In this document: piece by piece, positions 1 through 64,000 of the stretch
Layout of the letters: every line of letters starts with the position of its first letter
How positions within the stretch are numbered: position 1 is the stretch's first letter
Source: an uncultured Candidatus Rokubacteria bacterium
GTDB taxonomy: Bacteria; Methylomirabilota; Methylomirabilia; Rokubacteriales; DASRDR01
Direction of reading: 5' to 3'
Assembly (NCBI GenBank): GCA_963826115.1
Contig: CAWGVS010000004.1
Location: 32,001 to 96,000 of the forward strand
DNA: 64,000 bases
The notes under the pieces: model-generated
Database searches by the model: none
The model's input: only the letters and a program-made list of their open reading frames with translations
What the model was told of the DNA's origin: nothing
Position numbers and translations under genes: made by a program

Positions 1-14
1 CGGCGGAAGCCAGG

Positions 15-45
15 CCGGGCGGGGCCCAAACCCCGCCCGGTCTTC
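15..45 (+). terminator. GC-rich stem-loop upstream of livH (terminator or mRNA-stabilising hairpin)
   Basis: Perfect 10-bp stem CCGGGCGGGG (15-24)/CCCCGCCCGG (31-40), loop CCCAAA, followed by TCTTC. Confidence 0.5.
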
Positions 46-72
46 TGCCCCCACCTTCCCATCCATTAATTA

Positions 73-1002
73 ATGAGCGTCGGCGAGATCCTGCTGCAGC
101 AGGTCGTCAACGGCCTGGCCCTGGGCATGATGTACGCCCTGCTGGCCCTGGGCTTCACGATGGTGTACGGCATCATCGAGCTGATCAACTTCGCCCACTT
201 CAGCGTCTTCATGAGCGGGACGTTCCTGGGCCTCACGGTGCTCCACCTGCTGGGCTTCACCGGGTCGTCCGCGTCGCTGACCGGTCTCCCGCTGCTCGGC
301 ACGCTGCTGCTGGTCTTCCCGGTCACGATGCTGCTGACCGGCACTCTCGGCGTCCTGATCGAGCGGATCTGTCTCCGCCCGGTCCGCGGGGTGTCCGGCA
401 CGGCGCCCATGATCACCACCATCGGCGTGGCGTTCGTCCTGATCAACATCGTCCTGATGATCTGGGGCCCGCAGTCGAAGCCCTTCCCCCGGATCATCCC
501 GGACCGCCGGTGGGCGTGGGGTCAGGCCGAGGTCTCGCTGGCGCAGGTGTTCCTGGCGATCACCGGCCTCGGCCTGATGCTGGTGCTGAACTACCTGGTG
601 AAGCGCACCGCCCTCGGCAAGGCGATGCGCGCCACCGCCCAGGACATGGACGCCGCCAAGATGATGGGCGTGGACATCGATCGTGTCATCATCCTCACGT
701 TCTTCCTGGGCTCGGCGCTGGCGGGGGCGGGAAGTCTCTTCTTCGGCTTCTACTACGGCTTCACCGCGTTCTACATCGGCTACCAGACCGGGCTCCGCGC
801 GTTCACCTCCGCGGTGCTCGGCGGGATCGGCAACATCCCGGGCGCCGTGGCCGGCGCGCTGATCATCGGGCTCATCCAGGCGCTGGGCGGACAGCTCCTT
901 GGCGTCAAGTGGACGGACGTCATCATTTTCTCGATCCTGATCACCGTGATGGTCTTCCGGCCGGCCGGCCTCTTCGGCATGTACACCCCCCAGAAGGCCT
1001 GA
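73..1002 (+). CDS. livH: Branched-chain amino acid ABC transporter permease LivH
   Basis: N-terminal QQVVNGLALGMMYALLALGFTMVYGIIELINFAH, plus GKAMRATAQD and AVLGGIGNIPGA motifs; multi-TM. Confidence 0.93.
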   Translation: MSVGEILLQQVVNGLALGMMYALLALGFTMVYGIIELINFAHFSVFMSGTFLGLTVLHLLGFTGSSASLTGLPLLGTLLLVFPVTMLLTGTLGVLIERICLRPVRGVSGTAPMITTIGVAFVLINIVLMIWGPQSKPFPRIIPDRRWAWGQAEVSLAQVFLAITGLGLMLVLNYLVKRTALGKAMRATAQDMDAAKMMGVDIDRVIILTFFLGSALAGAGSLFFGFYYGFTAFYIGYQTGLRAFTSAVLGGIGNIPGAVAGALIIGLIQALGGQLLGVKWTDVIIFSILITVMVFRPAGLFGMYTPQKA

Positions 1003-1009
1003 CCCGACC

Positions 1010-3031
1010 GTGAGCGCGCTGACGACCTGGTGGGCCGGCTCGCCCTGGATGGCCCGCTGGCACGCGGTGGCGCCGGCGCGGCGGCGCCAGATCTGGTCGG
1101 TCCTGCTCCTGCTGCTCGGGCTCGCGTACCCGTTCGTGCTGACCGGCGGAGGCTACATCGACGCCGCGGCCAACGCGTACACCTACGTGCTCCTCGCGCT
1201 CGGGCTCAACATCGTCGTCGGCTTCTCGGGGCTCCTCGACCTGGGCTACGCGGCCTTCTTCGCGATCGGCGCCTACACTTACGGCGCGGCCGCGTCCGGG
1301 CACATCAAGATCCCGTGGTCCGACTTCTGGACGCCCTTTCTCTTCCTCGGGCAAGTCTTGCGGGTGCCGGCGGAGGGCGGGACCGATGTCGTCCAGTTCC
1401 AGTTCTCGTTCTGGGTGATGCTGGTCGTGGGCGCGCTCGTGTGCGCCCTCTTCGGGGTGCTGTTCGGCGCGCCGACCCTCCGCCTCCGCGGCGACTATCT
1501 CGCCATCGTGACGCTCGGGTTCGGCGAGATCGTGCCGGTGGTCGCGCGCAACTGGGACTGGTTCACCAACGGGGCCCAGGGCATGGGCGGCATCCGCACG
1601 CCGAAGCTGTTCGGCTTCGACTTCGGGTTCTCGCCGCTCCCGTACTACTTCCTGGGGCTCGCGCTGGTGGCGGGGGCCGTGTTCGTCTCCTTCCGGCTCC
1701 AGGAGTCGCGGGTCGGGCGGGCGTGGATGGCGATCCGCGAGGACGAGCTGGCGGCGGGCGCCATGGGTGTGAACCACGTCCGCTACAAGCTGCTCGCGTT
1801 CGCGCTCGGCGCGTCGATCGCCGGGCTGGCCGGGACCTTCTACGTCGCCAAGCTCACCACCGCCACCCCGGAGATGTTCCAGTTCCCGGTGTCCGTCATG
1901 ATCCTGGTCATGGTCGTGCTCGGCGGCATGGGCTCGGTGCGGGGGGTCGTGCTGGCGGCGCTCCTCCTCGCGTTCCTCCAGTCGGTGATCCTCCAGGAGC
2001 TCACGCTCTGGGTGAATGCCCTCGGCCGGGCCGTCGGGAGCGTCTACCTCCAGAAGGTGCAGCTCATCACCGCGCTCGAGCTGATCTTCGGCCTGATCCT
2101 CGTCCTGATGATGCTGTTCCGGCGAGAGGGGCTCTGGCCGGCCATGCGGCAGGTCTCGGCGCTCACGCGGGACCAGCAGCAAACGGCCCTGCCGAGCCGC
2201 GACGGCAAGGTCGAGCTCTCGTGGGCGACGCCGAGGGCGGCGGGCACCCCGGCCCGGCCGCTGCTCGAGATCGACGGCCTGACCAAGCGGTTCGGCGGCG
2301 TGGCCGCGGCGGACGGCATCACGCTTACCGTGTATGCGGGCGAGCTCGTGAGCGTCATCGGGCCGAACGGGTCCGGCAAGACCACGCTCTTCAACCTGAT
2401 CACCGGGCTCACCGAGCGGGACAGCGGCACGATCCGCCTCGAGGGACAGGAGATCAGCGGGCTGCCGTCGCACGAGATCGTCCAGCGGGGCGTTGCGCGC
2501 ACCTTCCAGAACATCCGGCTCTTCAACAAGCTGAGCGTGCTGGAGAACCTTCTGGTGGGCGAGCACACGCGGCTCCAGGCCGGGGCCATCGGCGCGATCC
2601 TCAGGCCCCCGCGGGTGCGCGAGGAGGAGCGGCGGGCGGTGGAGAGCGCGCTCGAGGTGCTGGGGCTGTTCGGGAACCGCCTGATCCCCCGGCTCGATCA
2701 CCCCGTGTACGGGCTCTCCTACGCGAACCGGCGCCGGACGGAGATCTCGCGGGCCATCATGACCCGCCCGAAGCTCCTCCTGCTCGACGAGCCGGCTGCC
2801 GGCATGAACCCGGCGGAGACGCTCGAGCTGATGGATCTCGTGAAGGCGCTGCGCGGGCTCGGGATCACCGTGATCCTCATCGAGCACAAGCTGGACGTCG
2901 TGATGGACATCTCGGACCGCGTGGTCGTTCTGGACCACGGGGTCAAGATCGCCGAGGGCAAGCCCGTGCAGGTCCGGAACGACGAGAAGGTCATCGAGGC
3001 GTACCTCGGACGCCGGCGGCGTGCGGCATGA
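1010..3031 (+). CDS. Branched-chain amino acid ABC transporter permease/ATPase fusion (LivM-LivG)
   Basis: LivM motifs (LGLNIVVGFSGLLDLGYAAFFAIGAY, LRLRGDYLAIVTLGFGEI) followed by an ABC ATPase (GPNGSGKTT, RTFQNIRLF, LLLLDEPAAGMN, IEH, VIEAYLG). Confidence 0.92.
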   Translation: MSALTTWWAGSPWMARWHAVAPARRRQIWSVLLLLLGLAYPFVLTGGGYIDAAANAYTYVLLALGLNIVVGFSGLLDLGYAAFFAIGAYTYGAAASGHIKIPWSDFWTPFLFLGQVLRVPAEGGTDVVQFQFSFWVMLVVGALVCALFGVLFGAPTLRLRGDYLAIVTLGFGEIVPVVARNWDWFTNGAQGMGGIRTPKLFGFDFGFSPLPYYFLGLALVAGAVFVSFRLQESRVGRAWMAIREDELAAGAMGVNHVRYKLLAFALGASIAGLAGTFYVAKLTTATPEMFQFPVSVMILVMVVLGGMGSVRGVVLAALLLAFLQSVILQELTLWVNALGRAVGSVYLQKVQLITALELIFGLILVLMMLFRREGLWPAMRQVSALTRDQQQTALPSRDGKVELSWATPRAAGTPARPLLEIDGLTKRFGGVAAADGITLTVYAGELVSVIGPNGSGKTTLFNLITGLTERDSGTIRLEGQEISGLPSHEIVQRGVARTFQNIRLFNKLSVLENLLVGEHTRLQAGAIGAILRPPRVREEERRAVESALEVLGLFGNRLIPRLDHPVYGLSYANRRRTEISRAIMTRPKLLLLDEPAAGMNPAETLELMDLVKALRGLGITVILIEHKLDVVMDISDRVVVLDHGVKIAEGKPVQVRNDEKVIEAYLGRRRRAA

Positions 3032-3053
3032 CCGCCCGACGAGGACAGGCGAG

Positions 3054-3785
3054 GTGAGCGCCGTGACGGGCGAGCCGATCCTCCGCTTCACGGACGTGCA
3101 CACGTACTATGGTCCGCTCCACGTGCTCAAGGGCGTGAGCTACGAGATCTACGAGGGTGAGATCGTGTCGCTCCTCGGCGGGAACGCCTCCGGCAAGTCG
3201 ACCACGATGAAGACCGTCCTCGGCCTCGTGCGCCCCAACCCGGGAACCATCACCTTCCGCGGCGAGCCGATCCACGCGCTGCGCACCAGCGAGATCGTCA
3301 AGCGCGGCATCGCGCCGGTGCCCGAGGCGCGCCGGGTGTTCCCGCGGATGACCGTGCTCGAGAACCTCGAGATGGGGCGCTACACGCGCCGCCGCGAGCC
3401 GGGCTGGGAAGCGGAGCTCGACCGGGTCTACGGCCTGTTCCCGATCCTCAAGGAGCGCCGGGGCCAGCTCGCGGGCACGATGTCGGGCGGCGAGCAGCAG
3501 ATGCTCGCGATCGGCCGGGCCCTCATGACGAACCCGAAGCTCCTCTGCATGGACGAGCCCTCCATGGGGCTCTCGCCGGGCTACGTGGAGCAGGTGTTCG
3601 ACATCATCAAGACGATCAACCAGCAGGGGACGACCATCTTCGTCGTCGAGCAGAACGTCAACATGGCGCTGTCCATCGCGAACCGCGGTTACGTCCTCCA
3701 GATGGGCGAGGTCGTGCTGGCCGGGACCGCCAAGGAGCTGCTCGAGAGCCCGCTCATCCAGAAGGCCTACCTGGGCACCGCCTAG
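3054..3785 (+). CDS. livF: Branched-chain amino acid ABC transporter ATP-binding protein LivF
   Basis: GGNASGKST Walker A, MSGGEQQMLAIGRAL signature, DEPSMGL, VEQN, KAYLG; start uncertain (3021/3054/3063). Confidence 0.9.
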   Translation: MSAVTGEPILRFTDVHTYYGPLHVLKGVSYEIYEGEIVSLLGGNASGKSTTMKTVLGLVRPNPGTITFRGEPIHALRTSEIVKRGIAPVPEARRVFPRMTVLENLEMGRYTRRREPGWEAELDRVYGLFPILKERRGQLAGTMSGGEQQMLAIGRALMTNPKLLCMDEPSMGLSPGYVEQVFDIIKTINQQGTTIFVVEQNVNMALSIANRGYVLQMGEVVLAGTAKELLESPLIQKAYLGTA

Positions 3786-3792
3786 GCTGCGC

Positions 3793-4152
3793 GTGCGGAA
3801 CGGCCTGACGGCCCGGCGCCTCGCGCTCCTCGGGCTCGCGCTCTCGCCCCTGATCCCCTCGGTCGCGCGCGCGTGGCCGGCCATCCAGGACGAGGTCGGT
3901 CGCGTCTTCCTCTGCGACACGCGGCCGGCCGAGCTGGCCGACGGGCGCTGGGCCTGCCGGAGCGCGGGCCTGAACCTCGCGGGCTCGCTGGTGGACGTCG
4001 TGCGCCCCGGCAGCCCGCCGGGCGTCCGCCCGTGGGGCGGGCCGCCCGGCCCGCCCTCGCGCTGGGTGCCGTACCCCTGGGGGCCGCCGCCCCGCGAGCC
4101 GAGCGGCTACGACGCCCTCGACCCGTGGCTCGGCGGCCCGTCGGAGCGCTGA
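3793..4152 (+). CDS. Hypothetical exported Pro/Trp-rich protein
   Basis: Signal-peptide-like N-terminus (RR, hydrophobic stretch, ARA|W), two Cys, Pro-rich tail; starts 7 nt after the livF stop. Confidence 0.55.
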   Translation: MRNGLTARRLALLGLALSPLIPSVARAWPAIQDEVGRVFLCDTRPAELADGRWACRSAGLNLAGSLVDVVRPGSPPGVRPWGGPPGPPSRWVPYPWGPPPREPSGYDALDPWLGGPSER

Positions 4153-4370
4153 CGACGGAGTCCCGCCCGCCCCCGCGGTCGTCGGAGCCGTCTCCGGAGG
4201 ACCGCGCGCGCGCCGGGCTCTGCGCGGACTGCCGCTGGGCCCGGCGCGTCCCGAGCGCGCGCGGCTCCGTCTTCTTCCTCTGCCGCCGCGCGGAGACCGA
4301 CCCCGCGTATCTTCGCTATCCACGCCTCCCCCGCCTGGCGTGTCCCGGCTACGAGGGGGGCGGACCGTGA
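4149..4370 (+). CDS. Small Cys-rich hypothetical protein (GLCADC...C...YPRLP..CPGYE)
   Basis: C-terminal part of ORF 3873..4370 reads as a compact 4-Cys domain; the only plausible nearby start is a CTG overlapping the upstream TGA. Confidence 0.55.
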   Translation: MTTESRPPPRSSEPSPEDRARAGLCADCRWARRVPSARGSVFFLCRRAETDPAYLRYPRLPRLACPGYEGGGP

Positions 4371-4563
4371 CTTCCCGACAAGGCGCTCGCCGCCGCGGGC
4401 TATCCGGACGTCAAAGGCAACCCGCGCGGGCCCACTGATCGACACGGACGAGCTCATCGAGGCCAGTGCCCACTTGGCGTGCTTATACGGGCGGGCCTGA
4501 CTCGACTCGAGCGGTGTGCATGGCCGAGACGGGCTGCCGCGCCTGCATCGCCGCCATGCCCTT

Positions 4564-5382
4564 ATGATGAGGGGCGTGCTGCGGCTCGAGCGCGCGGGGT
4601 TGGTCACGGCCTACGCCGTCGAGGGCGCCGGCCCGCCGGTGCTCCTGATCCATGGCGTGGGGGCCCGACTGGACAACTGGGACGGCGTCGTGGCGGCGCT
4701 CGGCGGCCGCTTCACGACGATCCGCTTCGACCTCCGCGGCCACGGCGAGTCCTCGAAGCCGCCAGGCCCGTACTCGGCCGCGCTCTTCGCCGCGGACGCG
4801 CGGGCGCTGCTCGACCACCTCGGCATCGGCCGGTGCCACGTCGCCGGTCACTCGCTGGGCGCCACGGTGGCCCTCCGCCTGGCCCTCGACGCGCCGGACC
4901 GCGTCGAGCGTCTCGCGCTCCTCAGCGCCGTGGCCGGCCGCACCGACGAGGAGCGGCAGCGGGTCATGGAGCGGCTCGCGATCGTCGAGCACGGCATCCC
5001 CGGCGAGCACTTCCGGCGCTCGCTGTCCCGATGGTTCTCGGACGAGTTCCGGCGCGACAACCCGGAGCTGCTCGAGCGCTACGCGGCGCGCAACATGGAG
5101 AACGACCCGCAGGCCTACGCGGCGGCCTATCACGTCCTGGCCACGGCGGACCTGGCGGACGAGGCTCCACGGGTCCGCGTCCCGACGCTCATCGTGACGG
5201 GGGAGGGCGACATCGGCTCGAACCCCCGCATGGCGCGGCTCCTCCACGAGCGCATTCCGGGCTCGGAGCTGGAGATCCTGCCCGGGCTCCGGCATGCCCT
5301 CCTGATCGAAGCGCCGGCGACCGTCGCGTGGCTGCTCGACGCCTTCTTCGCTGGCTCCCCGACCGGTCGCGGGCAGGGTTGA
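4564..5382 (+). CDS. Alpha/beta hydrolase, 3-oxoadipate enol-lactonase (PcaD)-like
   Basis: LIHG, DLRGHGES, GHSLG nucleophile elbow, GEGD acid, RH catalytic His. Confidence 0.85.
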   Translation: MMRGVLRLERAGLVTAYAVEGAGPPVLLIHGVGARLDNWDGVVAALGGRFTTIRFDLRGHGESSKPPGPYSAALFAADARALLDHLGIGRCHVAGHSLGATVALRLALDAPDRVERLALLSAVAGRTDEERQRVMERLAIVEHGIPGEHFRRSLSRWFSDEFRRDNPELLERYAARNMENDPQAYAAAYHVLATADLADEAPRVRVPTLIVTGEGDIGSNPRMARLLHERIPGSELEILPGLRHALLIEAPATVAWLLDAFFAGSPTGRGQG

Positions 5383-5561
5383 CGTCACGTGGCGGCTGTC
5401 CTACGGTGCCGACGCGCGAGGCTGAGCGGTGCCCGCCCGTCGCCTCACCGCCGGGCGCCCACACCGGTGGCCCCGTGAGCGCTCGAGGGGGCCCAGGCTG
5501 ACGAGATGCCGGACGAGATGGGCGCGCTCGAGACGCCGGACGGCGAAGGAGGCGGATCACG

Positions 5562-6998
5562 ATGAAGTTCGATTACTTCCTGACTAACATGCGGACGGAT
5601 GCCGCCGAGCCGTTCGAGCAAGTCTACGCCGATGGGCTCGAGCAGCTCGCGCTCTGCGACCAGATGGGGATGAACACCGTCTGGTTTCCGGAGCACCAGT
5701 TCACGAACCAGCTGTGCTCGCCGGCGCCGCTCATCAACGTGGTGGACGCCGCGCACCGGACCCGCCGCGTCCGGCTCGGCACGGCGGTCGTCATCACCCC
5801 GTACTATGACCCGCTGCTCGTGGCGGGACAGGCGGCGCTGGCCGACCAGCTCACGCAAGGGCGGCTGGACGTCGGCTTCGGCCGCGGCGGGTTCAAGTAC
5901 GAGTACGAGCGCCTCGGGATGACGGAGCCGCTGGCCGCCGCGCGCCAGCAGGAGGCCCTCGAGATCATCCTCCGGGCGTGGACGGAGTCGGACTTCGCCT
6001 ATTCGGGCACCCACTTCAAGTTCCCCGAGGTGACGGTCGTCCCGCGCCCGTTCCAGCGGCCGTGCCCGCCCACGTGGATCGCCGCGCGGACGCCGGACAG
6101 CCTCAGGTTCGCGGCCGCCCACGGCATCGGCATCATGATGGCGCCGCAGCGTCAGCCGATCGCCCGCCTCCAGGGGCAGATGCGGCTCCTCGACGCCATC
6201 TGCGAGGACCTGGGCGTGGCCCGGCCGCCGGTCCGCATGACCCGCGAGGTGTGGGTGTCGGACGACCGGGCCGAGATCCGGCGGGTCGCCGAGCTCTTGC
6301 GCGTGCACCACACGCTCCAGTGGAACCTCCACCAGAACGCCGCGCCGACCGTGGATGGCTTCACGGAGGCCACCCCGCTTCCGCAGGGCTACGACATCTC
6401 GCCCGAGGACCTGATCGCGCGGAGCGTGATGGGCGGGCCCGAAGAATGCGTGGAGCGGCTTCGCCAGTACCAGGCCCTGGGCGCCGATGCGTTCATCGCC
6501 AACTTCGACTGGGGCCAGCCGCAGCGGGACGTCCTCCGGTCGATGGAGCTCTTTGCCGAGCGTGTCCTGCCGCACTTCGCCGACGATCGGCCCGCGGTCC
6601 GGCCCGTGCCGGATCCGCACGGTGAATCCCGCACCGCCGTGCGCGAGCCCGTGCTCATCGACGTCGAGGGTCTGGCCGGGGACTGGGTGCACTGGGAGGC
6701 CGACCGGTGGTTCGAGCAGTTCGAGCGCGCGTCCGCCGGCGAGCGCCGGCGAAGCTACGTCTTCGACTTCGCGACCGCCCCCAAGGTACGGGCGCACGCG
6801 GACGGCTCGGTCGACGTGCAGGGGCTCCTGCGCCTCGTGTCGGACGTCGGCTGCCCGGACTGCGGTCGGCCCGTCATCGCGCTGTACCGGCGATGGGAGG
6901 GCGAGGACCGGTCGGCGATCACCCGACAGCTCACCGAGCGCATGCGCGCGCTCCGGTGGCACGAGCGACACACGACCCGACGACCGATGGGACGGTGA
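5562..6998 (+). CDS. Luciferase-like (LLM) flavin-dependent monooxygenase with an extra C-terminal domain
   Basis: VWFPEHQF, RLGTAV, GRLDVGFGRG, PRPFQRPCPPTWIAA, SMELFAERVLPHF, then a ~120-aa extension; GGAGG RBS. Confidence 0.88.
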   Translation: MKFDYFLTNMRTDAAEPFEQVYADGLEQLALCDQMGMNTVWFPEHQFTNQLCSPAPLINVVDAAHRTRRVRLGTAVVITPYYDPLLVAGQAALADQLTQGRLDVGFGRGGFKYEYERLGMTEPLAAARQQEALEIILRAWTESDFAYSGTHFKFPEVTVVPRPFQRPCPPTWIAARTPDSLRFAAAHGIGIMMAPQRQPIARLQGQMRLLDAICEDLGVARPPVRMTREVWVSDDRAEIRRVAELLRVHHTLQWNLHQNAAPTVDGFTEATPLPQGYDISPEDLIARSVMGGPEECVERLRQYQALGADAFIANFDWGQPQRDVLRSMELFAERVLPHFADDRPAVRPVPDPHGESRTAVREPVLIDVEGLAGDWVHWEADRWFEQFERASAGERRRSYVFDFATAPKVRAHADGSVDVQGLLRLVSDVGCPDCGRPVIALYRRWEGEDRSAITRQLTERMRALRWHERHTTRRPMGR

Positions 6999-7003
6999 CG
7001 ACC

Positions 7004-7393
7004 ATGGCGAGCCTGGAGGAGTATCGCGCGATCGGACAGAAGCTGCGCCAGCGGGTGTTCGGGCCGCCGACGGGCGCGAAGAGCCCGACGCAGGAGCTGG
7101 CGCCCGACCTGGGGCGGATCAGCGACGAGGTCCTGTTCGGCCAGATCTGGAGCCGCCCCGGCCTGGAGGTGCCGCACCGGAGCATGATCACCATCGCGGC
7201 GCTCACGGCGCTCGGCCGGGAGCCGGAGCTCCGCGCGCACATCCGGGGCGGGCTCAACGTCGGGCTCTCGCGCGAGCAGATCGTGGAGATCATCCTGCAG
7301 ATGGCCTTCTACGCCGGCCAGCCGGCGGCCCACGCCGGCTTCCGCGCCGCCAAGGAAGTCTTCGACCAGCTCGACAAGCAGGGAGGGCACTGA
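7004..7393 (+). CDS. Carboxymuconolactone decarboxylase (CMD/PcaC) family protein
   Basis: FGQIWSRPGL..RSMITIAALTALGR..ELRAHIRGGLNVGLSREQIVEIILQMAFYAG. Confidence 0.9.
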   Translation: MASLEEYRAIGQKLRQRVFGPPTGAKSPTQELAPDLGRISDEVLFGQIWSRPGLEVPHRSMITIAALTALGREPELRAHIRGGLNVGLSREQIVEIILQMAFYAGQPAAHAGFRAAKEVFDQLDKQGGH

Positions 7394-7394
7394 C

Positions 7395-8951
7395 ATGCGC
7401 GCGTATCGCGACCAGCGCGTCCGGAGCTTCCGATTCGCCGGCATCGGCGTCTCGATCGCCGTCCTGCTCGCCACCGTCGTCGGACCGGCCGCCGCTCAGA
7501 CGCCCGTGCGTGGCGGCACGCTCCGCATCGGGTGGATCTCGGACGCGAAGATCCTCGACCCGCACTTCTCGGTGCAGTTCTCCGAGCGCTACGCCCTCTA
7601 CATGGTCTTCAACACGCTGGTCGGCCTGGACAGGACCTTCAGCGTCGTCCCCGAGCTCGCGCGCTCGTGGCAGGTCTCACAGGACGGCAAGCGCGTGACG
7701 TTCCAGCTCCAGCACGGGGTGAAGTTCCACGACGGGACCGACTTCACCGCCGACGTCGTCAAGTGGAACATCGAGCGCATCCTGAATCCCGAGAACAAGT
7801 CCCCGCAGCGGAGCCAGCTGGAGCCGGCCGTGGCCGCGGTGACGGTGACGGATCCGTACACCGTCGTCTTCGAGCTGAAGAAGCCGTTCGCCCCGCTGCT
7901 GGCCGCGCTGGCGGAGCGCCCGGGATTCATGGTCTCGCCGACGGCGGTGAAGCAGGCCGGCGCCGACTTCGGCCGGCGCCCGGTCGGGACGGGGCCGTTC
8001 CGCTTCGTCGAGTGGGTGGCCGACTCCCAGCTGACGCTCGAGCGGTTCCCGGACTACTGGGACAAGGGCAAGCCCTACCTCGACCGGGTCGTCTTCCGGA
8101 TCGTCCCGGACCCCACGGTGCGGCTCACCATGGTGCGGACCGGTGAGGTGGACATCGCCACCGACGTGGATGCCAAGGACGTCCCCGCCCTCCAGGGCGA
8201 GGCCGCGCTCCGCGTCTCCGAGATGAAACCCCCGGCGCGGTGGACGGCGCTCCAGTGGCAGGTCGACAAGCCGCCCTTCAGCAACAAGGCCCTCCGCCAG
8301 GCGATCGCGCTCGGCATCGACCGGAACGAGCTCAAGGACGTGCTGCTGAGCGGCTTCGGCGAGCCGGCCCGCGGCCCGGTCGTGCCCGGGCTCTGGTGGT
8401 TCGATCCCGGCTTCAAGGGCTTCGGCCACGACGTCGAGCAGGCCAAGCGGAAGCTCGCCGAGGCGGGCTATCCGAACGGCTTCCGCCACAAGTTCGTCGT
8501 CGAGAACACGCCGCAGTGGATCCGCCAGGCCGAGCTGCTCCAGGGGCAGCTCCAGAAGATCAACGTGACGCTGGAGCTCGAGCCGGTCAACACCGCGGAT
8601 GCGTACGCCCTCATCGTCCAGCGGAAGTCCAACTGGACCCACACCCGCTGGACGCAGCGGGCCGATCCCAGCGGGCTCCTCTCCATCCTGTTCCACAGCA
8701 AGGGATTCGCGAACTCGACCGGCTACAGCAATCCCCGGGTGGACGAGCTGCTCGACCGCGCGGCGGTGATCTACGAGCCGGAGCGCCGGAAGCCCCTCTA
8801 CCAGGAGGCCGAGCGCCTCATCGTGGACGACGTCCCGTACGTGTTCCTCGACTACACGACCGAGTTCGCGGTCATGAGCAAGAAGGTCCAGAACTGGGGG
8901 TGGATCCCCGACCTGATCCCGCGCTTCCGCGAGCTGTGGCTCGAGCGCTGA
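7395..8951 (+). CDS. ABC transporter substrate-binding protein, family 5 (DppA/OppA-like)
   Basis: Signal peptide, RGGTLRIG, PELARSW, GVKFHDGTDFTADVVKWN, PVGTGPF. Confidence 0.92.
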   Translation: MRAYRDQRVRSFRFAGIGVSIAVLLATVVGPAAAQTPVRGGTLRIGWISDAKILDPHFSVQFSERYALYMVFNTLVGLDRTFSVVPELARSWQVSQDGKRVTFQLQHGVKFHDGTDFTADVVKWNIERILNPENKSPQRSQLEPAVAAVTVTDPYTVVFELKKPFAPLLAALAERPGFMVSPTAVKQAGADFGRRPVGTGPFRFVEWVADSQLTLERFPDYWDKGKPYLDRVVFRIVPDPTVRLTMVRTGEVDIATDVDAKDVPALQGEAALRVSEMKPPARWTALQWQVDKPPFSNKALRQAIALGIDRNELKDVLLSGFGEPARGPVVPGLWWFDPGFKGFGHDVEQAKRKLAEAGYPNGFRHKFVVENTPQWIRQAELLQGQLQKINVTLELEPVNTADAYALIVQRKSNWTHTRWTQRADPSGLLSILFHSKGFANSTGYSNPRVDELLDRAAVIYEPERRKPLYQEAERLIVDDVPYVFLDYTTEFAVMSKKVQNWGWIPDLIPRFRELWLER

Positions 8952-8958
8952 TCGGCAG

Positions 8959-8994
8959 CGCGACGCGCCCCAGGCCCCGGGCGCGTCGCGTTTC
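8959..8994 (+). terminator. Stem-loop after the SBP gene (partial terminator or stabiliser)
   Basis: Perfect 12-bp stem CGCGACGCGCCC (8959-8970)/GGGCGCGTCGCG (8979-8990), followed by TTTC. Confidence 0.6.
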
Positions 8995-9041
8995 GGTCGG
9001 ATGAGCGGCACCGGGCCAGGGACGCGCCCCGTCGTCTGACC

Positions 9042-9986
9042 GTGCCCATCTTCGTCCTTCGCCGCGTGGCGGCGATGCTCTTCGCCATGCTCTTCCTCAC
9101 CGCGCTGATCTTCTGGCTGATGCACGCGGTGCTGGGCGACCCGGTGGTGCTGATGCTGGGGCGCGACGCGGACCCGGCCACGGTGGCGCGCCTTCGCCAG
9201 GACCTCGGCTTCGACCGCCCCGCGCACGCGCAGTACCTCGACTGGCTGGGGCGGCTCGTGCGCGGCGACTGGGGCCGCTCCTTCCGCACGAGCCAGCCCG
9301 TCCTGGGCGTGATCGCCGCCCGGCTGCCGGTGACCCTCGAGCTGACGATGCTCGCGCTCGGGCTCGCCCTCGGGCTGGCCCTCGTGCTCGGCATCCTGGC
9401 CGCCGTCCGCCCGCACGGGCCGCTGGACCTCGGCGTCTCCGTGCTCACGGCGCTCGGGATCGCCATGCCGAACTTCTGGATCGCGATCCTGCTGATCCTG
9501 CTGTTCGCCCTCCACCTCCGCTGGCTGCCCTCCTCCGGCAGCGTGCCGCTGCTGGAGGACCCGCTCGGGAACCTGCGCGCCATGGCCCTGCCGGCGATCA
9601 CGCTCAGCGCCGCCTACTTCTCCAACCTGGCCCGCCTGACGCGGGCCCGGATGCTCGAGGCGCTCGGGAGCGACTACGTGCGAACGGCCCGCGCCAAGGG
9701 CGTGCAGGAGCGCCGCGTCCTGTGGGCGCACGCGCTGCGGAACTCGCTCCTGCCGGTCCTGAGCGTGCTCGGCGTCAGCCTCTCGCGCCTCTTCGGCGGC
9801 GCGGTCGTCACCGAGACCGTGTTCGCCCTGCCGGGCGTCGGCATCCTCCTCGTCGATTCCATCCTGAGCCGCGACTTCCCGGTCGTGCAGGGCGTGATCG
9901 TCGTCGTGACCATCGGCGTCTTCCTCACGAATCTTCTCGTCGAGCTGACCTACGGGCTGGTGGATCCCCGGGTGCGGCATGAGTAG
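9042..9986 (+). CDS. Peptide/nickel ABC transporter permease (DppB-like)
   Basis: LGFDRP..QYLDWL..GDWGRS, DYVRTARAKG (EAA loop), TETVFALPGVG, LVDPRVR. Confidence 0.93.
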   Translation: MPIFVLRRVAAMLFAMLFLTALIFWLMHAVLGDPVVLMLGRDADPATVARLRQDLGFDRPAHAQYLDWLGRLVRGDWGRSFRTSQPVLGVIAARLPVTLELTMLALGLALGLALVLGILAAVRPHGPLDLGVSVLTALGIAMPNFWIAILLILLFALHLRWLPSSGSVPLLEDPLGNLRAMALPAITLSAAYFSNLARLTRARMLEALGSDYVRTARAKGVQERRVLWAHALRNSLLPVLSVLGVSLSRLFGGAVVTETVFALPGVGILLVDSILSRDFPVVQGVIVVVTIGVFLTNLLVELTYGLVDPRVRHE

Positions 9987-10854
9987 GCGGACCGCGCTGG
10001 TCGCCGCGAGCGCCGCCGTCATCGGCGCCGCGCTCCTGTGCGCGGCGCTCGGCGCGCGGCTCGCGCCGTACGACGCCCTCCGCTACGACGTCCGCAACAC
10101 CCTCCGCGCCCCCAGCCGGGCGCACCTGCTCGGGACCGATCCCCTCGGCCGCGACGTGCTGAGCCAGCTGATCACCGGCGCGCGCGTCTCGATGGTGGCC
10201 GGCGTGGTCTCGGTGATCGTGGGCATGGCGGCCGGGACCGCGGTGGGCCTGGTGGCGGGGACCGCCCGCGGCCGCGCGGCCGGCCTCCTGATGCGCGCGA
10301 TGGACGCCCTCCTCGTCTTCCCGTCCCTCGTCCTGGCGCTGGCCATCACCGCCTTCCTCGGCGTGAGCCTGTGGAACGTGATCGTCGCGCTCGCGGTGAC
10401 GTTCCTCCCGACGTTCGCGATCCTGGTGCGCGGCGAGGTGCTGTCGCTGCGGGAGCGCGAGTTCGTCACCGCCGCCTGGGCGCTCGGATCCCGCCGGACC
10501 CGGGTCATGTGGCGGCATCTCCTACCGAACGTCGGCGACGTCCTGCTGGTCCAGGCCTCGTTCGGCCTCGGGACCGCGATCCTGACCGAGGCGAGCCTGA
10601 GCTTTCTCGGGCTCGGCGTGCCGCCGCCCACGCTCTCCTGGGGTCGGATGCTGAGGGAGGGCTACTCGTATCTCCTGCTCGCGCCGTGGATCTCGGTCGC
10701 GTCCGGCGCCGCGATCTTCGCCGTCGTCCTGGCGTTCCAGCTGCTGGCGGACGGCCTCCAGGACGTCTTCGCCCGGCGGGCCGGTGGCGCGCGGTCTCGC
10801 GGCGTGGGCGGCAGGGCGTATCCAGCCCCGGCCGCGGGCGGCCGGGCGACCTGA
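9979..10854 (+). CDS. Peptide/nickel ABC transporter permease (DppC-like)
   Basis: HLLGTDPLGRDVLS, EFVTAAWALG, EASLSFLGLGVPPPTLSWGRML. Confidence 0.92.
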   Translation: MSRRTALVAASAAVIGAALLCAALGARLAPYDALRYDVRNTLRAPSRAHLLGTDPLGRDVLSQLITGARVSMVAGVVSVIVGMAAGTAVGLVAGTARGRAAGLLMRAMDALLVFPSLVLALAITAFLGVSLWNVIVALAVTFLPTFAILVRGEVLSLREREFVTAAWALGSRRTRVMWRHLLPNVGDVLLVQASFGLGTAILTEASLSFLGLGVPPPTLSWGRMLREGYSYLLLAPWISVASGAAIFAVVLAFQLLADGLQDVFARRAGGARSRGVGGRAYPAPAAGGRAT

Positions 10855-10978
10855 CGGGTCAGCGGTCGGCGTAGACGCGCCGGCCCCCCTCGCGCCCGGG
10901 GGTACTCAGGCCCGGGTGGACCGGGTGTTCGACCTGCTCGGTCAGCCGATCGGGGTAGACGCCAAAGCCTGATCTCGA

Positions 10979-12316
10979 CTAGCGCCCGGGGAAGACCACC
11001 TTCAGGCAGTCGGCGAGGACGCCGAGCACGGTCTCGACCTCGCCCTCGTCGATGATGAGCGGGGGCTTGATCTTGATCACGTTCGGGAGCGCGGCCGCGG
11101 TCGCCAGGATGACGCCGCGCTTCCAGGCCTCGGCGACCAGTTGCTTGGCCTGGGCCGAGGCCGGCTCCCGCGTCTCCGGGTCCGTGACCAGCTCGACGCC
11201 CAGGAACAGGCCCGGCCCGCGGATGTCGCCGATCTGGGGATACTCGGCCTGCAAGGCCTTCAGGCCGCGGGTGAAGAGGGCCCCCATCTTCGCGGCGTGC
11301 TCGGGAATGCGGTCGCGCTCGAGGATCTCGATCACCTTGAGGGCCGCGGCCTGGGCGATGGGATTCGACCCGAACGTGTAGACGTCCTCGCCCGTCGCCT
11401 CGAACTGCTTGAGCCGATCGTCGGACACCACGGCCGCCAGGGGGAAGCCGCCGCCGATCGCCTTCGACAGCACCATGATGTCGGGCGTCACGCCGAGCCC
11501 CTCGGCGGCGAACATCCGGCCCGTCCGCCCGAAGCCGGTCTGGATCTCGTCGAAGATGAGAAGCGCGCCGAACTCGTCCGCGATCCGGCGCACCTCGCGC
11601 ACGAACGCCGCCGGGAAGACGACGCCCCCGCCGTTGCCCTGGATCGGCTCCATCATGATGGCGGCGACCGGGCCGTCCACCCCGCGCTGGAGCGTGTCGC
11701 GGATCGGGGCCGCGCAGCCGGCGTCGCACTGGCCGTCCAGCCCGTGCTGGGCGCGCCGCCAGCAGCGGTAGGAGTACGGGTTCGGCACCCGGACGAAGTT
11801 CTGCATGAACGGCATGAACTTCACGCCGGGGCCGTAGTGGCCGGCCGTCTTCGTCGGGCTCCACGAGGCCGCCATCGTCGCCAGCGTGTTGCCGTGGTAC
11901 GCGTGGTAGAAGGTCACGAACCGGTGCGCGGCCGGCCGGTTGATCATCGCGAGCTTCATCGCCGACTCGATGCCCAGAGAGCCGGTCGGGGCGTAGGTGA
12001 CGATGTTCAGCCGGCCCGGGCAGAGATCAGCCAGCCGCTTCGCGAGCTGGAGGCGCGGCAAGGTCGGGAAGCCCGCGCGCACGTGCGGCAACGACTGCAT
12101 CTGGGCGAGCGCGGCCTCCGTCACCTCGGGGTGGTTGTAGCCGAGCGCGAGCGTCCAGGCCTGCGCCGTGCAGTCGATGTACGACTTCCCGTCGATATCG
12201 GTGACGCGGGAGCCCTTGCCGGCGACCAGGACGGGGCCGAGCCAGGTGGCGCCGTAGCCCACGTGGCGCTGGAGCTCCGCGATCTGCTCGGGTGTGAACG
12301 ATCCCTGTTGCTGCAC
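10979..12316 (-). CDS. Class III (PLP) aminotransferase, GabT/ArgD-like
   Basis: DIDGKSYID, EPIQGNGG, LLIFDEIQTGFGRTG, PDIMVLSKAIGGG (PLP Lys), IGDIRGPGL. Confidence 0.92.
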   Translation of the reverse strand: MQQQGSFTPEQIAELQRHVGYGATWLGPVLVAGKGSRVTDIDGKSYIDCTAQAWTLALGYNHPEVTEAALAQMQSLPHVRAGFPTLPRLQLAKRLADLCPGRLNIVTYAPTGSLGIESAMKLAMINRPAAHRFVTFYHAYHGNTLATMAASWSPTKTAGHYGPGVKFMPFMQNFVRVPNPYSYRCWRRAQHGLDGQCDAGCAAPIRDTLQRGVDGPVAAIMMEPIQGNGGGVVFPAAFVREVRRIADEFGALLIFDEIQTGFGRTGRMFAAEGLGVTPDIMVLSKAIGGGFPLAAVVSDDRLKQFEATGEDVYTFGSNPIAQAAALKVIEILERDRIPEHAAKMGALFTRGLKALQAEYPQIGDIRGPGLFLGVELVTDPETREPASAQAKQLVAEAWKRGVILATAAALPNVIKIKPPLIIDEGEVETVLGVLADCLKVVFPGR

Positions 12317-12361
12317 GAGCGGCTCCTTCCGTATTGGGCCGTGTCGGGGTGAGGGGACGGC

Positions 12362-13141
12362 TCAGACGTACTCCATCCGGCCGCCGTGGATGTCGAGGAC
12401 GGCGCCGTTCACGAACGCGGCGCCGTCGGAGGCGAGGAAGACCACGGCCGCGGCGATCTCGCGCGGCTGACCGATCCGGCCGACCGGGATCTGCTTCGTG
12501 AGGGCGTCCAGGCGCTCCCGGGGAAGCGTGCTCCCGAGGCGCTCGGTGTCCACGTAGCCCGGCGAGATCGCGTTGACCGTGACGCCGTGGGGCCCGAGCT
12601 CGCGGGCGGCCGTGCGGGTGAGCGCGATCACCCCGGCCTTCGCCGCGCCGTAGTGGCCGAGCGTCGGCCGCCCGCCGATGCGCCCGTGGACCGACGAGGT
12701 GTTGACGATCCGTCCCCAGCGCTGGCGCACCATGTGGGGCGCCGCGTGCTTGAGGCACAGGAACGTCCCGGTGAGGTGGGAATCCACCATCAGGTGCCAG
12801 GTGCTCTCGTCGAGATCGAGGAGCGGCACGTTGAGCTGGGCGCCGAGCGCGCCGGCGTTGTTGACCAGGATGTCGAGGCGTCCCAGCGTCCGCACCACCT
12901 CGTCCACCGCGTGGCGGACCTCGTCGGAGCGGCGGACGTCCGCCCGCACGACGAGCGCGCGGCGTCCGGTGGCCCGGCAGCGGCGCGCCGTCTCCTCGGC
13001 GCCCGCGACGTCCGAGTGGCCGAGGATCGCCACGTCGGCGCCCGCCTCGGCGAGCCCGACCGCCTCCGCGCGCCCGATCCCCGCTGCCCCGCCGGTGACC
13101 AGCGCGACGCGCGGCTCGGTCCAGGTCGGACTGCCCGTCAC
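12362..13141 (-). CDS. Short-chain dehydrogenase/reductase (FabG-like)
   Basis: TGGAAGIG, LVNNAG, YGAAK (YxxxK), VNAISPG. Confidence 0.92.
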   Translation of the reverse strand: MTGSPTWTEPRVALVTGGAAGIGRAEAVGLAEAGADVAILGHSDVAGAEETARRCRATGRRALVVRADVRRSDEVRHAVDEVVRTLGRLDILVNNAGALGAQLNVPLLDLDESTWHLMVDSHLTGTFLCLKHAAPHMVRQRWGRIVNTSSVHGRIGGRPTLGHYGAAKAGVIALTRTAARELGPHGVTVNAISPGYVDTERLGSTLPRERLDALTKQIPVGRIGQPREIAAAVVFLASDGAAFVNGAVLDIHGGRMEYV

Positions 13142-13208
13142 GCGCGCCTCCTCGTCTCGATCGGTCGTCCCCCCGCCCGTCCGCGGGCGGGCCCGGCGAT
13201 GCCGTCGA

Positions 13209-14366
13209 TCATAGCCCGTCCGCGACCCGCGCGTCCGCGCCGATGTACTCGTAGGTCGCGCGGCCGGTCAACGAGACGAGGACCTCGAGCGCGGTCCGCC
13301 CCTGAGCCGCGGCCACCTCGGCGAGGGTCGGGCCCGCCGCGGGCTCCGCCGCGACGAGCCGCACCGGGTCGCCGACGCGGGCGCTCCCGACGTCGGTGAG
13401 CTCGACGACGGTGTGCTCGAGCGACACTGACAGCACTGGCGCGTCGCCGCCCGCCACGCGCACCCGCTGCCCCGGCTTCGGAACGAGGATCGAGTTCGAG
13501 TAGCCGATCGGGAGCGCGCCGAGGCGGGTGGCGCGGGTCGCGACCCGGGTGCCGCCGTAGCCGTACCGCGTTCCCGCCGCGACCTCCCGGATCGTCTCGA
13601 GCGCGGTCCGGACCTCGGTCAGCACCGGACGCGTCCCCAGCGGGGCGGAGACCCAGCCGGGCTCGATGCCGTACAGGAGCGAGCCGGGACAGACGGCGTT
13701 GGCCTCGGGCGCGGCCAGGCCGCAGGCGATCCCTCCACTCGCGAGGGCCTGCACGAGGAAGGGCCCGCGCGCGGCCGCGCGGATCTCGGCCGCGACGTGC
13801 CCGAAGGCGCGGAGCCGCTCCTCGACCCAGGCGGTGGCGTCACGCCCGCCGAAGGGGAGGTGGGTGAAGACGCCCGCGAGCCGGACCGCGGGGAGCGCCG
13901 TCCGGATGCGCGCCGCCACCCGCGCGGCGTCGTCGAGCGGAACGCCCACGCGGCCGAGCCCGCTGTCGACCTTCAGGAAGACCGAGGGGAGCCGCGACCG
14001 GGCCGCGCCCGCGAGCGTCTCCGCCTCCGTGTACGACTGGATGCCCACCGTGATTCCCGCATCCACCAAGGGCGCGGGATCGCCGCCGTCCCCGGTGGGG
14101 AAGAGGAGGATGTCGCAGGCGACGCCCCAGCCTCGGAGCGCGAGGGCATCATGCGGGCTCCCGAGCGAGAGCCACCGGACGCCCGCCGCCTCGAGGCCGC
14201 GGGCGACGGCGCGCACGCCGTGGCCGTAGGCGTTGGCCTTGACGCACGCGATCAGCTCGGTCTCGGGGCCGAGGCGCCGGCGGAGCAGCGCGAGGTTTTC
14301 GCGCAGCGCGTCCAGCGAGACGACCGCGCGGAGCGGCGTGGCGTGAAGGGTCTCGATCGCGCTCAT
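13209..14366 (-). CDS. alr: Alanine racemase family (fold-type III PLP) protein, divergent
   Basis: CVKANAYGHG (PLP Lys), LKVDSGLGRVG, GVFTH, GYG second-base Tyr; C-terminal motifs are divergent, so it may be a paralog. Confidence 0.8.
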   Translation of the reverse strand: MSAIETLHATPLRAVVSLDALRENLALLRRRLGPETELIACVKANAYGHGVRAVARGLEAAGVRWLSLGSPHDALALRGWGVACDILLFPTGDGGDPAPLVDAGITVGIQSYTEAETLAGAARSRLPSVFLKVDSGLGRVGVPLDDAARVAARIRTALPAVRLAGVFTHLPFGGRDATAWVEERLRAFGHVAAEIRAAARGPFLVQALASGGIACGLAAPEANAVCPGSLLYGIEPGWVSAPLGTRPVLTEVRTALETIREVAAGTRYGYGGTRVATRATRLGALPIGYSNSILVPKPGQRVRVAGGDAPVLSVSLEHTVVELTDVGSARVGDPVRLVAAEPAAGPTLAEVAAAQGRTALEVLVSLTGRATYEYIGADARVADGL

Positions 14367-14424
14367 GGCGTGAGGCCTCGATGCCGCTGACGCGGCCGCG
14401 GGCGGGTCATCGTCGTGACGCGCG

Positions 14425-15222
14425 TCAGGAGGCGGCGCCCGCGGGCGCGGTCAGGAGGCAGTCGTCGGCGAGCGGGGCGACCGGGGTGAAGTCCCGGTGG
14501 TGCTTGTAGTCCGGGCGCGCGAAGCGCGTCTGGGCGTTCGCGATCGGGTTCAGGATCAGGGAGAAGATCCGGCGGTCCCAGGGCGAGAGGTTCGGCGGCG
14601 AGCCGTGGACCAGGCAGTCGCCGAAGATGAGCGCGGTCCCCGCCACGCCCGACGCCGTCACCAGGCCGCCCGCCGCCGTCAGCCGGGCCACCGTCTCGTT
14701 GGCCACCGTCCAGAGCGCGTAGCTCGTGGTCACGGTGTCGAGCGCCGTCGGGGCGGGGCCGTCCCGGTGCGAGCCCCGGATGAAGACGAGCGGCCCGTTG
14801 TGCTCCGTGACGTCGTCGAGGAAGACGTGGAGGTTCAGCGCGAGCGGCTCGGGGACGCCGTCCTCGGCGTGGTGCGTCGCGAAGTCGTAGTGCCACTGCC
14901 AGGCCTCGCCCGTGAAGGCGACCTTGGCGTTGACCTTCGCCTGCTGGACGTAGAGCCGGTCGGTGCCGAGGATCTGGCGCGCCGGCTCGACGAACCGCGG
15001 GTGTCGGCAGAGGCGCGCGTAGGCGTCGCTGCGGAGGTGGAGCCCCATGAGGGTGCGGGCCTCGCCGCTCGCCTTCTCCCGGATGTTCGCGGGGGTGTCC
15101 TCGGCGAGGAGGCGCGGAAGCTCCGCGCGGAGGACGTCGACCTCCGCCGTCGAGAACAGCGCGGGCAGGATCAGGAACCCCTGCGCGTGGAACGCCTCGA
15201 GCTGGGCCGCCGTCAGCCGCAC
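14425..15222 (-). CDS. PhyH-family Fe(II)/2-oxoglutarate dioxygenase (ectoine/proline hydroxylase-like)
   Basis: KVNAK, WQWHYD (HxD), NGPLVFIRGSH, HGSPPNLSPWDR (distal His and Arg). Confidence 0.88.
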   Translation of the reverse strand: MRLTAAQLEAFHAQGFLILPALFSTAEVDVLRAELPRLLAEDTPANIREKASGEARTLMGLHLRSDAYARLCRHPRFVEPARQILGTDRLYVQQAKVNAKVAFTGEAWQWHYDFATHHAEDGVPEPLALNLHVFLDDVTEHNGPLVFIRGSHRDGPAPTALDTVTTSYALWTVANETVARLTAAGGLVTASGVAGTALIFGDCLVHGSPPNLSPWDRRIFSLILNPIANAQTRFARPDYKHHRDFTPVAPLADDCLLTAPAGAAS

Positions 15223-15255
15223 GCATCGAGGATAGTCGACGCGGCGCCCGGGCTG

Positions 15256-15963
15256 TCAAGGCGACCTCCCGTCCGTCGCGGCCACGCGGAAGCCGTAGTC
15301 CGAGTAGCGGAGATGGGGCGGCAGGCTCGAGCGGTGCGCCACCGGGCTCCACGGCGCGTGGTGGCGCCAGGCGCCGCCTCGCGACACGCGGCGCGTGCCC
15401 GCGGGCGGCCCCGTCGGGTTGCGGTCCGTCGCGCGCGCGTACGCGTCCGTGGCGTACCAGTCCCCGCACCACTCGTGCACGACGCCGGCGAGGTCGGTGA
15501 GCCCGAACCCGTTCGCCGGGCCGCGCCCGATGCGCGGGGGCGCGGGCAGGGCGCCCGTCGTCTCGCCGAACCAGCGGGCGGGCGGCTCGTCGCCCCACGG
15601 GTACCGCGCGTCCTCCCGGCCGCCCCGCGCCGCGCGCTCCCACTCCGCCTCGCTCGGCAGCCGATGCGCGCGCCCGCGCGTCTCGGTCAGCCACGCGCAG
15701 AACCGGACAGCCTCCTCCCAGGTCACGCCCACGACCGGCTGAGCGGGGTCCGAGAAGCGCGGGTCGGCCCAGAACGGCGGCGGCGGGGTCCCGCTCGCCG
15801 TCAGGAACGGGCCGTACTGGGCATTGGTGACCGGCGTGCCCGCCAGGTGGAACGCGTCGACCCACACCGGATGCGCGGGCCGCGCGTCGGGCAGGCCGTC
15901 GTCCCAGCCCATCCGGAACCATCCCGCCGGGATCGCCACGAGCTCCACGAGTGCGACCGTCAT
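15256..15963 (-). CDS. FGE-sulfatase/SUMF1-like domain protein without the catalytic Cys pair
   Basis: GWFRMG, PVTNAQY, PVVGVTWEEA, RLPSEAEWERAARGG, NGFGL, RGGAW, GFRVA. Confidence 0.88.
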   Translation of the reverse strand: MTVALVELVAIPAGWFRMGWDDGLPDARPAHPVWVDAFHLAGTPVTNAQYGPFLTASGTPPPPFWADPRFSDPAQPVVGVTWEEAVRFCAWLTETRGRAHRLPSEAEWERAARGGREDARYPWGDEPPARWFGETTGALPAPPRIGRGPANGFGLTDLAGVVHEWCGDWYATDAYARATDRNPTGPPAGTRRVSRGGAWRHHAPWSPVAHRSSLPPHLRYSDYGFRVAATDGRSP

Positions 15964-15997
15964 TCTACCGAGCGGGGCCGCCTGCTACCATGAGCGC

Positions 15998-17512
15998 GTG
16001 CGCATCGCGCCGCCGCCGGCCGATCCCATCCTGGTCGCGCTCGACGTGGGCTCGTCGTCGGTGCGGGCCCTCGCCTTCTCCCGGCTGGGCGAGCCGCTCG
16101 GGCTCGTCTGCCAGCGCCCGTACGAGCCGACCACGACGCCCGACGGGGGAGTGGAGGTCGACGCCGCGCGGCTCGTCGAGCTGACCGGCGAGGCGCTCGA
16201 CGGGCTCGTGGCCGCGCTGGGCCCGCGGATCGGCCGGGTGACCGCGGTGGCCACCTGCACCTTCTGGCACACCGTGCTCGGCCTCGGGCCCGACGACCGC
16301 CCGTCCACGCCCGTCTACTCCTGGGCGGACACGCGGAGCGCGGGTGCCGTCGAGGCGCTCCGCGCGAAGATCGACGAGAAGGCGTACCACGCGCGCGTGG
16401 GCTGCCGGCTGCACACGTCCTATCTCCCGGCGCGCCTCTGGTGGCTCCGCGAGCGTGACCCGGCCGCGTTCCGCGCGACGCGACGCTGGGTGTCGTTCGG
16501 GGAGTACCTGGGGCTCCGACTCTTCGGCGAGCTCCGCACGAGCGTCTCGATGGCGTCGGGGACCGGCCTGTTCGACCAGTGGGCGCGCCGCTGGGACCCC
16601 GGCATCCTGGAGGTCCTCGGCATCGCGCCCGAGCAGCTCGGGCCGATCGTCGACCTGGACCAGCCGTTCCGTGGCCTCCGGCCCGAGTTCGCCGCGCGCT
16701 GGCCCGGGTTCGCGACGGTGCCGTGGCTGCCGGCGCTCGGGGACGGGGCATGCTCGAACGTCGGGGCCGGCTGCACGACGGCCTCGCGGGCGGCCCTGAT
16801 GATCGGCACGTCGGGCGCGATGCGCGTCTGCTTCGAGGCCGATACGGTCACGATTCCCGACGGTCTCTGGTGCTATCGCGTGGACCGCCGGCGGCTCCTC
16901 CTCGGAGGCTCCCTGTCGAACGGCGGGAGTGTCTACGCCTGGCTGACCGACACGCTCGACGTGCCCCCGCCCAAGCGGCTCGAGAAGGCGCTCCAGGCGA
17001 TGGAGGCCGACGCCCACGGGCTGACGATGCTCCCGTTCTTGGCCGGGGAGCGGAGCCTCGGCTGGGTTGCAGCCGCCCGGGCGGCCGTCGTGGGACTGTC
17101 GCTCGCGACGCGGCCCCTCGACATCGTCCGCGCGGGGCTCGAGACCGTGGCGTATCGTTTCGCGATGATCCACGAGCGGCTCCGCGACGCGTGCCCCGGT
17201 CTCCGGGAGGTGGTCGGAACCGGAGGGGCGCTGCTCGCGTCGCCGGCCTGGATGGGCATCGTGGCCGACGTCCTCGGCGTCCCGCTCACGCCCTCGGCCG
17301 AGACCGAGGGGTCGAGCCGCGGCGCGGCCCTCCTCGCGAGCGAGGCGCTCGGCTTCATCCCGTCCCTCGACGCCGCCCCCGCGGGCGTCCAGCCAGCCGT
17401 CGCCGCGGACCCCGGTCGCCACGCCCGCTACCGCGCGGGGCTCGCCCGGCACCGCCAGCTCTACGACGTCCTGGTCCCGCACACCGACCCCGAGAGGAGA
17501 GCGGCCCCATGA
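15998..17512 (+). CDS. gntK: Gluconokinase, FGGY carbohydrate kinase family
   Basis: [52 protein letters not shown]; ATGA overlap with tkt. Confidence 0.85.
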
Positions 17513-19515
17513 CGGATCGCGATCTCGACCAGCTCTGCGTCAACACGATCCGGTTCCTCGCGGTCGATGCCGTGCAGCAGGCCAAGTCCGGGCACCCCGG
17601 GCTCCCGATGGGCGCGGCCGCCATGGCGTACGTCCTCTGGACACGCTTCCTCCGTCACCATCCGGCGAACCCCGCGTGGCCCGACCGCGACCGCTTCGTC
17701 CTCTCCGCGGGCCATGGCTCGATGCTGCTCTACGCGCTCCTCCATCTCACCGGCTACGACCTCTCGCTGGACGAGATCAAGCGCTTCCGCCAGTGGGGCT
17801 CGAAGACGCCGGGTCACCCCGAGTTCGGGCTCACGCCCGGGGTCGAGGCCACCACGGGCCCGCTGGGCCAGGGCCTCGCGAACGCGGTCGGCATGGCCGT
17901 CGCGGAGCGGCACCTCGCGGCCCGCTTCAATCGCCCGGGTCACACGGTCGTGGACCACCACACCTACGTGATCTGCTCGGACGGCGACCTCATGGAAGGC
18001 GTGGCCGCGGAGGCGTCGTCGCTGGCGGGCCACCTGGGGCTCGGCAAGCTGATCGTCCTGTACGACGACAACCACGTGTCCCTCGCGGGAAAGGCGTCCC
18101 TCTCGTTCTCCGAGGACGTGCCCCGGCGATTCGACGCGCTCGGCTGGCACACACAGGCGGTCGCCGACGGGAACGACCTCGACGCGATCGACGCGGCCAT
18201 CCTGGCCGCGCGGGCCGAGCCCGCGCACCCGTCCCTGATCGCCGTGCGCACCATCATCGGCTACGGCGCGCCGAAGAAGGCGGGCACCCACGAGGCGCAC
18301 GGGGAGCCGCTCGGCGACGCGGAGGTGCGGGGCGCCAAGCAGGCGCTCGGGTGGCCCGTCGAGCCGCCGTTTCTCCTTCCGGAGCCCGCGGTGCGGCGGT
18401 TCCGCCAGGCGCTCGCGGATGGCGCGCGGGCCGAGGCCGACTGGCAGACGCGGCTCGACGGGTGGCAGCGCGCGTTCCCCGGCCTCGCCGCAGAGTGGCG
18501 CGACGGCCAGGCGCGGGCGCTCCCCGCCGGCTGGGACCAGGACGTCCCGCGCTTCCCGGCGGACACGCCGATGGCGACGCGCGACGCGAGCGGCGCGGTC
18601 CTGGCCGCGGTGTCGCCGCGCGTGCCGCATCTGATCGGCGGCGACGCGGACCTCGCGCCCTCGACGAAGACGCTGGTGAAGACCGCCGGCTCGTTCCTCT
18701 CCGCCTCGCCCGAGGGTCGCCACATCCACTTCGGCGTGCGGGAGCACGCCATGGGGTCCATCGCCAACGGCATCACGTACCACGGCGGGCTCCTCGTCTT
18801 CTGCGGCACGTTCTTCGTGTTCTCCGACTACATGCGCCCCGCGGTGCGGCTGGCCGCGCTCGCGGAGCTGCCCGTCGTCTACGTCTGGACCCATGACTCG
18901 ATCGGGGTGGGGGAGGACGGGCCGACGCACGAGCCGGTCGAGCATCTGGCGGCGCTCCGGGCGATGCCGAACCTGGTCGTGCTCCGTCCCGGGGACGCCG
19001 CCGAGACGGTCGAGGCCTGGCGGGTCGCGCTCGGACGCCGGCACGGTCCGACGGCGCTGGTTCTCACCCGCCAGAAGCTGCCGGTGCTCGACCGCGCGGT
19101 CTACGCGCCCGCCGCGGGCCTCCGGCGGGGCGCTTACGTGCTCGCGGACGCGCCGGGCGGAGTGCCGGAGCTCGTCCTGATCGGGACCGGCTCCGAGCTC
19201 CAGCTCGTGGTGGCCGCGCAGACCGCCCTCGCGAAGGACGGAATCCGCGCGCGGGTCGTGAGCATGCCCTCGTGGGAGCTCTTCTCCACCGAGCCGACCG
19301 AGTACCGGGAGACGGTCCTCCCGCGGACGATCGCGCGCCGCCTGGCCGTGGAGGCCGGGGCGACCTTCGGGTGGGAGCGCTGGGTCGGGAGCGCGGGCGC
19401 GGTCGTGGGCATCGACCGGTTCGGCGCGTCCGCGCCGGGCGACACCGTGATGCGGGAGCTGGGCTTCACGGTCGACCACGTCGTGAGCCGCGCCCGCGCG
19501 CTGCTCGGCCGCTGA
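17509..19515 (+). CDS. tkt: Transketolase
   Basis: [33 protein letters not shown] (TPP motif), [23 protein letters not shown]. Confidence 0.97.
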
Positions 19516-19538
19516 CCCGCGCCCGGCGGCGCGCCCGC

Positions 19539-20699
19539 GTGCCGCGCCCGTTCGCGGTCCTCTGGCTCGCGACGCTCCTCTTCTATCTCGGCTTCCAGCT
19601 CCTCCTGCCCGTCGTCCCGCTCTACGCGGCCGAACTCGGCGCCGGCGAGGCGCACGTGGGCTTCATCGTCGGCGCCTTCGCGCTGGCCGCGATGGTCCCG
19701 CGCCCCCTCGCGGGCGACCTCGCCGACCGCATCGGCCGTCGCCCGCTCGTCCTCCTGGGGACCGCGATCTTCGCGCTGGCCCCGCTCGGCTACGCGGTCG
19801 TCGCCACGATCCCCGGACTGTTCCTCCTGCGGCTGTTCCACGGGACCGGCATGGGGTTCGGCCCCACGGCCGCCACCGTGATCGCCACGGACCTCACCCC
19901 GCCCGCGCGCCGAGGCCACGCCATGGGCGTGTACGGCCTCGCCTCCGCGGCCGCGCTGGCCGCCGGGCCCTTCGTCGGCGGGGAGCTCGCGCATCGCTGG
20001 GGCCTCCGCCCGACGTTCCTGCTCGCGACCGCGATCGAGGCCGCGGCGTTCGCGCTCGCCTGGACGCTCCCCGAGACGCGGCCCGCGCGCGATCCGGCAC
20101 TCGCGCCCGGCCCCCCGGCCGCCGCCGGCGCGCTCGCCCGGTTCTGGCGCCGCTGGTTCAGCACCGCGGCGGTCTACCCGTCCGCCCTCGTCCTCACCCT
20201 CTACGTCTCGTACGGCGGGCTGACCGCGCTCCTGCCGCTCTTCGCCGAGCGGCGCCGGCTGGGGAATCCGGGCCTGTTCTTCACGGTGTTCGCGCTGGTG
20301 AGCCTCGCGGCCCGGCCAGCCGCGGGGCGTCTGTCCGACCGCCACGGGCGGCGAGCCGTGATCGCGCCCGCGCTCGCCGTCACGGGGCTGAGCATGATCC
20401 TGCTCGGGCTCGCCACCTCGCCCTGGCTGTTCCTCGCGGCGGCCGTCCTCTACGGCGTCGGCTTCGGCGCCGGCCAGCCCGCGCTCCTCGCGATGACGGC
20501 GGACCGCGTCCCGGCCGGCGAGCGAGGCCGCGCGATGGGAACGCTCTACACCGCGTGGGAGCTCGGCATCTCGGGCGGGGCGGTCGCGCTGGGGTTCTGC
20601 GCCGCGCGGCTCGGTTACACGGCGACGTGGTGGACGGCCGCGGCGATCGCGGGGCTGGGCGCGCTCTTCGTCCTCGTCCCGGCGGGCCGGCGCGGTTGA
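19539..20699 (+). CDS. MFS transporter
   Basis: About 12 TM segments, GDLADRIGRR and GRLSDRHGRR motif A. Confidence 0.88.
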   Translation: MPRPFAVLWLATLLFYLGFQLLLPVVPLYAAELGAGEAHVGFIVGAFALAAMVPRPLAGDLADRIGRRPLVLLGTAIFALAPLGYAVVATIPGLFLLRLFHGTGMGFGPTAATVIATDLTPPARRGHAMGVYGLASAAALAAGPFVGGELAHRWGLRPTFLLATAIEAAAFALAWTLPETRPARDPALAPGPPAAAGALARFWRRWFSTAAVYPSALVLTLYVSYGGLTALLPLFAERRRLGNPGLFFTVFALVSLAARPAAGRLSDRHGRRAVIAPALAVTGLSMILLGLATSPWLFLAAAVLYGVGFGAGQPALLAMTADRVPAGERGRAMGTLYTAWELGISGGAVALGFCAARLGYTATWWTAAAIAGLGALFVLVPAGRRG

Positions 20700-20739
20700 G
20701 CGGGCCGCGCGGAAGGGGACGACGCGCGCGCCGCGCGCG

Positions 20740-21690
20740 TCAGCGCGGGGCGCCGCCGCCGCTCGCCGGCCGGAGGATCCGGGGGGCGGGGGCGAGGTCG
20801 GCGGCGCCGCCCGGCACCAGCTGGAAGCCGAGCCGCGTCCACGTCTCCGTCGGCGTGCCGCGTCGGTCGGTGCGGCGGCGCTCGTGCGAGACGGGCCGGC
20901 GCGCGGTCCGTCGCCGCTCGCTGCGCCGCCGGTCCCAGATGACGGCCAGCCCCGGGCCCGCCGCGCCGCGCTCGACGGCGCGGTAGAGGTCGCCGCGGCC
21001 GCGCTGGACGACGACCACGGCGCGGCCGGCCTCGCCCGGGGCCTTGTCAGGTCCCGCCTCCGCCTGGGATGACACGGCGCCAGGCGCGAGCCGCCGCCGG
21101 AGGTCCTGGACGTAGCCGACGTGGAGCACCGTGGCCGCCTCGGTCAGCGCGCGGGTGATCTCGCGGACCCCGTCCTTCGTGTCGGCCGCGACCATCCGCA
21201 GGAGACCGACCTCGTGGTCGAGCGCGACGACCCGGCGGCGCAGCGCCTTCAGCTCCCGCCACAGCAGCACGCCGAGGGCCGCGATGGCGCCGAGGGCCGC
21301 GAGCGCCAGGACGGCGACTGTGCCCGCCAGCACGCGGTCGAGCCATCCCCCGGCCGCGAAGCCGTCGGGCGTGAGGCTCAGGACCGTGAGGAGGCCATGC
21401 GAGTCGTCGCCGGCGCCGAGCGTGAAGCGGACCCGATCCCCCGGATGCGCGGCCTCGATCAGGGCCGCGTTCTGGACCGGGAACTCCGACTGGGAGGCGG
21501 GCAACAGACCTGCGATGCCCCGGTGCTGGATGGTCACGGTGCCGCGCACCGGGTCGACCGCGGTGATGCGCCCCTGGCCGTCGAAGCTCGCCGCGGCCCC
21601 GGCCGGTCCGGCCGCCGAGAGCGCGAGGGCCACGCCCACCGCCAGCCGGCGGGCCCCGGCGCCGCGCCGTCGTGTGCTTCCCGTGGCCAT
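20740..21690 (-). CDS. Membrane protein: signal peptide, CusF-like domain, TM, coiled coil, Arg-rich C-terminal module
   Basis: GRITAVD..GTVTIQH..I....P....F.V.......PGDRVRFTL (CusF-like OB fold), TM VLAGTVAVLALAALGAIAALGVLLW, C-terminal WDRRRSERR...WTRLGF. Confidence 0.75.
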   Translation of the reverse strand: MATGSTRRRGAGARRLAVGVALALSAAGPAGAAASFDGQGRITAVDPVRGTVTIQHRGIAGLLPASQSEFPVQNAALIEAAHPGDRVRFTLGAGDDSHGLLTVLSLTPDGFAAGGWLDRVLAGTVAVLALAALGAIAALGVLLWRELKALRRRVVALDHEVGLLRMVAADTKDGVREITRALTEAATVLHVGYVQDLRRRLAPGAVSSQAEAGPDKAPGEAGRAVVVVQRGRGDLYRAVERGAAGPGLAVIWDRRRSERRRTARRPVSHERRRTDRRGTPTETWTRLGFQLVPGGAADLAPAPRILRPASGGGAPR

Positions 21691-22157
21691 CCGTGCCCTC
21701 CAATCGACAGCGAGTAGGCAGACGGTAGGCGGTGTGCCCGGGCGCGTCAAGGGGTTTCGAACTCGACAGCTGAACGAAGGGTAGCGAACGCGACGAGGAG
21801 ACGCAGAGTATGGGCGGCCAACCCGTCACGCCAGCCGTTTGCTGGCGTATCACGGCCGGCTTGCCCCGCGCACCCGCAGGCGATCGGCGATCGCCGCGCC
21901 CGCACTAAGACGGTGACCGGGTGCCCGGCTCCTCCACCGCGTGTCCGCGATCGAGATCCTCGTCCGGCCCGCGCCGGTCGTGGGCGCGGTGACCGAGCCT
22001 CATGCGGTGCGGCGACTCCTCGCGGCGCCGGGCTGGCGTCCGAGCTGCCGCCGGGACCGCCAGCCTGGGCGGTTCGCTGATTTCGTGGCCACCGACGGTT
22101 GCCACCACAGCTTCGGCCTGTACGCCTTGGTGGCCGAGCGGGGGACGCGTCCTCCTG

Positions 22158-23168
22158 CTAGTCGTGACTCCTTTGATAACGACGGGCACGGTACTCATCG
22201 ACCCAGCGACGGGTGCTCCGCCACTGGCCCCGTGCATCGCGTTGAGCACGGAGGCGCCCCCGATCGGCCGCAGTGCGAAGCGCGCGGGCGCTCAGCTTGG
22301 CCTCGGCGAGGGCAGCCAAGGGCACCAGTCGGGCCGGGCCAGCCACAGAGGGCACGATAAACCGCACGAGCGTGTCGATGATGGCCCGGGCGAGGAGCTC
22401 GCCGAGCGGAGCCGGATCTCCGCCATCGGCCCGACGGAGGTTCTGCAAGTACCGCGTTCGGTCGGCCTTGCGGATGATGGCCGGCGGGTATCCGAGTCGG
22501 ATGAGGAGGAGGTTTGTCACGAGGCGTCCGGCTCGACCGTTTCCGTCTAGGAATGGGTGCACGCGCTCGAACTCTGCGTGAACGTCGGCGAGTGCCTCCG
22601 GGAACGGACCCTCGACCCGTGTCAGCTTGCAGGCGCGCTCCACCCAGGTCGACATGCGGGCCGGAACGTCCGGCCAATCCGGTGGCTGCATGCCACCCGG
22701 GAATGGTTTGATCCCGTGGCGTCGAAACGCACCGGGCCTCTCGGGCTCGGTCGCGTCAGGGTGCGGGGCCACTTCCCACACCTTTGACATGGCCAGAGTG
22801 TGGACGTGGCGCACCTCGGTCAGCGTGATCAGCTCGCCCGTGGTCCAGTCGCCAGGAGTCAGCCCCTGCCGATAGACCCACTGGGCGGCGTCCGCGTATC
22901 CCCGAACCTCGAGGTACTCCGTGAGCAGCTTGGCACCGACCGCTCGGCCCGCACCCAGAAGGGCCTCGACCTCCTTGAGCACGAGGGTGTTGCCTTCAAT
23001 GGCGGTCGAGTTGTGGGCCTCCTGGTACCAGATGTCACCCCAAATGTCCTCGGCCTCGAGAGGGGTCGGGAGGCCGCCGAGCCGCGCCTTGAGCTCCTCC
23101 ACTCCCTCTGTCAGCTGCCGGTAGATCGCCTTACGACTCGGCCGACCTCGCGGTGATTTGGCAGCCAT
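22158..23168 (-). CDS. Fic family protein with an N-terminal inhibitory motif and a C-terminal HTH-like tail
   Basis: HPFLDGNGRAGR catalytic motif; STAIEGN inhibitory (S/T)xxxE(G/N) motif; start at 23168 (ATG) or 23183 (TTG). Confidence 0.92.
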   Translation of the reverse strand: MAAKSPRGRPSRKAIYRQLTEGVEELKARLGGLPTPLEAEDIWGDIWYQEAHNSTAIEGNTLVLKEVEALLGAGRAVGAKLLTEYLEVRGYADAAQWVYRQGLTPGDWTTGELITLTEVRHVHTLAMSKVWEVAPHPDATEPERPGAFRRHGIKPFPGGMQPPDWPDVPARMSTWVERACKLTRVEGPFPEALADVHAEFERVHPFLDGNGRAGRLVTNLLLIRLGYPPAIIRKADRTRYLQNLRRADGGDPAPLGELLARAIIDTLVRFIVPSVAGPARLVPLAALAEAKLSARALRTAADRGRLRAQRDARGQWRSTRRWVDEYRARRYQRSHD

Positions 23169-23635
23169 ATCAGTAGGATACAAATATGTGAGTCGGATAT
23201 GCGGAATAAATTACGCCGACGCACATTCATCGAGCCAGTCCCGGCCGAATTGGCGTCGTCCCGCCCTGGGAAATTGATGCGACTCAACTCCGAGCCTCGG
23301 TCCCAAGATGGCCGCCGCCTTCCCACCGATCTCGAGCCAGGAGGCGATAGGCGATCCCCAGTTGCTAGATAGCCACCGACCTCCGGCGATTGGCAGGTCG
23401 CGTTAGCTTGCCCGCACGAAGATCTCGTATCGCTCGGCGAGCCACTCGCGATTCGGCTGGAGGCGCTCAAGGGGCTTCGGCCCCCTGCGGGACCGACCCG
23501 GCCGATCTCTCCTCTCCACCTGTTTGGCGCGACCGTCGGCGTCCGCGGCTGGCCGCCGCAAGCTTGCGATCCGGCGGGGGGGTGGGCTATCGTGGGTACC
23601 CCGTTCGCGCCACCCCGGGGCCAGGAGGACGTCCG

Positions 23636-24181
23636 ATGGGCGAGGTCAAGTTCGGCGAGTTGCGCTCGGTCGTGGAGGCGGTCCGGCAGATCGTGCTCGA
23701 CTGGGACGGGTTCGTGTCCAACGTCGAGGCCCTCGCCAAGGAGCACGACGAGTATCGGCACACGGCGGACCGCCTCGCGTGGGAGCTGGGCGAGCTCCGC
23801 GCCGCCCACGAGCGCCTCGGTCACGAGCACGACGAGGCGCGGTCGGACCTTGCCACGCTGCGGGCGAGCCAGGAGAGCCTGACGCGCGAGCACGCGCGGC
23901 TGGCCCAGGATCGCGACGAGGGGCAGCGGGCCCTCACCACGCTGCGGGCGAGCCAGGAGACCCTGGCGCGCGAGCAGGCGCGGCTGGTCCAGGACCGCGA
24001 GGAGGCGCAGCGGACGCTCGCCTCGCTGCGGGCGAGCCACGAGGGGCTGCTCCGTGATCGCGAGCGCCTCGAGCGCGAGCTCACGGACGTCCAGGAGCGG
24101 TACGAGTCGGTGATGCGCGAGCGCCACCGCGCCGGCGAGGAGCTCGAAGCGATCCTCCGCCGGTTCCGCGCGACCGCCTAG
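23636..24181 (+). CDS. Coiled-coil protein with internal 28-aa repeats
   Basis: AGGAGG RBS before ATG 23636; continuous heptad pattern; LxxLRASQE repeats. Confidence 0.75.
   Translation: MGEVKFGELRSVVEAVRQIVLDWDGFVSNVEALAKEHDEYRHTADRLAWELGELRAAHERLGHEHDEARSDLATLRASQESLTREHARLAQDRDEGQRALTTLRASQETLAREQARLVQDREEAQRTLASLRASHEGLLRDRERLERELTDVQERYESVMRERHRAGEELEAILRRFRATA
23849..24043 (+). repeat. Intragenic 84-bp tandem repeat (~2.3 copies)
   Basis: Units start at 23849, 23933 and 24017 and share the core GCTGCGGGCGAGCCA. Confidence 0.8.
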
Positions 24182-24206
24182 TCCCTCGCCGCGCCGGCCG
24201 CCCGCC

Positions 24207-26711
24207 TCAGCGTGGGTCGCCGGCCCCGTCGCCGAAGACCAGGTCCTCGAGCCACTCGATCCGGATGCGGTCGGGCCCCCGGAGGCTTCCGCCGTAGCTG
24301 TCGCTCACCGCCCGCCGCGTCGTCCACAGGATCACCTGCTTGCCCTGGGCCTGGAGCGTCTTCACGACCTCGTGGAAGTCGCCGTCGCCGGTCGCGATCA
24401 CGTACACGGGGATCTCGGGGTGCTCGCGCAGGACGAAGTGGATCTTCTCGCGGAGCACGTGGTCGGAGGCGTTCGCCTTGTCGCGGCCCGCGATGTCGGT
24501 GGAGAAGCGCGCGTTCCGGACGGCCTTCTGGTCGCCCTCGAAGAAGTCGCGGTCCCAGTCCGCGACCGCCCACCGCTGCCGGGGGAAGCCGTGCCGCCAC
24601 GCGGCGTCGAGGAGCCGCGAGGCGAGCTCGACGCCGGCGAGCCGGGTGCGGCCCCCCGAGGCGTGACCGTCGGGGCGCTCGTCGAGGTGGCGCGCCAGGC
24701 TCACCTTGACGTTCTCCCAGTCGAGCATCAGGGCGAGCGCGGCCCGCCGCGCGGCCGGATCGCCGGCGCGCCCTCGGCCCGGCGGCGCGTCCGGCTCCGC
24801 GGTCGCGCTCACCGACGGCTCCGCGCCGGCGTCCGGCCCGCCGGCCGTCTCGGCCGCCTCGACGAGTGGCGCGCCGAGCCGCTCCGCCCACAGGCGCGCG
24901 TCCGTCTCCGCGAAGCTCGTCTCCGTCCAGCCCTGCCGGAGGACGCGCAGCCCTTCCTCGCGGAATCCGTGCCGGAGCGCCCAGCCCAGGAGGCCGCGCA
25001 GGAGCTGGCCCTTTTTCCGCGGATCGACGTTGCGCCGGTGCTGGGTGACGCGCCAGCTGTGGAGCCGGCAGCGCCAGCTCGCCGCGAGCTCGCCCGCCTC
25101 CTCGTTCAGCGTGGCGGCGCAGTCCCAGTTCTTGAACACGCCCGCCTCGGGCCCGGCGGCCACCCGCTGGCGGAACCACTCCACCCCCGCCGTGACCAGC
25201 GAGGTCTCGATGAACTCGCGCGTCAGGTGGTCCAGCTCCTCGAAGAGGAGCCGCTCTCGGGGATCGGGAAAGACCCGGTCGGGGTCCCGGAGGATGCGGT
25301 TGATGCGGCGGAAGTGGTCGCGGAAGCGCGGCCCCGCCGCGCCGGTGCCCGCGGCCTCGGCGTCGTGGAGCGCGGCGAGGAGGTGCGCCTCGTAGTGGCG
25401 CGCCCGGAGACAGAGCGCCGCGAGCACGGCCTGGCGATCCTGCTCGATCGCCCAGAGGAGACACAGCTCGAAGGCCTCCGCCGGGTGGGCGTCCAGCTCG
25501 AGCACGGGCAGGAGGACGTCGAGGGCCTCGTCGGCGCGCGACGGCAGGCGGCGGAGCGCGCAGGCGAGGTTCCAGCGCGCGGTCCAGCCGCGGTGCTCGT
25601 GGAAGCGGTCGGAGGCGATGGCGGCCTCGAGCAGCTCGATGACGTCGTGGATGTCGGTGCCCTGGCCGAACAGCGTGAGCGCGTAGGCGTACCACTCCTT
25701 CGCGATGGTGTTCGCGCTGCGCCGGTAGTGCAGGTCGGCGAACTCGGCGAGCGCGCGCGGCTCGCGACGGAGCAGGAGCTCGCGCGCCTGGTGGAAGGCC
25801 GGGTCGGCGGCGCCGACGACCCGGAGCTCCGAGACGGGCTCGCGGTACTCCGGTTTGGCGTCCAGCCGGAGCCTGAGGTTCGCCTCGAGCTCGTCCCGCA
25901 CGTCGGCCAGCGCCTGGCCGAGCGCCTCGGCGTCGCCACGCTCCACCGCCTGGCGGATCTCGCCCCAGATGGCGGGAGGCACGAGCGCGGACAAGGGCTC
26001 GGGGCGCCGCGCGGCGCGCTGGGCGCGCTGGACCGCCGCGGGCGCGATCCGCTCGCCGATCTCGGCCCAGTCCCGGCGGATGCGCTCGAGCCGGGTCGGC
26101 ACCTCGAGCTCGAGGACGGCCTCGATGTTCGACCGGACGAGGAGGTCGCGCGCCGCCGGATCGCCATCGGCCGCGAGCCGGGCTCGCTCGAGCTCGAGCA
26201 GGATCATCTCGTCGACGGCCAGCGTCACCTGGGCCGGCACCGTGCCCCACGCCGAGCTGACGAAGGCCGTCAGGGCCTGGCGCACCGCCCGCACGTCGGC
26301 CTCGCCCTGCCGGCACCGGGCGACCTGATCGATCACGAGCGCCCGGATCGCGTTCCCGAGGGTCTGGCGCATGGGCCGGGTCGCGTGCATCAGGGGGTTC
26401 GCCCGCCGGAACAGCTCGTGGGCGGCCTGGAAGAGGCGGAGGGCTTCATCGAGCTCGCCGTCCCGGGCGGCGCGGCGCCCGAGGACGTCGAGGGCAAAGC
26501 CGAGGGTGGTGAGATCGCGGCTTCGCGACCCGTCCCGGACCTCGGCGGTGCCGGGGAGATCGCCTCTCAGGACCTCGACGGCGGCTCGGTTCTTCTCGAG
26601 ATGCTCGGCAGGCAGGTCCTGGAGGTGGACCTCGACCACGGCGACGAGCCCCGGAAGCGCCTCGACGATCTGCTCAGGGGACCAAAGAGACCATGCGACA
26701 ACCTTGTCCAT
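24207..26711 (-). CDS. Large alpha-helical (TPR-like) protein with a C-terminal NYN/LabA-DUF88 (PIN-like) nuclease domain
   Basis: C-terminal LMLDWENV, KANASDHVL, IATGDGDF..VVKTLQAQGKQVILW; N-terminal ~620 aa helical with AxxWY/AxWNLA repeats; GGAG RBS. Confidence 0.8.
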   Translation of the reverse strand: MDKVVAWSLWSPEQIVEALPGLVAVVEVHLQDLPAEHLEKNRAAVEVLRGDLPGTAEVRDGSRSRDLTTLGFALDVLGRRAARDGELDEALRLFQAAHELFRRANPLMHATRPMRQTLGNAIRALVIDQVARCRQGEADVRAVRQALTAFVSSAWGTVPAQVTLAVDEMILLELERARLAADGDPAARDLLVRSNIEAVLELEVPTRLERIRRDWAEIGERIAPAAVQRAQRAARRPEPLSALVPPAIWGEIRQAVERGDAEALGQALADVRDELEANLRLRLDAKPEYREPVSELRVVGAADPAFHQARELLLRREPRALAEFADLHYRRSANTIAKEWYAYALTLFGQGTDIHDVIELLEAAIASDRFHEHRGWTARWNLACALRRLPSRADEALDVLLPVLELDAHPAEAFELCLLWAIEQDRQAVLAALCLRARHYEAHLLAALHDAEAAGTGAAGPRFRDHFRRINRILRDPDRVFPDPRERLLFEELDHLTREFIETSLVTAGVEWFRQRVAAGPEAGVFKNWDCAATLNEEAGELAASWRCRLHSWRVTQHRRNVDPRKKGQLLRGLLGWALRHGFREEGLRVLRQGWTETSFAETDARLWAERLGAPLVEAAETAGGPDAGAEPSVSATAEPDAPPGRGRAGDPAARRAALALMLDWENVKVSLARHLDERPDGHASGGRTRLAGVELASRLLDAAWRHGFPRQRWAVADWDRDFFEGDQKAVRNARFSTDIAGRDKANASDHVLREKIHFVLREHPEIPVYVIATGDGDFHEVVKTLQAQGKQVILWTTRRAVSDSYGGSLRGPDRIRIEWLEDLVFGDGAGDPR

Positions 26712-26799
26712 ACGGGATCACTCCAGCAAAGGCTCAAGAATTGACGGGGCGACCTCCCGAGGGGAGGCGGAGGGACAACCAGGGCCAGCGGCGCGGCTC

Positions 26800-27231
26800 C
26801 TAGCGGCGCCGGCGCGCCGCGCTCTTCCGACCGACCTCGACCGCGTGGGCCCGCCGGGCCGGAGCCGGCGCAGGCACGTGGCGCGTCGGGACCGATTTCC
26901 GGGCCGACGCCAGCTGGAGCCCCCGGTCCGGAGGCGGCAAGGACCCGATCGAGGGACGGTTGTCCTTCCCGGGCAGGGCCTTGCGGGCCTTGGGGTCGTG
27001 CGTGGTCGGGGTGAGGATGGTGCCGACCGGGTCCAGGAAGTGCCGCAGCGCGAAACCGCACACCTTGCAGCGCTTGTACGAGAACCGCCGATTCTGCTCA
27101 TCCAGGCGGGGACGGCCCAGCGTCTCCATGCGACCAGGACAACACTTGTTGGGCGCCGGAGGGGAGACAATGCGACGAGGATAAAGATTCTGCGCCTTTA
27201 GCTCTCGGCTGTAGACAATGATGTTCTTCAT
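26800..27231 (-). CDS. Hypothetical protein with a CC...CxxC zinc-ribbon-like domain and a basic tail
   Basis: MKNIIVYSRELKAQNLYP..KCCPGRM..YKRCKVCGFALRHFL; GGAG upstream. Confidence 0.65.
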   Translation of the reverse strand: MKNIIVYSRELKAQNLYPRRIVSPPAPNKCCPGRMETLGRPRLDEQNRRFSYKRCKVCGFALRHFLDPVGTILTPTTHDPKARKALPGKDNRPSIGSLPPPDRGLQLASARKSVPTRHVPAPAPARRAHAVEVGRKSAARRRR

Positions 27232-27314
27232 TTCGACCAACGTCTCGCCCTGTATTTTCGCCACGAATGCGCGCGCTTGCAAGCGGAAATCGGGCGTCCG
27301 GAGGTGGACGGGGG

Positions 27315-28184
27315 TCAGCCGGCCCCCTCGGGGCGGGCGAGCTCCCGGGCGCTCGGGAACCACCGGGCGAGCTCATCGAGCGGGGTGGAGCCCAGGAACG
27401 GCTCCACCAGGCGGCGGGTGTACGCCCGGCTCCCCCCGAACCGGACGTCGGCCGTGGCCAGGACCGCCCCGTCGGGTCCGAGCAGCGCGCCGCGGACCCG
27501 GGAGTAGCGGCCACGGGGATCGTCGTCCGGCTCGCCGGCGGTACGGTCCCCCACCACGAGGAGCGGGGCGAAGGGGACCGCCTCGAACAGCGTGATCCGG
27601 ACGTCCGTGGTCACCCCGCATTCGCGCTGGGCGAGCGCGCCGAGCCACCAGCCGAGCTCGTCGAGGGCGATCAGCGCGAGCGCCGGATGCGCTCCGTCCC
27701 GGGTGCGATAGGCCTCGGGCGGGTGGAGCTCCCGCCAGAGGAAGCGCTCGTTCACCCGGAAGCGGATGCCGAGACCGACCGGGTTGGCGGCGCCGCACGC
27801 GAGACAGGTCGCGGTGCCGGGCACCTCCTCGTGGACGTCGCGCTCGGCGGCCCACCGCCGGTGGAGCGGGCCGAGGTCGGGCGGGACCAGGTCCTCCCGA
27901 TGGAGCGTCGCCTCGGCGAGGGTCCGGTCACCCTGGACCAGCGCGAGCCGCGCCGTCGTCCCGGCGCTGCCGGTCCGGAGCGCGAGCTCCGTGACCGTCG
28001 GGACGCCGCGGAGCAGCTGGAGGTGGATCGCCACCGGCAGGCGGGGGAGCGTGAGCCGGTGGAAGACCGCCGCGACCGCGCCGCCGTGCGCGGTGCCGGG
28101 GAAGCCGTGGAGGTCCGCCGGGATGGTGACGCGGCCGCGCGCCGCGTCGACCGCCGCCTGACGGAGCGCCTCGTCAATGGTCAT
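27315..28184 (-). CDS. Double hotdog-fold thioesterase (PaaI-like)
   Basis: HGFPGTAHGG in the first domain; CLACGAANPVGLG and LDELG in the second. Confidence 0.75.
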   Translation of the reverse strand: MTIDEALRQAAVDAARGRVTIPADLHGFPGTAHGGAVAAVFHRLTLPRLPVAIHLQLLRGVPTVTELALRTGSAGTTARLALVQGDRTLAEATLHREDLVPPDLGPLHRRWAAERDVHEEVPGTATCLACGAANPVGLGIRFRVNERFLWRELHPPEAYRTRDGAHPALALIALDELGWWLGALAQRECGVTTDVRITLFEAVPFAPLLVVGDRTAGEPDDDPRGRYSRVRGALLGPDGAVLATADVRFGGSRAYTRRLVEPFLGSTPLDELARWFPSARELARPEGAG

Positions 28185-28200
28185 CGCGGAGGCGCGGGCG

Positions 28201-28317
28201 TCAGGGATCCGAGCAGTCGCGCGTGTATCCGCAGTGCGGGCAGACGATCTTGCACTTGATCTCGCGCATGATCGCGCCGCAGACCCAGCAGTGGTGCACG
28301 AGCGTGTCCTGGGCCAT
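28201..28317 (-). CDS. 38-aa Cys-rich microprotein (CxxCG/CPxCG zinc finger)
   Basis: Manual translation: MAQDTLVHHCWVCGAIMREIKCKIVCPHCGYTRDCSDP*; below the ORF-track length cutoff; GC3-rich codons. Confidence 0.8.
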   Translation of the reverse strand: MAQDTLVHHCWVCGAIMREIKCKIVCPHCGYTRDCSDP

Positions 28318-28342
28318 GTCGAGTCGGGTTATAGTAAGCGCG

Positions 28343-28924
28343 ATGTGCCGCCCGCATCAACTTCTCGGACGGCGCGCACCGCTCGTGCTCCTCCTGGCCG
28401 GCCTCCTCGGGACCGGGTGTGCGCGCGTCTCGCTCGACACCGTGCGCGGCGACGTCGCCGCCGGCCAGGGGCACCTCATCGGCACCGTGCCCTTCATCCC
28501 GCAGGAGACCCAGCAGTGCGGGCCGGCCGCCCTCGCGATGGTGCTCCGCTACTGGGGCGCCGTCGCGGATGCCGACGAGATCGGGCGCACGCTGTACCTG
28601 CCGTCCGCCCGCGGCGTCCTCAACATCGAGCTCGAGTTCGAGGCGCGCCGGCGGGGCTTCCGCACCCAGGCGTTCGAGGGCACGCTCGACCGCGCCAAGG
28701 CCGAGCTCCGGCAGGGCCGGCCGATCATCGTCTTCCAGGACCTCGGCCGCGGGCCGGTGTCCGTGCCGCACTTCGCGGTGCTGCTCGGCTACGACGACGA
28801 CGCCGGCGTCGTCGTGCTCCACTCGGGGACCACCGCCTATCAGGTCCTGCCCTACGCCGAGTTCCAGCGGACCTGGGCCGCGCGCCGCGCCTGGTCGCTC
28901 CTGGTCACGCCGGCCGCCCTCTGA
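28343..28924 (+). CDS. Peptidase C39-like lipoprotein
   Basis: Lipobox-like LGTGC, QxxxQCGPAALAMVL (catalytic Cys), HFAVLLGYD (His). Confidence 0.82.
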   Translation: MCRPHQLLGRRAPLVLLLAGLLGTGCARVSLDTVRGDVAAGQGHLIGTVPFIPQETQQCGPAALAMVLRYWGAVADADEIGRTLYLPSARGVLNIELEFEARRRGFRTQAFEGTLDRAKAELRQGRPIIVFQDLGRGPVSVPHFAVLLGYDDDAGVVVLHSGTTAYQVLPYAEFQRTWAARRAWSLLVTPAAL

Positions 28925-28950
28925 CCGGCTCCGCGTCCGCCCCGCCCGCG

Positions 28951-30123
28951 ATGTCGGCCCCCACGATCTTCACGCCCGCGTTCCTGACCGCCGCGGGCGC
29001 GAACTTCCTCTTCTTCACCGGGCTGGCGGGGTTCGTCCTCCTGCCGCTCCACCTCCGGCACCTCGGCGCGAGCGATGGCCAGCTGGGCCTGATCATGGCG
29101 TGTTACAGCGGGACGGCGATCGTCACCCAGCCGGTGGTGGGCGCCTGGGTCGACCGGGGCGGGCACCGCGCGTTCCTCGTGACCGGCGCCGTGCTCACCT
29201 CGGGCGTCGCGCTCCTGTTCGCGGCCGCGCCGGACGCGCTCGCGCTCTTCCCCGTGCTGCGCGCGCTCCAGGGCGTGGCCTTCTCGGTCTTCTTCATCGC
29301 GAACTTCACGGTCGTGGTCGACCTGGTGCCCCCCGACCGCCGGAGCGAAGCGCTCGGGATCTTCGGCATCTCCGGGCTGGTCTCGGGCGCGGTGGGCCCG
29401 GCCCTCGGCGAGCTGCTGGTGGGCGCCGTGGGCTTCCGCGGCCTGTTCCTCGCCGCCGCGGCCCTCCCGCTCCTGGCCGCCGCGATCTCCGCGCGGCTCC
29501 GGCTCCCGCCGGCGCCGCCGGCCACGCACCCGCGCGAGGGGCTCCCGGGTCTCCTGCGGGGCGTCGTGACGGCGCCCCGGCTGCCGATGGCCCTCGGCGC
29601 GGCCTTCGGGCTCGGTCAGGGCGTCATGTTCACGTTCTTCCCGACCTACGCGCTGGATCTCGGCGTGCGCTGGGTCGGGCTCTTCGCGATCGCGTACTCG
29701 GGCGCGGCGCTCACCGTGCGGGTGACGGCGAGCGGTCTGGCGGACACGCTCGGGCGCCGGGCGGTCATCATTCCCGCGATGGCGCTCCAGGCCGCGGCCA
29801 CCGGGCTCCTCGCGAGCATCGGGTGGCTCGCGCATGGGCTCGGTCTGCCGGCGGGTCCGCCCCTCGCGGTCGCCGGCTTCCTCGCCGGCGCGGCGCACGG
29901 GCTGCTCTATCCGGCGCTCACCGCGCTGGTGGTGGACCTGACGCCGCCCGTGCGGCGCGGCCGGATGGTCGGGGTCTTCATGGCCTTCATCCTGCTCGGC
30001 CAGGCCGGGGGCGCCGCGGGATTCGGCCAGCTCGCGCACGCGGTGGGCTACCCCGTGATGTACGTGATCCTCGGCGTGGTGCTCGCGGGCGCCACCGTCC
30101 TGGCGGTCCGGCTCGAACGCTGA
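28951..30123 (+). CDS. MFS transporter
   Basis: About 12 TM segments, GAWVDRGG and GLADTLGRR motifs. Confidence 0.87.
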   Translation: MSAPTIFTPAFLTAAGANFLFFTGLAGFVLLPLHLRHLGASDGQLGLIMACYSGTAIVTQPVVGAWVDRGGHRAFLVTGAVLTSGVALLFAAAPDALALFPVLRALQGVAFSVFFIANFTVVVDLVPPDRRSEALGIFGISGLVSGAVGPALGELLVGAVGFRGLFLAAAALPLLAAAISARLRLPPAPPATHPREGLPGLLRGVVTAPRLPMALGAAFGLGQGVMFTFFPTYALDLGVRWVGLFAIAYSGAALTVRVTASGLADTLGRRAVIIPAMALQAAATGLLASIGWLAHGLGLPAGPPLAVAGFLAGAAHGLLYPALTALVVDLTPPVRRGRMVGVFMAFILLGQAGGAAGFGQLAHAVGYPVMYVILGVVLAGATVLAVRLER

Positions 30124-30184
30124 GCGCCGAGGGGGGTATACTTCGGCACGGCGCCGAGGGGCGCCGGGCAAGGAGGGCGGGGCC

Positions 30185-30706
30185 ATGCGGAGAGCGCGGA
30201 CGCTGGCCATGGTGACGCTGGTGGGGCTCGGGAGCCTGGGCGCGACGGAGCCACCGAAGGCGAGCGGCCCGGGCGCGGGCCCGCAGGAAGCCGAGGTGAC
30301 CGCGGTCGTGGTCGATCCCGGCACGCGGCAGCCCCTCGTGCTCCTCCAGGGCAAGCGCGACCGGCGGCCGCTGGCCCTCGCCATCGGCCCCTTCGAGGCC
30401 AACGGCATCGCGATCGCCCTCCAGCGCGTCACGCCCCCGCGCCCGCTCACGCACGACCTGTTCCTGAACGTCCTGGGCGACCTCCGCGCGTCCCTGAAGC
30501 GCATCGTGGTGACGGATCTCCGGGACGACGTCTTCTACGCGCAGCTCCACCTGGAGGCGGCGGGGGCGCAGCTGACGATCGATGCGCGGCCGTCGGACGC
30601 CATCGCGCTCGCGCTCCGCGCGCGCGTGCCCATCCTCGTCGAGGACCGGGTCTTCGACAAGGCGAGCCGACCCCTGCCCAAGGGCGGGGACGCGCCGACC
30701 CTCTGA
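30185..30706 (+). CDS. Bifunctional nuclease (DUF151) family protein
   Basis: IGPFEANGIA, RPLTHDL, FYAQL, IDARPSDAIALALR; TATACT at 30137 and AGGAGG RBS. Confidence 0.9.
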   Translation: MRRARTLAMVTLVGLGSLGATEPPKASGPGAGPQEAEVTAVVVDPGTRQPLVLLQGKRDRRPLALAIGPFEANGIAIALQRVTPPRPLTHDLFLNVLGDLRASLKRIVVTDLRDDVFYAQLHLEAAGAQLTIDARPSDAIALALRARVPILVEDRVFDKASRPLPKGGDAPTL

Positions 30707-30711
30707 CCCTC

Positions 30712-31668
30712 GTGCGCGACGGGTCCGGATCGAGCCGCGCGCTACCCGACGTCGAGTGGGCCGTCCAGCGCCGCCTGGACGACCTCATCGGCAAGCTCGA
30801 GCCCAAGTTCGGGGACCTCAAGGGCCGCGTCGAGGTCATCCCGCGGCCGAGCGTGACGTTCGCGATGATCGGCGGCGCCGAGGCCGCGAAGGCGGCGATC
30901 AGCGGCCTGTCCCACGCGCTCCGCACGCCCGAGCTCTACCGCCGCTGGGGCATCACGCCGCCGCGGGGCGGCCTCCTCTACGGCCCGCCCGGGAACGGCA
31001 AGACGCTCCTCGCGAAGGCCCTGGCGACCTTGTCCGAGGCGCTCTTCTACCACCTCCGGCTCGCGACCCTCACCTCGAAGGTCGGCCTGGCGGCGTCCGA
31101 GGTGATCAAGGAGGTCTTCCAGCTCGCGGGCTCCGAAGGCAAGGGCGTCCTCTACTTCGAGGACGCCGAGGCCCTCTCGTTCGAGCACCTCCTGCCTCCC
31201 GAGCGCGCCCGGGAGGCGGCGGCGCCGCTCCTGGTCGGCATCGGCGAGCTGCTCGACGGCCTCCGCGCCTTCCCGTCGCTCCTCGTGGTCGCGTCCACGA
31301 GCCGGCCGGACGGGATCGGCTCCATCCTGATCGCCCCCGGGCGGCTCGACCACCTGATCGAGGTGCCGCTGCCCGACGGCCCCGCCTTGCGCCAGATCGT
31401 CGAGATCCAGCGGAAGCGCGCCGAGGCGCTGGCCGAGCGGCCGCTGTTCGAGGCGATCGACGCCGAGGCGCTCGTGCCGCGGCTCGCCGGGATGAGCGGC
31501 GGCGAGGTCGCCGAGGTGATCCACCGCGCGCTCGAGGAGAAGGTCCACCAGTCGGGTACGGGGTCGGAGGCCGGTCTCGTCCGGACCGAGGACCTCCTCA
31601 CCGCCGTGGACGAGTCGCGCCGCGTGCGCGACGTCGTCGTCAAGATCCGCTACGGCCAGTACCTCTGA
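30712..31668 (+). CDS. Degenerate single-module AAA+ protein of the ARC/Mpa-like type ending in GQYL
   Basis: IGG, PPRGGLLYGPPGNGKTLLAKA (Walker A), altered Walker B YFEDAEAL, altered SRH, C-terminus YGQYL*. Confidence 0.85.
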   Translation: MRDGSGSSRALPDVEWAVQRRLDDLIGKLEPKFGDLKGRVEVIPRPSVTFAMIGGAEAAKAAISGLSHALRTPELYRRWGITPPRGGLLYGPPGNGKTLLAKALATLSEALFYHLRLATLTSKVGLAASEVIKEVFQLAGSEGKGVLYFEDAEALSFEHLLPPERAREAAAPLLVGIGELLDGLRAFPSLLVVASTSRPDGIGSILIAPGRLDHLIEVPLPDGPALRQIVEIQRKRAEALAERPLFEAIDAEALVPRLAGMSGGEVAEVIHRALEEKVHQSGTGSEAGLVRTEDLLTAVDESRRVRDVVVKIRYGQYL

Positions 31669-31721
31669 TGCCGGCACGCCGGATGCCGGCCCCAGCGCGC
31701 CCCTAGGAGCGCCGACCACGG

Positions 31722-32136
31722 GTGTGGAGCGACACGACGATCCGGGTGCGGTATGCCGAGACCGACACGATGGGCGTCGTCTACTACGGCCACTACCTGA
31801 CCTACTTCGAGGTGGGGCGCGTCGAGTTCCTGCGCCAGCACGGCTACGCCATGTCGACGGTGGACCGGCAGGTGCGGATGCCGGTCGTGGAGGCATCGGT
31901 GCGCTACCTCCGGCCCGCGCGGCTCGACGACCTGCTCCGGGTGCGATGCTGGGTCAGCGAGCGGAAGCGCGCATCCTTCGTCTTCCGGTACGACATCCGG
32001 CACGCGGAGACGGGCGAGCCCGTCGCGACCGGGGAGACCCGGCACGCCTGCTGGAACCCCGAGACCCAGCGCACGATGGCGAATTCCCGAGTGGCTCGAG
32101 CCGCTCCTCGCCCCGGAGCCCGCGCCTGCTTCGTGA
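31722..32136 (+). CDS. YbgC/FadM-family acyl-CoA thioesterase (apparent +1 frameshift near the 3' end)
   Basis: RVRYAETDTMGVVYYGHYLTYFEVGRVE; family-typical RIPEWL tail lies in another frame after 32079; as given, the ORF ends at 32165. Confidence 0.85.
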
Positions 32137-32220
32137 CCGCCGTCCGCCGGTCCCGCTTGGAGTGAGCGGACCGGCGCCCGCCGCGCGTCGTCCTGCCGCT
32201 GCGCATCGGAGGAGGTGCCC

Positions 32221-33879
32221 GTGTCCAGTGTGAGTCCCGCCCGTCCGCGCCCGATCACGGAGGTCGCCGCCCGCGTCGGCCTCGCCGAGGAGGAGCTCGT
32301 CCCCTACGGTCGCGAGATCGCGAAGGTCTCCGTCCGGGCGCTCGCCGCCCGGCGCGCCGGCCCCTCGGGAAAGCTCGTCGTCGTCTCGTCGATCACCCCG
32401 ACGCCGCCCGGTGACGGGAAGACCACGGTCACCATCGGGCTCGGGCAGGCGCTGTGGCGGATCGGGCGCCGCGCCGTCGTGGCCCTCCGCGAGCCGTCGA
32501 TCGGGCCGTGCCTCGGCATCAAGGGCGGCGGCACCGGCGGGGGGCGCGCGCAGGTCGTGCCGGCCGACTCGATCAACCTGCACTTCACGGGCGACATCCA
32601 CGCGGTGGAGACGGCCCACAACCTCCTGGCCGCGTGCCTGGACAACCACCTCTACCACGACAACGCGCTCCGCTTCGACCCTCGGCAGGTGCTCTTCCGC
32701 CGCGCGATGGACATGAACGACCGCGCCCTCCGGGAGATCGTGCTGGGCCTCGGCGGGCGCTTCCAGGGCTACCCGCGCGAGGAGGGCTTCCTCATCACCG
32801 CCGCGTCCGAGGTCATGGCCCTCCTCTGCCTGGCCGAGGACCTGATGGACCTCAAGGCGCGCCTGGGGCGCATCCTCCTCGGGTTCACCTTCGACGGCCG
32901 GCCGGTGCGAGCCGAGGATCTCAAGGTCACCGGCGCGATGGCCGCGCTCCTGCGGGACGCCATCCACCCGAACCTGGTGCAGACGCTCGAGGGGACGCCG
33001 GCCCTGGTCCACGGCGGCCCCTTCGCGAACATCGCCCACGGCTGCAACTCCGTCATCGCGACGAAGCTCGCCCTCAAGCTGGGCGAGATCTGCGTCACCG
33101 AGGCGGGGTTCGGCTTCGACCTCGGCGCCGAGAAGTTCTTCGACATCAAGTGCGGGTACGCCGGGCTCCGGCCCGACGGGGTGGTGCTGGTCGCGACCGC
33201 GCGCGCGCTCAAGTACCACGGCGGCGTGCCGATGAGCGCCGTGGACCAGGAGGACCTCCCCGCCATCAAGCGGGGCATGGCGAACCTCGAGAAGCACGTC
33301 GAGGACATCCGGCTCTTCGGCGTCCCGGTCGTCGTCGCGCTCAACCGCTTCCCGTCCGACACGGACGCGCAGCTGGCCGCGATCGTGGCGCACTGCGCCG
33401 AGCTGGGCGTCCCCGCGGTCCCCGCCAACGTGTTCGGCGAGGGCGGGGCGGGCGGCGAGGCGCTGGCCGCGACGCTGATGGACGTGCTCGCCCGGCACCC
33501 CTCCCAGTTCCGGCCGCTCTACGACTGGGGCGCCCCCGTCAAGGCGAAGATCCACACCATCGCGACGCGGATGTACGGCGCGGAGCGGGTGGCGTACACC
33601 AAGCGCGCGGAGGGGCAGATCGCCCAGGCCGAGGCCCTCGGGTACGGCGGCCTCCCCATCTGCATGGCGAAGACGCAGCGCTCGCTCTCGGACGACCCGA
33701 CCCTCCTGGGCCGGCCCCGGGACTTCACGGTCACGGTGGGGGAGGTGCGGATCTCGGCGGGAGCGGGCTTCCTGGTGCCGATCACGGGAGACATCCTGAC
33801 GATGCCGGGGTTGCCCCGGATCCCCAGCGCGGAGCGGATCGACGTGGACGCCGACGGCCGAATAACCGGCCTCGTCTGA
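32221..33879 (+). CDS. fhs: Formate--tetrahydrofolate ligase
   Basis: ITPTPPGDGKTT, LREPSIGP, GIKGGGTGGG, INLHFTGDIHA, HGGPFANIAHGCNS, CMAKTQ, TMPGLP; GGAGGAGG RBS. Confidence 0.96.
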   Translation: MSSVSPARPRPITEVAARVGLAEEELVPYGREIAKVSVRALAARRAGPSGKLVVVSSITPTPPGDGKTTVTIGLGQALWRIGRRAVVALREPSIGPCLGIKGGGTGGGRAQVVPADSINLHFTGDIHAVETAHNLLAACLDNHLYHDNALRFDPRQVLFRRAMDMNDRALREIVLGLGGRFQGYPREEGFLITAASEVMALLCLAEDLMDLKARLGRILLGFTFDGRPVRAEDLKVTGAMAALLRDAIHPNLVQTLEGTPALVHGGPFANIAHGCNSVIATKLALKLGEICVTEAGFGFDLGAEKFFDIKCGYAGLRPDGVVLVATARALKYHGGVPMSAVDQEDLPAIKRGMANLEKHVEDIRLFGVPVVVALNRFPSDTDAQLAAIVAHCAELGVPAVPANVFGEGGAGGEALAATLMDVLARHPSQFRPLYDWGAPVKAKIHTIATRMYGAERVAYTKRAEGQIAQAEALGYGGLPICMAKTQRSLSDDPTLLGRPRDFTVTVGEVRISAGAGFLVPITGDILTMPGLPRIPSAERIDVDADGRITGLV

Positions 33880-33896
33880 GCGTCCCAAGGCGCCGT

Positions 33897-33908
33897 GATA
33901 TATATACT
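33897..33908 (+). promoter_or_regulatory. Putative -10 region for the GldAFG-like operon
   Basis: AT-rich GATATATATACT containing TATACT (33903-33908) in an otherwise GC-rich intergenic region. Confidence 0.45.
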
Positions 33909-34017
33909 CCACGGTCGGATCGCGGCTCCCCGGCAGTCCTACCGGGAGCGGTGACAACGCCCCGATTGTCCGGTCGATCACCCAGTATGTGCGTCCACAG
34001 GAGCGGAGCGACGAGCG

Positions 34018-35011
34018 ATGATCGAGGTTGATCGCCTCACCAAGCGGTACGGGCCGACTACGGCCATCCAGGACGTCTCCTTCACGGTCGAGAAGGGCCA
34101 GATCGTCGGCTTCCTGGGCCCGAACGGCGCGGGGAAGACGACCACGATGCGCATCCTGTCCTGCTTCATGCCCGCCTCGGGCGGAACCGCGCGGGTCGCC
34201 GGCTACGACGTGTTCGAGCAGTCCCTCGAGGTCCGCCGCCGGATCGGGTACCTGCCCGAGAACGTGCCGCTCTACACCGACATGACGGTCGGGCGCGTAC
34301 CTCGACTTCGTCGCCAACATCAAGGGCGTCGGGCGTGGCGAGCGGCGGCGGCGGGTCGGCGAGGTCCTCGAGCGGTGCCAGATCCCCGACGTGCGCGAGC
34401 GGCTGATCGGGCGGCTCTCGAAGGGGTATCGGCAGCGGGTCGGCCTCGCGCAGGCGCTGATCGGCGACCCCGAGGTGCTGATCCTCGACGAGCCGACCAT
34501 CGGCCTCGATCCCAAGCAGATCGTCGGGATCCGCCAGCTCATCAAGTCGCTGGCCGAGGCCCACACCGTCATCCTGTCGACCCACATCCTGCCCGAGGTG
34601 TCGATGGTCTGCGAGGGTGTGATCATCATCAACCGCGGGCGGGTGGTGGCCTCCGGTCCCCTCGACCGCCTGATGGAGGAGCTCTCGCCCGTGTCGCGGG
34701 TCCAGGCGCAGGTCGAGGGCCCGCCCGAGCTCGTCGCGCAGTCGCTCCGGGCCCTGCCCGGGGTGCAGCGCGTGGAGACGCGGAGCGTCGCGGACGGCGC
34801 CGGCACCTTCGTCCTCGAGTCCGATCGCGGGCGCGACGTCCGCCGCGACGTCGCGCAGCTGGCCGCGCAGCAGCGCTGGGGGCTCCTCGAGCTCCGCGCG
34901 CTCGACCCCTCGCTGGAGGAGATGTTCATCCGCATCGTCGCCGGCGAGGAGCACGGGGACGCGCTGGCGGACGACGCCGGCGGCGTCGCGACCGAGGAGG
35001 TGGCGTCGTGA
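34018..35011 (+). pseudogene. ABC-2 type ATP-binding protein (GldA-like), frameshifted at ~34291 (possibly a sequencing error)
   Basis: First frame: GPNGAGKTTT...IGYLPENVPLY; after removing one G: AYLDFVANIKG...LSKGYRQRVGLAQAL..LILDEPT..STHIL. Confidence 0.8.
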
Positions 35012-35775
35012 GGGCCTGGGCGATCTTCAAGAAGGAGCTGCGGGTCTACTTCAGCTCGCCGATCGCGTACGCCGTCCTGACGATCTTCTCGCTGATCAGC
35101 GGCTGGTTCTTCTACAACGTGTTCGGCTTCTACGTGCTGGCGAGCATGCAGGCCGCGATGAACCCGATGATGGGCCGGGACATGTCGATCATCGAGGGCG
35201 TGCTGCGGCCCCTGTTCCAGAACATGAGCGTCATCATGCTGCTGATGATGCCGATCCTGACGATGCGCCTGTTCTCCGAGGAGAAGAAGAGCGGGACGAT
35301 CGAGCTCCTCCTGACCTTTCCCGTGCGCGACGGGGAGGTCCTGCTCGGCAAGTACCTGGCCGCCCTCGCGGTCTTCGCGGCCATGCTGGTCTTGACGCTC
35401 GCCTTTCCCCTCCTGATGGCCTGGGTCACCCCGCTCGAGTGGGGACCGCTCGCCACCGGCTACCTCGGGCTCCTCCTCCAGGGCGCCGCCTTCATCGCGA
35501 TCGGGATCCTGATCTCGTCCCTGACCGAGAACCAGATCGTGGCGTCGGTGGCCACCTTCGGGACCCTCCTCATCTTCTGGGTGATCTCCTGGGCATCCGA
35601 CTCGGCGGGCGGCGCGCTCGGGCGCGTCCTGTCCCACATCTCGCTCACCGAGCACTTCGATTCGTTCTCCAAGGGCGTGATCGACACCAAGGACCTGATC
35701 TACTACCTGAACCTCACCATCCTGGCCCTGTTCCTCACCCTGCGCTCGCTCGACTCCAAGCGCTGGAGAGGTTGA
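35008..35775 (+). CDS. ABC-2 type permease (GldF-like)
   Basis: KKELRVYFSSPIAY, TMRLFSEEKKSGTIELLLTFP, SSLTENQIVA, HFDSFSKGVID; GTGA overlap. Confidence 0.9.
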   Translation: MRAWAIFKKELRVYFSSPIAYAVLTIFSLISGWFFYNVFGFYVLASMQAAMNPMMGRDMSIIEGVLRPLFQNMSVIMLLMMPILTMRLFSEEKKSGTIELLLTFPVRDGEVLLGKYLAALAVFAAMLVLTLAFPLLMAWVTPLEWGPLATGYLGLLLQGAAFIAIGILISSLTENQIVASVATFGTLLIFWVISWASDSAGGALGRVLSHISLTEHFDSFSKGVIDTKDLIYYLNLTILALFLTLRSLDSKRWRG

Positions 35776-35780
35776 TCGTC

Positions 35781-37346
35781 ATGGACCGATTCGCAAGCCC
35801 GGCCCTCTTCCTCGGCCTCGCCGGCGTGGTGGCGGGGTTCGTCCTGCAGACGTACCGGCCGTCGTGGACCACGGTGTGGCCGGCGCTCCTGATCGGCGGC
35901 GGCGTCGTGCTGCTCTTCGGCCTGTACGCGAGCTTCGCGACCAACGTGCGGCGGACCCTCGCGGGCCGCGCGACGCGCTACGGCCTGAACGCGGCGATCC
36001 TGGTCATCCTGATCCTCGGCGTCATCGTGCTCGTCGAGGCGGTGTCGTTCCGGCACAGCCAGCGGTGGGACCTCACCGAGAACAAGCGCTGGAGCCTGTC
36101 GCCCCAGACGGTGAAGGTGGCGGCCGATCTACCCGTGCCCGTGAAGGCGATCGCGTTCTTCCGGCCCGACCAGCCCGGCAAGCGGACCGCCGAGGACCTC
36201 CTCAAGCAGTACGCGGGCCGCTCGGACGGGAAGTTCACCTGGGAGGTCCTCGACGCCGACCGGAACCCGCTCCTGGCCCGGCAGTTCGGCTTCGAGAGCT
36301 ACGGGCAGGTCGCGCTCGAGGCGACCCTGAAGGACGGGCAGAAGAAGCAGGAGAAGCTCCAGGACCTCGACGAGGAGAAGCTCACGAACGCGCTCATCCG
36401 GGTCACGCGCCCCGGCAAGCGCACCGTCTACTTCCTCAAGGGGCACGGCGAGAAGGACCCGGGCTCGAGCGAGCGGACCGGCCTCGGGCAGATGAAGTCC
36501 GCGGTCGAGAAGCTGAACTATGAGGTGAAGGACCTCGTCCTGGCCCGGGAGACCAAGGTGCCCGACGACGCCACCATCGTGGTGATCGCCGGCCCGACGA
36601 AGGAGATCCTGCCCGCCGAGCTGGACTCCCTGTCCGGCTTCGTGACCCGAGGGGGCAAGCTCTTCGTGATGATCGACCCGTTCCAGAAGACCGGGCTCGA
36701 TCCGGTGCTCGAGCGGTGGGCGCTCGGACTCGGGAACGACGTGATCATCGACATCAGCCCCACGGGCCGCCGCGCCGGCGCCGGGCCGGAGATGCCCGTC
36801 GTGGTGGACTACGTTCCGCATGCGATCACCCGAGACTTCCGCTTCGCGACGTTCTTCCCCGTGGCGCGGACGGTTTCCGTCAAGGACAAGCCGGCCGAGG
36901 GCGTGACCGCCCAGGGGCTCGCGCGCACGTCGGCCGAGAGCTGGGCGGAGACCAGCCAGGAGCAGATCCGGACCGGCCAGGTCAAGCCCGACCCGGGCGA
37001 GGCGCGGGGGCCGCTGACTCTCGCCGCGGTGGCGACCGTCGACGTCAAGGACGCGCCCGCCGACAAGAAGGGCGCGAAGGCCCGGATCGTGCTGGTCGGC
37101 GACTCGGACTTCGCGGCGAACGAGTTCGTGAACCTCTCCGGCAACCGCGACTTCTTCCTCAACACGCTGTCGTGGCTCGCCGAGGAGGAGAACCTCATCG
37201 CGGTTCGGCCCAAGGAGTCGCGGAGCGCCCCGGTCTTCCTGACGGGCGCCCAGGGGCAGGCGCTCTTCCTGATCCCCGTCGTCGTGATCCCCCTGGCCGT
37301 GATCATCGGGGGCGTGGTGGCCGTCGCCCGCCGCCGCGGCCGGTAG
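35781..37346 (+). CDS. GldG-family ABC auxiliary protein
   Basis: RWDLTENKRWSLSPQT, VYFLKGHGEK, VGDSDF, GNRDFFLNTLSWL, C-terminal TM. Confidence 0.88.
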   Translation: MDRFASPALFLGLAGVVAGFVLQTYRPSWTTVWPALLIGGGVVLLFGLYASFATNVRRTLAGRATRYGLNAAILVILILGVIVLVEAVSFRHSQRWDLTENKRWSLSPQTVKVAADLPVPVKAIAFFRPDQPGKRTAEDLLKQYAGRSDGKFTWEVLDADRNPLLARQFGFESYGQVALEATLKDGQKKQEKLQDLDEEKLTNALIRVTRPGKRTVYFLKGHGEKDPGSSERTGLGQMKSAVEKLNYEVKDLVLARETKVPDDATIVVIAGPTKEILPAELDSLSGFVTRGGKLFVMIDPFQKTGLDPVLERWALGLGNDVIIDISPTGRRAGAGPEMPVVVDYVPHAITRDFRFATFFPVARTVSVKDKPAEGVTAQGLARTSAESWAETSQEQIRTGQVKPDPGEARGPLTLAAVATVDVKDAPADKKGAKARIVLVGDSDFAANEFVNLSGNRDFFLNTLSWLAEEENLIAVRPKESRSAPVFLTGAQGQALFLIPVVVIPLAVIIGGVVAVARRRGR

Positions 37347-37359
37347 GCCGGGCCGACCG

Positions 37360-39141
37360 ATGCGCTGGCTGTCGACGACCGTCCTGGCCGTCCTCCTGGT
37401 CGGCCTCGCGACCTTCTACTACGTCTACGAGATCCGGCAGGCGCCCGAGCGCGAGAAGGCGGCCACCATCAAGGACCGCCTGTGGAAGGAGCTCGAGGGG
37501 AAGGACCTCGAGGAGATCATCGTCCAGCGGAACGGGGCCGTGACGCTGCACCTCAAGAAGAGCGGCGACGCCTGGAGCCTGGTCGCGCCCGTCGCGGTGT
37601 CGGCCGATCGTGGCGCGGCCGACGGGCTGGCGATGTCGCTGGCGACCCTCCGGGTCGAGCGGGAGATCGAGGCGAATCCCCAGAAACCGGGCGACTTCGG
37701 GCTCGCGCCGCCCGCTGCCGAGGTGACCTTCAAGGCGAAGGGCCAGGACCGCACGGTCAAGCTCGGCGCAAAGAGCCCGAGCGGGATGTGGGCGTACGCG
37801 CAGGAAGGCGCCAAGCCCGCGGTCATCCTCGTGCCGGAAGGGATCCTGGTGGACGCCCAGAAGGCGCCGAGCGACTACCGCGACAAGACGCTGCTCGCCT
37901 TCGACCGGAAGGACGTCAAGACGATCGAGGTCCGGGGCCCGGCCGGGCAAGTCGTGGCGGCCGCGAGCGCGAAGGGCCCCGACGAGTGGCAGCTCACCGC
38001 CCCGCTCCAGGCGCCCGCGGATCGCGAGGCGATCGGCGCGCTGCTGGAGAAGCTCCGCGCGGCGAAGATCAAGGAGTTCGTCACCGACGCGCCCAAGAGC
38101 CCCGCCGAGTACGGGCTCGACCGGCCGACACGCCTCGCGCTCGGGGTTGGGGAAGAGGCGTCGCGGACCTCGCGGGTCCTCCGCTTCGGCAAGGCGGTCC
38201 CCGAGAAGAAGGGCATCTACGCCCAGCGCGAGGGCGACGCGACCGTGCTGCTCCTCGACGAGGACCTCGGACGGTCGGTCCCCGCGACGGCGATGGCGTT
38301 CCGGGACAAGTCGGTGTTCGCGTACGACCGCGGGAAGCTGGAGCGCGTGGAGCTCGAGAGCCCGAAGGGCAAGGTCGCGCTGGCGCTTCAGGACGGGAAG
38401 TGGCGGATCACCGCGCCGGTGACGCTCCCCGCGGACGAGGGCGCCATGAGCCAGATGCTCTTCAAGGCGCGGGACCTCCGCGCGCGTGACTTCGTGGCCG
38501 AGGACGGCAAGCGCCTCGCCGCCTACGGGCTCGACAAGCCCCAGGTCCGCGTCACCGTGTGGGAGAAGGATGCCAAGGAGCCGAAGGCGCTCCTCCTCGC
38601 GCCGGGGAAAGAGAAGGACCGCGCCTACGCGACCGTCGTCGGCGCGGGCGGCGCGACGGTGGCCGCCGTCGACGCGTCGACGCTCGCCGACCTGACCCGG
38701 GGCGTGACGGACCTGCGCGACCGGTCGTTAGCCGCGGCCTTCGACACGAAGGACGTCAGCAAGGTCACGATCCAACGTCCGAGCGTGACCCTGGCCCTCG
38801 ACCGGACGGGGACCGGCGAGGAGGACTGGCAGCTCGCCGCCCCGAAGAAGGGCAAGACGCGGGGCGGTCGCGTGAGCGAGCTCCTGTGGACCCTCCGCAA
38901 TCTCAAGTGGAAGGACCTCGTGGCGGAGCAGGGCTGGGACGCGGCCCGCTACGGGCTCGCCGCCGGCGCGACCACGATCACGCTGACGGGCAAGGACGGC
39001 AAGACGATCGCCGCGCTCGCCGTGGGCAAGCAGGAGGCCGGGATCACCTACGTCCGGATCCCCGGCGAGCCGGCGCTCTACGCCATCGACGCGAAGACGC
39101 TCGGCGAGCTGCCCGGCACGCCCGAAGAGCTGCTGCTCTAG
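37360..39141 (+). CDS. DUF4340-domain protein (three repeats)
   Basis: N-terminal anchor; repeated W.L.AP...AD...YGLD.P and RD+ motifs; typical position after gldG. Confidence 0.82.
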   Translation: MRWLSTTVLAVLLVGLATFYYVYEIRQAPEREKAATIKDRLWKELEGKDLEEIIVQRNGAVTLHLKKSGDAWSLVAPVAVSADRGAADGLAMSLATLRVEREIEANPQKPGDFGLAPPAAEVTFKAKGQDRTVKLGAKSPSGMWAYAQEGAKPAVILVPEGILVDAQKAPSDYRDKTLLAFDRKDVKTIEVRGPAGQVVAAASAKGPDEWQLTAPLQAPADREAIGALLEKLRAAKIKEFVTDAPKSPAEYGLDRPTRLALGVGEEASRTSRVLRFGKAVPEKKGIYAQREGDATVLLLDEDLGRSVPATAMAFRDKSVFAYDRGKLERVELESPKGKVALALQDGKWRITAPVTLPADEGAMSQMLFKARDLRARDFVAEDGKRLAAYGLDKPQVRVTVWEKDAKEPKALLLAPGKEKDRAYATVVGAGGATVAAVDASTLADLTRGVTDLRDRSLAAAFDTKDVSKVTIQRPSVTLALDRTGTGEEDWQLAAPKKGKTRGGRVSELLWTLRNLKWKDLVAEQGWDAARYGLAAGATTITLTGKDGKTIAALAVGKQEAGITYVRIPGEPALYAIDAKTLGELPGTPEELLL

Positions 39142-39199
39142 TGGGCGCCGCGCGCGGGCCGAACGCGCCGGGCCGGACGCGGCGCTGACCGAGGTCGAG

Positions 39200-39985
39200 A
39201 TGCCGGAGACGCTGCTCCTCGAGGTGACGGACGGCATCGCCACCCTCACGCTCAACCAGCCGGCCCGCCGCAACCCCATGAGCGAGCGCATGGGCGAGGA
39301 GCTGGCCGAGACCCTGCGGGCGGTCGAGGCGCGCGAGGACGTCCGCGTCCTGGTCCTGGCCGGCGCGGGGGAGTCGTTCTGCGCGGGCGGCGACATGGCG
39401 TTGATCGAGGCCAACACGCGGCGCGACGTGGAGACGCGCCGCCAGGTCATGCGGGGGTACTACGAGCGCTACCTCTCCCTCCAGCGCCTCTCGGTGCCCA
39501 CGATCGCCGCGATCCACGGCCACGCAGTCGGGGGCGGGCTCGCGCTCGCCCTGGTCTGCGACCTCCGGTACGCCGCGGAGGACGCGCGGCTCTCGGTCAA
39601 CTTCGCGCGCCTGGGCCTCCACCCCGGCATGGCGTCGACCCTGACCCTGCCGCGCGCGGTCGGCGCGGCGCGCGCGCTCGAGCTCTTCTACACGGGGCGC
39701 GTCGTGTCCGGGCGCGAGGCCGAGGCGATGGGCCTGGTCAACCGGGCCGTCCCGCGGGCCGAGCTGCTGGCGACCGCCCTCGAGACGGCGCGCGCCATCG
39801 CCGCCGGCTCGCCGCTCGTCGTGCGGATGCTGAAGCGCGCCGTGTACCAGGGGCTCGAGAGCGCCGTCGCCGCGGCGGTCGAGTACGAGGCCTTCTGCCA
39901 GGCGATCACCTTCGGGAGCGAGGACCTCCGGGAGGGGCTCGCCGCCGCGCGCGAGCGCCGCCCCCCGCGGTTCGTGGGCCGATGA
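39200..39985 (+). CDS. Enoyl-CoA hydratase/isomerase (crotonase) family protein
   Basis: FCAGGDM, PTIAAIHGHAVGGG, EAMGLVN, EDLREG..A..ERRPP.F.GR. Confidence 0.92.
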   Translation: MPETLLLEVTDGIATLTLNQPARRNPMSERMGEELAETLRAVEAREDVRVLVLAGAGESFCAGGDMALIEANTRRDVETRRQVMRGYYERYLSLQRLSVPTIAAIHGHAVGGGLALALVCDLRYAAEDARLSVNFARLGLHPGMASTLTLPRAVGAARALELFYTGRVVSGREAEAMGLVNRAVPRAELLATALETARAIAAGSPLVVRMLKRAVYQGLESAVAAAVEYEAFCQAITFGSEDLREGLAAARERRPPRFVGR

Positions 39986-40686
39986 CCGCCGCGGCGCCGA
40001 GCGGACTCTATCTCCGCCAGATGGAGCTCGGGCCCATGCAGAACTTCGTCTACCTCGTCGGCGACCGCGAGGCGGGCGAGTGCGTCGTGGTGGACGCCGC
40101 GTGGGAGATCGACACCATCGTGCGCACCGCCGAGGCCGACGGGCTCCGCATCACCGGCGCGCTGGTGACGCACACGCACCAGGACCACGTCGGCGGGAGC
40201 CTGGCCGACTGGGGCATGCCGGGCCGGATCCCGGGCGTCGAGGAGCTCCTCGGCCAGGTCCGGGCCAAGGTCTACGTCCACAAGGCCGAGCGCGAGTTTC
40301 TCCGCGGGTTCGGCTCGGACCTGGTGCAGGTGGAGAGCGCGATGGACCTGCCCGTCGGGCGGTTCACGATCACGTTCATCCACACCCCCGGCCACACGCC
40401 CGGCTCGCAGTGCTTCCTGGTCGACGGGCGGCTCGTGTCGGGGGACACGCTCTTCATCCAGGCCTGCGGCCGCACCGACCTGCCGGGCGGCGACCCGAGC
40501 GAGATGCACCGGAGCCTCACCCAGCGGCTCGGGCGACTCCCCGACGACACCGTTCTCCTGCCCGGCCACAACTACGGCGGCCCCCAGTCCACCATCGGCG
40601 ACGAGAAGCGCGAGAACCCGTTCCTCCAGATGGGGCTCGGCGAGTTCCTCCGCGCGATGGGGGGTGGCCGGATCGCCCCGCCCTAG
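39982..40686 (+). CDS. MBL-fold hydrolase (glyoxalase II-like)
   Basis: THTHQDH, HTPGHTPGS, SGDTLF, PGHNY. Confidence 0.9.
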   Translation: MTAAAPSGLYLRQMELGPMQNFVYLVGDREAGECVVVDAAWEIDTIVRTAEADGLRITGALVTHTHQDHVGGSLADWGMPGRIPGVEELLGQVRAKVYVHKAEREFLRGFGSDLVQVESAMDLPVGRFTITFIHTPGHTPGSQCFLVDGRLVSGDTLFIQACGRTDLPGGDPSEMHRSLTQRLGRLPDDTVLLPGHNYGGPQSTIGDEKRENPFLQMGLGEFLRAMGGGRIAPP

Positions 40687-40729
40687 GGCCGCGTCGGAGC
40701 GGATGGGCCGGCCGGGCCCATCCCGGCGC

Positions 40730-41164
40730 TCACGGCCCGAAGACCACGCCCTTCACCAGCAGGATGTTCCCGTAGGGGCGGAGCTCGCCCGTCGTCACGA
40801 CGGCGAACGCGGTCCGGGCGCGCTCGTAGAAGGCGAAGCGCTCGAGCGGCTCGAGCCGCACCGCGCGGCCGGCGGCGGCGTCCACGATCGGCTGGAACTC
40901 CCGGACCGGTGGCGGCACCGTCCCCGGATCGCCCACCACGGCCATCACGCAGGCGGGCGTCGGCGTGAAGGTGTCGAGCGGGAGGACCGACAGGATCGCG
41001 CGCAGCGCGCGCGGCGCGTCGACGCCGTCGAGCCGCACGAGGCGCCGCGCGACGCTGGTCGCCGGGAAGTTGGCGTCCGCCACCACGAGCTCGTCCCCGT
41101 GGCCCATGGCGGCGAGGACGTGGAGGAGCTCGGGGCCGAGCAGGGGATCGAGGCCCTTCAGCAT
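40730..41164 (-). CDS. RbsD/FucU family sugar mutarotase
   Basis: MLKGLDPLL, MGHGDELVVADANFP, ERFAFY, TGELRPYGNILLVKGV. Confidence 0.92.
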   Translation of the reverse strand: MLKGLDPLLGPELLHVLAAMGHGDELVVADANFPATSVARRLVRLDGVDAPRALRAILSVLPLDTFTPTPACVMAVVGDPGTVPPPVREFQPIVDAAAGRAVRLEPLERFAFYERARTAFAVVTTGELRPYGNILLVKGVVFGP

Positions 41165-41231
41165 GGCGCCCATCCTACCGCGAGACGGCGCCGCGTTGAC
41201 CCGGTCCGGGGCGTCGGGCTACCCTCCCGCC

Positions 41232-42665
41232 GTGGCCCTCGACTGGGTGGTCCGCGGCGGCACGGTCATCACGCCCCAGGGCGTCGGCCCGTGGGACGTC
41301 GGCATCCAGGGCGAGCGCATCGCGGTGCTGGCGCTTCCGGGCGCGCTGTCGACCGACGGGGCCCGCCTGCTCGACGCGACGGGCTGCATCGTCGCCCCCG
41401 GCGGCGTCGAGCCCCACACGCACCTGGCCCACGCGATCCGCACGCACCCCGACGATCCCGGCCTCACGCTCGGACCGGAGGACGACACGCGCGGCATGGC
41501 GTGCGGCGGCACGACCACGCACATCGACTTCGCCTTCGTGCGCCCGGGCACGGGGATCCAGGAGGCGATCGAGCAGCGCGCGGCCCGCTGGGTCGGGCGC
41601 TCCCACGTCGACTACAGCTTCCACGTCACGCTCTGCGGGGCGCTGCCCTTCGCCGCCTTCGACGAGATGCGGGAGGCGATCGAGGCCGGGTTCCCGAGCT
41701 TCAAGGTGTTCACGACCGACGTCCTGCCGCCGCACCCGAAGCGCCCGACGTTCCGCCTCGACTTCGGCCGGATCGAGCTCGCGATGACGCGCGCGGCCCG
41801 GCACGGCGGCCTGATGGTGGTGCACGCCGAGGACGACGAGCTGGTGCAGACTGCCTACGAGCGCTTCCGCGCCGAGGGCCGGCTGGACGGGACGAACATG
41901 CATCTCGTCCACACGAAGCTCTCGGAGCAGCTGGCGTTCGGCCGGACGATCGGTCTCGGGCGCGCGGTGGGCGCGGGCGTCTACTTCGTCCACACCTCGG
42001 CCCGGGAAGGCGTGGAGGCCGTCGAGGCGGCCAGGGCGCTCGGCGCGCCGGTCTACGCGGAGACGCTCCACCAGTACGCGTGCTTCGACGCCGAGCACTA
42101 CAAGACGCCGCGCGGATTCTGCGCGCACACGTATCCCTCGCTCAAGTTGCCGGAGGACCGGGAGGCGCTCTGGCGGGGCCTGGTCGAGGGGGCGGTCTCG
42201 ACGCTCGCGACCGACGAGTATCCCACCAGCCTCGCGCTGAAGCTTCGCGGGCGGACGATCGAGGACGTGACCGGGGGGAACCTCGGGGCGGAGGCGCGGC
42301 TGGGCATCGCGTTCACCGAGGGCGTCGTCAAGCGCGGCATGTCGCTCGAGCGGTTCGCGGCGATCACCGCGACCAACGCCGCGCGCGTGTTCGGCCTCCA
42401 CCCGCGGAAGGGCGTGATCGCGCCCGGCAGCGACGCCGACCTCGTCCTGATCGACCCCGCGATCCGGAAGACGCTCGCGAAGGACGACTTCCACGTGAGC
42501 GACTACAGCCCGTGGGAGGGCTGGGCGGTGTCGGGCTGGCCCGTCACCACGCTCCTCCGGGGCAAGGTCATCGCCGACCGAGGGCAGCTCCTCGGCGCGC
42601 TCGGAGACGGCCAGCTCGTCCCGCGCCGGATCGACCCGGTGATGCTCCGGCGCCCGGCATGCTGA
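41232..42665 (+). CDS. Dihydropyrimidinase/hydantoinase-like cyclic amidohydrolase
   Basis: PGGVEPHTH, GGTTT, SFKVF (carbamylated Lys), VHAED, KGVIAPGSDADLVL. Confidence 0.85.
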   Translation: MALDWVVRGGTVITPQGVGPWDVGIQGERIAVLALPGALSTDGARLLDATGCIVAPGGVEPHTHLAHAIRTHPDDPGLTLGPEDDTRGMACGGTTTHIDFAFVRPGTGIQEAIEQRAARWVGRSHVDYSFHVTLCGALPFAAFDEMREAIEAGFPSFKVFTTDVLPPHPKRPTFRLDFGRIELAMTRAARHGGLMVVHAEDDELVQTAYERFRAEGRLDGTNMHLVHTKLSEQLAFGRTIGLGRAVGAGVYFVHTSAREGVEAVEAARALGAPVYAETLHQYACFDAEHYKTPRGFCAHTYPSLKLPEDREALWRGLVEGAVSTLATDEYPTSLALKLRGRTIEDVTGGNLGAEARLGIAFTEGVVKRGMSLERFAAITATNAARVFGLHPRKGVIAPGSDADLVLIDPAIRKTLAKDDFHVSDYSPWEGWAVSGWPVTTLLRGKVIADRGQLLGALGDGQLVPRRIDPVMLRRPAC

Positions 42666-42667
42666 CG

Positions 42668-42702
42668 CGCCGGCGGCGCCGCTAGGACCGGCGCCGCCGG
42701 CG
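42668..42702 (+). terminator. 14-bp inverted repeat directly after the amidohydrolase stop
   Basis: CGCCGGCGGCGCCG / CGGCGCCGCCGGCG, loop CTAGGAC; no U-tract. Confidence 0.5.
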
Positions 42703-42912
42703 GCTCCGAGGGCCCGGCGGGCGCCCCACCCTCCGGCGGCCTGTGTCCGCTGTCTTGACTGCCATAGTTTCCCCGACACCGTCCTCCGCGCGACAGTGCG
42801 TCGTCTGGGTCGACCGCGAACGTTCACCAATGGACAGAACTAATCCCGAGAACGGGGGCGCACGCATGTAGCACATGTAGAAGGTCAAGCACGCTCGTCC
42901 CGTTCAACGTAA

Positions 42913-42938
42913 GATGAGGGCATTGATGAGGGCATTGA
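42913..42938. repeat. Tandem 12-bp direct repeat GATGAGGGCATT x2 (possible operator)
   Basis: GATGAGGGCATT|GATGAGGGCATT|GA in the lower-GC intergenic region. Confidence 0.5.
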
Positions 42939-43285
42939 GGTCCGAGCGAGGGTCGTTGCCCGCCTGAGGTGTGTCGGTGCCAAAGCCACTTCCCCTTGAC
43001 GCCAACCTTGGTTGCACCGTGCGCATCGTTGATCGCGCTTGATGCCGAGCCGACCTGTCGTGCCCTCGACGGTCCCGGACCGAGTGGCAGAGCGTACGGG
43101 AACGACTCGCCGTCGTGACGACGGGACCGCGCGAGTGTGACTAGACTTCACGCACGCCGCCGGCGAGGGATGGCGGCCGCGAGGCCATTGCGCGATACGC
43201 CACTCGGTGGCGTGAGCGCGATGCGCTCGATCCGGCGAATCCAGCCCACTCCCGGTGGCGCGATCGAGCCGGACTCCCTCACACG

Positions 43286-45031
43286 ATGATCAGGTTCGGC
43301 AAGCGACGCCCGAGTAACGCCGTGCACGCCCGGCACGTCCTGCGCGCGGCCCTGGCCAAGCTGCCTCAGCACGTCCAGCTCGAGGTCGCGGCCACTCTGC
43401 GCGACCACGAGGGACCGGCCCCCGGAGCGGCGGTGGCCGAGAGCCCGCCCTACGTGTTCGTCGTGCGGTTCGGAAAAACCCGGACGTTCAATGCGATCCG
43501 GCAGATGGCGTCGGCGCGCCCGGACCTCCTGGGCGTGACCTTCGAGCGGCGCTGGATCGGCGAGCGACGCCGTCAGCAGCGCTCCGGACAGGTCGACGGA
43601 CGGAAGGCCCAGCGTCGAAGCCCGGACCTCGACCAGGATTGGGTCCGCCTGGGCTTCGTGCTCTCGACCATGGTCGGCATGCCGGTCGACGGCTTCCTGA
43701 CGCCGGCCGCCGTCGGGCGGACATCGGACGAGACGCGTCGGAGCGGGCCTAGCGAGGACGCGGGTGCGGCGTCCTGGAGCCGCGTGGATCAGGGCGCCCC
43801 GCGATCCCGGCCGTCGCGGGCTCGCCGCGCGATCGCCGCGGCCATCGCGGCGCTCATCCTGCTGCCGGCCCTGTGGTGGCTTCGCGGGGCGCCGTGGCCG
43901 TCGGATCGAGTGGCGGCGCTCTTTTCGGATGTCCGACAGCGGGCTGCCCGGGAACCAGTCGGGTCGCCGGTGCCCAAGATGTTGACGGCGCCGACCCTCG
44001 TGCGGCATCAGGCGGGACCCAGCCCCGAGGGGGCCCAATCCGGCAATCGCTCGGCCGCGCCGCCGGGTCTGCCGCTCGTGGCGCTGGCCGCGCGGCCCGG
44101 ATCGGGGGCATCGGAAGCGCCCGCGTCACCCGCGGGCGTGAGCCGGGGGCGCTCCGTGGTCACGTCGCCGCCGGGCGCCCCGAAGGAGCAGTTGGGGTCG
44201 CCGGCCCTGGAGGTCCCCGCCCCCCCACCGAAGCCGGAGCTGCCTCGGCACACATCGTCGCAGGACTCGAGTCTCCCGGAGGGTTCGCATGTGCCGTCGG
44301 GCGCGTCGCCGGGACTCGCGTCGAGCGACCTCGCACCCTCCGATCCGGGCGCAGGGACGACCGTCACCGCGGGGCTCGGGCCGGTGCCGGGCGGGACCCG
44401 GGGACGTCGGCCGGAGTCCGCCGCGCCCGCGATGGTTCGGATCCTCGCCGCCCCGGGACAGGCCAGCCGCCCGGCGTCCGCGACGAGCGGGCCGCCCGCC
44501 GCGCCGCGTGGCCTCGGCTTCCTCGTCGACGGGCGAGGGTACGTGCTCACGCACGTGGACGTGATCCGTGACGGAAGGGGCCTGGAGGTCGAGCTGGCGG
44601 ACGGACGGACCTTCCTGGTGAAGCAGGTGTGGCGGGATTCGGTGGCCGGTATCGCCGTCCTGTGGATCGACGGGCGCGACCTGCCCGCGCTCGCGCTGGG
44701 CGAGTCGACCGGGCTCCGCGTCGGTGACGCGACGGCCCTCGTCGGATGGCCGACCCCGTCCGCGTCCCCGGCGGTCAGCGCCACGATCCGCGCCACCGGC
44801 TCCTTGACGGGCGGCAACCTCGCGATCGATGCGCTGATCCCGCCGGCGGCCGTCGGCGGCCCCCTGATCAACGCTCGCGGCCAGGTCGTGGGCATCGCGT
44901 CCGCGGACGCCCGCTTCATGGACGGCGGCTCCCTCGGCACTGCCGTGCCGATCGACCGCGCGAAGTCCGTGCTCCGCCAGGCGCAGGCCTCCGCACCGGC
45001 TCGATCCCCCACGCTCCTGACCGGCCGGTAG
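43286..45031 (+). CDS. Membrane protein: Arg-rich N-terminal module, TM, Pro-rich linker, inactive trypsin/HtrA-like domain
   Basis: C-terminal [14 protein letters not shown]..., [29 protein letters not shown]; catalytic residues replaced; [20 protein letters not shown]. Confidence 0.75.
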
Positions 45032-45086
45032 CCGGCGTCTCCCAGGGCGCGCCGGGACCCGGTCGCGCCTTCGCGCGCGCTCAGAC

Positions 45087-46316
45087 CTAGGGCGCCGGTC
45101 CGCGGGCGGCGGTCCGCCAGGGCCGGGCCGCCGCGGCGAGCAGGAGCAGGAGCCCGATCCCGAGGCTGCCGTTGAGCAGGAACGCCGTCGACACGCCGTG
45201 GCGCTCGGAGGTCGCTCCCACCAGGAACGAGCCGAACGGGAACACGCCGCCGTAGACCCAGGTGTAGAGGCTCATGACGCGCCCGCGGAGCTCGTCCGGC
45301 GAGCCCAGCTGGATGGCGGTGTTGGCGCCCGTCACCGTGATGATGCCCGCGAAGCCCGTGACGAACAGCAGCGGCACGGCCGCCCACGGATGGTGGACGG
45401 TCGAGAGCCCGAGCAGCCCCGCGCACGCCACGGCCGCGGTCCCGAACAGGAGCCCGAGGCTCGGCTCCGGGCTGGCGCGCGCGCCGAGGGCGAGGGCCCC
45501 CGCGACGGCGCCGACCCCGAGCGCGGCCATGAGGAAGCCGAATCCCTCCGGCCCGAGGTGGAGCACCGTCCGCGCCAGCAGCGGGACGTAGACGGTGAAG
45601 TTGAACACGCACAAGCTCACCACGAAGAGCACGCCCAGCACGGCGCGCATCCGCGGCGTCCGGAGGACGTGGCGCACCCCCTCGGCGATGTCGCGCCGGA
45701 CGGACGCGCCGGTCGGCCGTCGCGCGGCCCCGTGGTCGGGCAGCCGGAGCAGGGTCGTCAGCACGACCGCGAACCCGAGGCCGTTCAGGACGAAGGCCGG
45801 GACCACGCCGAGCCGGGCGATCAGGAGCCCGGCAACCGCCGGGCCCACGATCCGCGCCCCGTTGAACGAGGCCGAGTTGAGCGCGACCGCGTTCACCAGA
45901 TCCCGCCGCCCCACGAGGTTCATCACGAAGGCCTGGCGCACGGGCGCGTCCAGCGTGTTGGCGAGGCCCGTGACGAGACCGAGCACCGCGACCTGCCAGT
46001 AGCGGGCCCGTCCCGTCGCCACCAGGAGCGCGAGGGCCCACGCCTGGCAGGCGAGCGTCGCCTGGGTGGCGATGAGGAGCCGCCGCCCCGACCAGCGGTC
46101 GGCAATCACGCCGGCGAGCGGGGACAGCAGGAGGATCGGCCCGAACTGCAGCGTGCCGAGGAGCCCCAGCTTGAACGGCGAGTCGGTGAGCTGGAGCACG
46201 AGCCACGCCTGGGACACCGTCTGCATCCACGTGCCCACCAGCGCGACCATCTGGGCGAGGAAGAAGACGCGGAACGGCCGGTGCTCGAGCGCGCGAAGCC
46301 CGTGAGGGAACGCCAT
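45087..46316 (-). CDS. MFS transporter (MFS_3/DUF894-like)
   Basis: [49 protein letters not shown]. Confidence 0.9.
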
Positions 46317-46370
46317 GACCCGCGCCAGTGTACCGCCGCGGCCCGGGGGATTGGCCCGCGGCGCCGGCCA

Positions 46371-46390
46371 TATAATGGCGGCTGGGAGGA
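46371..46390 (+). promoter_or_regulatory. -10 hexamer and RBS for the thiolase gene
   Basis: TATAAT at 46371-46376, GGAGGA at 46385-46390, ATG at 46398. Confidence 0.55.
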
Positions 46391-46397
46391 CCCGACC

Positions 46398-47597
46398 ATG
46401 CCGGATGCCTTCATCTGCGACGCGGCCCGCACCCCCATCGGCCGCTACGGCGGCGCGCTCGCGACGGTCCGCGCCGACGACCTGGCGGCGATCCCGCTGC
46501 GGGCCCTGATGGCGCGCCACTCGCGGGTCGACTGGGGCCGCGTGGACGACGTGATCCTCGGCTGCGCGAACCAGGCGGGCGAGGACAACCGGAACGTGGC
46601 CCGCATGGCGGCGCTCCTCGCCGGCCTCCCGGTCGAGGTCTCCGGCGCGACGGTCAACCGCCTGTGCGGGTCGGGCCTGGACGCGGTGGCCACGGCGGCC
46701 CGCCTGATCCGGGCGGGCGAGGCCGACCTGATCGTCGCGGGCGGCGTCGAGAGCATGTCGCGGGCGCCGTTCGTCATGGGGAAGGCCGACGCGCCGTTCG
46801 CGCGCGACGCCCGCCTCTACGACACGACCATCGGCTGGCGGTTCGTCAACCCGCGGATGCACGAGCTCTTCGGCACCGACGCGATGGGGGAGACGGCCGA
46901 GAACGTCGCCGAGGAGTGGAAGGTCGAGCGCGTCGACCAGGACGCGTTCGCGCTCCGCAGCCAGCTCCGAGCCCGCGCCGCCCAGAAGAGCGGGCGCCTC
47001 GCGCAGGAGATCGTCCCGGTCGGGGCGTCCCGCGGCAAGGAGACCGTCCAGGTGACGGAGGACGAGCATCCGCGCGACACGACGTTCGAGGCGCTGGCCC
47101 GGCTGAAGCCCGCCTTCCGGGCCGGTGGCACGGTGACGGCCGGGAACGCCTCCGGCGTGAACGACGGCGCCTGCGCGCTCCTCGTCGCCTCCGAGCGCGC
47201 GGCGGCCGCCTACGGGCTCACGCCCCGCGCGCGCGTCGTGGCGGGCGCCACCGCCGGCGTGCCACCCCGGGTCATGGGGATCGGCCCCGTGCCGGCGACC
47301 CGGAAGCTCCTGGCCCGCACGGGGCTCGACGTCGGTCGGATCGACGTCGTGGAGCTCAACGAGGCCTTCGCGGCCCAGGCGCTGGCCGTCCTCCGCGACC
47401 TCGGGCTTCCCGACGACGCGGCGCACGTGAACCCGAACGGCGGCGCCATCGCGCTGGGCCACCCGCTCGGGATGAGTGGCGCCCGGCTTGCCACGACCGC
47501 GACCTACGAGCTACAGGCGCGAGGCGGGCGCTACGCCCTCTGCACGATGTGCATCGGCGTCGGCCAGGGGATCGCGGTGCTGCTGGAGCGCGCGTAG
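46398..47597 (+). CDS. pcaF: 3-oxoadipyl-CoA thiolase (PcaF/PaaJ type)
   Basis: [60 protein letters not shown]. Confidence 0.9.
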
Positions 47598-47605
47598 GGG
47601 GAGCC

Positions 47606-47977
47606 ATGACCACCGTCAACGTCCGCTACATGGTCGACGACGTCGACGCCGCGATCGCCTTCTACACGACCCATCTCGGTTTCACGCTCCTCACCCGGCA
47701 GGCGCCGGCCTTCGCCGACGTCAAGCGAGGAGACCTCCGGCTCTTGCTCAGCGGGCGGACCAGCTCGGCGGGCCGACCCATGCCCGACGGCCGGCAGCCA
47801 GTGCCGGGCGGCTGGAACCGGATCCACCTGATCGTGGACGACATCGTGGCGGAGGTAGATCGGCTGCGGGCCGCGGGGGTGACGTTCCGCAACGACGTCG
47901 TGCGGGGGCCCGGCGGCGCCCAGGTCCTGATCGACGACCCGTCGGGAAACCCCATCGAGCTCTTCCAGCCGCGCTGA
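47606..47977 (+). CDS. VOC/glyoxalase family protein
   Basis: VRYMVDDVDAAIAFY, PGGWNRI, DPSGNPIELFQP. Confidence 0.9.
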   Translation: MTTVNVRYMVDDVDAAIAFYTTHLGFTLLTRQAPAFADVKRGDLRLLLSGRTSSAGRPMPDGRQPVPGGWNRIHLIVDDIVAEVDRLRAAGVTFRNDVVRGPGGAQVLIDDPSGNPIELFQPR

Positions 47978-48011
47978 CCCCGCCCGGCCGGTCCGCGTCG
48001 GGCCGGGTTCG

Positions 48012-48842
48012 CTACGCGCCGAGGAAGGTCCCGAGGCGCCGGACGAACGCGTCCCGCTCCTCGGTCTGCGGCGAGTGGCCGCTCTGCTCGAAGATCACGA
48101 GCTCCGAGTGCGGGATGAGCCCGTGGATCTCCTCGGCCTGATCGACCGGGCAGATCCAGTCGTGGCGCCCCACCATGACGAGGGTCGGGCAGCGGATCGC
48201 CGCCAGCTCGGCGCGACAGTCGTACGTCCGGTACTCGTGCTCGATGACGAACTTCCGCACGGCGATCCGGTAACGGGTGTCGGCGCGGGCCGCGTTCGCC
48301 GCCGCGGCCAGCGTCTTGTCGTGGAAATAGAGCGGCCGGATCGTCTCGAAGGCGCGCCGGAAGCTCTGGTCGTCCGGGAGCGAGCCGTCCCAGAGCGACC
48401 GGTACGCGGCCCACTGCTCCGGCGTGGCCTGGCGGCGCGCGTTGGCCTCCGCGCGCGGCATGAACTCGTGGCTCGCCGCCGCTCCGACGACGGCCAGACG
48501 GCGCATCGAGCCCGGATGGCGCGCGGCGTACATGAGACCGAGGTACCCGCCCCAGCTGATGCCGAGCACGTCGACCGGACCGAGCCCGAGGGCGCGCCGC
48601 ACGCCCTCCACGTCCTCGACCAGCTGGTCCTGCGTGCACTGCTCGACGGGCACCCACTCCGAGCGGCCGTGCCCGCGGTGATCCCAGAAGACCATGCGGC
48701 GGCCGAGCGAGCCCGCGAGCGGCCCGAGCGAGCGCACGAGCCCGCCGGAGTCCGTGCCGGGCCCGCCGTGGGGGACGAGGCACGGCGCCCCGTCCCCCAC
48801 GACCTCCGCGTGGAGGGTGGTTCCGTTGACCCGGAGCTCCAC
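48012..48842 (-). CDS. Alpha/beta hydrolase, proline iminopeptidase-like
   Basis: HGGPG, DHRGHGRS, GISWGG, GRHD, SGH; directly downstream of the peptide SBP. Confidence 0.85.
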   Translation of the reverse strand: MELRVNGTTLHAEVVGDGAPCLVPHGGPGTDSGGLVRSLGPLAGSLGRRMVFWDHRGHGRSEWVPVEQCTQDQLVEDVEGVRRALGLGPVDVLGISWGGYLGLMYAARHPGSMRRLAVVGAAASHEFMPRAEANARRQATPEQWAAYRSLWDGSLPDDQSFRRAFETIRPLYFHDKTLAAAANAARADTRYRIAVRKFVIEHEYRTYDCRAELAAIRCPTLVMVGRHDWICPVDQAEEIHGLIPHSELVIFEQSGHSPQTEERDAFVRRLGTFLGA

Positions 48843-48850
48843 GCCGTCTT

Positions 48851-50497
48851 CTACCGGCCGGTCAGCTTCACCGCCTTCATCGACTGGTAGATCCCGCCGT
48901 ACGCCGGGATCGGCACGAACCCGTCATACGACGTGCGCGTGACGTAGACCTGCTGGGGGAAGTAGAGGAAGACGTACGGCGCGTCCTCCATGAGGATCTT
49001 CGAGAACTCGGCGTAGTGCTTCTTCCGCTCGCCCTGGTCGGCGGCACGCCGCGCGGCCTCGAGCTCGGCATCGGCCCGCGCGCTCTTGTAGTGCGCGAAG
49101 TTCCGGGCCTTCCACTGGCCCGAGTGCCAGATCGAGTAGGCGAACGGATCGGGGTCGTGGAAGTTCGTCCAGCCGACCACGATGCCCTCGAAGTCGGACG
49201 CGAAGAGCTTCTTGACGAAGGTCGGCCAGTCGAGCGGCTCGATCGACGCCTCCACGCCCACCTTCTTCAGGAACTCCTGGATGATGATCGCCGTGTCCTT
49301 GACCGTCTGGTCCGCTTGGTCGTGCCGGAGAGAGAACGCCAGGCGCTTGCCGTCCTTGGCCAGGATCCCGTCCGGGCCGGGCTTCCAGCCGGCCTCGGCG
49401 AGGAGCGCCTTGGCCCGGTTCGGATCGTAGGGGTAGGGCTTGACCGCCGGATCGAACGCCCAGCTGCCCGGCGGGAACTGCCCGTTCGAGATGGCGCCGT
49501 AGCCCTGGAGCACCTCGCGGACGATCGCCGGGACGTCGATCGCGTGATAGAGGGCGCGCCGGACGCGGACGTCGTCGAACGGCGCGACGTCCTGGCGGAA
49601 TCCGAAGTACGTGTACGAGGTGTTGTCGGCGCTGAGCACCTTGAACCCGGGCGTTTGCTTGAGGCGGCCCACCTCGGTCAGCGGCGGCCGCTCGATGAAG
49701 TCGACGCCGCCGGCGCGGAGCTCCTGGAGGAGCACGACCGTGTCCGGGATCACCCGGTAGATCAGGCGGTCGAGGGCGGGCCGCCCGGCATGGTAGTCGG
49801 GATTGGCCTCGAGGACGATCCGCTCCCCGCGCTTCCACTCGACGAACTTGAACGGACCGGTCCCGATCGGCTTCCGGTTGTACTCGGCCGTGTTGAGGTC
49901 GACGCCCTTCAGGAGATGCTCGGGGATGATGCCGGCGCGCGGTAGGACCAGGACGGCGAGGAAGGCGCCGTACGGGTAGCGGAGCCGGAAACGGATCGTG
50001 TGGTCGTCGAGGACCTCGATCGGCTTCTGGGCGAGCTCCTCGGGCTTCTTCGGGTTGTCCTTGTTCGTCAGCTCCGGGAAGCCGACCAGCGCGTCGAAGT
50101 AGCCGCGATGGGGGGTCGTGACCTTGGGGTCGAGCACGGAGTAGAAGGTGAACGCCACGTCCCGCGCGGTGAAGGGCTTGCCGTCGTGCCACTTGACGCC
50201 CTTCTTGAGCTTGAACGTGTACGTGAGCCCGTCCCGCGAGACCTCCCACGACTCCGCCAGGAGGGGTTTCACGCCGAGCTTCTCGTCGAGCTCGACCAGG
50301 CTGTCGAAGATCGGCCACTCCGCGATGTAGGATTGCCCGTCCGTCGCGATCACGGGGTTGAGACTGGTCGCGTCGCCCAGGTAGCCGATCACGAAGTCCT
50401 TCCCGGCGGCGGCGGCGTCCGGCGGGGCGCCGAGCCCCCCCAGCCCCAAGGTCAGCGCGAGGGACAGGAGCAGCGAAACCGCGATCCGGTGACCCAT
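48851..50497 (-). CDS. Peptide ABC transporter substrate-binding protein (family 5)
   Basis: Signal peptide, LAESWEVS.DGLTYTFKL..GVKWHDG.PFTA.DV.F, PIGTGPFKF. Confidence 0.93.
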   Translation of the reverse strand: MGHRIAVSLLLSLALTLGLGGLGAPPDAAAAGKDFVIGYLGDATSLNPVIATDGQSYIAEWPIFDSLVELDEKLGVKPLLAESWEVSRDGLTYTFKLKKGVKWHDGKPFTARDVAFTFYSVLDPKVTTPHRGYFDALVGFPELTNKDNPKKPEELAQKPIEVLDDHTIRFRLRYPYGAFLAVLVLPRAGIIPEHLLKGVDLNTAEYNRKPIGTGPFKFVEWKRGERIVLEANPDYHAGRPALDRLIYRVIPDTVVLLQELRAGGVDFIERPPLTEVGRLKQTPGFKVLSADNTSYTYFGFRQDVAPFDDVRVRRALYHAIDVPAIVREVLQGYGAISNGQFPPGSWAFDPAVKPYPYDPNRAKALLAEAGWKPGPDGILAKDGKRLAFSLRHDQADQTVKDTAIIIQEFLKKVGVEASIEPLDWPTFVKKLFASDFEGIVVGWTNFHDPDPFAYSIWHSGQWKARNFAHYKSARADAELEAARRAADQGERKKHYAEFSKILMEDAPYVFLYFPQQVYVTRTSYDGFVPIPAYGGIYQSMKAVKLTGR

Positions 50498-50509
50498 GGA
50501 ATCTCCTCC

Positions 50510-51346
50510 TTAGCGGGAGCCCGAGCGGAGCGCCGGGTCGAGCGCGTCGCGCAACCCGTCGCCGAAGAGGTTGAACCCGAGGACGGTGGCGAAGATCGCG
50601 AGGCCCGGGAAGGTCGAGACCCACCAGGCCGAGGCGAGGAACTGCCGGCCCTCCACGACCATGTTCCCCCAGCTCGGGGTCGGCGGCTGGACCCCGAGGC
50701 CGAGGTAGGAGAGGCCGGACTCGATCAGGATGGTCTGCCCGAGGAGCAGGGTCCCCTGGACGATGATGGCGGGGACAGCGTTGACCAGCACGTGCCGCGC
50801 GAGGATCCGGCCGTGGCTCGCGCCCAGCGCGCGGGCGGCCTCGACGAAGTCCCGGGCGCGGAGGGTGAGGCATTCGCCGCGGACGATGCGCGCGACGGGC
50901 GCCCAGGTCACGAGGCCCACGACCAGCGCGGTGTTGAGGAGGCTCGCGCCGAAGAGGGCGACCACGACCAGGATGAGGAACAGCGCCGGCACCGACATGA
51001 ACACGTCGGCCACGCGCATGATCGCCGTATCGACCGCGCCGCCGAAGTAGCCGGCCGTGCCGCCGACCGCCGTGCCGCCGAGGATGGCGAGTCCCGTCGC
51101 CAGGAACCCGATCTCGAGCGAGACGCGGGCGCCCCACACCACCCGGCTCAGGATGTCGCGGCCGAACCCGTCCGTGCCGAGCCAGTGGGCCGTGGTCGGC
51201 GGCTTCAGACGCTGGAGGAGCGACTGGCTCGAGTAGCTGTAGGGCGCCACCGCCGGGGCGAGCAGGCCGGCGATCAGCATCGCGGCGACGACGATCCCGC
51301 CGAGGAGCCCGCGCCGGTTCCGGACGAGGCGCCCGAGCCCGCTCAC
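50510..51346 (-). CDS. Peptide ABC transporter permease (DppC-like)
   Basis: HWLGTDGFGRDILSR, DFVEAARALGAS, ESGLSYLGLGVQPPTPSWG. Confidence 0.93.
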   Translation of the reverse strand: MSGLGRLVRNRRGLLGGIVVAAMLIAGLLAPAVAPYSYSSQSLLQRLKPPTTAHWLGTDGFGRDILSRVVWGARVSLEIGFLATGLAILGGTAVGGTAGYFGGAVDTAIMRVADVFMSVPALFLILVVVALFGASLLNTALVVGLVTWAPVARIVRGECLTLRARDFVEAARALGASHGRILARHVLVNAVPAIIVQGTLLLGQTILIESGLSYLGLGVQPPTPSWGNMVVEGRQFLASAWWVSTFPGLAIFATVLGFNLFGDGLRDALDPALRSGSR

Positions 51347-52305
51347 GAGTACGAGATCCGTGGGTCGACCAGGCAGTAGACCAGGTCGGTCAGGAGGTTC
51401 GCGGCGATCACGACCGTCGCGACCAGGAGATTCACGCCCATGATGACCGGATAGTCCCGCTCGAACACCGCGCCGACGGCCAGGCGCCCGATGCCCGGCC
51501 AGGCGAACACGGTCTCGGTCAGCACCGCCCCGCCCACCAGGGCGGGGAGCGACAGGCCGACGACGGTGACCACCGGGATCAGCGCGTTGCGGAACGCGTG
51601 GCCCCAGACGACGCGGCGGGTCGGCACGCCCTTGGCCTCCGCGGTCCGGACGTAGTCCTGGCGCAGCGCCTCGAGGAGACTCGACCGGGTGAAGCGCATG
51701 AACGACGCCATCTGGATCAGCGCGAGCGTCAGCGTGGGCAGCACGGCGTGGCGGAGCCGGGCGGCCACGTCGCCCTCGTGCCCGTACTCGCTCAGCCCCG
51801 ACGGCGGCAGGAGGTGGAGCGCCTCGGAGAAGAGGAGGATCAGCATGATCCCGAGCCAGAAGCTCGGGAACGACACCCCGAAGAGCGAGACCGCGGAGGC
51901 GAGCGAGTCCCAGACGGTGTCCCGGCGGACCGCGGCGAGGACGCCGAGCGGCACCGCCACCGCGAGCGCGAGCACGAGCGCGCCGCCGGTCAGCTGGAGG
52001 GTGGGGCCCAGGCGGTCGAGGATCAGGCCGAGCACGGGGTCACCGGTCTTGAAGGAGCGCCCGAGGTCGCCCCGGACCGCGCCGAGCACCCAGCTCCCGT
52101 ACTGCGCCGGCAGCGGCCGATCGAGGCCGAGCCGCTGACGCACCTGGGCCGCGACCTCCTGCGAGAACTCGCCGCCGATCAGCACGGCCTCCGGGCCTCC
52201 CGGCGCCAAGCGCATCAGCGTGAAGAGGATGACGGAGACGCCGGCGAGCATCAGGGCAGCAAACCCGAGCCGCTTCGCGACGTAACGCCCGAGGCCTCGG
52301 TTCAT
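51343..52305 (-). CDS. Peptide ABC transporter permease (DppB-like)
   Basis: LGLDRPL..QY, DYVRTAEAKG, TETVFAWPGIG, VDPRI. Confidence 0.93.
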   Translation of the reverse strand: MNRGLGRYVAKRLGFAALMLAGVSVILFTLMRLAPGGPEAVLIGGEFSQEVAAQVRQRLGLDRPLPAQYGSWVLGAVRGDLGRSFKTGDPVLGLILDRLGPTLQLTGGALVLALAVAVPLGVLAAVRRDTVWDSLASAVSLFGVSFPSFWLGIMLILLFSEALHLLPPSGLSEYGHEGDVAARLRHAVLPTLTLALIQMASFMRFTRSSLLEALRQDYVRTAEAKGVPTRRVVWGHAFRNALIPVVTVVGLSLPALVGGAVLTETVFAWPGIGRLAVGAVFERDYPVIMGVNLLVATVVIAANLLTDLVYCLVDPRISYS

Positions 52306-52431
52306 CTCACACGGTGGCGGCCGCCGGCCGGCGCCTCGCGCGGGCGAGTCGTCCGACCGGCAGCGAGGGTGACGCTAGCACCGCCGAGCGAAGAGCGTCA
52401 ATCGGCCCCGGCACGTCGGGGCGGGCTGCGG

Positions 52432-53658
52432 CTAGGCCGCGCGCCGGCGCCGGAGCAGCTGGTGGGCGACGGCGGCCGCGAGCCCCGCGACCCCGATCGC
52501 GCCCGCCATCGGCACGGGCGTGCCGTCGTAGAGCCGTCCGACGACGATGCCGTACGTCGCGGCGGCCGTCAGCTGGAGGAACCCGAGCACCGCGGAGGCG
52601 AGCCCCGCGGTGCGCGGGAAGGGCCCGATCGCGCCCGCGATGGCCGTCGGGAGCACGATGCCCACCCCGACCGAGAAGACATACATCGGGCCGATCATCG
52701 CCGGCACGGTCCAGACGCCGCCCCACGCGAGCGCCGCCATGAGGCCGCCGGCGACGGCGCCCAGCCCGGTGGCCGCGGCGATCAGCCGGTCGATCCCGGC
52801 CCTCGCGGTGAGTCGCGCGGCGAGGAAGCTGCCGGTCATGATCCCGAACGCGACGAGCCCGAAGCACAGCCCGTAGACGTCCGGCGGCACGCGGAGGACC
52901 TCGATCAGGACGAACGCCGAGCCCGAGATGAACGCGAACTGGCCGCCGAACATGAGCGCGACCACCAGCGTGTAGCCGAGGAACGCGGGGTCGCGGAGGA
53001 GGTCGGCGGCGTTCGTGGCGAGGTGACCGGGTCGGAGCGCGTCCGGATCGCGTCGGCGGTTGGTTTCCGGGACGAGCCGGACGGCGAGGGCGAGGAAGAG
53101 GGCGCCGCACGTCGCCAGGACGAGGTACACCGCGCGCCAGCCGAAGGCCACGTGGACGACGCCGCCCACGATGGGCGCGAGGATCGGCGTCAACGCCATG
53201 GCGGTGCCCATGTAGCCGAGGACGCGCGCGGCGCGCGCCGGCTCGTAGAGATCACGGATCACGGCGCGGCCGACGACGGGCCCGCTGCCGGCGCCGAGCG
53301 CCTGGAGCAGGCGGCCGGCGACGAGGAGCGGCGCGGACGGCGCGGCCCAGCAGGCGAGCCCGCCGGCCACGTAGACCGCGAGGCCGCCCAGCAGCACGCG
53401 GCGACGGCCGATGCGATCGGACAATGGTCCGTGGATGAGCTGGGCGACCGCGAATCCCGCGAGGAAGAGGGTGACGGTGAGCTGTACCGTGGCCGGCGCC
53501 GTGCCGAGGGCGACGGCCGTCGCGGGGAGCGATGGCAGTGTCATGTCGATGGACAGGGCGCCGATCGCCACGACGGCCGTGAGAAGGGCGGCGACCGGAC
53601 CGCGGAGGCGGTCGGCGGATGCTGCCGGCCCGCCGGGCGCGAGATCGGGCGAAGCCGT
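52432..53658 (-). CDS. Bcr/CflA-family multidrug MFS transporter (start uncertain)
   Basis: LSIDMTLPSLP, GPLSDRIGRR, RLLQALGA; homology runs upstream of the first canonical start (53571) to an in-frame ACG at 53658. Confidence 0.85.
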   Translation of the reverse strand, partial: TASPDLAPGGPAASADRLRGPVAALLTAVVAIGALSIDMTLPSLPATAVALGTAPATVQLTVTLFLAGFAVAQLIHGPLSDRIGRRRVLLGGLAVYVAGGLACWAAPSAPLLVAGRLLQALGAGSGPVVGRAVIRDLYEPARAARVLGYMGTAMALTPILAPIVGGVVHVAFGWRAVYLVLATCGALFLALAVRLVPETNRRRDPDALRPGHLATNAADLLRDPAFLGYTLVVALMFGGQFAFISGSAFVLIEVLRVPPDVYGLCFGLVAFGIMTGSFLAARLTARAGIDRLIAAATGLGAVAGGLMAALAWGGVWTVPAMIGPMYVFSVGVGIVLPTAIAGAIGPFPRTAGLASAVLGFLQLTAAATYGIVVGRLYDGTPVPMAGAIGVAGLAAAVAHQLLRRRRAA

Positions 53659-53665
53659 GGCGGCC

Positions 53666-54655
53666 CTACGGCTCGGTGACGGCGAGACGGGCGAAGGTGG
53701 CGGCGTCGATGTTGGAGCCGCAGACGATCACCCCGACCCGCCGCCCGCGCAACCGCTCCCGCAGGGGGCCGAGGAGCGCCGCGGTGGCGGCGGCGCCCGC
53801 CGGCTCGACCGCGAGCTTGACCCCCCGAAACAGGAGCCCCATCGCGCGCCGGAGCGCGTCGTCGTCCACGAGGACCAGGTCGTCGAGGGCGCGGCGGCAG
53901 AGCTCGAAGCTGTACGGCGCGGCGTGCGGTGCGCCGAGACTGTCGGCGATCGTCCGCACGGCCTCGATTGACTGGGGCTTGCCCGCCGCGAGGCTCCGGT
54001 GCATCGAGTCCGCGCCCTCCGGCTCGACCCCGAAGACCTGGCACCGCGGCAGGGTGAGCTTCACGGCGGTCGCGAGACCGGCGCAGAGGCCGCCGCCCCC
54101 GATCGGGACGATCACCGCGTCGAGGTCGGGCGCCTGGGCCGCCAGCTCGAGCCCGACCGTCGCGGTCCCGAGGGCGGTGAGCGGGCCCTCGAAGGGGTGC
54201 ACGAACGTCCGGCCCTCGCTGGCCTCGATCTCGCGCACGCGCTCGAAGGCCCGATGCACGTCGTCGACCAGCTCGACCTCGGCGCCCCACCAGCGGCAGG
54301 CCGCGACGCGCGCGGGGTTCGCCGTGCGCGGCATCACCACCTTGGCGGTGGTGCCGAGGACGCGCGCGGCGTACCCGACGGCGATGGCATGGTTGCCGGC
54401 GCTCACCGCCGTGACCCCGCGCGCGAGGGCGGCCCGATCGAGCCCCAGCATCACCGTCAGCGCCCCGCGCGGCTTGAACGTGCCCGTGTGCTGGAAGAGC
54501 TCGAGCTTCAGGACGACCTGGGTGCCGTCCGCCAGATGCTCGGTGATCTCGCGCCCGCGCCACCGCCACACCGGCGTCTCCACGACGAGATCGCCGAGCC
54601 GCTCCCGGGCCGCGCGGATCTCGGCGAGCGTCGGGCCGGTCGTCTCCGCGCTCAT
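53666..54655 (-). CDS. Threonine/serine dehydratase (PLP fold II, no regulatory domain)
   Basis: LKLELFQHTGTFKPRGA, SAGNHA, PIGGGGL, EPAGAA, CGSNID. Confidence 0.9.
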   Translation of the reverse strand: MSAETTGPTLAEIRAARERLGDLVVETPVWRWRGREITEHLADGTQVVLKLELFQHTGTFKPRGALTVMLGLDRAALARGVTAVSAGNHAIAVGYAARVLGTTAKVVMPRTANPARVAACRWWGAEVELVDDVHRAFERVREIEASEGRTFVHPFEGPLTALGTATVGLELAAQAPDLDAVIVPIGGGGLCAGLATAVKLTLPRCQVFGVEPEGADSMHRSLAAGKPQSIEAVRTIADSLGAPHAAPYSFELCRRALDDLVLVDDDALRRAMGLLFRGVKLAVEPAGAAATAALLGPLRERLRGRRVGVIVCGSNIDAATFARLAVTEP

Positions 54656-55500
54656 CGGGCCGCCGCGCCGGTGGCCGTCGGCGGGGTCATCCCGTGTTGG
54701 CCGCGGTAGTCGGCGGGCTCGGGCGAGCGCCAGCCCTGGAGGAGCCGGCTCTCCGGCTGCCAGACCTCGACGCCGAGCGGCCGGCAGACCTCGATCGGGT
54801 CGCGGGCGCCCGGCCCCCAGAGCGGGATCGACAGGTCGCCGCCGGGACAGGTCGAGATCGCGCAGAGGAGGTCGATCTCCGCGAAGATCTCGAAGAAGTC
54901 GCCCTTCTTGGCGGGGCTCGCCTTCATGAAGTAGCGGTCGTCGAGGAGCCCGGTCACCTGGAAGACGTTGAGCACGTCGTGGACGTCGAATTCCGTCAGG
55001 CGGTACGGGGCGACGGCGCGGACCAGATTCGAGTGGCAACAGAAGTCGAACTCCTGCCCGGTGAGGAGCTTCGTCACGTAAGGGTCGCAGCGCGTTCCCA
55101 GAAGGTCGTGGCAGCGGCCGCCGTCGGCGTCGATCCCGTACTGCAGCGTGTCGTTCGTGATCGTCGCCAGGGGGCGCAGGTACGGGAGGGTCGACCAGAG
55201 ACGGTCGTAGGTGGTCACGTGAGCCCGGTGGAGCTGCTTCGTCCGGGACGCCCAGAAGCGCTCGCGCGGGTTGTGGAGGTTCCACACGTTGAGGTCGGCC
55301 ACCTGCGGTCCCTCGACGGTCACGATGCGGCAGACCTGGCCCGCGCGGACCGGCCAGGCCCGCCCGGAGCGGATGGGCACGACGAAGCGATCGACGAGGG
55401 TGCGCGCGGCGGTCTCGCGGGCGAGTCGGTCGTAGAAGGGGCGGTCCACGACGAGGGGACCGCTCGGTGTCGAGGGCAGGTACGTCCAAGGCTGCGACAT
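54652..55500 (-). CDS. DUF1989 (urea carboxylase-associated family) protein
   Basis: GPQVADLN, LWSTLPYLRP, HDLLGTRCDPY, CCHSNL, HDVLNVFQ, STCPGGD. Confidence 0.88.
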   Translation of the reverse strand: MSQPWTYLPSTPSGPLVVDRPFYDRLARETAARTLVDRFVVPIRSGRAWPVRAGQVCRIVTVEGPQVADLNVWNLHNPRERFWASRTKQLHRAHVTTYDRLWSTLPYLRPLATITNDTLQYGIDADGGRCHDLLGTRCDPYVTKLLTGQEFDFCCHSNLVRAVAPYRLTEFDVHDVLNVFQVTGLLDDRYFMKASPAKKGDFFEIFAEIDLLCAISTCPGGDLSIPLWGPGARDPIEVCRPLGVEVWQPESRLLQGWRSPEPADYRGQHGMTPPTATGAAAR

Positions 55501-55588
55501 GCGTCGTCCTCCGATGTCAGAGATGCGCGCGCCACTCTAGCACGGGCGCCGCGGCCGGACCGGCGGCGCCCCGCGGCGCGGCCGCGCG

Positions 55589-56644
55589 TCAGGCGAAGCG
55601 CCAGCCATCGAGGGCGGCGGGGTCCTCCGGGCGAATCCGGAGCGGGAGGTCCCGGTCGCCGAGGATGCCGGCCGCGACCAGTGGGTCGAGTCCCGCGGCG
55701 TGGGCGAGGGCGCGCGGGAGCCGGGGCATGAGCGCCAGGCGATCGACCCCGGCGGCGGCGCGCGCCGGGAGTCGCGGGCCCTCGCCGTACGGGGTCCACA
55801 CGCGGACGGACGCGCCGCGGCCCGCGCGGCGCGCGACCACGGGGACCTGGGTCCAGAGCGTGCCGGGCCGGGGCGGCGGAATCGGGTCCGCGAATCCAGA
55901 CGCGACGTCCCACTGGGCGAGGTCGGCCGGCGACCGCGTCGCTCCCGCCGTCCGACTCCCCCAGGTCAGCGTGACCGCGAGCGAGCGGCGCCGGCAGACG
56001 ACCCCGTGGGGCGTCCGGGCGGGCAGGTGGAACAAGGTCCCCGGCGCGAGATCGAAGGTCCGCCAGCCGTTCCGGCGTCCCGAGACCGCGAGCCGGTCGT
56101 CGAGGTCCTCGGGGGTGCCGGGCGGGACCCGCGGTCCGATGGTCACCGTCCGCCGTCCCTCGAGCTGCAGCCAGAACGCGTCGACCTCGCCGTCGTGGTG
56201 GAGGCCCATGGCGGCCCGCCCCCGGCCCTCGACGATGAACAGGAACGAGCACTCGTCGCGGGCGCCCGCGGCGGTCGGTGGGTAGAAGGCCGCGCGGAGG
56301 GCGACCATCAGGCGCATCAGGCGCGGCAGTACCTGGTGGACCTGCGGGAGATAGGCCGTCTTCCCGGCCGCCAGGGCCGCGGCCAGTCGCCGCGGGTCGC
56401 CCGTCCGGTCGACCCGACGCTCCGCGGCGATCTGGAACGGGAGTCCGCTGCCGGCCATCCCGACGCATGTCGCGAAGTCCGGCGCCGTGAGACGCCAGGC
56501 CCGGTTGCGCGGCGGCAGGACGGCGGGCGCGTGACCGAGGGTGCGTTGGCGGAACGCCCGCCGTGCCCGCTCGTCGAGGAACCAGCTCGCGAGCGGGGAC
56601 ACCGGCGCCGCCCGCGGATCGGCCCGGCGCCGCGACGGGATCAT
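55589..56644 (-). CDS. JmjC/cupin-fold 2OG-Fe(II) oxygenase-like protein (YcfD/ROXA-like)
   Basis: GLHHD (HxD), FWLQLEGRR, LAPG..FHLPARTPH (distal His). Confidence 0.75.
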   Translation of the reverse strand: MIPSRRRADPRAAPVSPLASWFLDERARRAFRQRTLGHAPAVLPPRNRAWRLTAPDFATCVGMAGSGLPFQIAAERRVDRTGDPRRLAAALAAGKTAYLPQVHQVLPRLMRLMVALRAAFYPPTAAGARDECSFLFIVEGRGRAAMGLHHDGEVDAFWLQLEGRRTVTIGPRVPPGTPEDLDDRLAVSGRRNGWRTFDLAPGTLFHLPARTPHGVVCRRRSLAVTLTWGSRTAGATRSPADLAQWDVASGFADPIPPPRPGTLWTQVPVVARRAGRGASVRVWTPYGEGPRLPARAAAGVDRLALMPRLPRALAHAAGLDPLVAAGILGDRDLPLRIRPEDPAALDGWRFA

Positions 56645-56784
56645 GATGGCGAAGGATAGGGGAGAGAGCGGCCGAGGACAACGGCGGCGCCCGCGGGGTG
56701 GACGCGGGGTCGCGCCCGGGGTAGAGAGAGAGGGCGCCGGCCTGCCGCCGGTGGCGCCGCATCCCTCGTTGCCGCGGAGGTCGC

Positions 56785-57306
56785 ATGATCGTCGAAGCCA
56801 AGCTCGCGAGCCTGGGACTCCCCCTGCCGGACCTCGAGGCCGACTACCGGAAGAACCGGTCGGGCGCCCGCTTCATGTCGCACCGTGCCGTGGGCCCGCT
56901 CCTGTACCTGTCCGGCACCGTGCCGATCCGCGACGAGGAGGCGTACCTCCCCGGCCTCCTCGGCGCCGACCTCACGATCGAGCAGGGGTACGAGGCGGCG
57001 CGCTGGGCGCTGGTGCAGTCGCTGTCGGCCGTGAAGTACGCGCTCGGCGACCTCGACCGGCTGGACACCGCCATTCACCTGACCGGCTACGTGAACTCGG
57101 CGCCGGGCTTCAGCGACCAGCCGCGGGTGATCAACGGGGCGACCGACCTGCTCGTCGCGCTCTACGGCGACCGGGGGAAGCCGACCCGGGCGGCGATCGG
57201 CTGCCGGGGGCTGGCGTTGAACTCCTCGGTCGAGCTCGTCCTGACCGTCACCTACACGGGCGCCGACGTCCGCCCGCCGCTGGCCCGCGACCGCTGGGCC
57301 CGCTGA
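56785..57306 (+). CDS. RidA/YjgF family protein
   Basis: LYLSG, GYVNSAPGFSDQPRVINGATDLL, RAAIG (conserved Arg), SVE; GGAGG RBS. Confidence 0.9.
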   Translation: MIVEAKLASLGLPLPDLEADYRKNRSGARFMSHRAVGPLLYLSGTVPIRDEEAYLPGLLGADLTIEQGYEAARWALVQSLSAVKYALGDLDRLDTAIHLTGYVNSAPGFSDQPRVINGATDLLVALYGDRGKPTRAAIGCRGLALNSSVELVLTVTYTGADVRPPLARDRWAR

Positions 57307-57446
57307 CCGGACCGTCCGGGCCGCCGGGAACACCGAGGGCCCCATCCCGGGTTTTCCGGATGAGCGGAGGGCGCCCGGTGCGGCCCGCCCGTCGCGCCGA
57401 CCGGCCGGACGCGGGGGCCGGTGGGGCGTGGCGCGAACCCGCCAGG

Positions 57447-57471
57447 TATAATGCGAGGGTTCAACGGGAGG
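57447..57471 (+). promoter_or_regulatory. -10 hexamer and RBS for the DUF502 gene
   Basis: TATAAT at 57447-57452, GGGAGG ending at 57471, GTG at 57478. Confidence 0.55.
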
Positions 57472-57477
57472 CGACAG

Positions 57478-58110
57478 GTGCCAGGGCTTCTCCAGTCGTG
57501 GTTCAAGGTCCGGTTCTTCACCGGCGTCTTCGTGACCCTGCCGGTGGTCCTGACCGCGTGGGTGTTCTGGCTCTTCTACGCGTCGGTCGACGGTTTCATG
57601 GCGCCGTTCTACGAGCACTTGCTCGGACGGCACCTCCCGGGGCTCGGTTTCCTCACCGCGGTTCTCATCATCTTCTGCGTCGGGGTCTTCGCCACCAATG
57701 TCGTGGGGCGACGGATCCTCCAGTGGGGCGAGCGCGTGATCCGCTACATCCCGCTGGTGCGGCGCGTCTACCCGACCGTCAAGGATTTCGTGGACGCGTT
57801 CTCGCCGAACCGGCGCTCGGGCTTCCGCGAGTTCGTGGTCGTCGAGCACCCACGCGAGGGCGCCTACTCGTACGGGTTCCTGACCGGCGACGTGCACGTC
57901 GAGGGCACCAAGCCCGACGCGCTCCTCTCGATCTACGTGCCCACGAACCACCTCTATCTCGGCGACATCGTCCTCGTGCCGCGGGACGCCGTGCTCCCCA
58001 CGGGCCTGTCGGTCGAGGACGGCATCCGCATCATCCTCTCCGCGGGCACGGCCGCGCCGTCCCGGCTCCCCCACGACGGGAGCGGCGGGCTCGGCGCGGC
58101 GGCCACGTGA
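57478..58110 (+). CDS. DUF502-family membrane protein
   Basis: FFTGVFVTLP, PGLG, IPLVRRVY..VK, VVEHPR, YVPT, GIRIILSAG. Confidence 0.88.
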   Translation: MPGLLQSWFKVRFFTGVFVTLPVVLTAWVFWLFYASVDGFMAPFYEHLLGRHLPGLGFLTAVLIIFCVGVFATNVVGRRILQWGERVIRYIPLVRRVYPTVKDFVDAFSPNRRSGFREFVVVEHPREGAYSYGFLTGDVHVEGTKPDALLSIYVPTNHLYLGDIVLVPRDAVLPTGLSVEDGIRIILSAGTAAPSRLPHDGSGGLGAAAT

Positions 58111-58132
58111 CAGCATCCAGGAGACCAGCACC

Positions 58133-58669
58133 ATGAAGTTCCTCTGCATCGCGTGCGACCAGGCCATGCGGCTCTCCGGGGCGGCGGGGCCCGACGAGGG
58201 CTCGCTCACCGTGACGTTCGCCTGTCCGACCTGCGGTCACCGCGTGGCCATGCTCACCAATCCCTGGGAGACCCAGATGGTGCGGACGCTGGGCGTGAAG
58301 GTCGGCGGCGCCCCGGCCGCCGCGCCCGCGCCGTTCGCGGCTGTCCGCGCGGGCCTCGCGCACCAGCGGGAGCCCGGCGCCGGGGCCACGACGCCCGCGC
58401 CGGCCGGCGCCGCGGTGGCCGCCACGGCGGCGGGGGACGCGCCCGTCGGGGACGGCCCCGGGTGTCCGTTCGCGGCGATGATCGGGGGCACGGCCGCGGC
58501 GGCGTCGACGATCGGCTGGACGGTCGAGGCGGCGGGCCGGCTCGAGCGCATCCCGATCTTCATCCGCCCGATGGCCCGGCAGGCGATCGAGCGGTTCGCG
58601 CAGGAGCGCGGCTACGCGACGGTCACCGACGAGGTGATGGACCAGGCGCGCGACTTCATGGGGATGTAG
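58133..58669 (+). CDS. Zinc-ribbon plus PCP_red (BchB C-terminal-like) domain protein
   Basis: CIAC..CPTCG N-terminus, GCPF, C-terminal WT.EA..RLERIPIFIRPMARQAIE..A.ERG...VT..VM..A. Confidence 0.8.
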   Translation: MKFLCIACDQAMRLSGAAGPDEGSLTVTFACPTCGHRVAMLTNPWETQMVRTLGVKVGGAPAAAPAPFAAVRAGLAHQREPGAGATTPAPAGAAVAATAAGDAPVGDGPGCPFAAMIGGTAAAASTIGWTVEAAGRLERIPIFIRPMARQAIERFAQERGYATVTDEVMDQARDFMGM

Positions 58670-59588
58670 GCTCGTCGTCCCCGGACTCGAGGTCGAGCGC
58701 CTCGGGCGCGAGGACGTGGTACGTCTCGCCCGCCCAGACGGGCGGCTGCCCGGCGAGGAGGATCTCCCGGAAGGCGGCCAGTGTCGCGTCCTGACGGACC
58801 TCCGGGTGGCCGTCGAGCGCGGCCCAGAACTCCTGCGGCTGGTCGTGCGCCCACCGCGAGGCGCGCGCGACGGTCTCGAAGAAGCGCCGTACCTTCCGCT
58901 CCACCGCCCGCTCGACCGCGGGGCGCGCCAGGGTCGTGGCGAGCTGGGCGAGCGTCCCGACGAGGGGCGTGTCGAGCCGGACGTGGCCGGTGATGCTCAC
59001 CTCGATGCGCGTCCCGCCGTTCGGGTCGTCCGCGTGCTCGAACTCGATCAAGAGGAGCATCTGACCCCGGATCGTCGGGAGCCTCCGGCTCTCGTACATG
59101 CCGTCCAGGTGGAGGAGGCGGCGACCGGGGTCCGCGTAGAGCACCCGCATCATGCCGCGGGCACCCCGGCTATCGTCGCCCCAGTAGCCGTCCCCGCGCT
59201 CCTCCACCTGGTACTTCCCCAGCCGGAGCGCCCGCGCGACGCTGGCCGCGAAGTCCGGATGGTCGAGCAGGAACTGGAAGACGGGCTCCCGGCTGCGGCC
59301 GCGAAGCCCGGTGACCCGGTGGGAGAACAGGCTCGTGCCGAGGACGGCCTCGGCCCGCTCCCGCGCCTCGTCGCCCAGGCTCGCGAGCGGGACGCCGAGG
59401 GGGAGCTGGTCGAGCGTCACGTAGGGGCCGGTCGGCTCGGCGGCCGGCGGCTCGGCCCGCTCGGCATCCCCGCGGGCGGGGCCGAGGGCGAGGGTCAGCG
59501 CGACGCCGACGAGCACGAGGCCGATCCGGGATCGGCGACGCGTGTCCAGACGGCGCGGGATCGAGGCGTCGCGGAGGAGTGTGGCCAT
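58656..59588 (-). CDS. Hypothetical exported or membrane-anchored protein
   Basis: Hydrophobic N-terminal segment followed by a globular alpha/beta-looking region; codon usage typical of the window. Confidence 0.6.
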   Translation of the reverse strand: MATLLRDASIPRRLDTRRRSRIGLVLVGVALTLALGPARGDAERAEPPAAEPTGPYVTLDQLPLGVPLASLGDEARERAEAVLGTSLFSHRVTGLRGRSREPVFQFLLDHPDFAASVARALRLGKYQVEERGDGYWGDDSRGARGMMRVLYADPGRRLLHLDGMYESRRLPTIRGQMLLLIEFEHADDPNGGTRIEVSITGHVRLDTPLVGTLAQLATTLARPAVERAVERKVRRFFETVARASRWAHDQPQEFWAALDGHPEVRQDATLAAFREILLAGQPPVWAGETYHVLAPEALDLESGDDEPTSP

Positions 59589-59693
59589 GGCGCGCGGTCC
59601 CCGGGGCTACCGTACCACGGCGCCGGGGCCCCCGGCCCGGCCGGCGCCATTTCGCACGGGGTCCGGCCCTCGGCTGCTACAATGGCGCTTCGT

Positions 59694-60584
59694 ATGACTC
59701 CCCGCATCGGTCTCGTGGCGCTGGGTCTTGCGCTGCTCGTGCTCCGGCCGGCGGGCGCCTCCACCGAGGCGGCCCCGGTTGGCGCGAGCGCGGTGCCGGT
59801 CTCGGCCGAGGCGGTGCTCCTCGTGGATCTCGAGACGGGCAAGGTGCTCTTCGAGAAGAACGCCGAGGAGGACCGCGCGCCGGCCAGCCTCGTGAAGATG
59901 ATGACGCTCTACATCGCCTACGACGCGCTGCGTGCGGGCCTCGTCACGCGCGGCGAGCCGGTCACCATCGGCCCGAACGTCGCGCGGACGCCCCGGTTCC
60001 GGATCGGGCTCGTCACGGGCCAGGTCGTGCCCTTCGACACCCTCCTCGCCGCCGTGGCGATCGCGTCGGCGAACGACGCCGCGGCCGCCGTCGCCGACCG
60101 GCTGGCCGACAGCGAGGACAAGTTCGTCGAGCGGATGAACGGCGAGGCGGAGCGCATGGGGCTCACGCACACGGTGTTCGCGAACCCCCACGGCTTGCCG
60201 GACCCCCGCCAGCGCACGACCGCGCGGGACATGGCGACGCTGGCCGAGAATCTCCTGCGGGACTTCCCGGAAGCCCGGACGCTGCTCGGCGACACGGATT
60301 TCGCGTGGCGCGGGCGGGTCTTCCGGCGCCGGATCCCGCTGTTCCGGGATCCGGGCGGGGTGACGGCCCTCAAGACCGGCTTCACGCTGGAGGCGGGCTA
60401 CAACATCGCGGTGGCCGCGGGCCGCGCGGGGCAGCGCCTCCTGTGCGTCGTGCTGGGCGCCGAGACCCGCGGCCTGTCGTTCCTCGACGCGGGACGTCTC
60501 CTGAAGTTCGGCTTCGGCGAGCCGCTCTCGCCGGGGCGCACCGGCCGCCGCTGGCGGGTGCGCAGCCACGTCGCCCCCCGCTAG
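59694..60584 (+). CDS. D-alanyl-D-alanine carboxypeptidase (peptidase S11)
   Basis: PASLVKMMT (SxxK), SAND (SxN), NPHGL, KTG; signal peptide; start at 59682 or 59694. Confidence 0.92.
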   Translation: MTPRIGLVALGLALLVLRPAGASTEAAPVGASAVPVSAEAVLLVDLETGKVLFEKNAEEDRAPASLVKMMTLYIAYDALRAGLVTRGEPVTIGPNVARTPRFRIGLVTGQVVPFDTLLAAVAIASANDAAAAVADRLADSEDKFVERMNGEAERMGLTHTVFANPHGLPDPRQRTTARDMATLAENLLRDFPEARTLLGDTDFAWRGRVFRRRIPLFRDPGGVTALKTGFTLEAGYNIAVAAGRAGQRLLCVVLGAETRGLSFLDAGRLLKFGFGEPLSPGRTGRRWRVRSHVAPR

Positions 60585-60604
60585 GGTCTGGGGCCGCGCG
60601 GCCC

Positions 60605-60955
60605 CTACTCTGGCTCGATGGCCCGCCGGACGATCCGCCCGTCCGCGTCCACGTAGAGGAGCACCAGCTCGTACTTGTCGAAGCGATCGCCGCGATCCTC
60701 GCCGTAGTAGCGGTTCGGATTCGCGTCGATGACGACCGCGCGGCGGTAGACGAGGACGGGGCCCAGGTCCGATGAGCGGATCTGCTCCGGGCGGCCGAAG
60801 CGCTGGACGGCTTCGTCCCGGGTGTTCACCGCCATGATGTCGTCCGCCGGCGAGAGGGGCGGCTGGCGGAGGGGCGCCAGCTCGGCGCAGGCCCCGAGCG
60901 CGAGGATCGCGGTCAGGGGCGCGAGCCGGGACCAGGACATCGGGATCCGCCGCAT
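60605..60955 (-). CDS. Hypothetical lipoprotein (BamE/SmpA-like pattern)
   Basis: Lipobox LGAC; TRDEAVQRFGRP..., LYVDADGRIV. Confidence 0.65.
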   Translation of the reverse strand: MRRIPMSWSRLAPLTAILALGACAELAPLRQPPLSPADDIMAVNTRDEAVQRFGRPEQIRSSDLGPVLVYRRAVVIDANPNRYYGEDRGDRFDKYELVLLYVDADGRIVRRAIEPE

Positions 60956-61041
60956 GGCGCCCCATTGTACGGGCACGGGTCGGGAGGCGGCAAGAAGCGG
61001 CGCGCCCTCGCCGCGGCGCGCCTCGGGGTGAGGGAGACGGT

Positions 61042-61704
61042 ATGCAGGTGACGGGGCTCCTGTTCGACGCGTACGGGACGCTCTTCGACGTCCACTCGGT
61101 CGTCGAGGCGGGGCGGGCTGTGACGACGGACCCCCAGGCGCTGTCGGCGCTCTGGCGCCAGAAGCAACTCGAGTACACGTGGCTCCGGAGCCTGATGGGG
61201 CGGTACGAGGACTTCTGGAGCGTCACCGAGTCGGCGCTCGCATTCGCGTGCCGGCGTCTCGGCCTCCAGCCGAGCGACGCCGAGCGGCGCCGGCTGATGG
61301 ACGCCTACCTGACCCTCCAGGCGTTCCCCGAGGTGCGCGCGGCGCTGACCCGTCTCCGCGACCTGCCCGGCGCCATCCTCTCCAACGGCTCGCCGCGCAT
61401 GCTGGAGGCCGTCGTCGACCACAACGACCTGCGGGGCCAGCTCGCGACGATCCTGAGCGTCGACGCGGTCCGGACGTTCAAGCCGCACCCGGCCGTCTAC
61501 GCGCTGGGGCCGGCGCGACTCCGCATCGCGCGCGGGTCGATCGGCTTCGTCTCCTCCAACGGGTGGGACGTGGCCGGGGCGAAAGCGTTCGGCTTCCAGG
61601 TCGTGTGGGTGAACCGCCAGGGGGCGCCGCTCGAGGAGCTCGGCGTGACGCCCGACCTCGAGGTGCGGGACCTCGCGGAGCTGGCGGCGGCGCTCGGGCG
61701 GTAA
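61042..61704 (+). CDS. Haloacid dehalogenase type II
   Basis: FDAYGTLFDV, WRQKQLEY, LSNG, FKP, FVSSNGWDVAGA. Confidence 0.92.
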   Translation: MQVTGLLFDAYGTLFDVHSVVEAGRAVTTDPQALSALWRQKQLEYTWLRSLMGRYEDFWSVTESALAFACRRLGLQPSDAERRRLMDAYLTLQAFPEVRAALTRLRDLPGAILSNGSPRMLEAVVDHNDLRGQLATILSVDAVRTFKPHPAVYALGPARLRIARGSIGFVSSNGWDVAGAKAFGFQVVWVNRQGAPLEELGVTPDLEVRDLAELAAALGR

Positions 61705-61747
61705 CCGGAGGCCCGCCGTTGACGTGGCACGAGAGCCGGGGCCGCCG

Positions 61748-62356
61748 ATGATCGACGCAGTGGTCTTCGACATGGACGACGTGCTGTGCCGGTACCGCAT
61801 CGAGCGGCGCCTGGCCCTTCTCGGGTCCTGGAGCGGCCGGCGCCCCGACGCAATCTACGACGCCATCTGGCGATCGGGATTCGAGGACGAGGCCGAGGCG
61901 GGCGCCTACGATGCGGACGCCTACCTCCGGGAGTTCAACGCGCGCCTCGGATACCCCCTGACCGCGGAGCAGTGGGTCGCCGCCCGCCGCACGGCGACGG
62001 AGCCCGACGAGGCCGTCCTCGCGATCGCGCGGCGGCTCGCGCGCCGCGGGCCGGTCGCGATGTTCACGAACAACCCGCTGCTCCTGAAGCGCCACATCGG
62101 CGAGGTGTTCCCGGCGGTGGTGGAGATCTTCGGCGAGCGCGCGATCTTCTCCGCCGAGCTCGGTCGCCGCAAGCCGGACCCGGAGGCGTTCCGCCGGCTG
62201 GCGCGGCGGCTGGGCGTCGCGCCCGCGCGCGTCCTGTTCTTCGACGACAACGCCGACTACGTCGCCGGCGCCTCCGAGGCGGGGATCACGGCGTATCGCT
62301 TCACCGGCGCGTCGGCCGTCCAGGACCGCCTGGCCGCGCACGCCGTCGAGGCGTAG
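61748..62356 (+). CDS. HAD-family phosphatase (subfamily IA)
   Basis: FDMDDVL, TNN, RKPDP, FFDD...V.GA. Confidence 0.88.
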   Translation: MIDAVVFDMDDVLCRYRIERRLALLGSWSGRRPDAIYDAIWRSGFEDEAEAGAYDADAYLREFNARLGYPLTAEQWVAARRTATEPDEAVLAIARRLARRGPVAMFTNNPLLLKRHIGEVFPAVVEIFGERAIFSAELGRRKPDPEAFRRLARRLGVAPARVLFFDDNADYVAGASEAGITAYRFTGASAVQDRLAAHAVEA

Positions 62357-62373
62357 GCCCGACGCGGATTCCG

Positions 62374-62991
62374 CTACTCGCGCGCCTTGCGGGCGCGCGC
62401 CGACTGCATGGTCTCGCGCGGCCGTCCCCCCAGACGCTCCTCGCGCCAGGGGTCGCCGTGCATGTGGTACCCGTAGCCCTCCCAGAAGCCGGGACGGTCC
62501 TCCTCCATCAGCTCGAAGCCCGTGACCCACTTGGCGCTCTTCCAGAAGTAGAGGTGCGGCACGACCAGGCGCACCGGGCCGCCGTGGTCGGCGGGAAGGG
62601 GGCGCCCGTCGTGGTGCGTGGCCAGCACGACGTCGTCGTCGAGGAGGGCCTCGAGCGGCAAGTTGGTCGTGTAGTCGGGCTCGGCGTGGACCATCACGTA
62701 CCGGGCTGACGGCCGGGGACGCGTCTCGGCCAGGAGGTCCCGCGGCGGGATGCCGCGCCACCGGTTGTCGAGGCGGGTCCAGCGGGTCACGCAGTGGACG
62801 TCCGACCGGCTCTCGATCGGCGACAGGGCCGAGAACTCCGCCCACGTCCACGTGCGCGGGCGCTCGACGGCGCCGAAGATCCGGAAGCGCCAGCGCGTCG
62901 TGTCGACCTCCGGCGTGTCGCCGTACGTCAGGACGGGCCACTTGACCGTCACGATCTGGCCCGGCGGCACGCGGTCGCGCGGCGTTGTCAC
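62374..62991 (-). CDS. Sulfite oxidase-like molybdopterin oxidoreductase (YuiH-like)
   Basis: VPPGQ, DVHCVTRW, YTTNLPL, HGGPVRLVVPHLYFWKSAKW, GFWE.YGYH..GDPW. Confidence 0.92.
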   Translation of the reverse strand: MTTPRDRVPPGQIVTVKWPVLTYGDTPEVDTTRWRFRIFGAVERPRTWTWAEFSALSPIESRSDVHCVTRWTRLDNRWRGIPPRDLLAETRPRPSARYVMVHAEPDYTTNLPLEALLDDDVVLATHHDGRPLPADHGGPVRLVVPHLYFWKSAKWVTGFELMEEDRPGFWEGYGYHMHGDPWREERLGGRPRETMQSARARKARE

Positions 62992-63010
62992 GGGCCCGAT
63001 TCCTCCGGGC

Positions 63011-64000
63011 TCACGCCTCGCCCGGTCCGAGCGGCGCCACCGTCGCCGCGGCCAGCGGCAGGCCCGTCGGCGCCGGCCGGCGCGCGCCGGGTCCGACGGC
63101 CGTCACGAAGATCGCGTCCTGGCCGCGCGCATCCGGCTCGAAGAACCGGACGACCTCGTCGTCGTAGAAGGTGAGCCCCGTGGCGCCGAATCCGACTCCG
63201 TACGCGCCGAGGTACAGGCGCCCGCCGACGAGCCCGGCGGCGAGATTGACCGCCCGGTACCCGCGGCTGCCCCATCGCCCGAGGACGGCGTCCAGGTCGG
63301 ACAGGAAGAACGCCACCGCGCTCGCGTCCGCCCCGAGCGGCTGCTCGAGGCAGAGCTCGCCGCCTTCCCGGCGGAACTCGCCGGGCCGGAGGAGCCGGAG
63401 GGCCCGCCGCTCCGCGTCCCACCGATACGCGCCCGGCGCGAGCCCCTCGACGGCGTGGACCAGGAGATAGGTCTCGACGAGCCGCTCGGGCTCGCCGAGG
63501 TCGAGGGGGAGCGGACGGTGTGCCGCGTCCAGGATCGCGGCGAAGCGGGCGCCGTCGATCGTCTCCCGTCGGAACTGCCGGGTCGACCCGCGCCGCAGGA
63601 TCGTCTCGCCGAGAGGCCGGGACGGTTGATCGGGAGGCGGCAACGCCGCCGCATCCGGCTCGAGCCCGCCGTGGCCGAGCCACGCCCGCGCGGCGGCGCC
63701 GTCGGCGAGCGACGAGGCCTCGTAGGCCGCGCGGATCAGGGGGTAGGTCTCCTCGTGGGCCGAGAGGGGCAGGGAAGCGAGCGAGAGGGGCGGGACGGGC
63801 GCGGGGGCCGGCGCGGGGCCGGCGCCACGCCCGAGCGGCACCAGCGCGAGCGCGCCCTCGCGCGCGGCGTCGAGTCCCAGGAGCGCGTTCACCAGGGGAT
63901 CGGCGAACCCGAGGAGGCCGCGCGCGGAGACGTCCCCGGCCGCCGCGATCGCGAGGACGTTCGCCAGCAGCGTTCCCGCGTCCCAGAAGAAGTGACGGAA
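63011..64000 (-). CDS. SagB/ThcOx-like nitroreductase-family protein (5' end outside the window)
   Basis: RHFFWDAGTLLAN near the window edge, ILRRGSTRQF, GYRAVNLAAG..GGRLYL, GATGLTFYDD. Confidence 0.85.
   Translation of the reverse strand, partial: FRHFFWDAGTLLANVLAIAAAGDVSARGLLGFADPLVNALLGLDAAREGALALVPLGRGAGPAPAPAPVPPLSLASLPLSAHEETYPLIRAAYEASSLADGAAARAWLGHGGLEPDAAALPPPDQPSRPLGETILRRGSTRQFRRETIDGARFAAILDAAHRPLPLDLGEPERLVETYLLVHAVEGLAPGAYRWDAERRALRLLRPGEFRREGGELCLEQPLGADASAVAFFLSDLDAVLGRWGSRGYRAVNLAAGLVGGRLYLGAYGVGFGATGLTFYDDEVVRFFEPDARGQDAIFVTAVGPGARRPAPTGLPLAAATVAPLGPGEA

Follow-up and report, generated by a model that had tools for sequence, protein, structure and literature searches.

The window, a 64,000-nt stretch of one contig from an uncultured Candidatus Rokubacteria bacterium of soil, encodes on its forward strand a small protein, hereafter the mini-AAA, in which a single classic-clade AAA module is followed by a C-terminal docking-type tail. 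Its motifs were called by aligning it with p97 D1/D2 and with the ARC and FtsH paralogues of the same genome. The features of the locus, in window coordinates, are:

30185..30706, forward strand: gene for a bifunctional-nuclease-domain (BFN) protein (PF02577, E 1.5e-36), 5 nt upstream of the mini-AAA gene; given for context only
30712..31668, forward strand: mini-AAA gene with a GTG start, coding for 318 aa that end in VVKIRYGQYL before the stop codon (ORF list, PF00004, AF2 model)
30748..30810, forward strand: N-terminal helix, residues 13-33 (DSSP on the AF2 model), with the conserved segment KFGDLKGRVEV next to it
30982..31005, forward strand: Walker A GPPGNGKT, residues 91-98, intact (alignment)
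31072..31098, forward strand: pore-loop-1 segment TSKVGLAAS, residues 121-129 (alignment to KYVGE/MFVGV of ARC/FtsH)
31147..31170, forward strand: Walker B VLYFEDAE, residues 146-153, with E-D as the acidic pair (alignment)
31291..31311, forward strand: sensor-1 region ASTSRPD, residues 194-200 (alignment)
31327..31350, forward strand: second region of homology (SRH) LIAPGRLD, residues 206-213 (alignment)
31639..31668, forward strand: C-terminal tail VKIRYGQYL and stop codon (DSSP on the AF2 model; conservation)

The preliminary description of this DNA had recognized a single AAA module of 318 aa with no room for N-terminal coiled-coil or OB domains, and the ORF list, the Pfam search and the structural model bear this out. 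PF00004 is the sole Pfam match (residues 88-220; 60.6 bits, cut-off 21.2). In the AF2 model (pLDDT 91.9), only one helix precedes the AAA fold, which sets in near residue 40, so that there is neither a coiled-coil nor an OB domain. This helix and the KFGDLKGRVEV segment are the sole stand-in for those domains; in the family alignment A1, G34 and G38 are invariant, and R20, L22 and D24 are nearly so. The best fold matches are the ATPase domain of PAN (3WHK/3H4M, TM 0.89 on the target) and p97 D2, with Foldseek E-values of about 1e-18 against PAN, p97 D2, Rpt and FtsH. The GC content by codon position (0.75/0.47/0.98) is typical of coding sequence, and comparison with same-genus orthologs gives a dN/dS of 0.14-0.21, placing the gene under purifying selection. 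Short contigs from a soil RNA library match the gene at about 96-97% identity, including its 3' end; they cover only parts of it, several bins being devoid of contigs. A scan of the surrounding DNA returned no promoter-like sites and one terminator-like site, which lies far downstream.

The catalytic motifs of this copy present a mixture of retention and departure, much as the preliminary description had read them. Walker A satisfies GxxGxGK[ST], and its G91, G94, G96 and K97 are kept in 164/164 family rows. In contrast to the hhhhDE of the references, Walker B reads VLYFEDAE; the sensor-1 Asn is replaced by Ser, and in the SRH an Ala stands in place of the first Arg, while the second (R211) is retained, as it is in 164/164 rows. 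The canonical Walker B, the sensor-1 Asn and the first SRH Arg are hence all three missing from the window copy. Pore loop 1 also departs from the aromatic-hydrophobic-Gly pattern (K-V-G-L), with a Val where the references have Tyr or Phe, and the AF2 model renders the segment as a single continuous helix.

These departures can be placed in an evolutionary context. The mini-AAA proteins form a monophyletic family, observed almost exclusively in Methylomirabilota/Rokubacteria, with an ortholog in 115 of the 151 genomes of the phylum; the distribution of the family in the Atlas was queried with the stored homologue P0124, not with the window protein. A genome-contig locus search with a generic P-loop peptide pattern recovered only distant AAA proteins from other phyla. 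The swapped Walker B had been considered as a possible family-wide trait, and this is not the case: the acidic pair is ED or DD only in f1, the genome family of the window, and DE in most others. The sister family f2 has mostly a DE Walker B and an aromatic pore residue (F in K-F-G), and in some f2 orthologs the Ser/Thr of Walker A is gone, giving GKG, GKA or GKF. Families f5 and f9, with one exception in f9, display a canonical Walker B (LDE[IL]D), the sensor-1 Asn, RPGR and a KW[YF] pore, and a K-W-Y/F pore loop recurs in most f5-f11 rows. Position 208, that of the first Arg finger, is Ala in 142, Arg in 4 and another residue in 18 of the 164 rows. Mapped on a well-supported tree, the motifs are lost stepwise, and the degeneration is specific to the order and family of the window. 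The preliminary description had allowed that orthologs might be canonical and this copy simply decaying; the first part holds for the distant orthologs, which do carry canonical motifs, but the second does not, because the degenerate state is stable across the whole order.

In contrast to these motifs, the tail has remained fixed. The YGQYL end noted in the preliminary description is present, and no ortholog examined departs from GQYL: EK[IL]RYGQYL closes 59/59 genomic orthologs (EKIRYGQYL in 57), which span 10 of the 11 sampled genome families at overall identities down to 44%, and GQYL likewise ends 120/120 and 119/119 database proteins of the family. R313, G315, Q316, Y317 and L318 are invariant in alignment A1. 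In the AF2 model, the last helix stops at residue 313, leaving YGQYL non-helical. Across the whole genome, 3 of 30,695 stop-to-stop frames of at least 100 aa end in GQYL, as against none for the 23 alternative orderings of these four letters; the tail is thus more than a product of chance. The three frames encode ARC, the mini-AAA and one mobile-element protein (contig C2, 27511-28029). In both Mpa and PafE/Bpa, GQYL is described as serving 20S docking and gate opening (PMC12288473, PMC6017811). The mobile-element protein, for which a Pfam search found no family, may target the host proteasome; together with ARC, Bpa and the mini-AAA, it would make up a wider GQYL economy. Its 60%-identical homologues also keep PGQYL.

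The search for 20S genes elsewhere in the genome, suggested by the preliminary description, retrieved PrcA (332 bits), PrcB, Pup, Dop, PafA and ARC; the genome therefore carries a complete Pup-proteasome set, and its ARC ends in TTGQYL. K52 of PrcA is invariant in 21/21 PrcA sequences of the phylum; on the basis of the mycobacterial literature, it is the putative pocket lysine. Contig C4, on which the mini-AAA lies, has no pup, prc, paf or arc matches and is clean beyond the weak AAA match of the mini-AAA itself, and the earlier statement that the window is devoid of pup, prc and paf genes therefore holds. Within the phylum, PrcA is found in 93 of the 115 genomes with an ortholog and in 27 of the 36 without; co-occurrence with PrcA or ARC at this level does not discriminate and is uninformative. 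Neither PrcA nor ARC was found in 16 ortholog-bearing genomes, and in G013, G017 and G115 (93-100% complete) PrcB and the Pup ligase were also not found, though the tail is kept. These absences probably reflect gaps in the assemblies, since a dedicated 20S partner, Bpa, is affected likewise: 22 of the 28 genomes with Bpa yield PrcA, and G013, G017 and G115 all have Bpa. Bpa occurs in 31 of the 151 genomes of the phylum, that of the window not being one of them, and its homologues end in GQYL in 9 of 10 fetched sequences and in GHYL in the other. Conversely, most f5 and f6 genomes have a proteasome without a mini-AAA, which makes the latter dispensable for the system.

The mini-AAA gene lies outside the Pup-proteasome locus. 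Its conserved neighbors code for an MFS transporter, the BFN protein and a YbgC thioesterase, and the arrangement MFS-BFN-miniAAA-YbgC is kept in the window's order, with BFN missing from about 8 f2 loci; an ARC gene stands beside the mini-AAA in only 1 of 59 loci (G124). An E1-like gene neighbors the mini-AAA in families f6/f8, but it is left out of our explanation, since no ortholog of it was found in the window's genome and, of the 12 genomes carrying the two genes, only 5 have them side by side.

Comparison with known systems places the mini-AAA closest to PAN (TIGR01242/NF003069), which is both its best NCBIfam profile match and its best fold match. The PAN profiles score 132 and 124.5 bits, below the cut-off of 500, and reach 185 bits against the canonical ortholog P0124. 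In both PAN and the mini-AAA, a tail with a penultimate Tyr follows immediately upon the last lid helix; the mini-AAA differs in being bacterial, in lacking an N-terminal CC-OB ring and in having degenerate catalytic and pore motifs in the window's lineage. For PAN, ATP binding alone is reported to drive ATPase-20S association and gate opening (PMC4608255). With ARC/Mpa (TIGR03689), the mini-AAA shares a classic-clade AAA domain, a GQYL end with its penultimate Tyr and coexistence with PrcAB in the same genome. However, ARC/Mpa is about 600 aa long, compared to 318 aa, and has a coiled-coil, a double OB and a C-terminal beta-grasp domain, all three of which the mini-AAA lacks, along with a Pup-binding element. 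Accordingly, the mini-AAA scores 68.8 bits against TIGR03689 (equivalog cut-off 504.75), its best stretch covering residues 46-106 only, and the Pfam search gave no Prot_ATP_ID_OB matches in it, whereas a true ARC (L143) gives them. Origin by a recent duplication of ARC was considered and rejected: the ARC of the same genome is 28% identical to the mini-AAA over 207 aa and falls outside the family in the tree, as an outgroup rather than a sister.

Bpa/PafE (PF10759), an ATP-independent activator, has the GQYL end in common with the mini-AAA; should the pseudo-ATPase reading hold, the mini-AAA would resemble it in opening the gate independently of hydrolysis. Bpa/PafE is a helical-bundle dodecamer, a fold unrelated to that of the mini-AAA; the two are not homologous, PF10759 being absent from the Pfam matches of the mini-AAA even though the profile finds Bpa in control genomes. 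A further parallel comes from non-hydrolysing AAA rings of the NSF-D2 type, in which nucleotide binding is kept for assembly while the hydrolysis residues have degenerated; NSF-D2 is, however, a domain of a larger two-ring enzyme, whereas the mini-AAA is free-standing and has a protease-docking-type tail. In archaea, the HbYX-bearing AAA proteins Cdc48 and AMA are reported to share one 20S core (PMC3493965), which parallels our proposal of different AAA rings using a common C-terminal motif on one core; these differ in being active ATPases with substrate-binding N-domains from another domain of life. Finally, Cpa, a Cdc48-like actinobacterial AAA protein, has been proposed as a further proteasome interactor; unlike the mini-AAA, it combines two AAA rings with an N-domain and has no penultimate-Tyr motif, and its last five residues are reported to be immaterial for binding (PMC6017811).

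Taking these lines together, we infer that the family comprises Methylomirabilota-specific AAA modules of the PAN/Cdc48-D2-like type, with EKIRYGQYL as a 20S alpha-ring docking motif; ring formation and 20S binding are predicted. On balance, we lean towards the view that the mini-AAA is a PAN-like 20S cap without an N-domain, which in this lineage binds ATP and hydrolyses it poorly. It would assemble as a nucleotide-dependent ring whose GQYL tails enter the pockets between the PrcA subunits of the Pup-proteasome core, as in ARC/Mpa and Bpa, and this docking would cap the core and open its gate. The deep-branching members, with Walker A/B, sensor-1 Asn, Arg finger and aromatic pore loop, look like working unfoldases. 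Within the order of the window the Arg finger was lost, and in f1 the Walker B pair changed to ED/DD, the sensor-1 residue to Ser and the pore aromatic to Val. Judging from the sequence, ATP hydrolysis appears to have been lost, although R211 and an acidic pair remain; given the combined changes in the Arg finger, Walker B, sensor-1 and pore, the window copy most likely retains ATP binding, with slow hydrolysis or none, and has no grip on substrate. Instead of unfolding substrates, such a protein would open the gate or serve as a regulator, in either case dependent on ATP binding, or it would compete with ARC.

One alternative, which we consider unlikely, is that the mini-AAA is a working, if slow, 20S unfoldase, with R211 and the ED pair supporting hydrolysis and threading proceeding despite an aliphatic pore. 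The invariance of Walker A and R211, the strong purifying selection, the near-universal acidity of the Walker B positions (D/E at position 150 in 162/164 rows and at 151 in 161/164) and the DE and F pore residue retained in the sister family f2 are all in keeping with it. Against this, four catalytic and pore features are non-canonical together in f1, the pore-1 segment is modelled as a continuous helix, and the GKG/GKA/GKF forms of Walker A in f2 fit a relaxed catalytic constraint under a fixed tail.

Equally improbable in our estimate is a stand-alone AAA chaperone or regulator unrelated to the proteasome, whose C-terminus contacts the product of a neighboring gene, HslV or its own ring. The conserved MFS/BFN/YbgC synteny without prcAB linkage, the intact-tail orthologs in genomes with no detected 20S gene and the want of association with PrcA inside the phylum would fit such a protein; beyond the order of the window, however, the synteny is lost and the tail kept, and the apparent 20S gaps are shared by Bpa. 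HslUV is present in the genome, and the HslU tail, SRYIL, also contains a Tyr; however, HslV adjoins this intact HslU of its own, and we therefore set it aside as an alternative receptor. Further, exact GQYL ends elsewhere in the genome are confined to ARC and the one mobile-element protein, GQYL is found on Bpa in the phylum, and the family is almost restricted to a phylum that carries the 20S system. That the mini-AAA gene is in decay, or its ORF called in error, as its several degenerate motifs and a DNA of 72% G+C, where long open frames abound on all strands, might suggest, has next to no likelihood and stands refuted by the evidence of conservation and selection, namely the orthologs in most genomes of the phylum and the low dN/dS, alongside the codon-position GC, the confident AF2 model and the matching RNA-library contigs, the last being weak evidence in that DNA carry-over is possible.

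Returning to the 20S cap, the established GQYL-bearing 20S partners number two in the literature consulted, Mpa/ARC and Bpa/PafE, both studied in Actinobacteria (PMC12288473, PMC6017811). We found no prior description of a GQYL-tailed mini-AAA among the papers listed on GQYL and the proteasome or on pupylation and the proteasome in Rokubacteria/Methylomirabilota; passages of the ProEnd HbYX database paper describe no such protein, though its supplementary tables could list such proteins. The mini-AAA may represent a novel kind of bacterial proteasome cap, the third. More tentatively, and with more doubt than confidence, we propose that this third GQYL-tailed class went from a minimal unfoldase to a pseudo-ATPase in the Rokubacteria-type order, where ATP would serve only assembly and docking and the cap would either open the gate without hydrolysis or block ARC. 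The question lends itself to direct testing, recombinant expression being feasible for every component. If true, it would mean that, as in archaea, several caps forming a network can serve a bacterial proteasome, and the mini-AAA would be the smallest natural proteasomal AAA ring, its lack of a coiled-coil/OB collar probing the need for N-domains. The family would also offer a natural series from canonical to degenerate ATPases under a fixed docking tail, with which to ask if nucleotide binding is enough for docking and gating, and would include the first natural dead-ATPase regulator of the proteasome.

We consider here a compact AAA protein (henceforth the mini-AAA), encoded by the following gene of the window:

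30712-31668 (+): mini-AAA gene, 318 codons, start GTG

A gene for a bifunctional-nuclease-domain protein on the same strand ends 5 nt upstream, and the codon-position GC of the mini-AAA gene (0.75/0.47/0.98) shows the pattern typical for coding sequence. One AAA domain is the sole Pfam match, and the best NCBIfam profiles, namely PAN (132 bits), CDC48 (121 bits) and FtsH (91 bits), all score far under their cut-offs, with the ARC model reaching only 68.8 bits. Residue-by-residue alignment to p97 and to the ARC and FtsH paralogues of the same genome bears out the motifs read in the preliminary description: Walker A is intact, Walker B has E-D where D-E is expected, Val occupies the position of the pore-1 aromatic residue, sensor-1 is Ser and the first SRH arginine has become Ala; the second SRH arginine is retained. 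The C-terminus is likewise YGQYL, as had been stated. A confident AF2 model (35 family sequences as input; pLDDT 91.9) comprises one N-terminal helix (residues 13-33), the AAA alpha/beta domain, a helical lid and a last helix (292-313), beyond which the five tail residues are non-helical. Among solved structures it comes closest to the ATPase domain of PAN (3WHK and 3H4M; TM 0.89 on the target, rmsd 2.6-2.8 Å), to p97 D2, to the Rpt subunits and to FtsH.

The tail is constant in the family to which this protein belongs. The best 120 database proteins (66-90% identity), of which the few named ones are labelled Rokubacteria/Rokuibacteriota, all end in GQYL, 119 of them as RYGQYL and one as GHGQYL. 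An HMMER scan, exhaustive over 1.84 billion representatives, recovered only five clusters of mini-AAA type (P0122, P0124, P0125, P0142 and the fragment P0136), all ending in GQYL; about a dozen shorter matches are confined to the query's N-terminal portion and are uninformative on the tail, and the next relatives are tail-less 450-560-aa single-AAA proteins and Cdc48-like proteins. A profile built from distant members led to a large second subfamily, with names such as Methylomirabilis, Methylomirabilales and one 'Acidobacteriota' MAG, whose best 119 proteins all end in GQYL (118 as EKIRYGQYL). Methylomirabilota is also the commonest phylum in both nearest ESM Atlas clusters of P0124. Of 151 genomes sampled across this phylum, 115 have an ortholog (best E at or below 1e-45); the sample takes in four genomes flagged as unpublished (G029, G047, G058 and G101).

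Genomes with a mini-AAA ortholog, by genome family (f1 is the family of the window; f1, f2 and f3 form its order)
f1: 9/11, the window's genome among them
f2: 89/94
f3: 1/1
f4: 0/2
f5: 2/18
f6: 2/12
f7: 1/1
f8: 3/3
f9: 6/7
f10: 1/1
f11: 1/1

All 59 fetched orthologs, the window's own included, end in EK[IL]RYGQYL or VKIRYGQYL, also where overall identity falls to 44%, and the tail is thus conserved across the homologs sampled. A maximum-likelihood tree from a quick search recovers the family as monophyletic (SH-aLRT 100), its branching following the genome families. The window's order makes up a single clade on a long stem (support 100), while ARC, 28% identical across 207 aa to the mini-AAA of the same genome, and FtsH fall outside the family.

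Within the whole 6.24-Mb genome, GQYL terminates three of the 30,695 stop-to-stop frames of at least 100 aa, against none for the 23 alternative orders of these residues, and the mini-AAA tail is therefore not a chance occurrence. The other two such frames are ARC (...TTGQYL) and the following ORF:

Contig C2, 27511-28029 (fetched locus L154:1012-1533, +): 173-aa ORF ending in PGQYL

This ORF turned out to be a real gene: G164, G165 and G149 have homologues, about 60% identical, in which RPGQYL is retained behind a divergent acidic linker that is probably disordered. No Pfam family was found for the ORF, and its neighbours are an ORF resembling DUF1257 and an AAA gene of 605 aa. Its sporadic occurrence (4/61 genomes) and its several copies in G165 suggest a mobile-element protein, with a putative proteasome-docking tail in the style of Bpa.

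A search for Pup-proteasome genes elsewhere in the genome found them, with PafA, PrcA, PrcB, Dop and ARC in a single block on contig C6 and Pup on C5; HslV and HslU are separate and intact. A third gene of the Pup-ligase family lies at C10:101822-103075. PrcA is strongly conserved in the phylum (mean column identity 75% in 21 sequences), and its Lys52, which we take from the mycobacterial literature to be the pocket lysine, is invariant across these sequences.

At the phylum level the mini-AAA family goes with the proteasome, since it is seen essentially only in this phylum, where PrcA occurs in 120 and ARC in 108 of the 151 genomes. Within the phylum there is no association between ortholog and PrcA: PrcA was detected in 93 of the 115 ortholog-bearing genomes and in 27 of the 36 others. 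Neither PrcA nor ARC was found in 16 ortholog-bearing genomes, and in three of high completeness (G013, G017 and G115; 93%, 100% and 98%) proteasome-fold and Pup-ligase searches yielded HslV only, with the GQYL tail retained. Taken alone, these observations would argue that the tail serves a receptor other than the 20S. However, Bpa, a dedicated 20S partner, shows the same gap. With the PF10759 profile, validated on two Mycobacteriales genomes, Bpa/PafE homologues were found in 31/151 genomes (1/10 in f1, 30/94 in f2 and nowhere else), G013, G017, G115, G106 and G118 among them, and none in the window's genome. PrcA was detected in 22 of the 28 Bpa-bearing genomes over the cut-off, a share of ~80% that is also seen elsewhere. 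Most simply, these draft assemblies would often lack the Pup-proteasome block, which sits at a single locus, and the apparently 20S-less genomes are hence weak evidence against docking on the 20S. Bpa homologues are thus present outside Actinobacteria, and the fetched ones end in GQYL (9/10) or GHYL (1/10); examples (from L180-L189) are:

G013, contig C37: 3383-3784
G017, contig C33: 97348-97737
G045, contig C132: 2411-2806

Among 20 ARC tails (L196-L215; 18 of them read to 1-2 residues before the C-terminus), 13 are of the GQ(YL) type and seven of the GH(Y) type, the latter in f5-f9; the mini-AAA has GQYL even where ARC has GHYL. Second ARC matches were seen in G052, G086, G088, G143, G147, G029, G121 and G044.

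While the tail is constant, the catalytic motifs are not. The ED Walker B and the accompanying degeneracy do not hold as family-wide traits, being contradicted by the canonical motifs of the f5 and f9 orthologs; the aligned motifs instead show a lineage-specific, stepwise change.

Motifs of mini-AAA orthologs by genome family
f5, f9: Walker A GPPGTGK[ST] (f9), GPAGTGKT (f5); pore loop 1 KW[YF] (f9), KWR/KLR (f5); Walker B LDE[IL]D; sensor-1 ASTNR[PI]D; SRH arginines LIRPGRID or LVRPGRID, LICPGRLD in 1/6 f9 rows
f6, f8, f10, f11: Walker A mostly canonical; pore loop 1 KW in 6/6, second residue variable; Walker B DE in 5/6, HE in one; sensor-1 N, S, H or D; SRH finger position variable (G, Q or R)
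f2, f3: Walker A last residue frequently S, occasionally G, A or F; pore loop 1 K-F-G (f2), K-I-G (f3); Walker B DE in most; sensor-1 S, N or T; Ala at SRH finger
f1: Walker A GPPGNGKT; pore loop 1 Val at aromatic position; Walker B ED or DD; sensor-1 Ser; Ala at SRH finger

The canonical subfamily's 119 database proteins match the f9 pattern (LFLDEID in 106, ASTNRPD in 108, the first Arg in ~103). Across 164 aligned rows, a sample in which relatives of the window protein are over-represented, no row departs from the Walker A lysine or from R211. Ala fills position 208 in 142 rows, against four with Arg; Ser is the sensor-1 residue of 135 rows and Asn that of 16; and 112 rows have Asp, 49 Glu, as the second residue of Walker B. 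Four f2 orthologs, L116 (G117; GKA), L124 (G013; GKG), L125 (G017; GKA) and L135 (G144; GKF), have replaced the Walker A Ser/Thr, a further erosion of the nucleotide site with the tail unchanged. In AF2 models the pore-1 helix is broken at a Trp in P0124, a canonical ortholog, and continuous in the window protein, a small contrast that is not to be leaned on. That the window copy is simply decaying is ruled out by purifying selection, its dN/dS against five same-genus orthologs being 0.14-0.21, a ratio that climbs with distance as dS saturates.

Linkage of the mini-AAA to proteasome genes is nearly absent. The window's order has a conserved MFS-BFN-miniAAA-YbgC-(FTHFS)-ABC block, and the neighbours differ elsewhere. 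Among the 59 loci, only contig C1 of G124 places an ARC gene (L143:6175-9002; TIGR03689, 703 bits; ending in GHYL) beside the mini-AAA, convergently and 110 bp away, at a distance from that genome's prcA. The ABC gene of the window is split:

34018-35011 (+): downstream ABC-transporter ATPase gene, across two reading frames

The ABC_tran profile positions 2-77 fall in the frame of 34018 and 101-136 in that of 34391, which points to a frameshift or assembly error near 34300-34390. In f6 and f8 the neighbours of the mini-AAA are a ThiS-like small protein, an E1 of ThiF type, a weak match to Prok-JAB and a second AAA gene of 455 aa, at these loci:

L138:3943-6928
L139:65-1549
L144:3988-5285
L148:7510-8546

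The small protein ends in ...EFVRLAGEKG followed by 0-13 extra residues, and the whole resembles a ubiquitin-like conjugation cassette. The E1 occurs in 27/151 genomes, none of them in the window's order, and adjoins the mini-AAA in five of the 12 genomes bearing both. Some E1-like matches have one in-frame stop near the N-terminal end (TGA in G105, G048, G051, G036, G020, G056 and G140; TAG in G060 and G034), probably because the start taken for the query ORF reaches into the upstream gene. Evidence for expression of the mini-AAA gene is thin: soil RNA-library contigs of 150-230 nt are 96-97% identical to parts of it, the 3' end included, in two assemblies that are probably one data set filed twice and in which DNA carry-over is possible.

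In terms of known systems, the mini-AAA belongs to the classic AAA clade and to none of the ARC, PAN and Bpa families. It is putatively like ARC and PAN in docking and like Bpa, to which it has no homology, in hydrolysis independence; unlike ARC and PAN, it scores under their cut-offs and lacks their N-domains, as well as the ARC beta-grasp. No prior description was found in the literature on GQYL and the proteasome, pupylation in Rokubacteria or the proteasome in Methylomirabilota, nor in passages of the ProEnd paper; the family is apparently undescribed in these sources.

According to the passages of PMC12288473 and PMC6017811 that treat the motif, GQYL on Mpa and PafE/Bpa is needed to open the mycobacterial proteasome, with the Gln dispensable and the penultimate Tyr a feature shared with HbYX; for PAN, PMC4608255 reports that once ATP is bound to a subset of its subunits, this is enough for association with the 20S and for opening of the gate. 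We propose that the mini-AAA family would form nucleotide-dependent rings whose tails dock on the alpha ring, with the canonical members as minimal unfoldases. The window version keeps the P-loop and tail but is without the trans-acting arginine, the sensor, a gripping pore residue and a proper catalytic base; it would therefore most plausibly be an ATP-binding cap with poor hydrolysis and no threading of folded substrates. Tail-mediated 20S binding is quite probable and, judged from the motifs, strongly reduced ATP hydrolysis fairly probable; the combined statement, an ATP-binding, poorly hydrolysing 20S cap docking by its tail, we favour by a modest degree. Such a protein may open the gate for unstructured proteins, or may hold the alpha ring in competition with ARC.
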